IMG/VR virus record: IMGVR_UViG_3300010376_000121
Coordinates: 1-25,805 of that record
DNA from: a virus
Taxonomy: Duplodnaviria > Caudoviricetes
DNA: 25,805 bases
Reading direction: 5' to 3' (one strand)
The position numbers were made by a program, and so were the translations under genes. This document shows, piece by piece, positions 1-25,805 of the stretch. The notes beneath the pieces are model-generated. The model saw only the letters and a program-made list of their open reading frames with translations. It did not search any database and was not told the DNA's origin. Numbering within the stretch: the first letter of the stretch is position 1; every line of letters begins with the position of its first letter.

Positions 1-123
1 AGGGCCGGGAAACGCGCCACCGAGCCAAGGGTGCTCGAGGACGACGGCCCGGAGGAGGAAATTAGGGCAGAAGACCTGCCGTTCGTCTGGCGCGGCAGGC
101 ACCTCGAGCCAAGGGGTATGTAA
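1..123 (+). repeat. Left inverted terminal repeat (123 bp)
   Basis: 1-123 (AGGGCCGGG...GGGGTATGTAA) is the exact reverse complement of 25683-25805. Identity breaks at 124/25682. Confidence 0.98.
1..123 (+). CDS. 5'-truncated ORF (C-terminal 40 aa) contained in the repeat
   Basis: Frame 1 is open from base 1: RAGKRATEPRVLEDDGPEEEIRAEDLPFVWRGRHLEPRGM*. TAA at 121-123 is the last three bases of the repeat. Confidence 0.55.
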   Translation, partial: RAGKRATEPRVLEDDGPEEEIRAEDLPFVWRGRHLEPRGM

Positions 124-243
124 CCGCCGAACCGCCAACCAGGCCGCTTTTGGGACGCCCCTGATCGACGATCCGACGGCCCTTTGCACCCCCGGTTGCG
201 AAGGGTGCAGCCCTCACTATCAACCGCGAAAGGAAACCGAGCA

Positions 244-438
244 ATGACCGCAAAAGGCGTCGCGCTCCTGTTAGCGCTGGTTAGCGCCGGTTGCGTGCCG
301 GCACTGACCGCATTCGGTGGCTTTGCCGACGGCTACACCGGCTATGAGTCGCCAGCACCACCTCCGTCGCGCCCGCTGGTGTTCGGAAACTGTACGTCCC
401 GGCAGTACGGCGGGACCGTCTTCACCCACTGCAACTGA
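244..438 (+). CDS. Small putative lipoprotein
   Basis: AAGGA RBS before ATG 244. Signal MTAKGVALLLALVSAG-C (lipobox-like, non-canonical -3 residue), Pro linker, and C-terminal NCTSRQYGGTVFTHCN Cys-pair hairpin of a type common in small phage lipoproteins. Confidence 0.65.
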   Translation: MTAKGVALLLALVSAGCVPALTAFGGFADGYTGYESPAPPPSRPLVFGNCTSRQYGGTVFTHCN

Positions 439-463
439 GGTGGATGTGATTGGAGGAAGCGTG

Positions 464-664
464 ATGAACCCAGAGGAATACTATCTCGGCGACGGTCTTT
501 ACGCATCATTCGATGGTTGGCAGGTCGTCCTGCGCGCGCCGCGCCCTGACGGAGATCACTGGGTCGCGCTTGAACCAGCCGTCCTGGATGCATTCGTTAA
601 CTATCTGCGTGAGCGCGGTTTCTATCTCGAAAAGCGTGATGAACGACATAAAATCGGAGAGTGA
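464..664 (+). CDS. Conserved phage hypothetical protein
   Basis: GGAGGA RBS at 452-457. The YLGDGLYASFDG...VALEP motif resembles a widespread uncharacterised phage family. Confidence 0.75.
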   Translation: MNPEEYYLGDGLYASFDGWQVVLRAPRPDGDHWVALEPAVLDAFVNYLRERGFYLEKRDERHKIGE

Positions 665-667
665 ATC

Positions 668-910
668 GTGAGCGAGCCAGATCATCCGGGCAAAACGCCA
701 GCGCAAGATAGTTGGGCAGCTACCCATCCCGAGCCACCCGGCCATGCCGCCTCGTGGACTCTGTGGGCGGCCGATCCGCCGCCGTACAAACGCGGGCGCA
801 TCGTCGAACTGTGGAGCCCCCGATGGGGCAACGAAACAACCTTTGTCCGGCTCGATGATCTGGCCATAGTGTTCGTCCCGCTTGACCTGTTGTGGTGGAG
901 GGTAGCGTGA
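668..910 (+). CDS. Hypothetical protein
   Basis: GGAG upstream, GTG start 3 nt after the previous stop, Trp-rich 80 aa ORF. Confidence 0.6.
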   Translation: MSEPDHPGKTPAQDSWAATHPEPPGHAASWTLWAADPPPYKRGRIVELWSPRWGNETTFVRLDDLAIVFVPLDLLWWRVA

Positions 911-933
911 CTAGGCGCGATGGCTGACCCGCT

Positions 934-1212
934 ATGGCTCGACGGCGATCACGCGTGGTGGCTGATCTATCCGGCGCTGACGGTGGTGGCGTGGTTGCTG
1001 GTCATGATCCTAAGCAGCCGCGGCTGACCGGCCTGCGCTGCGACTGCGGCGCCGAAGACCTGATTGCTGTCCGCCCCGGCCATGCCGGCGAGACCTGGGA
1101 ACTGTTCCAGCTCACCCCCGCTCGCCGCGCCGAGGCGTGGTGCCAGGCCTGCTGGGTGAAACGTTTTGGCGACTGCCGCCCTGCCTCTCTAGTTCCGACA
1201 CCCGCTTCGTGA
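934..1212 (+). CDS. Hypothetical protein, possible zinc-binding (CDC...CQAC)
   Basis: Co-oriented ORF with a CxC plus CxxC pair. Confidence 0.55.
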   Translation: MARRRSRVVADLSGADGGGVVAGHDPKQPRLTGLRCDCGAEDLIAVRPGHAGETWELFQLTPARRAEAWCQACWVKRFGDCRPASLVPTPAS

Positions 1213-1315
1213 GCGCATCGACCGCGCGCCCTAGCTCGACAGTCCGACGCCACATCCAGTCGAGATCGGACTGCCGGTAGGGGAACACGTCCGGCGGTTC
1301 ATCTGTCTCCTCCAT
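1112..1315 (-). CDS. Possible small coiled-coil protein
   Basis: Protein-like composition (LGRAVDALTKRVSELE heptads) and fills the gap before terL, but overlaps the 934-1212 ORF and has a distant RBS. Confidence 0.35.
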   Translation of the reverse strand: MEETDEPPDVFPYRQSDLDWMWRRTVELGRAVDALTKRVSELERQGGSRQNVSPSRPGTTPRRGERG

Positions 1316-1421
1316 TGGTAGTCAGGCTCCGGTTCAGGTACAAGTCCCCTTGCATCCCGTTTTGCATCCTCACTGCCGGTGGTGGATTGTCCCCCTTCAC
1401 CGGCTATTTTTCGGGGGGGCG

Positions 1422-3221
1422 ATGCCGACAATCCGGCAGGGGATCTACGATCTGCTTCGCAGCGTCGAGTTGGACACCAAAGAGCAGGGTCGGACCCACG
1501 TCGACCCGTGGCCCTCACAAAAGATGGTCATCGACGCGGTCGCCCGCGGGCTGAACGAAGGCGTGCATGAGTTTGTGGTGCTCAAGTGCCGCCAGGTGGC
1601 GATCACCACGGCGTGCAGTGTCATCGAACTGTTTTGGGCGTTGGCGAACCCAGGGACCCAGGGCGCCATCATTGCCGACCGCACCGACAACCTGGAACGG
1701 CTGCGCAGGATTTTCGCGAACCTGCTCGAGACCCTGCCGCCGGAATGGCGCTCGTCTGAGCACAAGCTCGTCGCGAACAACCGCACTGGGCTGGCATTCG
1801 CCAACCGCTCTGTCCTAGACCTCCTCGCCGCCGGCAACAATCCAGACCTCGGCGCGTCCCGCGCGCTCAATATGATGCACGCCACCGAATGCAGCCTGTG
1901 GAGATCACTCGCTGGCGTCGAGTCGCTGAAAGCGGCACTGGCTCGCCAGAATCCACACCGGCTCTACATGTGGGAAAGCGTCGCTAACGGGTTCAACTGG
2001 TTCTATCAGCACTGTCAGCAGGCGAAGCAGGACCGTCACATGCGGTTCATATTCGTGGGCTTCTGGAGCAATCCCACCTACGCGATTCCGAAGACCGATG
2101 AGGACTACAAGACATATTGGGACGGCCACCTGACCGAAGACGAGCTCAAGCGTGCGCGCTACGTGAAGCAGAACTACGGGATAGCGATCAAGCCGGAACA
2201 GATTGCCTGGTGGCGCCGGGAGTCAGAGTATCGCCAAGAAGAGTATATGCTGCGACATTATCCGTGGCACGAAACGGAATGCTTCATCGCCTCTGGCTCG
2301 TCCTTCTTTCCAGCCCAGCGTACGCTCGAGATCGGCGAGGCCTTGGCGGCCGGGCCGCCCTATCAGGCCTATCGCTACAAGCTGGTTGAGTCGTTTCTCG
2401 ATTCGTCGGTCGATCAGACCAAAGACACCGACCAAGCGATGCTACGGGTGTGGGAACCACCAGAGCCTGGCGGGATCTACGCGATTGGCTGTGATCCATC
2501 TGGCGGTGGTGGAGGCGACGCGAACGATCATGCGATTCAGGTACTGCGCTGCTATGCAGATCGCGTGGTGCAAGTGGCAGAGTTTCAAAGCAACAAGCCC
2601 ACGACATATCAAATCGCCTGGGTGCTGGCGCATCTGTGCGGAGCCTACAAAGACCACACCGCCAACCTCGAGGTCACCGGAGTCGGCGCCGCAGTGATGC
2701 CCGAGATTCGCAATCTGCGGCAACTTGCGGCGATCGGTCTGATGAACGCAGTCCCCGGCCAACCGGAGGACCAGATCCTGCACCTGATCGGGGCCGTGCG
2801 ATGGTTCCTATACAAACGCCAAGACACTATGGGCGGCGCCGGAAGCATCGTGAACTGGAAGACGAACGTAGATAATAAGAGCATGGTTTACAGTGCGCTG
2901 CGCGACTCGATGATGCTGCGCCGGATCGAGATCAGAAGTATTCGCCTAGTGAATCAGTTGCAGGCCGTAGTTGAGGACCAGGGCTGGATTGGGGCTGGGC
3001 CAGACACCGGCGAGGGCGACGATCTCGTGTCAGCGCTGGTGTTAGCGCACTGGACCTGGGTCGAGTGGGTGCGCGCCGGCTTGGTGGCCCGAAACCACAC
3101 CTGGGATAGCGTGAAGGGAGAACGCCCGCCGCAGAACGCTGGCACCTTGCTGTCGTTTGCGTTTTCCGAGTTCTTCCAGAACATCAACCGCCGGCACCGC
3201 GAACATAGACAGAGGTTCTAG
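1422..3221 (+). CDS. terL: Terminase large subunit
   Basis: Q-motif (PWPSQ), Walker A variant LKCRQVAITT, Walker B MMHATE, coupling motif WESVANG, and RNase H-like nuclease residues IGCDPSGG...NDH...DDLVSAL. Start placed at ATG 1422 after a G-run, rather than TTG 1350. Confidence 0.93.
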   Translation: MPTIRQGIYDLLRSVELDTKEQGRTHVDPWPSQKMVIDAVARGLNEGVHEFVVLKCRQVAITTACSVIELFWALANPGTQGAIIADRTDNLERLRRIFANLLETLPPEWRSSEHKLVANNRTGLAFANRSVLDLLAAGNNPDLGASRALNMMHATECSLWRSLAGVESLKAALARQNPHRLYMWESVANGFNWFYQHCQQAKQDRHMRFIFVGFWSNPTYAIPKTDEDYKTYWDGHLTEDELKRARYVKQNYGIAIKPEQIAWWRRESEYRQEEYMLRHYPWHETECFIASGSSFFPAQRTLEIGEALAAGPPYQAYRYKLVESFLDSSVDQTKDTDQAMLRVWEPPEPGGIYAIGCDPSGGGGGDANDHAIQVLRCYADRVVQVAEFQSNKPTTYQIAWVLAHLCGAYKDHTANLEVTGVGAAVMPEIRNLRQLAAIGLMNAVPGQPEDQILHLIGAVRWFLYKRQDTMGGAGSIVNWKTNVDNKSMVYSALRDSMMLRRIEIRSIRLVNQLQAVVEDQGWIGAGPDTGEGDDLVSALVLAHWTWVEWVRAGLVARNHTWDSVKGERPPQNAGTLLSFAFSEFFQNINRRHREHRQRF

Positions 3222-3578
3222 ATGGCCATGCCGATGAACCCCGCGCTGGGGACAGGAACATCATCGATGAACTTGAACCCACTCGGCCTCTCCGGGCTGC
3301 CTTCCACTCAGCCGCAGTGGCAGACGGCGCTCGGTCTGACCCCGGTGGGCTTGGGGGCACTGGGGCTGACGCTCCCCAGTAGCGTCACCTCGGGCAAGGC
3401 GACCGGGAAAACACCGACCCCGCAGGCGGCACCAATGACAGCCGCAGCGCCGCCGCCTGCCGCCCCACCGCCGGCGCCGACCGTCGATATAGGGCCGGCA
3501 GACACCACCCGGTCGGCCGATGTCAGTTCGGAAAGCGGTGGTGGCGGTGGCGGCGAAGTCGAAATCGGCGCCGGCTGA
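3222..3578 (+). CDS. Low-complexity (G/P/A/T-rich) hypothetical, possibly virion-associated
   Basis: Abuts the terL stop and overlaps the next start (TGATG). Confidence 0.6.
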   Translation: MAMPMNPALGTGTSSMNLNPLGLSGLPSTQPQWQTALGLTPVGLGALGLTLPSSVTSGKATGKTPTPQAAPMTAAAPPPAAPPPAPTVDIGPADTTRSADVSSESGGGGGGEVEIGAG

Positions 3579-4036
3579 TGCCAATCATCCGCACCTACGG
3601 CTGTGAGGCCTGCAACCACATGCTCACGGTCGAACTGCGCGCCGACCAGTGGGACACCCCACCGCCGGACTGCCCGATGTGTGCAGCGCACCCGATGGGG
3701 CAGGAATTCAAGCTCTCGATCGGCGGCTCGGCGCGCTCCCGCGCCACTGACCTGGCCCAGAAGATCGCCACCGAGGACTATGGCGTTGCGGACATCCAGA
3801 TCGACGGCAAAGGCCAGGGCGAGGTGCCGAAGGTGCGCTATCAGGACCAGCCGACGAACCTGCCCTCGGCCGCCTGGGAGGCCAACCGAGAGATGCTCGA
3901 GGGCGCGATCGCGATCGGGCGCGAGAGCAGGCTGCGCTACGGCAGTGGCCTCGATGTGCTGCAGGCCGGCTTGGCATCGGGCGCGCAACCTGACCTCATT
4001 GCGGCCTCGAAGAGGCGCAGCATCAGAGGCTTTTAA
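3578..4036 (+). CDS. Zinc-ribbon protein (FmdB-like N-terminus)
   Basis: MPIIRTYGCEACNH...PDCPMC pattern. Coupled to the portal gene by TAATG. Confidence 0.7.
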   Translation: MPIIRTYGCEACNHMLTVELRADQWDTPPPDCPMCAAHPMGQEFKLSIGGSARSRATDLAQKIATEDYGVADIQIDGKGQGEVPKVRYQDQPTNLPSAAWEANREMLEGAIAIGRESRLRYGSGLDVLQAGLASGAQPDLIAASKRRSIRGF

Positions 4037-5742
4037 TGCTCAGAATCCCCGAGCCGGTCGCCCGCCGCACCGAATTCGCGAGGGAGCTGGCTGACGAATG
4101 CATGGCCACCTCGGAAGAGCGCAGCATGGTCTATACCCGTGCGGCGCAGTACTACTACACCGGCTCGTCCGACATGCGCGCGGCCATCTACAACAAGGTC
4201 AAGACGTTTGTTGACAGGCTAGCCGGCTACCTGTTCCTGCCCGGCAGCGTCCGCTTCAATGTCGTCTATGGCTCACACGAGCCTCCGGATGTGCTCGAGC
4301 GTGGCCGGATCGCCTCGCAGATGCTCACCGCAGAGTATCGCGCCTCCGACACCGATCTGCGCTTTTCCGATTGCGTGACCTGGGCGCTGATCAACGGGAG
4401 CTACCTGCTCAAGCACCTCGGCGACGAGTACGGCTTCCGCGCCATCCCTGTGCATCCGGTGAATTTCGGTGTGCTGCAGGAGTCCGTTGTCAGCCTCGCC
4501 GAGCAGGAGGCTTTCTGCCACGTCACCTATCCGACGATCAGCCGGCTGCGCGCCGACCTCGAGCGGGCTGGGGTGCCGAAGCGGGACGCCATCATCCGTA
4601 AGATCGAAGAGTCGCGGCATCCCGAAAAAGATCAGAACGAGCCGTCATATTTCCATCAGATGGTAGTCGGCGGGCTGAATCCGCTGGGCGATGTTAACTC
4701 CAGCCCCGAGGCCGCGGGCATCGTCCAGGTGTTTCCGACCCCGACGCCCTGGCAACCGCAGCGACGCCACGCACCGACGGTGCGGCACTGCGAGCTATGG
4801 ATCAAGGACGCCGCCCACCCAGGGAACTACTCAACGCTGCAACTGATCTATCCGGACATATTGATTGAGGGGGACAATACCGGGCGCAACATCATGGGCG
4901 GGCCGAAGCTCGCGTCGCATCACCCGTTCGTAAAGGTCGAGGCAGAGACCACACCAGGTTATTTCTGGGGCCGCAGTGTCATCGCGCTCATCCAGATGAT
5001 GCAGGACGTTCTGTCGAAAAGATTACGCGATATCAAGGTGATGTGGGATCGTAACGCAGCCGCGCCGTACGCATTCGCCGGCTTCCAGTCGATCACTGAG
5101 GAGCAGTACTACAAGCTGATCAGCGAGGGCGGGTTTGTCTCCGATCCGAACCCCAATGCCAAGGCGACCAAGCTCACCGAACCGCCGCCGCAGGGGTATT
5201 TGGAGGAGTTGGAATTCATCGTCAGGATGTACGACGAGGCTGGTGGGTTCACCCCCGTTCTCTCTGGCCAGGGCGAGTCTGGAGTTCGGGCTGGCGTCCA
5301 TGCGCAGACCCTGGTGCGGACCTCCAGCCCCGCTCTGATCGACCCCGCGACCAGGATCGAGCGGCAACTCGCGGAGAGCGGCGACCTCGGCCTGCGGCTG
5401 ATGCAGGACGTCGACGCCGGCATCTATCAAACCGAGAAGGGCCAGGATTTCACTCTCGATCTGTTACCGGAGCCGTTCACCGTCGAGGTGGATTCTCACT
5501 CGGCGTCGCCGGCTTTCGCCGAAGATTCCCGCCAGCTTGCGATCGCACTGGCACGCGCACAGGCGATTTCCGCCGAAGACCTGATCGAAATGTTGCATCC
5601 ACCGAACGCAGAGTTGCTGCTCGCCAGGCTGCGCCAGCGTCAGCAGGCACAGGCGCAAGCGGCGCAACAGGCCGCGGCGATGGGTCAGCCGCCGCCGGGA
5701 CAGCAACAGCAACACGGGCGTCGCAGCCCCGCGACACACTAG
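4036..5742 (+). CDS. Portal protein (podovirus type)
   Basis: 568 aa, lies between terL and scaffold/MCP. Contains HPFV...PGYFWGRSVIALIQMMQDVLSKR, typical of P22/T7-like portals, and a Q/A-rich C-terminal tail. Confidence 0.88.
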   Translation: MLRIPEPVARRTEFARELADECMATSEERSMVYTRAAQYYYTGSSDMRAAIYNKVKTFVDRLAGYLFLPGSVRFNVVYGSHEPPDVLERGRIASQMLTAEYRASDTDLRFSDCVTWALINGSYLLKHLGDEYGFRAIPVHPVNFGVLQESVVSLAEQEAFCHVTYPTISRLRADLERAGVPKRDAIIRKIEESRHPEKDQNEPSYFHQMVVGGLNPLGDVNSSPEAAGIVQVFPTPTPWQPQRRHAPTVRHCELWIKDAAHPGNYSTLQLIYPDILIEGDNTGRNIMGGPKLASHHPFVKVEAETTPGYFWGRSVIALIQMMQDVLSKRLRDIKVMWDRNAAAPYAFAGFQSITEEQYYKLISEGGFVSDPNPNAKATKLTEPPPQGYLEELEFIVRMYDEAGGFTPVLSGQGESGVRAGVHAQTLVRTSSPALIDPATRIERQLAESGDLGLRLMQDVDAGIYQTEKGQDFTLDLLPEPFTVEVDSHSASPAFAEDSRQLAIALARAQAISAEDLIEMLHPPNAELLLARLRQRQQAQAQAAQQAAAMGQPPPGQQQQHGRRSPATH

Positions 5743-5759
5743 ATCTGGACCCCGGCTTC

Positions 5760-5789
5760 TTGCATTTTCGTGAAACAACGGGTTAGCGT
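5760..5789 (+). promoter_or_regulatory. Putative sigma70 promoter for capsid genes
   Basis: TTGCAT (5760-5765), 18-nt spacer, TAGCGT (5784-5789) in one of the few intergenic gaps. Confidence 0.4.
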
Positions 5790-5814
5790 CCGCCGTTCGT
5801 AATCGGCGCTAACC

Positions 5815-6255
5815 ATGTCGGATAGCATATCCGCAGACCCTGCACCGCAACCGACGCCGCCTATCGGGGGGCCACCGAGACCTGGCGGGGGACCTGTCCC
5901 GCCAGTCCTGGCTGCCTTGGCACGCGCGCGTCAGGGCCAGGCTGCCGGCGGTACCCACCCCGGTGCCGGGGCACAGGCGAACGCTCTGATGACGATTAAA
6001 AGCGCCATCGACATGCTGCAGAACGCCCTGCCTGGGCTGGGCACCGGCGGCGAGGCGCATTCCGCGGTGCTGACGGCGATCCGCGCGCTGTCGCGCCATG
6101 TGCCCCAGGGGGAGCCGACCGCGGGCGTCCAGCAGACGCAGCTACAGGACATGCTGCGCCAGACCATGCGAAACGCGCTGTTGCAACGGGTGATGGCGCA
6201 GCAAGGCGGCGGCCAGCAACCGATGTCTCCATCCGTCCCAATGCCGGGAGCATGA
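5815..6255 (+). CDS. Pro/Gln-rich head-module hypothetical protein
   Basis: Co-oriented ORF between portal and scaffold with a helical core. Confidence 0.75.
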   Translation: MSDSISADPAPQPTPPIGGPPRPGGGPVPPVLAALARARQGQAAGGTHPGAGAQANALMTIKSAIDMLQNALPGLGTGGEAHSAVLTAIRALSRHVPQGEPTAGVQQTQLQDMLRQTMRNALLQRVMAQQGGGQQPMSPSVPMPGA

Positions 6256-6256
6256 C

Positions 6257-6448
6257 ATGGCTCAGAACAGATCATATGACCCGCCCATCGGTTCGCCTCC
6301 GGACACACCGCCGCGGACCATCCGCCAAGTGGATACCCAATCGGAGGTAAGCGAGTGGGGCGCGATCCCTCGCGTGGTGCCTCGGCCGGCTGGTGGGGTG
6401 CCGTTGCAACGGACCATCGTCGGTCGCTCTGAAGGACCAGTTCGGTAG
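6257..6448 (+). CDS. Small head-module hypothetical protein
   Basis: GGAG RBS, tight packing with neighbours. Confidence 0.65.
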   Translation: MAQNRSYDPPIGSPPDTPPRTIRQVDTQSEVSEWGAIPRVVPRPAGGVPLQRTIVGRSEGPVR

Positions 6449-6624
6449 TGGCTGTGGATGACGACACCAGGGAAGACGAGACCGACCTGGCGATCAAAAA
6501 GGCCAGGACGTACGCGCCCGAGGCTGTCGAGATGCTGATCCTGGTGATGCACGACAAAGAGGCCTCGTACGAGGACCGCGTGCGCGCCGCTACCACGCTG
6601 TTGGAGGTCTCTGGATGCCTGTGA
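6448..6624 (+). CDS. 58-aa helical protein, resembles a terminase small subunit oligomerisation hairpin
   Basis: Not in the ORF track. GTG overlaps the previous TAG. Reads (M)AVDDDTREDETDLAIKKARTYAPEAVEMLILVMHDKEASYEDRVRAATTLLEVSGCL and fills the gap up to the scaffold gene. Confidence 0.6.
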   Translation: MAVDDDTREDETDLAIKKARTYAPEAVEMLILVMHDKEASYEDRVRAATTLLEVSGCL

Positions 6625-7184
6625 CGTTGACGGACGAACAGGTCGCCCAGTTGCGTAGCGAGCTCGAGGCCGGCAAGCGTGCGCGCAACGTCGAGGACAT
6701 GGTCAACGGCATCTGGAACGATCAGTTGTTGGGTGCCGACGCAAAGGCCTTATTCAAGCGCAAGTACCCCGACGTCCCGATCGAAGGCTATGACCAGGAG
6801 CAGCGGCTGAACGCGCGCCTCGATGCTGCCGAGAAAGAGCGCAAAGAGAGCGAGCGCAAGCAGCGAGAGCAACAGCAGGACGATGAGTACAAAGCCAAGC
6901 GCAAAGAGACGCAGGAGCGCCACGGCTTTACCGATGATGCGATGCAACGGCTCGAGAAGATGATGGTCGAGCGCAACATCGGCAATTACGAGGACGCCGC
7001 AGAACTGATGGCGGCGCGCGAGCCTCGGCCATCGGATGATCGTGGCGGTACCGGTGATCGGTTCTGGGGGTACCAGCACCAGGACACGTTTAAGAAGATC
7101 GCTACCGATCCGGAAAAATGGGCGTACGACGAATTGTTGCAGGCCGCGCGAAACGACGAGCGCCGCTCGCGAAACCAGTACTAA
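6615..7184 (+). CDS. Capsid scaffolding protein (putative)
   Basis: Highly charged coiled-coil protein directly upstream of MCP, GGAGG RBS. Confidence 0.75.
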   Translation: MPVTLTDEQVAQLRSELEAGKRARNVEDMVNGIWNDQLLGADAKALFKRKYPDVPIEGYDQEQRLNARLDAAEKERKESERKQREQQQDDEYKAKRKETQERHGFTDDAMQRLEKMMVERNIGNYEDAAELMAAREPRPSDDRGGTGDRFWGYQHQDTFKKIATDPEKWAYDELLQAARNDERRSRNQY

Positions 7185-7196
7185 GGGGAGGCTAAC

Positions 7197-8228
7197 GTGC
7201 CGCAGCTCGGGGCCGGTTTGATTCCAAGTGGCGCCATCGGTAACGAATTACAGGCCACTGTTCGTCGTGTCTTCGCTCAGATGGTGGTGGTGCAGCTCTA
7301 CCGACAGAATCCGCTGCTTGCGTTGTTGCTGCGGAATGCGATCCGCGCCACTGGCGGCGTCAGTCCTTATACGCAGCCTGTCCAAACAGGGCAGTACGTT
7401 CCATCTAGCTGGATGGGTCCGGCCGGCAACTTCAACATTCCCCCAGATGTCGCACAGACCGTGAATGCCGAGTTCAATCTGTGCGCTTTGGCAACGCCGG
7501 TGACATCGTTTGGATTGGAACAGCTAGTCACTCAGGACGCGGTCGCCGTCACGAGCAGGCTGATGCTCAAGATGAACGATATGAAGAACAGTGCGCTGCA
7601 GGCGTTGGCGTCAGCCCTGTTCGGTTCATCGACCACAGGCGGCACCGTCAATCCGCTGCAGATGTTTGGACTGCTCGATGCGTATGACTCAGGCGCCACC
7701 GTGCCAGTATATGGAGGCCTGTCTCGCAGTACGTATCCAGCTTGGGCCGGCACAGTGGTGGCCAGCGCGGGCGCCGTTCTCACGCGCGCGACGTTCATTC
7801 CCTTCATCTTGCGCGCAGCGAAGAACGCCGGTGGTGAAGCACTCGACTTCGTGGTGATGAGCATTCAAGACTGGACCACCCTTATGACCGACTTCCTGTC
7901 GGTTGAGCGTTATATGAATGATCCGTCAGAGCGGTGGGGCAAAGAAGATCCGGTCAACAGTGGTTTTAGAGGCTTGCTGCTCGGCGATACGCCCGTTTTC
8001 TTCGACTTAAACTGCCCTCAAGGTACGGCATTTGGATTTAATTCCAGATACATAACGCTCGTGATCCACGAAGACGCGAACTTTGCGTGGACGGGTTGGT
8101 ACAGCACCATTCCCCAGGGGCAGATCGCCAGCGTCGGTCTCTCATTGACAGCGCTGCAACTGGTCTGCTCGAAGCCATCGACCGGCATCATCATCAATGG
8201 GATCACTGGCGGCGCAACAATGCCGTAA
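7197..8228 (+). CDS. Major capsid protein (HK97 fold expected)
   Basis: 343 aa, strong AAGGGGAGG RBS, position after scaffold. Motifs NPLLALL, GLLDA...YGGLSR...W and SGFRGLLLGDTPVFFD are typical of podovirus MCPs. Confidence 0.9.
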   Translation: MPQLGAGLIPSGAIGNELQATVRRVFAQMVVVQLYRQNPLLALLLRNAIRATGGVSPYTQPVQTGQYVPSSWMGPAGNFNIPPDVAQTVNAEFNLCALATPVTSFGLEQLVTQDAVAVTSRLMLKMNDMKNSALQALASALFGSSTTGGTVNPLQMFGLLDAYDSGATVPVYGGLSRSTYPAWAGTVVASAGAVLTRATFIPFILRAAKNAGGEALDFVVMSIQDWTTLMTDFLSVERYMNDPSERWGKEDPVNSGFRGLLLGDTPVFFDLNCPQGTAFGFNSRYITLVIHEDANFAWTGWYSTIPQGQIASVGLSLTALQLVCSKPSTGIIINGITGGATMP

Positions 8229-8235
8229 AGGAGCA

Positions 8236-8526
8236 ATGTCGATGGGAGTCGTCACGTCTAGCCCGCCCGGCTTTCCTGGGGCCACCTTCTCGCGCTACGC
8301 GACACCGCTTGCGATCCCGGCTGCGGGACGCCCGTGGATCGTCCCGAAGGGGAACTGGATGATTGCGCCATCCGGCACCGACCACGTCGAGATCATCACC
8401 AGCACCGGCACGATCGCACTGTCCGCCGCCGGGGTAGGGGTGCCGTACGTGGCCGCAGACGGAACCAACGTCCAGGTCAACGGCACTGGCGGGGCCGGCA
8501 CAGCGATCCAGGTGCTGGGAACCTAA
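8236..8526 (+). CDS. Putative capsid decoration / minor head protein
   Basis: AAGGAG RBS, small beta-rich G/T/V/A protein immediately after MCP. Confidence 0.6.
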   Translation: MSMGVVTSSPPGFPGATFSRYATPLAIPAAGRPWIVPKGNWMIAPSGTDHVEIITSTGTIALSAAGVGVPYVAADGTNVQVNGTGGAGTAIQVLGT

Positions 8527-9222
8527 GTGCTTGCCGAGCACCAGGCACAGACTCAGAACCTGCTAAACGACACCGGCGGGCAGTTCTTTACCCTGCCGAC
8601 GCTAACCAACTACATCAATCGCGCCAGACGGCGCATCGCGATGGCGTCGGGCTGCATCCGCGTCCTGCCGGCCGGCGTGCAGACGCAGATCAATCAGGAA
8701 GTGTACCCCTTCAATGCCTGGACTTCGCTGGTACAGGCCGTGCCAGGGGTGCGTGAGATCCTAGCCGTGCGCTCACTGGCGATCGCCATCGGCGAAACAC
8801 CGGGCGCATGGAAACCGGTGTGGAACCGCATTCCCTGGACCGATTTCCAGGCGCGCTTCCGGATCTGGAACGGCGCGTGGATCGGCACGATTTCGTATCC
8901 CGGCTACTACGCGCAGTATGGCTTCGGTGTTGGTGGCTCGATCTACCTGGCGCCCATCCCGTCCCAGCAACAGCCGATGGAAGTGGACTGCTCGTGTATG
9001 CCGTTTCCGCTGCAGACGGACAACGATGCCGAGGCGATCCCGCTGCCGTGGAGTGACGCAGTGCCGTACATGGCGGCGTTCTTCTGTTTGCTGCAGCAAC
9101 AGCGTCTGCAGGACGCCGCGGCGATGCTCCAACTGTTCCACACCGAATTGCCGGCATGCGCCAACGCTGTCGCGCCTCAGATGATCACCTCGCCGTACGG
9201 TAGTGCGATGAGGCCGGCGTGA
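8527..9222 (+). CDS. Head-tail adaptor (T7 gp11 / P22 gp4-like position)
   Basis: LTNYINRARRRI N-terminal helix, IYLAPIP and IPLPWSDAVPYMAA motifs typical of adaptors. Confidence 0.8.
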   Translation: MLAEHQAQTQNLLNDTGGQFFTLPTLTNYINRARRRIAMASGCIRVLPAGVQTQINQEVYPFNAWTSLVQAVPGVREILAVRSLAIAIGETPGAWKPVWNRIPWTDFQARFRIWNGAWIGTISYPGYYAQYGFGVGGSIYLAPIPSQQQPMEVDCSCMPFPLQTDNDAEAIPLPWSDAVPYMAAFFCLLQQQRLQDAAAMLQLFHTELPACANAVAPQMITSPYGSAMRPA

Positions 9223-10037
9223 GTGACACGCTAGCGGCCTTACGACGACACTATGCTGAATTGGGCGGGGCTCCTGACGCGGACGCATACAGGGATCTGG
9301 TCCCCAAAGGCTACCTCCAGGTGCCGAGTAATCTGCGGTTTGACTCGCCGCACTTCCTTGTCGAACCAAACGTTGCGCCGTCTGATGACCCTCAAAATTG
9401 GAGCACTTCGTTTCCTGAGAGGGAACGGCTACGGCAACAACTGGAGACGCTGCAAAAGACCGAACTGGAAGCCAGGCAACGCTACAGGAATGCCGACACT
9501 TATGATGAGCGGACGAAGGCTTTTGACGAGTGGATAGCTCTCGTACATCAGCTTACAGAGGCTTACACCACGCTACCGCACTTCCCTATGACGCCGAAAG
9601 AACGTGAGGCTCAGACCCAGGCCGATGCCGATGCGATGATGCGCGGCGTCGAACAGCCGAAGACCGGCCCGATGCGCGGTCGGCTGTATACACTTCCGCA
9701 ATATAACCAGTTGGGTCAGATCCGCCCCTTCGGTCCTGGTGAGTACGTCGATCGTGGCGAGGGGCTGTGGTCGTCCGAGGAGACCCGCACCGTCGAGTAT
9801 GGCGACGGTTATGCCGTGGTCCCTGGCCTGTGGCTCGTCAACGGTAAACCGATGATGGTCGATGACGCGCAGGCGGCGCAGTACGCGCAGCAAAGCAAGC
9901 TGTCCTGGCCGACCTTTCCCACGGTGAAAGAGGCAGAGGACTTCGCCACCCAGCGCGAGGAGAAATGGCAGACCGTGCCGATCGGTCGCAGCGATCTTCA
10001 GCAACCGCTGTGGTCGCGCACCTGGCCACCGGAGTGA
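9219..10037 (+). CDS. Hypothetical two-domain protein
   Basis: GTGA overlap with the adaptor. Helical N-half plus a compact alpha/beta C-half. Confidence 0.75.
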   Translation: MSDTLAALRRHYAELGGAPDADAYRDLVPKGYLQVPSNLRFDSPHFLVEPNVAPSDDPQNWSTSFPERERLRQQLETLQKTELEARQRYRNADTYDERTKAFDEWIALVHQLTEAYTTLPHFPMTPKEREAQTQADADAMMRGVEQPKTGPMRGRLYTLPQYNQLGQIRPFGPGEYVDRGEGLWSSEETRTVEYGDGYAVVPGLWLVNGKPMMVDDAQAAQYAQQSKLSWPTFPTVKEAEDFATQREEKWQTVPIGRSDLQQPLWSRTWPPE

Positions 10038-10040
10038 CGT

Positions 10041-11603
10041 ATGCCGCTGCAGTCGGCGAACCTTCCAGACCAGGTCATGCTCTCGCAATGGGCCGGGGTT
10101 AACCAATCCAGCCCGTCGCGCTCCGCGATCAATGATCAAGAGACGTTCTGGCAGGAAAACTTCTTCCCCTACGCCCCCGGTCAGATCCGCGCCGGCTATG
10201 GGCCTTCGGCGGCGATCTACACCGCGCCTGCCGGCTCCTCGATCCTGCGCATGTTCTTCGGCCGGGTGAACGACAGCCAGGGTCCGACCGCGCTGATGTT
10301 TCTCAACACCGGCGTGGTGCACCAAGTGCTGCTCAATACCGGCGCCGTCACGGCACTGGGCACCATCTGGTCCCCGCTGGACCCCTATAACTTCGCCAGC
10401 GCGAAGGTCTGGCAGCCACAGCAGGTTGGCTACACCACCGGTACGCCGGGCGGCTGGGTGATCGGCTCCACTGCCGGCCTCTATGCCTGGGACGGTGCCA
10501 CGCTCACCGCTCCTGGCCAGGCTGCCCCGGCCTGGCTGACCAACGGCCAGACCACCACGATGCCCACCGTCGGCTCGTTGCCGGGGATCTGGGCTATGGC
10601 GGTCTGGCAGAATCGGCTGTGGGTGATCGGCAAGACGGTGCTGTCCTGGTCCGCGCCCTACAACGGCGCTGACTTCTCGACGGCCAACGGCGGCGGCTCG
10701 GTCGCCTTCGTCGGCGACCAGCTCACCGTGGGCTACACCGATCTCGAGGCGGCCGGCGGTTTCCTCTACCTGTTCGGCGATTCGATGATCAACGTGATCA
10801 GCGCGTTACAGTTGTCCGGGTCGGGTACGATTACCGCACCGTTCACGACGACGTTCCTGAATTCCAACGTTGATCCTCAGATCGGCCACCGCTGGTGGCG
10901 GCCGGCGGCGCGGTGGAGCCAATCCTTCGCGCTCTCGACCGGCATGGGCATCTATCTGTTGCAGGCGAACACCACGCAGTGGGTCTCGCAGAAGGTGACC
11001 GAGGTCTACAACAGCACAGCCTCCTCACCGGTGCCGACCGGTACTGCCGCCACCATCTTCGGCCAGCGCTGGCTGTTGTTCCTGGGACAGATGCGCGATC
11101 CGTACGGTGTCACCCGATCGCTGATCCTCTGCTTCAACGGCTCGCAATGGGTGATTGCCTCGCAGCGCTATGCGCTCACCCTGATCGGTGCCTATGAGGA
11201 GCAGAGCATGATCACGCCGTACGGCACTGACGGCACCAGCCTCTATCGCCTGTTCGCCCAGCCTGACCCAGCGTTGGTGAAACAACTGCTGACCAAGGCC
11301 TACAAAGGCCAGCACAACCTGGCGATCAAAACCTGGAAGCGCGTGTATGCCGAACTGCGCGACTACCATGGCGGGCCGCAAGGGGTTAGCGTGATAGGAA
11401 CGATAACGACAGGAGGGGGAGGCATACCCAATGGCACCCAGGCGGTGTCGTTCCAGATGGAACCGGCAGGTTACAACACCGTGCCACAGCCAACCGATGG
11501 CGCCGGTCTCTGGGCGTCGCTGGACCTGGTGTCGCAATCTCCGGACTTTGCCATCGAGAGTTTGTCGCTGACCTATGAGGAGCGCACTCTGTTCGGGGCA
11601 TGA
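10041..11603 (+). CDS. Tail nozzle / packaged-DNA stabilisation protein (P22 gp10 / T7 gp12-like)
   Basis: 520 aa beta-rich protein with ENFFP, AVWQNRLWV...LSWSAP and LYLFG propeller-type motifs, in the expected position. Confidence 0.82.
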   Translation: MPLQSANLPDQVMLSQWAGVNQSSPSRSAINDQETFWQENFFPYAPGQIRAGYGPSAAIYTAPAGSSILRMFFGRVNDSQGPTALMFLNTGVVHQVLLNTGAVTALGTIWSPLDPYNFASAKVWQPQQVGYTTGTPGGWVIGSTAGLYAWDGATLTAPGQAAPAWLTNGQTTTMPTVGSLPGIWAMAVWQNRLWVIGKTVLSWSAPYNGADFSTANGGGSVAFVGDQLTVGYTDLEAAGGFLYLFGDSMINVISALQLSGSGTITAPFTTTFLNSNVDPQIGHRWWRPAARWSQSFALSTGMGIYLLQANTTQWVSQKVTEVYNSTASSPVPTGTAATIFGQRWLLFLGQMRDPYGVTRSLILCFNGSQWVIASQRYALTLIGAYEEQSMITPYGTDGTSLYRLFAQPDPALVKQLLTKAYKGQHNLAIKTWKRVYAELRDYHGGPQGVSVIGTITTGGGGIPNGTQAVSFQMEPAGYNTVPQPTDGAGLWASLDLVSQSPDFAIESLSLTYEERTLFGA

Positions 11604-11638
11604 AAAAGCCGACGCCGGTGTCCCGCCAGCGTCGGTTT
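11603..11638. terminator. Terminator-like hairpin, possibly bidirectional
   Basis: AAAAA-GCCGACGCCGG-tgtcccg-CCAGCGTCGG-TTT. Followed by 5 T on the minus strand and 3 T on the plus strand. Confidence 0.5.
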
Positions 11639-11701
11639 GCAAGAGCGTTGGTCAGAGTTCCATTGCGCTTACATCGTCACTCTGGCCAGAGGAGAAGTCA
11701 A

Positions 11702-11743
11702 ATGGCTCGTCGTCGTAGGCATCGCCGTTCTCGGCGCCGGTAG
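11702..11743 (+). CDS. Protamine-like peptide 1: MARRRRHRRSRRR (13 aa)
   Basis: AGGAG at 11690-11694, 7 nt before ATG. 9/13 Arg. An in-frame upstream ATG exists at 11600. Confidence 0.72.
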   Translation: MARRRRHRRSRRR

Positions 11744-11863
11744 TTGGCGCGTCTCGGTCGCGGTCGGGGACGGCGCCGGCTCTACGGAGTCGGTCTGCCG
11801 CACCCCCGGCCGCCACTGTTTCGGGGCCGCGTCACCGGGTCTCGACGCAGTAGGAGGCGCTAA
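11744..11863 (+). CDS. Protamine-like peptide 2: (M)ARLGRGRGRRRLYGVGLPHPRPPLFRGRVTGSRRSRRR (39 aa)
   Basis: TTG start abuts the TAG of peptide 1. 14 Arg, no D/E. TAATG overlap with peptide 3. Confidence 0.62.
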   Translation: MARLGRGRGRRRLYGVGLPHPRPPLFRGRVTGSRRSRRR

Positions 11864-11943
11864 TGGCGAGACGTCGCAGAAGCGGCCGACGCTCGCCATT
11901 GCGAGGCGGACGCGCCGGTCCAGTTCGTAGAGGGAGGCGGTAA
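11863..11943 (+). CDS. Protamine-like peptide 3: MARRRRSGRRSPLRGGRAGPVRRGRR (26 aa)
   Basis: AGGAGG at 11852-11857, TAATG coupling at both ends, 12 Arg. Confidence 0.78.
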   Translation: MARRRRSGRRSPLRGGRAGPVRRGRR

Positions 11944-12008
11944 TGGCTCGGAAGAGGTTGAAGCAGACTCGCAGAGCGCGTCGCATGAGGGCGCGCAAGA
12001 GGCGCTAG
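11943..12008 (+). CDS. Protamine-like peptide 4: MARKRLKQTRRARRMRARKRR (21 aa)
   Basis: GGGAGG at 11932-11937, TAATG overlap, 10 Arg + 3 Lys. Confidence 0.78.
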   Translation: MARKRLKQTRRARRMRARKRR

Positions 12009-12095
12009 ATGGCTCGCCGTCATAGGCGGCGCATGGTGATGGTGCCGGCCTCGCGGTCGGCCGCACGTGCCCGTCGACGCGGCCGGCGTCGGTGA
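12009..12095 (+). CDS. Protamine-like peptide 5: MARRHRRRMVMVPASRSAARARRRGRRR (28 aa)
   Basis: AAGAGG upstream, ATG abuts the previous TAG, 13 Arg, GTGA overlap with the nuclease gene. Confidence 0.75.
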   Translation: MARRHRRRMVMVPASRSAARARRRGRRR

Positions 12096-12610
12096 AGGCG
12101 CCGAAGCGTCTCAAGCTAAGGATTCCGGAACCTCCGGAAGATTCGCTGCACAAGTCAGTCGCGGATCTGCTCGATGCACACCTATTGCTACCCGCGACGT
12201 GGACTACCTTTCCGGCCGGGCTGTACGTGCTGAACCCTGCGGCAGCGGGGCGGCTCAAGCGGCTCGGTCTGAAAGCCGGAATGCCCGACATCCTGGTGTT
12301 CTGGCATGGCTGCGTCGGCATCGAGCTCAAGCGGGACAGCGGCACCCGACAGCGCGAGCAGAAGTTCATGCACCTTCGTCTCGAGGCCGCCGGCATCCCT
12401 GTCTATGTGTGCCGTTCGCTCGAGGCGGTGGCTGACGCACTGGTCCGGCACGACGTGCCGCTGCGGGCTTCGGTGGTGCGCGCTCTGCTTGACCGGCCAT
12501 ATCGACCGGCAGAACGTGCGATCGACGTAGGGGAGACAGTCAATGGCAAGCACACGGGCACAGAAGCGAGCGGCGCGGCGCAACCTGCGCAAGGCGCGCT
12601 CCCGGCGTAG
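12092..12610 (+). CDS. VRR-NUC family (PD-(D/E)XK) endonuclease
   Basis: PEDSLH...GLKAGMPDILV...GIELKR...Q...EQKF...GIPVYVCRSLE. Confidence 0.88.
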   Translation: MKAPKRLKLRIPEPPEDSLHKSVADLLDAHLLLPATWTTFPAGLYVLNPAAAGRLKRLGLKAGMPDILVFWHGCVGIELKRDSGTRQREQKFMHLRLEAAGIPVYVCRSLEAVADALVRHDVPLRASVVRALLDRPYRPAERAIDVGETVNGKHTGTEASGAAQPAQGALPA

Positions 12611-12620
12611 GCGGTACTGA
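12543..12620 (+). CDS. Protamine-like peptide 6: MASTRAQKRAARRNLRKARSRRRRY (25 aa)
   Basis: GGGAG RBS at about 12531-12535. 10 Arg + 2 Lys, no D/E. TGATG overlap with the 12620 ORF. Overlaps the nuclease gene tail in another frame. Confidence 0.72.
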   Translation: MASTRAQKRAARRNLRKARSRRRRY

Positions 12621-12943
12621 TGCCAGACGTTAAACGCTCATGGCCATATCTGGGTCAGGCATCCAGCCCGCCGGCTCTGACGCTGACACCGGACGGACTG
12701 CTGAACTCCGCGCGCTCACTCGCAGGTCCTTTGCGCCTGGGTACTGCCGCCGGCGTCGGTCCAAGCGGTGCCCCCGAAGGCGCGTATCGAAACAGCGACT
12801 TCGGAATGGATAGGATTTCGCCGCGGCGGTTTGATCCGATCGGCACCCCGATAGAGCGCTGGCCGAACGGACGTCGCACCTCGCGCCTGGTCGCCGAGCT
12901 ACGCAGCAACACCAACGGCCGGCGGAATGGGAACAACAACTGA
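12620..12943 (+). CDS. Hypothetical protein
   Basis: Coupled start, fills the gap before the needle gene. Confidence 0.6.
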   Translation: MPDVKRSWPYLGQASSPPALTLTPDGLLNSARSLAGPLRLGTAAGVGPSGAPEGAYRNSDFGMDRISPRRFDPIGTPIERWPNGRRTSRLVAELRSNTNGRRNGNNN

Positions 12944-13316
12944 GGGGCTACTCCCGGCCAACGTGCCGTTGTTGCAGCCGGGAACCCCGTACTTCCGTCT
13001 GGTCGACGTCTTGCAGTACACGACCACCGGGAACTCGCAACTGCAGCAAGCGCAGGGAGACATTTCATCGCTACAGAGCCGGATGACAACGGCAGAGAGC
13101 AACATCACAAACCTGCAGTCGCGCATGTCGACCGCGGAGTCGAACATCTCGAATCTGCAGTCGCGCATGACAACGGCGGAGTCGAACATCGCGAACCTGC
13201 AGTCGCGCATGTCGACCGCGGAGTCGAACATTTCAACCCTGCAGTCGCAAACAGCGTCCCTGCAAAATCAGATCAACACAATCAACACGCGGTTGGCGAA
13301 CGCGGGAATCCCGTAA
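12927..13316 (+). CDS. Coiled-coil fibre, tail needle-like (P22 gp26 position)
   Basis: Heptad repeats LQSRM(T/S)TAESNIxx four times, located between the nozzle and the GNAT/ejection genes. Confidence 0.72.
   Translation: MGTTTEGLLPANVPLLQPGTPYFRLVDVLQYTTTGNSQLQQAQGDISSLQSRMTTAESNITNLQSRMSTAESNISNLQSRMTTAESNIANLQSRMSTAESNISTLQSQTASLQNQINTINTRLANAGIP
13071..13248 (+). repeat. Tandem 42-bp repeat, about 4.2 copies
   Basis: Units start at 13071, 13113, 13155, 13197 and partially 13239. Consensus CTGCAGTCGCGCATG...GCGGAGTCGAACAT. Confidence 0.92.
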
Positions 13317-13708
13317 GGCCGTGCGTCTTTGCCGATGTCGCTTTCATCCTGTCGCTCGCGTCGGAGCGCTACAGGCACTTTGATTCTGGACGGACGCTGC
13401 TCTGGCTGACGGCAATGTTGCAAGAACGTAGTGCGCAGTTGATCCGCACCGATCATGCTTTTTGTATCTCCAACATCGTCACCCCGGTCTGGCATCCGAA
13501 GGAGCCAGAGGTGCATGTGCTGTTCCTCTGCTGCGCTGAGGGTCATCACTGGGACGGCGTTAGATTGCTGCGAAGTTCGATCGATTGGGGAAAGGCGAAC
13601 AAGTGCCAGCGGTGGTGGTTCTGCAGCGAGACCGACCACCACATCGATGCGCTGGCGAAGCGGGTCGGTGCATATGCAGCCGTAACCCGATATCGTCTCG
13701 ACCTGTGA
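13313..13708 (+). CDS. GNAT-fold acetyltransferase-like virion assembly protein (start uncertain, first canonical ATG at 13415)
   Basis: VRPCVFADVAFILSL N-terminal GNAT-type motif in frame from 13313. GVRLLRSSIDWGK...ALAKRVG C-terminal motif. Sits before the ejection genes, like T7 gp13. Confidence 0.6.
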   Translation, partial: VRPCVFADVAFILSLASERYRHFDSGRTLLWLTAMLQERSAQLIRTDHAFCISNIVTPVWHPKEPEVHVLFLCCAEGHHWDGVRLLRSSIDWGKANKCQRWWFCSETDHHIDALAKRVGAYAAVTRYRLDL

Positions 13709-13715
13709 GTCGCGC

Positions 13716-14768
13716 GTGGGCAGTAGCAACATACAGGGCGAAACGACGTTTGGTCACATCGCGCAGGTTGCACTGCCGATCATCGGTGGCGTTGCGGGCG
13801 CGCTCTTCGGAGGGGTGGGTGCGCCGATCGGGGCTGCGGCCGGCAGTGCATTGGGCAACGTCATCGCGAATGAGACCGCCCGCGGTGGGGGAGGAGGAGG
13901 TATGGCGACGAACCCGTTCGGTGGCAAAGGCGGCGGCGGCAGTAGCGGCGGCAACGTCACCATCAATCCCGGCAGCCTGACCACCAATGTCGGGCCTCTG
14001 GCGCAGGCTGAGACCCAGCTTGCCCAAGAGGTCAACGCCATCACCCCCATGGAGCTTGGCCAGGCGCAGCCGCTGCTCGGCGCCGGGATGGGCGAATTCA
14101 TCTCGGGGGCAACCGGCCAGCTAACACCGGCGCAACAGGCGACCTCAGACTTCGAGCTCGGCCAGGCCAACCTCGGTACCGAGAGCGCGTTTGCCAATCT
14201 GGGCCTGGGCCCCGGCACCACGATGACCGCGGACCTCAACGCTAATCTCCTTGGGAACGAGGCGCTCAAGAACTCGCTTCTGCAGCAATCGCAGACCGAA
14301 GGCCTGAATGCCATGCGGACCGGCCTCAGCTTCGAGCAGGCCGGGACTGGCGCCGCGGCCACGGCGGGCAACCTGCTCGACGCCGCGGCCAAAGTGCTGG
14401 TTGATCAGAATGCCACCGCGCTCAATGCCTTACGCAGCGCCACATCCGGGTTAGGCAACCTGCTCGGCGGCGGTTCCAGCGGCGGCAAGAAGGGGCACTC
14501 CAATCCCGCGCCATCCACTACCCTCGACAATTTCGATCCGTTTGCCGGCAACACGATCGACTCCAGTCTCAGTGGCAGCACCGCTCCTGGTCCGTTGTTC
14601 GACCTAATTCCATCCGGAGCCACCAGCGCGACGACAGGCAACCCGCTATTCGACTTCGCGCCATTGGGGGCTGGGGCCTTGGCCGGCGCAGGCACAGGTG
14701 ACGTGGCTGGCGGACTGCTCGCCGACGTGCCGAGCCTGATCACCGACGTCATCCCAGGTCTGCTATGA
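13716..14768 (+). CDS. Ejection (internal virion) protein 1
   Basis: Gly/Ala-rich glycine-zipper N-terminus (IIGGVAGALFGGVGAPIGAAAGSALG), first of three large genes. Confidence 0.72.
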   Translation: MGSSNIQGETTFGHIAQVALPIIGGVAGALFGGVGAPIGAAAGSALGNVIANETARGGGGGGMATNPFGGKGGGGSSGGNVTINPGSLTTNVGPLAQAETQLAQEVNAITPMELGQAQPLLGAGMGEFISGATGQLTPAQQATSDFELGQANLGTESAFANLGLGPGTTMTADLNANLLGNEALKNSLLQQSQTEGLNAMRTGLSFEQAGTGAAATAGNLLDAAAKVLVDQNATALNALRSATSGLGNLLGGGSSGGKKGHSNPAPSTTLDNFDPFAGNTIDSSLSGSTAPGPLFDLIPSGATSATTGNPLFDFAPLGAGALAGAGTGDVAGGLLADVPSLITDVIPGLL

Positions 14769-17251
14769 GTACGACCCTCGGCGACCAACTGATCCAGCAG
14801 GCGTTTGGTCCGCCGCCTGTCTTCCCGTTCACCGGTCAGACCACGCAGGCGCCGTCCTGGTCGAGGATGAATCCCACCCAACTCTACAGCACCGATATGG
14901 GTCCGGTGGGGAACTACATCAGCCAACTGGAGTCTGGCCGCAGGAACCAGCGTGAACTGGTCCGCAATCCCGACACCGGGCAGATGGAGCCGACCGGCAA
15001 AGCCTCGGGGTTCCTGCAGATCGAGGACCCCACCTGGAACGACACCGCCCCAGCCGCGGGGGTGAGCCTCTCGCGCTGGCCAACGGCGATGGACGCGCCA
15101 CCCCAGGTCCAGTGGGCGGTCGCCCAGGATCTACCGTTGAGCCGCTGGGGGCCGCGAACGGTGGACGCCGTACTGAAGCAATACCCGTGGGCGACGCGGG
15201 ACATGACGCTTCGCCGGCTCAACGAGATCGAAGCGTCCCACAGCGGTATCCGACAGCAGTACATCCCCGCGGCTCAGACTTCAGAGTTCAACGCGCGCCG
15301 GCCGTCCGAGTGGGGCCGCCCGCCGGCAGGCGGCTATGAGCACGGGCCGGGCAACCTGCCAGGGGTGTACGATGTCCCGCCGCTGATGCGCGGGCTGGCA
15401 ATCGCAGTACCCATCCTGTCGCTGTTCACCCGCGGCGCCGCGATCCCGCTGCTTACGGCCTACGGTGGGTTCGTAGAGGGCTACCAGAACGGCCAGATCC
15501 TCAAGCAGAAGCTGGCCCAGAACCAGTGGCGCAATAGCCTCGCCGAGACTGTGGCTCGGATGGAGCAGGAAGGGATCGAGGCCGGCGACGCGTTCGAAGC
15601 GATGGGCAACAACGAGGCCGGTCTGAGAGACGCCCTCGGTGGCATCGCCACCCGCTATGGCGACGACGCGATGCGCGCTGCTCTGGCCAACGGCGGGCCG
15701 GCGGCGGTGGAGAAACTGCTCCAGCGACGCGACACGCAGTACACCGATCTGAACAAGACAAAGCGCGCGCAAGAACTGGAAGAACTGCGGATTCAGCGGC
15801 TTCGCGAGCAGATCGAACGCGATCGACAGTTAGCCGGCAGGCGGGCTGAAGCGGCGCAGACTACGGAAGAACTTCGGCGACTGCAGATCGACCTAACGCA
15901 GGCGAGAACCAGAGCGCTGGAGACGAAGTCGGCGGCCGACGCCAAGAAGCGCGACGATCTGCAGAAGAAGGTGGAGGAGAGGAAGGAGCGGCTGCGGCGC
16001 CTCGGGGTGCCCGATGCCTCAATCCCCTCTGACACGCAGATAGCGGGTGACGAGACGACGCCGACCCCTGCGGAGGAGGACGACACCACCACCACCACTG
16101 CGGTGCCGGAAGAAACGCCCGAACCCACCGAGAGCGATCAGGGCGCTGCTGCTGCCCCTGCTTCTCCTAGTCGCGCGGAAGCACCCGGAGCAATCCGGAG
16201 CGCCGTCCAGCCTGCGCCCGCCCCAGTCGAGGAGGAGGTACCGCAGCGCACCCAGGTCGCCAGCCTCGCCCCGGTGTCCATCCCAACACAACGGCGGCCC
16301 GCGCCACCTCCGGTCACCCAGGTTGCCGAGAAGGAAGAGACCCCGGTCGACACCTGGTCCGACCAATTGCTGACCGGCGATACCCCGGCGAACCTCCAAG
16401 GCGTCGACAAAGACGCGTTGCCCTACATCCAAGAGCTCGCGGCGCGAAAGCGCGCCCGACTGAACCGAGTCATGGCGACACCCGATCTGACCGGAGCAGA
16501 CCTCGTTCAGCGCGTGCGAGAGGTCAGCCCAGGCTCTGCCGATACCCTGCAGGGCATGCTCGAGCGCCGGGCTGGCGCGCCAGAAACCATCTCCTCGCCG
16601 CGGATGGCGCAGTACTGGAACACGATGGAATCGCTGGCCCGCAAGGCCGATCCCACCTGGGACCCTGGGCAGTACCGCGCGGTCGACCAGTTCAGAAACC
16701 CGAATGGGCGCACCCAGTACGCACTCGGCCGGGTGTCCGCTCTCGCGACCAACGCTGCCCTGGTGCTGCAGGATCTCAAGAACCTGCCCGACGATAAGGA
16801 CGCTCTGACCCGCGCCATTAAGGCGTGGAACGCCGGCACCCTTGAGGGTAGCTCGATCTACACGAACCTGTTCGTGGATTGGCAAGCGTTCGCGATCGAG
16901 TCGAACGTTGTCCGCTCTGGCGGCGGCGGATCGGTGACTGAGACCGAACAAATCATCAGAGCGATCCCGAACTACGGATCAAAGGAGCAATTCCGCGGCG
17001 CCGTGAAGCACGACAGCATCACCGCTGGCGCCCGCATCGAGCACTGGCGCAACCAATGGCGACAACTGGGCCGACGCGACGTGATGGCAGGCGACGAGCC
17101 AGAAGCCACCCGCACACTGCAATGGATCAAGACACTGGACGAGCGCACTGGTCGAATGACCGGACCCGGCGAAGTGCCAGGTGACCTGGTCGAAGCCATG
17201 CCCCCGGACATCAAGGGGTTTGATCCGAAAAAGCCACTGACGGGACCGTGA
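14765..17251 (+). CDS. Ejection protein 2 with N-terminal lysozyme-like (Rpf/transglycosylase-type) domain
   Basis: ISQLESG...ASGFLQI...TW...AMDAPPQVQWAVA...W pattern, followed by coiled coil and a Pro/Glu-rich linker. Confidence 0.78.
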   Translation: MSTTLGDQLIQQAFGPPPVFPFTGQTTQAPSWSRMNPTQLYSTDMGPVGNYISQLESGRRNQRELVRNPDTGQMEPTGKASGFLQIEDPTWNDTAPAAGVSLSRWPTAMDAPPQVQWAVAQDLPLSRWGPRTVDAVLKQYPWATRDMTLRRLNEIEASHSGIRQQYIPAAQTSEFNARRPSEWGRPPAGGYEHGPGNLPGVYDVPPLMRGLAIAVPILSLFTRGAAIPLLTAYGGFVEGYQNGQILKQKLAQNQWRNSLAETVARMEQEGIEAGDAFEAMGNNEAGLRDALGGIATRYGDDAMRAALANGGPAAVEKLLQRRDTQYTDLNKTKRAQELEELRIQRLREQIERDRQLAGRRAEAAQTTEELRRLQIDLTQARTRALETKSAADAKKRDDLQKKVEERKERLRRLGVPDASIPSDTQIAGDETTPTPAEEDDTTTTTAVPEETPEPTESDQGAAAAPASPSRAEAPGAIRSAVQPAPAPVEEEVPQRTQVASLAPVSIPTQRRPAPPPVTQVAEKEETPVDTWSDQLLTGDTPANLQGVDKDALPYIQELAARKRARLNRVMATPDLTGADLVQRVREVSPGSADTLQGMLERRAGAPETISSPRMAQYWNTMESLARKADPTWDPGQYRAVDQFRNPNGRTQYALGRVSALATNAALVLQDLKNLPDDKDALTRAIKAWNAGTLEGSSIYTNLFVDWQAFAIESNVVRSGGGGSVTETEQIIRAIPNYGSKEQFRGAVKHDSITAGARIEHWRNQWRQLGRRDVMAGDEPEATRTLQWIKTLDERTGRMTGPGEVPGDLVEAMPPDIKGFDPKKPLTGP

Positions 17252-17252
17252 C

Positions 17253-19250
17253 ATGGCGCAGGATGTCGAGACCGCGAAACAGTGGCTGCGGGAACACCCG
17301 AACCACGCTGACGCCGCCACCGTACGAGCGAACCTTCGCGCCGCGGGCGAGAGCGTGGACGAGCCGCAGGAGTCCAGTGGCCTAGCCACCACCGCTCGCC
17401 TCGCCGAGCAAGCCTGGTTGCTCGATCCGATCGAGGCCGTCGGCCAGATGGTCGGGATGACCGGCGAGAACCTGCCCGAGTGGATGCGGAGCGAAGCGGC
17501 GGCGGCGAAAGAAGCGTCCGCTCGCCATCCGTACTGGCACACCGCCCTGTCAATCGCCAACCCAGCTTTTCTCGCAGCGCCTGAACTCGGGATTGGACGC
17601 GTCCTTCCAGCCCTTGGGAGTGCCGCCCGCGGCGCGTTCGCCGGCGGGGTGGCCTCGGTGCTGCAGCCGGTCGATGACCCCCAGGACCCACATTTCTGGC
17701 GCCAGAAGGCCCAGCAAGGCCTGCTAGGGACAGTGACTGGGGGGACGCTCGGTCGCATGGCCGGCGCTGTCGATGCCAGAGCGGCGGCGGCGAGCAAGGC
17801 AGCGTCTGACTATGCCCGCGACGTCAACGCTGCCAATGCCGCGAACCTTCAGGCGCAGGCCGCGCGCACCATGGGGGTCCGCCAAGACGCCGCTGACTAC
17901 GGCCAGAAGATTCGGGATTTCCTCGCTGCCACCCAACGTCAGGCCGGGGCCCAGGCGGCGCACACAACAGCGGTCGCCGACCAGGCCAGGAGAGCGTCGG
18001 CGGCTGCCACGAAGCACGCGCAAGATATCGGCGATGTGGCGGTGGAGACCGGCCGACTGCAAGCGCAGCACGCCACCGAACTGCAAGACTATGCCGCCGC
18101 TGTCGCGAGCAGAGAGGGGCTGAACGCGCGGAAGAATGTCGAGTGGTACTCGCGGGTGCTCGAGCCGCTCGGACTCCAGCACCTGATTCCCGCCCAACCC
18201 GGCAGCGCCGCTCTGGCGCAACTGCAGAGGATCATCGGCGATCGCCTCAATGCGGCGAACCGGCAGTTCACCCTAACCAGAACCCCGGTACTGAACGACA
18301 CGCTCGCTGGCCACTATGCGGACGGTATGATCGAGCTCCAGAACCAGGCCAGCCGTGACCGCTGGTCAAGCATCTTCAAACGCCGAGTCAGCGATCCGCT
18401 AAACGCCGAACTCACTGGCGGCGCGCCGCTGAAGGGCGACGACTTCGCGCGGTACATCACCTCGATCAATCGCGAGGCCGACCGGCTTGCCCGCGGGGCA
18501 ACGCGCGTCAATCCCAATGCCGTCGATGACCTCGCGATGGCGGACGCGCTGCATCGGATGACGGCTGAGATCGAGGGCGCGGCCGATGGTCCGTTCCTGG
18601 CGCGGCAAGAGCGCATAAAGGCGCGCGAGGCCTACTCGCGATGGTCCATCCTGTCTGGTGCTGCCGAGCCAGAGAAGGGCGGCATCGCTTCAGCCCAAGA
18701 GGTGATCCAACACTGGTCGCAGCGGCAGGGCAGCCACGATCGCTACAATCGCGATCTGGCGAGCAACCCAGACAAGCAGTTTCTGGAGCAGTGGCGCCTC
18801 GAGGCGACCTCGCCGAAGCCAGAGAGGCCGCCTGAACCGACGCTCCCTCAGGTCCCGAAGGCGCCGAAGGTGGAAAAGCCCCTGAAGGAGCCGAAAGCGG
18901 CACGGGAAACCCCTACGATGCCGCAGCCGCCGAAAGACCGTCCTCCAGCCGCCCGACCCGGCGTGTTTCCGCCAGAGCCAAAGCCGCCGGGAAAGGAACC
19001 GCCAGGCTGGGCCGCGCGCACCGGGCGTGCCGCCGCCCACATCGGGCTTGGGGAAGCCGTACACCAGCTCCTCGGCATTCCGCGCTACTACGCTTGGGGC
19101 GCGACCATCCCGACGCTGGAAGCGATCCTGCAGAGCGAGGCCGGGAAGAAGTTGCTCGAGCGCGGCAGCCGGTTCCCCGCCACCGGTGGAGCCGCGGCCG
19201 GAAATCTCCCCGATGTCTCCGGAATTTCCTCTGTCATTCCAGGACTCTGA
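17253..19250 (+). CDS. Ejection protein 3
   Basis: 665 aa Ala-rich helical protein with Gly-rich hydrophobic segments and a Pro/Lys-rich linker. Confidence 0.7.
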   Translation: MAQDVETAKQWLREHPNHADAATVRANLRAAGESVDEPQESSGLATTARLAEQAWLLDPIEAVGQMVGMTGENLPEWMRSEAAAAKEASARHPYWHTALSIANPAFLAAPELGIGRVLPALGSAARGAFAGGVASVLQPVDDPQDPHFWRQKAQQGLLGTVTGGTLGRMAGAVDARAAAASKAASDYARDVNAANAANLQAQAARTMGVRQDAADYGQKIRDFLAATQRQAGAQAAHTTAVADQARRASAAATKHAQDIGDVAVETGRLQAQHATELQDYAAAVASREGLNARKNVEWYSRVLEPLGLQHLIPAQPGSAALAQLQRIIGDRLNAANRQFTLTRTPVLNDTLAGHYADGMIELQNQASRDRWSSIFKRRVSDPLNAELTGGAPLKGDDFARYITSINREADRLARGATRVNPNAVDDLAMADALHRMTAEIEGAADGPFLARQERIKAREAYSRWSILSGAAEPEKGGIASAQEVIQHWSQRQGSHDRYNRDLASNPDKQFLEQWRLEATSPKPERPPEPTLPQVPKAPKVEKPLKEPKAARETPTMPQPPKDRPPAARPGVFPPEPKPPGKEPPGWAARTGRAAAHIGLGEAVHQLLGIPRYYAWGATIPTLEAILQSEAGKKLLERGSRFPATGGAAAGNLPDVSGISSVIPGL

Positions 19251-19252
19251 GC

Positions 19253-19591
19253 ATGACCCAGACCGCCGATCCCCTGCGCGTCAACGAGCGGCTTTACAAG
19301 CAGATCGCCCGCCTGTTGGATGACCTCGAGGCGCAAGACGAAGACACCGGGATCACCATCCCCCAGAGAATCAACGCCCTGATCGCGATCGGCCGCATCC
19401 AGATCATGTTCACGGCTCTGAAGAAGGCGGAAAATGAGCCAGTCACCGGAGGAAAGGTCAGGCAGTACTCCACCGCCTTCCGCGCGAAGACCAATGCTGT
19501 TGGTGGGCGAGCGGAGCGTACCCGACCAACCGCCGTTGATCTCGCCGCCGCCGCCGCCGCAGCCGACGACGACGAGCCAGACGCCGCTTAG
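19253..19591 (+). CDS. Hypothetical helical protein
   Basis: ATG 19253 with AGGA upstream, directly after the ejection gene. The ORF-track extension to 19094 is unlikely. Confidence 0.65.
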   Translation: MTQTADPLRVNERLYKQIARLLDDLEAQDEDTGITIPQRINALIAIGRIQIMFTALKKAENEPVTGGKVRQYSTAFRAKTNAVGGRAERTRPTAVDLAAAAAAADDDEPDAA

Positions 19592-19832
19592 TCTCGATCC
19601 GCGGATTCAGCAGGAGATAGCCAACCGTGCCGCCTGGAGAGCCGGGGTGTTGGGCGCACTGAACCTGGCCGCTCGCGTCCTGGCCGTGCGCTGCACCTTG
19701 ATGCTCTCAGTCGTCGGGGCCGCGCTTCTGACGTGGCTTGCGGTTGCTGAGCACGACCCGTGGCGGCTTGCCGCGGTCGCCATCTACACCGTCACGGTCT
19801 GCCTGCCGCTGGTCTGGCTGGCGGCGAAGTGA
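19434..19832 (+). CDS. Membrane protein, holin candidate (start uncertain: 19434, 19494 or 19647)
   Basis: At least two hydrophobic helices (TLMLSVVGAALLTWLAV, LAAVAIYTVTVCLPLVWLAA). Last gene of the rightward arm. Confidence 0.55.
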   Translation: MSQSPEERSGSTPPPSARRPMLLVGERSVPDQPPLISPPPPPQPTTTSQTPLSLDPRIQQEIANRAAWRAGVLGALNLAARVLAVRCTLMLSVVGAALLTWLAVAEHDPWRLAAVAIYTVTVCLPLVWLAAK

Positions 19833-19952
19833 GGGCGACAGGATCTGGTGGACCCAGGTCTCCAGCGGGCCGTCCAGCGTGACCGCCTCCTGGGGCAGCA
19901 CGGGAGGGTGAGCGCGACGCACGCGAGGGCGACGGTAGAGGTAGTGCCTCAT
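19707..19952 (-). CDS. Hypothetical protein
   Basis: ATGA coupling to the upstream gene, but the 3' half overlaps the convergent membrane-protein gene. Confidence 0.4.
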   Translation of the reverse strand: MRHYLYRRPRVRRAHPPVLPQEAVTLDGPLETWVHQILSPSLRRQPDQRQADRDGVDGDRGKPPRVVLSNRKPRQKRGPDD

Positions 19953-20158
19953 GACGCCGTGTCCTTAATGCCCTGGATGATCGCGATGATCTCCTTGACC
20001 ACCCCCTCGGCGTAATCCTCGGGCAATTCCAGGAGCGCGTCCGCCACCCGTGCCAGTGCTCTTGCCTGCCGGAAGTCGCCGTCCTTGTTCGCCTCTCTGA
20101 TCGCCGCCTCGAGCCGCAGAATGATCGTTTCAATGTGGTCTTCTTTCATAATGGGCAT
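19949..20158 (-). CDS. Small helical hypothetical protein
   Basis: GGGAG RBS, tight packing. Confidence 0.7.
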   Translation of the reverse strand: MPIMKEDHIETIILRLEAAIREANKDGDFRQARALARVADALLELPEDYAEGVVKEIIAIIQGIKDTAS

Positions 20159-20159
20159 T

Positions 20160-20510
20160 TCAGTACTCCCACCTTACTGTGATGCGGAACGAACTCGGTT
20201 CGATGCTGGAACCGAGGTACCTGTCCTCCGGGCCAAAGTGATGCCAGAGGTTTTCCGCGAAAACATAAGGCCTGACTCGATGATTTCGTTGGTAACCCAC
20301 CCTCGCGACAACTGACGCCAGATCGAGCTTGGCACCGAGCGCTGTCTCTATCTCAAGAGAGACAGTCCTGCTGCAGTAATATACCATGTCGGATGACAGC
20401 CCCATCTCCTTCGCAATGTCCTTGACCGGTTTGCCGCATCCCCGCTGCAACCAGATCGCCTGATACCGCGCGACATTGGACGGCAGCTTATGAGCCTGTG
20501 CATCGGTCAT
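20160..20510 (-). CDS. HTH DNA-binding protein
   Basis: GKPVKDIAKEMGLSSDMVYY helix-turn-helix, ATGA coupling. Confidence 0.65.
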   Translation of the reverse strand: MTDAQAHKLPSNVARYQAIWLQRGCGKPVKDIAKEMGLSSDMVYYCSRTVSLEIETALGAKLDLASVVARVGYQRNHRVRPYVFAENLWHHFGPEDRYLGSSIEPSSFRITVRWEY

Positions 20511-21187
20511 GATGACGGACCCTCCTCCTGCGGCTGGTAAGCTGCGATCACCTCCTCGATCGGAATGTACGCCCCGAGCCGCTTGGCCCGTTCGGTCTCT
20601 CCGTCGAGCTTGTCGCAGAACTCCCGGAGGTACTGACCGAGGGACCGTTGGTAGGTCGCATCGCGCTTAACGACGATGTGCGCCGCCGGCATCCGCTCGT
20701 GATAAGCGTAGAAGTGGACGACCTCGAAGTCGCCCACGAGCATCTGCATCTGCACCTGGGCGCGATAGTCGTCGCCGGGACCATCGAGCAGATAGCGCAT
20801 CATGTTGGGCGGTTGCGGGCACTTGATTTCCACCGCCTCCCGCCGATTGCCGGCGATGATCCGATCGGGGCTGCAGCCCATCCGCCCATCGTCGGTGGTC
20901 ACCCAGCCGGCAAGCTCGAGCTTCACGCCCTCGAGGACTTCGAACTGTGACGCGGCGAGAGGTTCGTTGACGATGCCGGCCTGCACAAACTGGTTCTGCG
21001 ACAGGTCCCGCCCCATCGGGGCGTGCAACAGACGCTCAGCGATCAGTTCGTACATATAGCCGTCGGCTTGGGTCGATCGCTTGCCGCCAGGAGTGATGAT
21101 GCGGTGGGCCTGCGACGCGGACGGTACGCCGAGCCGCAGCTTGAGCCACTCCTCGCTGCCCTGTTGCACAGGATGGATGATGCTCAT
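20507..21187 (-). CDS. YqaJ / lambda-exonuclease family 5'-3' exonuclease
   Basis: QGSEEWLKLRLG, G...EP.A, GCSPDR, VEIKCP, Y.AQVQ.QM motifs. AAGGAG RBS and ATGA overlap at 21187. Confidence 0.93.
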   Translation of the reverse strand: MSIIHPVQQGSEEWLKLRLGVPSASQAHRIITPGGKRSTQADGYMYELIAERLLHAPMGRDLSQNQFVQAGIVNEPLAASQFEVLEGVKLELAGWVTTDDGRMGCSPDRIIAGNRREAVEIKCPQPPNMMRYLLDGPGDDYRAQVQMQMLVGDFEVVHFYAYHERMPAAHIVVKRDATYQRSLGQYLREFCDKLDGETERAKRLGAYIPIEEVIAAYQPQEEGPSS

Positions 21188-21381
21188 GAGTCGTCTCCTT
21201 TGCGGTTCGCGCGCCAAGTCTCTGCGAGCAATGTTGTCAGATCCTCCTGCGCTTTCATCTTGAGCAGGCCATAGTCGTCGCCCTCGGGCACTTCGATCGT
21301 CAGCGAGGCCTCGACACGCATGCTGTTGAAGTTTCCCAGATTCACAGTCTTGCTGACGCCGACAGTGAATTGTTTGATCAT
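21184..21381 (-). CDS. Conserved phage hypothetical protein
   Basis: KTVNLGNFNSMRVEA motif, coupled at both ends. Confidence 0.8.
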   Translation of the reverse strand: MIKQFTVGVSKTVNLGNFNSMRVEASLTIEVPEGDDYGLLKMKAQEDLTTLLAETWRANRKGDDS

Positions 21382-22106
21382 GGCGCCTTCTCCATCCGCG
21401 CCCGTTTCTGCAGGAGCGCGTTTTTCAGTCGTGTAAAGTCTCGAGTCGGAACAGCCTCGAGCTCGAGGATGCCGGTTAGCATTGTGTTGAGGAACGAGTT
21501 GCTGTCGGTGTTAGTCTCGTTCAACAGATTGGCCAGTTCATCGAGTTGCGCGCGCGACAGGGTTTGCGATGGGGTCTCGGCGTCGATCGTCTGGTAGTCC
21601 ATCGCTTCCTCGCGGCTTGTGATGCCACGCAGTACGTCCGGGAACGCATCGCGCAGCGCGAAGGTGCGGGCGCGCATCTGCAGCATGCGCTGCGGGTATT
21701 CCGTCCACGGTCCTTGCTTGCCCCAGAGCTTCGCCCGCTTGGCATCATCGACGGTGAAGCGGCTGACCTTCGGCAGCCGCCCTTTGCGCTTGGCCGTGAC
21801 GATGTAGCCGGTGACATCGCCCTTCTCATCGACCAAAGGCTCCTCGATGACGTCCTCGCACAGCGGCGAGCGGGTGCAGAGCGCCAGCACGGCATCGCCC
21901 CACAGCGTCGCTTTGCCATTGATGACGGCGATCGAACTGAGGCTCTGCATGATGGTCAGACCGATTTCCAGCCCGTACTGGACACACACCAGGATCGCAT
22001 CTGGCTTGCCGCGGAATTCTTTCGGCACCAGGTCAGTGGCCGCGGCGCGCTGCGCCCAGCGGTCCAATTCCGCAAAGGTCTGCGGACTCATGAGGTCTTG
22101 CGCCAT
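21378..22106 (-). CDS. recT: RecT-family single-strand annealing protein
   Basis: VPKEFRGKP, GLEIGL..MQSL..IAVINGK, GPWTEYPQRML..RA..FALRDAFPDVL.G motifs, next to the YqaJ exonuclease. Confidence 0.87.
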   Translation of the reverse strand: MAQDLMSPQTFAELDRWAQRAAATDLVPKEFRGKPDAILVCVQYGLEIGLTIMQSLSSIAVINGKATLWGDAVLALCTRSPLCEDVIEEPLVDEKGDVTGYIVTAKRKGRLPKVSRFTVDDAKRAKLWGKQGPWTEYPQRMLQMRARTFALRDAFPDVLRGITSREEAMDYQTIDAETPSQTLSRAQLDELANLLNETNTDSNSFLNTMLTGILELEAVPTRDFTRLKNALLQKRARMEKAP

Positions 22107-22117
22107 TCGAAAACTCC

Positions 22118-22178
22118 TTGTTTCGCGGGGGTGTCAGCCTCATACTTTACACCAGCCTGACAAGCAAGGGAATGACAC
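22118..22178. promoter_or_regulatory. Divergent overlapping promoters with TGTCAG/CTGACA operator-like half-sites
   Basis: Plus strand: TTGTTT(22118)-17-CATACT(22141). Minus strand: TTGCTT(22167)-17-TATGAG(22144). TGTCAG 22132-22137, CTGACA 22157-22162, TGACAC 22173-22178. Confidence 0.5.
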
Positions 22179-22484
22179 ATGGTGATGGAATCTGACTTGG
22201 TCAAAGCGCGCTATCTGGCCGACAGATTGGTCATGAAAGCGGCCGGCACCGACCTGTCGCGCATGGCGAAACAGTTGCGCCGCCTGCTCGAGCCGGGTCC
22301 GACCATGGACGAGATCCTGGCCACGGTGGCGGCGAACGACGTCAAAGCGCGGGCGAAGCTGATCGGCATCAGCCGGCAGGCCTACTACAACCTCCAGGCC
22401 GGCAAGGCGAAGCCGACCCTCGCCACCGCCCAGCGATTGAGCGAACTGACCGGCGTGCCGGTGGAAGTGATCAGGGCAGCATGA
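22179..22484 (+). CDS. XRE/Cro-like HTH transcriptional regulator
   Basis: ARAKLIGISRQAYYNLQAGKAKPTLATAQRLSELTGVPVE. Confidence 0.85.
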   Translation: MVMESDLVKARYLADRLVMKAAGTDLSRMAKQLRRLLEPGPTMDEILATVAANDVKARAKLIGISRQAYYNLQAGKAKPTLATAQRLSELTGVPVEVIRAA

Positions 22485-22717
22485 CCCATCTCACGAAGTT
22501 CGCCCAACAGGTGTCCGAGCTCGAAAGCCAGATCGAGCCGTTGTTGCAAGGGCGCGACCCCGCGGTGCAGAGCGCTGTACTGGCGGACCTGCTGGCCATC
22601 TGGGTCTCTGGGCATCAGGACAAGGACAAGCGCGACGCTGTGCTCAAGAGCCACATCGACTTGGTCAAACGGTTGATCCCGGTTTACGACATGCCCGCCT
22701 ACCGGAGGAGGCACTGA
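22481..22717 (+). CDS. Hypothetical protein
   Basis: ATGA overlap with the HTH gene, helical composition. Confidence 0.7.
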   Translation: MTHLTKFAQQVSELESQIEPLLQGRDPAVQSAVLADLLAIWVSGHQDKDKRDAVLKSHIDLVKRLIPVYDMPAYRRRH

Positions 22718-22729
22718 TGGACACGCTGG

Positions 22730-23428
22730 TCATGCGGCGAAGTCCAGTTCCAGTTGCTGCCGGCGGCGCACCGTCCATTGCTCCGGACACTGCACCGCGT
22801 CCCATCGCTCGGCCATGCGCTGAGCGTCGTTCTGCGGGCGGTGGTGGTTCTGCCCGACGTCGGAGGAGTCGAGCGAGGCAAATGGCCAGCGCTTCCCGGC
22901 GCACTGCATGCCCCGCAGCATGTGGATCGGTGGCGTTTTGCCGAACGTCGAGATGAGCTGGTCCCACGCTTCGTCTAGCCGGCGCTCCCAGGCCTCCGAC
23001 AGCACCACCGCATGCTCGCCGGCGCTGCCGATGCAGACCCGGCTCCAGCCCGCGTCGACCAGGCGGCACAGCCGGAAGATCGGCTCGTTGGTGTGCCACA
23101 CTGGGCCCGTCTGGAGCTTGCCGAATGGCCATTCGGTCAATAGTGCGTCCTGGATTTGCGAGGGGGCGTCGACCTCATCGGGCGGGACTGCCCAGGTGGT
23201 CGGACAGACCAGCCACCGCTCGCACCAGGCGTAATAGCCTGGCCAATCGGTCTCGAAGCCTTGCTGCCATTTCGAGTAAGCGCCGTTGTCGAGCATTACG
23301 CTCTGGCCGATGCCGTGAACGTGCCTGATCTGCTCGGGCCGCATATGGCTGACCGCAAAGCATCGGCCGGCGAGCCGATACAGCGTGTCCAGTGGCGTGA
23401 TAGGCGTGCCGTGAAAGTGCAGCGTCAC
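22730..23428 (-). CDS. TGT/DpdA-like (7-deazaguanine transglycosylase fold) protein
   Basis: VMLDNGAYS (compare DSG of TGT/DpdA), PD, PVWH, IHMLRG and ASLDSS motifs in TGT order. Confidence 0.62.
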
Positions 23429-23568
23429 TTCCGTCGCATTTTGCGGCGACCGCGGCGGGCGTTACGAAGGGCGGCGGCCACGGCCTGGTTGCGCGGGCGA
23501 CCAGCCCTGATCATCTCGCGGATGTTTTGGGAGACGACTTTTTGCGAACTGCCCGATTGCAACGGCAT
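23425..23568 (-). CDS. 47-aa basic phage protein [47 protein letters not shown]
   Basis: Not in the ORF track. GAGGA RBS, GTGA overlap with the TGT-like gene. Matches the recurrent phage pattern MPLxxGxSxxxxSxNIxExxxxGxxxxQAVAxA. Confidence 0.8.
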
Positions 23569-23827
23569 GGGGATCGTCCTCGCTGACAAAGCGCCCGGTG
23601 ACGGAGGAGCGCGGTGGGAAGGTTACCCCGAGACCATACTCCCAGAGGAAGACGCAAAAATCGTCGCCATCGGTGACCATGATCTCCCGTACCACGCCGA
23701 GCTTGGCCGAGGGGCTTTGGCTGAACGCGCACGCATCACGAATTGCAGTGCGCGCGTCAACGAACCGCGCCTCGGGCCAATACTCGCCATTAGGCAGGAA
23801 TAGCCAGAGGCTGAATTCACCGGTCAC
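23462..23827 (-). CDS. Conserved phage hypothetical protein
   Basis: GTG 23827 overlaps the previous stop. EFS...F.P.G.Y...VTDGDD...F.W.YG.GVTFP motif. Confidence 0.65.
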
Positions 23828-24006
23828 GGTGCGATCCTTTTGACAGTGACCTCGGCCTTTGCGTGCCAAAACATGGCGAAGTAATCGCCGCATCCGCCGA
23901 TTTCCGACTCGCACAGTATGATGGCCTTGCCGGTCAGATCGGCGGTATCGACGGCAAACCGGTTCACCGTGGCGCAGTACGGGCACTTGAGCTCCAAGGA
24001 CATCAT
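23824..24006 (-). CDS. Small zinc-finger-like protein
   Basis: CPYC...CESEIGGCG, coupled at both ends. Confidence 0.7.
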   Translation of the reverse strand: MMSLELKCPYCATVNRFAVDTADLTGKAIILCESEIGGCGDYFAMFWHAKAEVTVKRIAP

Positions 24007-24362
24007 GCCGCCACCTGTTCCTTGTCCGCCTCGCGAAGCAACAGAGTTATGATCTGCTCCTTCTCATCGGTGGATAGGCTAGTGGAATACTCCAACGAAC
24101 CAGAGAGCGCCGAGAACGACCAGCGTCCAGGGAACCCAGTCAGCGGGAAGAAGCGCGCCCGACCGATCGCGAGCCTCGGCTCCCGCCGCCCGCTCTCGTG
24201 CAGGGGGCACTCGTGCGCCGTGGCGAGCAGTCGCGCTTGCGCGCGTGTCAAGCTGACGGTGATAGAGTAACGGAACCACATCTGGACAGCGTCATGTCCG
24301 GGAAGTTCGTAGATGAAGACAGAGCCGCTCTCGAGATAGACTTGGTTGTTTGCGTCGGCCAT
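24003..24362 (-). CDS. Hypothetical protein
   Basis: GAGGAG RBS before ATG 24362, downstream of a clear promoter. Confidence 0.7.
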   Translation of the reverse strand: MADANNQVYLESGSVFIYELPGHDAVQMWFRYSITVSLTRAQARLLATAHECPLHESGRREPRLAIGRARFFPLTGFPGRWSFSALSGSLEYSTSLSTDEKEQIITLLLREADKEQVAA

Positions 24363-24392
24363 TGTGAAGGACTCCTCTCGCGGGTGAGGCGG

Positions 24393-24421
24393 CATATGCG
24401 CCCTTCAGAACGCCGTGTCAA
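24393..24421 (-). promoter_or_regulatory. Sigma70-type early promoter
   Basis: cTTGACA(24421-24416)-17 nt-CATATG(24398-24393). The -10 lacks the final T, as is common in Alphaproteobacteria. Confidence 0.65.
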
Positions 24422-24425
24422 GCGG

Positions 24426-24875
24426 TCACTTGTCAAAGTCGATGATTATTTTTCTCACCCGTCCATCGCCATCGATTTCCGCCTCCACCGGATACATCCC
24501 GTCGCCAAACCCAGTGCCGACAACGACGGCCCGCACTGGCGTCGCACGGTCAGGCGCCTGCGGAATGTTGCTGTATTCGATCGCCCAAGCTTGATCGTGC
24601 TGTTCGGGCAGGTACTTCAAGAATTCCTCATAGTTCGCGCCCAGCTCTTTGCCGATCACGTAGCAGGGGTCGCCGATATAGCAGAGACCCGCGTCTACAC
24701 CGATGTATCCCACGACACGCGTCTCGCGCTTCCGCGACGGCTGGCGGCCAGTCAGTGCCTGCCACTGGTGTGCCTTCCTACTCATGTCTTTTGGCCCTCT
24801 CACAGGAGTCGTCGTGTCGCGCCATATGTTGAACGTGACGCTAGTAATTGCGGGCATTTGGTTTGCTGGTGGCAT
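24426..24875 (-). CDS. DUF4241-like protein (start 24875 or 24785)
   Basis: IGVDAGLCYIGDPCY...VVVGTGFGDGMYPV motif. Confidence 0.7.
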   Translation of the reverse strand: MPPANQMPAITSVTFNIWRDTTTPVRGPKDMSRKAHQWQALTGRQPSRKRETRVVGYIGVDAGLCYIGDPCYVIGKELGANYEEFLKYLPEQHDQAWAIEYSNIPQAPDRATPVRAVVVGTGFGDGMYPVEAEIDGDGRVRKIIIDFDK

Positions 24876-24889
24876 TCTGGTCTCGCTCC

Positions 24890-25471
24890 TCACCCAAAGA
24901 CGGCGACATCGCACAGCGTGGTCAGCTTCCCGTCCGGGCCGCCGACGCCGAACACTTCACAGCCCTCCTGCGCCAGAATCTCGGTGATCACTTCCAGTGC
25001 CAGTCGCAAACGATGCCCCTCGGGCGACGCGGTGTCGGTTTCCGCCGCGGCCTCCTCGAGGACCTGTTGGGCAATCTCTAAGGCCTCGGCCGTGTTCATT
25101 TCGACTGCAATGGGTCTGACCCCTTCGCGGGCAGGGTCAGTCACTGCGAGCCCGCCGATGGAGATAATAATTTCGCCAGCGAGGATATAGCCGCGATTGG
25201 GATTCTCGTTTTCTTCGTCGTCGTGAACTTGCCAGTTTTCACGATTGTCGAGACAGTTTTCCAGCACGTCGCGCGCAATCATGCTGAGATCCATCGGCAG
25301 CGTGAATATCGCCGGATAGACGACATCGTTTGCGTCGGTCGCCTCGATTAATCGCGACAGCCGCTGTGCGGCCCGGATCTCTCGATCGTCGTCCTTCACC
25401 TCGGCCATACCCTCGGCCATGGAGTGATAGATGCCGTGGGCGTTACGGTTTCGTATGAGGATGGTGGTCAT
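24890..25471 (-). CDS. Acidic hypothetical protein
   Basis: AAGGA RBS, ATGA overlap with the upstream gene. Confidence 0.7.
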   Translation of the reverse strand: MTTILIRNRNAHGIYHSMAEGMAEVKDDDREIRAAQRLSRLIEATDANDVVYPAIFTLPMDLSMIARDVLENCLDNRENWQVHDDEENENPNRGYILAGEIIISIGGLAVTDPAREGVRPIAVEMNTAEALEIAQQVLEEAAAETDTASPEGHRLRLALEVITEILAQEGCEVFGVGGPDGKLTTLCDVAVFG

Positions 25472-25683
25472 TGACGAGGTTCCTTTCGCGGTTGGTAAGC
25501 GACATCGGAACGCAACGCTTTTGGGGCTAACTCCGCCACCAGCGTGCAGATGGCGGCCAAGGACACCACCACGTACGGCTCCCCTTTCACGACTCTGGTT
25601 CCGACGTATGTCGCTGGGTCGAGTTCCCGTAGCCGAGCAAGGATGCGCTTTTGGAGTGACCGCGGGATGGTGCCTACCCCCAT
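25468..25683 (-). CDS. Hypothetical protein
   Basis: ATG overlaps the TAA ending the repeat-borne ORF (TAATG), with AAGGGG upstream. Confidence 0.65.
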   Translation of the reverse strand: MGVGTIPRSLQKRILARLRELDPATYVGTRVVKGEPYVVVSLAAICTLVAELAPKALRSDVAYQPRKEPRQ

Positions 25684-25805
25684 TACATACCCCTTGGCTC
25701 GAGGTGCCTGCCGCGCCAGACGAACGGCAGGTCTTCTGCCCTAATTTCCTCCTCCGGGCCGTCGTCCTCGAGCACCCTTGGCTCGGTGGCGCGTTTCCCG
25801 GCCCT
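25683..25805 (-). repeat. Right inverted terminal repeat (123 bp), carries the same 3' gene fragment
   Basis: Exact reverse complement of 1-123. Confidence 0.98.

Follow-up and report, generated by a model that had tools for sequence, protein, structure and literature searches.

An arginine-rich micro-peptide gene cassette in the virion module of a podophage lineage, with candidate protamine-like products

Background

Can a run of open reading frames (ORFs) of 13 to 39 codons be a set of genes and, if so, what would a tailed phage do with several tiny proteins made largely of arginine? The question is raised by positions 11702 to 12620 of a 25,805-nt viral DNA (IMG/VR record IMGVR_UViG_3300010376_000121; this whole stretch is called the window below), where a sequence-only reading had noticed six such ORFs. 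The DNA of tailed phages is usually viewed as near-naked, its charge balanced by small cations and polyamines, with the internal proteins of T4 as the main exception.

Results

The window is a circular-looking, podophage-type genome of 25.7 kb with overlapping ends and a GC content of 65%. Among sequencing runs, its DNA is best represented in a soil metagenome, which may be its source; no RNA run is among those listed, which says nothing on expression. PHROG searches identified a terminase large subunit (phrog_2), a major head protein (phrog_9953) and RecE/RecT-like genes, and a 568-aa gene that starts at 4036, itself without a family match, aligns with genes whose GenBank relatives carry a portal annotation. 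The landmark upstream of the cassette is a 520-aa tail nozzle gene (10041..11603, plus strand), whose product gives an AlphaFold model with a pLDDT of 92 and finds its best Foldseek matches in podophage tail/nozzle chains (9nwi, E 6e-20; P22 gp10-gp26, 8eap, E 5e-15). It is followed by a 98-nt spacer (11604..11701, plus strand) with two hairpins (fold z -2.9) and the SD site of the first micro-ORF; the spacer is terminator-like on the minus strand, and ACATCGTCAC is common to it and to the spacer of one relative, L001. On the other side, a conserved 107-aa gene (12620..12943, plus strand), which is coupled to the last micro-ORF and had no match in PHROG or Pfam, is followed by a tail-needle-like coiled-coil gene (12927..13316, plus strand; phrog_1219 tail needle, E 7e-12). 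In the window, the PHROG and Pfam scan matched neither a tail-fibre nor an endolysin family, and Rfam matched nothing anywhere in it, the spacer included. Elsewhere there is a solitary queuine tRNA-ribosyltransferase-like gene (22730-23428, minus strand; phrog_887, E 2e-34), possibly a DNA-modification transglycosylase. A GP[V/L]R motif occurs in a small head gene (6257-6448), in the third micro-ORF (11863-11943) and in the 107-aa gene, and may mark a common binding partner.

All six micro-ORFs lie on the plus strand where they had been placed, and we assign them, in order, to peptide families A, G, F, B, C and D. ORF1 (11702-11743; family A) has 13 aa, 69% of them Arg, and is SD-led; ORF2 (11744-11863; family G) has 39 aa, 36% Arg, a TTG start and a YG..PRPP core that is conserved in alignment; ORF3 (11863-11943), a GPVR-containing peptide of 26 aa and 46% Arg, is a short form of the roughly 55-aa family F. 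They are followed by ORF4 (11943-12008; family B, 21 aa, 48% Arg, core T-R-R-A-R-R) and ORF5 (12009-12095; family C, 28 aa, 46% Arg, core VPASR), and then by ORF6 (12543-12620; family D, 25 aa, 40% Arg, core AARRNLRK), which overlaps the 3' end of a resolvase gene in another frame. Their charges add up to a net +73 over 146 residues. Acidic residues are absent and the Arg content is 36-69%, in agreement with the roughly 35-70% given before, and each of the junctions that had been described (TAG|TTG, TAATG, TAATG, TAG|ATG and GTGA) is present. Two parts of that description need amending. The peptides do in general end in an Arg run, except for ORF6, where the run precedes a terminal Tyr. Likewise, ORFs 1-5 adjoin one another, but the six do not form a single tandem row, since a VRR-NUC/resolvase gene (12092..12610, plus strand; 172 aa) separates ORF5 from ORF6, and it is this gene that the GTGA junction after ORF5 opens. 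An SD scan found sites for five of the six ORFs; ORF2, coupled only to the stop of ORF1, has the weakest start. A longer, 47-aa version of ORF1, starting at an ATG that overlaps the nozzle stop (11600), was rejected, its extension being open in one of 56 related loci, the window itself. We also rejected TAG read-through joining the ORFs, since TAG is the stop codon of the terminase gene, of the portal gene and, in the related loci, of 75 of the 264 peptide genes.

A scan of viral contigs seeded with the nozzle returned no relatives, and the capsid protein therefore served as seed. This IMG/VR scan yielded 133 related loci, of which 80 were kept (74-86% identity). Fifty-four of 81 sequences, the window included, had the full nozzle end and 1.2 kb beyond it. 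In these, SD-led basic micro-ORFs that begin M[AP][RKS] number 98 in the 64.8 kb past the nozzle (1.51/kb), compared with 8 in 968 kb of same-strand control (0.008/kb) and 1 in 1,032 kb of opposite-strand control (0.001/kb), an enrichment of about 190-fold. The whole interval from the nozzle to the homolog of the gene at 12620 is spanned in 56 of 88 sequences (53 clusters at 95% nucleotide identity), and every one of these 56 close loci has between two and seven basic micro-peptides, 264 in total with a caller that favoured MAR-like starts. An SD site precedes 206 of the 264, and either an SD site or coupling is found for 234. Family A occurs in 39 of the close loci, B in 43, C in 13, D in 21, E in 37, F in 30 and G in 5, other peptides being unclassified; the order of the families is shuffled among loci, and A+B fusions exist. 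Capsid identity among the contigs is 78-86% over a size span from about 26-27 kb (27 kb in L001 and L006) up to 41-43 kb (42-43 kb in L004, L020 and L031), these being contigs of unverified completeness. GTDB gave four matches, which lie in MAG contigs from as many families and indicate no host.

Motif-anchored pN/pS is circular for pN and covers family D by two cores only, and for these reasons we relied on 24 disjoint pairs aligned on DNA alone (2,809 codons). Substitution frequencies at the three codon positions were 0.14, 0.11 and 0.38, with 895 synonymous and 445 non-synonymous changes (ratio about 0.2) and two stop gains; starts were retained in 64 of 69 cases and stops in 66 of 72. Indels inside the ORFs showed no excess of multiples of three (44 of 137 in blastn alignments of the 24 pairs), which probably reflects alignment noise at 63-89% identity. 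The non-basic cores of families B, C, D, E, F and G are retained despite saturated synonymous change, the core synonymous divergence of family F being 0.65. Thus, when relatives are collected by capsid homology, as had been proposed, the micro-ORFs are conserved in 56 of 56 loci and vary with a synonymous bias. Taken together, these comparisons support the view that the ORFs of the cassette are conserved, separately initiated genes under purifying selection in a podophage virion module.

The coupling of these genes has a feature of its own. Of 100 coupled junctions, 77 have AGG or AGA among the final five codons, compared with 249 of 1,236 internal windows, and this concentration suggests that the codons of a terminal Arg run also provide the SD for the gene that follows. 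TAATG-type overlaps account for 46 of the cassette junctions, and AGG/AGA make up 20% of Arg codons in the peptides against 11% in the capsid and nozzle genes. The product of the resolvase gene enclosed in the window cassette is Holliday-junction-resolvase-like, on matches to PHROG 93/5702 and PF08774 that are below cut-off. All 56 close cassettes enclose one resolvase type, which by tblastn and motif is VRR in 31, RuvC-like in 15 and PD-(D/E)xK-type in 10; the typing was verified on representatives (eight in Pfam, three in PHROGs), which match PF08774, PF24608, phrog_1770 and phrog_244. By homology, then, the slot is conserved and the enzyme type is swapped. Enzymes of these families presumably debranch DNA ahead of packaging, and for this reason the cassette may be seen as a late DNA-maturation block; we take the resolvase itself not to be a virion protein. 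In one subgroup a Gly/Asp-rich gene of 380-560 aa is inserted past the RuvC-like resolvase (L058:16459, L070:16871, L074:16631, L076:16343, L079:16734 and L080:16879).

The least biased test came from a search for distant loci seeded by the capsid only, in which 80 of 162 loci were kept (61 clusters). Here the capsids are 33-41% identical and GC ranges from 38 to 70%, and 73 of 76 loci have an SD-led ultrabasic micro-ORF between the portal and capsid genes, the other three giving no call. The density in this interval is 0.50/kb, compared with 0.018 and 0.006/kb in controls. A-type counterparts of 10-14 aa sit past the portal, often as stand-alone genes about 100 nt from their neighbours, and Lys takes the place of Arg in members of lower GC. 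Other families recur as well: C in the portal-capsid interval of L258 (capsid 35% identical), D past the portal in L235 and L241, and B in L229 and L231. In IMG/VR the DNA motif of family B occurs at 55 places, each inside a short basic ORF; 50 are post-nozzle in the window clade, and the remaining five, two of which do not differ over the sequence available, lie directly past the portal in phages with about 33% capsid identity. The family-D motif gave nine IMG/VR matches. A generic pattern of an SD plus 13 codons gave 27 matches, all in this lineage and 26 of them at most 800 nt past the portal, whereas a looser pattern, with 31 of 64 parts covered, gave at least 120 loci, of which 28 were noise and 92 were in-frame basic micro-ORFs; 80 of the latter adjoin lineage markers and 12 have too little flank to assign. 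Two peptide-only IMG/VR scans thus gave no match assigned outside this lineage. Two GenBank genomes from Manatee Spring, MW202753 and MW202825 (capsid 36%), have two SD-led 13-aa basic ORFs past the portal, over which antisense hypothetical genes are annotated (L081:476-774 and L082:661-921).

We found no cultured members of the lineage. The cultured phages Mx8, Mx9 and ppBjS10J-1 have remote capsid matches only (22-27% identity), with no micro-ORF of types A-D in the regions fetched. Downstream of its tail genes, L177, a relative at intermediate distance (capsid 54%), encodes a 40-aa D-type peptide and carries a very basic 63-aa gene (5931-6053 and 6125-6316, both on the minus strand). In some A-type peptides the basic run is preceded by a short acidic/hydrophobic leader, which in several cases ends in LE right before ARR (L237, L239, L240 and L242; such leaders also occur at L027:11240, L031:15248 and L043:11011), and an LE-ending leader is, to our eye, reminiscent of the protease-cleaved leader with the T4 motif.

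The sequence-only reading had placed the array in the virion module, which is where it lies, yet it understated the reach of these genes. By homology they are a feature of the whole lineage, which in the window clade is expanded, post-nozzle and always arranged around a resolvase gene. From this spread we infer that the portal-adjacent site may be ancestral and the post-nozzle array derived, although the capsid tree gives no root for this order and the sister groups nearest the window clade are thinly sampled.

Discussion

What could these peptides do? The explanation that we favour, with a probability of roughly 0.55, is that they are polycations produced late, which would pass into the head and offset part of the charge of the packaged DNA, protamine-like in character though without homology to protamines. 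The genes are likely made late because they are set among particle-building genes and because nearly every relative examined in the lineage has at least one of them. They would be co-transcribed with the virion genes and translated in a chain in which each Arg-coding tail doubles as the SD of the next gene, and the initial Met would probably be removed. There may be a division of labour, in which the A type, of 10-14 aa, would contribute charge and almost nothing else, and B, C, D, E, F and G would add their conserved non-basic cores, which may dock on capsid, scaffold or portal; a docking partner is suggested by the retention of these cores under saturated synonymous change. Charge appears to outweigh sequence, given that Lys replaces Arg, the order of the families is shuffled and A+B fusions exist. 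The peptides would enter proheads and lower DNA-DNA repulsion during or after packaging; before this, the neighbouring resolvase would debranch the DNA.

When polycations fully condense the DNA in phage lambda capsids, ejection jams (PMC7377361). For this reason neutralisation is probably partial, or else ejection would not be limited by pressure. By calculation, about 1,050 peptide molecules, or 3.2 MDa compared with 16.7 MDa of DNA, would be needed to neutralise 25% of the phosphates, and such a dose seems feasible because it is close to the roughly 1,000 internal proteins of T4. Gene position alone does not prove packaging, and both the enclosed resolvase, presumably no virion protein, and the position of the cassette among tail genes in the window clade count against it. 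Nor was a capsid-targeting leader common to the peptides seen among the 264 from close loci or in the distant loci.

Among known systems, protamines and sperm nuclear basic proteins are likewise small, Arg-rich and without acidic residues. Published figures are 65-70% Arg for fish protamines, 50-70% for the P-type and 35-50% Arg+Lys for protamine-like proteins (PMC12159748), which places ORF1 within the range of fish protamines and the other five ORFs, at 36-48%, within the protamine-like range. The phage peptides differ in being shorter, in coming from a bacterial-type coupled operon whose several genes are unrelated, and in being nearly free of Cys (0.2% over the 264 peptides); in addition, Pfam gave no match to a protamine model for the five ORFs of at least 21 aa, ORF1 being below scan length. 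Baculovirus P6.9 and adenovirus VII/mu are also Arg-rich, basic and encoded by viruses, and they condense the genome for packaging, which is here a candidate role only. The same source lists P6.9 with about 40% Arg and about 31% Ser+Thr (PMC12159748), whereas the 264 peptides have 36% Arg and a Ser+Thr content, 9%, that is unlike that of P6.9. P6.9 is a single gene under phospho-control and, like VII/mu, belongs to a eukaryotic virus, whereas the cassette has many genes and belongs to a tailed phage, which, unlike baculovirus and adenovirus, pumps its DNA into a preformed head.

Closer to home, a T4 study describes the internal proteins IPI-III as a variable multi-gene set in a tailed phage, present in about 1,000 copies amid the DNA, with basic residues that balance phosphates (PMC3012670). 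In that study it is lysine, not arginine, that contacts the phosphates, the T4 proteins have a capsid-targeting leader in common, and IPI*, an anti-restriction protein of 76 residues, is folded (PMC3012670). The predicted cassette peptides are far shorter and have no common leader: 224 of the 264 start directly with MAR, MPR, MRR or MAK, and the LE leader of a few A types is unshared. Another likeness is to microvirus J, a tiny basic peptide encoded near capsid genes and packaged with a single-stranded DNA genome, although it is a single gene and has a hydrophobic C-terminus. The non-basic patches of E, F and G could likewise serve capsid docking, whereas the C-termini of the cassette peptides are Arg runs and not hydrophobic, and PHROG and Pfam searches found no homology to J.

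Several other explanations have to be weighed against the head-entering polycations. The peptides could be late nucleic-acid binders that stay in the cell, where they would serve resolvase and terminase by chaperoning or compacting progeny DNA, or would silence DNA or RNA of the host. Their composition would suit any nucleic-acid binding, they share no targeting leader, and the constant enclosure of one of three interchangeable resolvase types fits such a role. We nevertheless consider it unlikely, though worth serious attention, because distant members place the genes between portal and scaffold/capsid genes, and because the ORF lists of the distant loci with family B, on inspection, contain no obvious resolvase. 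Binding could also be directed at RNA, at least some of the peptides being arginine-rich-motif (ARM) proteins that read a hairpin and control termination or translation of the late operon, as in the model systems lambda N and HK022 Nun. The cores of B and D, Thr followed by Arg/Ala, seem to us to resemble ARM helices, even though B and D peptides have no match among PDB sequences. Downstream of the peptide gene, at a distance of at most 120 nt, 23 of 73 distant loci have a hairpin with a CGTCA loop and a stem that is complementary but variable (CGTCA(G) hairpins occur in L181, L186, L191, L193, L195, L199, L213, L236, L243 and L256, among others), with a density of 2.1/kb compared with a background of 0.055/kb, about 40-fold; the hairpin sometimes precedes a T run and could act as terminator or as protein-binding site, or be a DNA mini-hairpin. 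It is a lead towards an RNA-binding role, but it is absent from the other 50 distant loci, and the window clade gives 16 of 56 weak, heterogeneous matches that do not trail the cassette. Moreover, A-type peptides swap R, K, G and S freely, unlike a specific reader, and six or seven different regulators in series would be odd. Lambda N-type antiterminators join the ARM to polymerase- and Nus-binding regions and have a cognate conserved hairpin in the operon, whereas the cassette peptides, of 13-39 aa, have no further domain for such binding. A regulatory role is therefore rather improbable in our estimate.

It may also be that translation itself matters more than the product, the ORFs serving as coupling spacers or Arg-sensing leaders, or that the peptides act on ribosomes, as the presumed likeness of G and F to Pro/Arg-rich ribosome-binding peptides might suggest. 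The tight coupling with its TAATG-type overlaps, the Arg tails that double as SD sites and the raised share of AGG/AGA would all be expected from such a role, while the conservation of non-Arg residues under saturated synonymous change, the substitution of Lys for Arg and the stand-alone A-type genes of distant loci would not, and we give it little credence. Marginally less credible still are cationic membrane-disrupting lysis peptides (disruptins) in place of spanins, an alternative that had been raised for this locus. Small cationic peptides would suit it, as would the lack of spanin and endolysin matches among the 43 window proteins scanned and some helical moment in family D (p 0.024 in the window; 7 of 19 below 0.05). 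The disruptin phiKT gp28 is also a small cationic peptide, of a podophage without spanins, but it is amphipathic, has a charge of +7 in 56 aa and binds membranes hydrophobically (10.1101/515445). The cassette peptides, at about 0.5 net charge per residue, have little hydrophobicity (a fraction of 0-18% in the window) and no link to lysis genes; five of the six in the window are not amphipathic, the moment exceeding that of shuffles for ORF6 only. The sole holin-like gene of the window is about 6.8 kb downstream; in MW202825, about 8 kb separate the peptides from the annotated holin. That the genes of distant relatives adjoin portal and capsid genes also favours a role in the head or on DNA over a spanin substitute. 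Finally, at 65% GC one might suspect that the ORFs arose by chance, are a mere shadow of some other gene or reflect faulty assembly, especially since the antisense frame that shares third positions has a similarly low pN/pS (0.13-0.65). Yet the enrichment with SD sites is restricted to one strand, the same peptides occur at 38-50% GC, and successive ORFs switch frame. A long conserved ORF in another frame, which would have spoken for such a shadow, was looked for, and none replaces the micro-ORFs: alternative ORFs of 97, 109 and 47 aa over ORFs 1-5 are unmatched in relatives and were rejected, and the matches of two longer antisense ORFs mostly track the resolvase. We regard this explanation as hardly tenable.

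The peptides matched no known family in Pfam or PHROGs, and G and E had no match in the ESM Atlas, although such a blank does not demonstrate novelty. No multi-gene array of this kind in a tailed phage was found in the open literature, as the sequence-only reading had supposed; small-gene catalogues in subscription papers or supplements may list some of the ORFs. The feature is thus real and defines the lineage, and it is apparently undescribed. It is also of a kind that routine work overlooks, as genes of 10-14 codons escape standard gene calling and tryptic proteomics would shred their products; the two GenBank genomes in which antisense ORFs are annotated over peptide DNA are an example. 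The 10-14-aa type can serve as a sequence marker for the whole lineage.

As a broader reading, which we put a little short of an even chance, a large, uncultivated lineage of podophages in soils and fresh waters would encode a protamine-like kit and pack its DNA as a peptide-neutralised nucleoprotein, and the window clade would have expanded the set around its resolvase. That the expanded set combines interchangeable charge peptides with capsid-docking peptides is a similarly tentative part of this reading. If the favoured explanation is true, a phage-encoded protamine-like set would offer a genetic handle on the charge and pressure of DNA inside the head.
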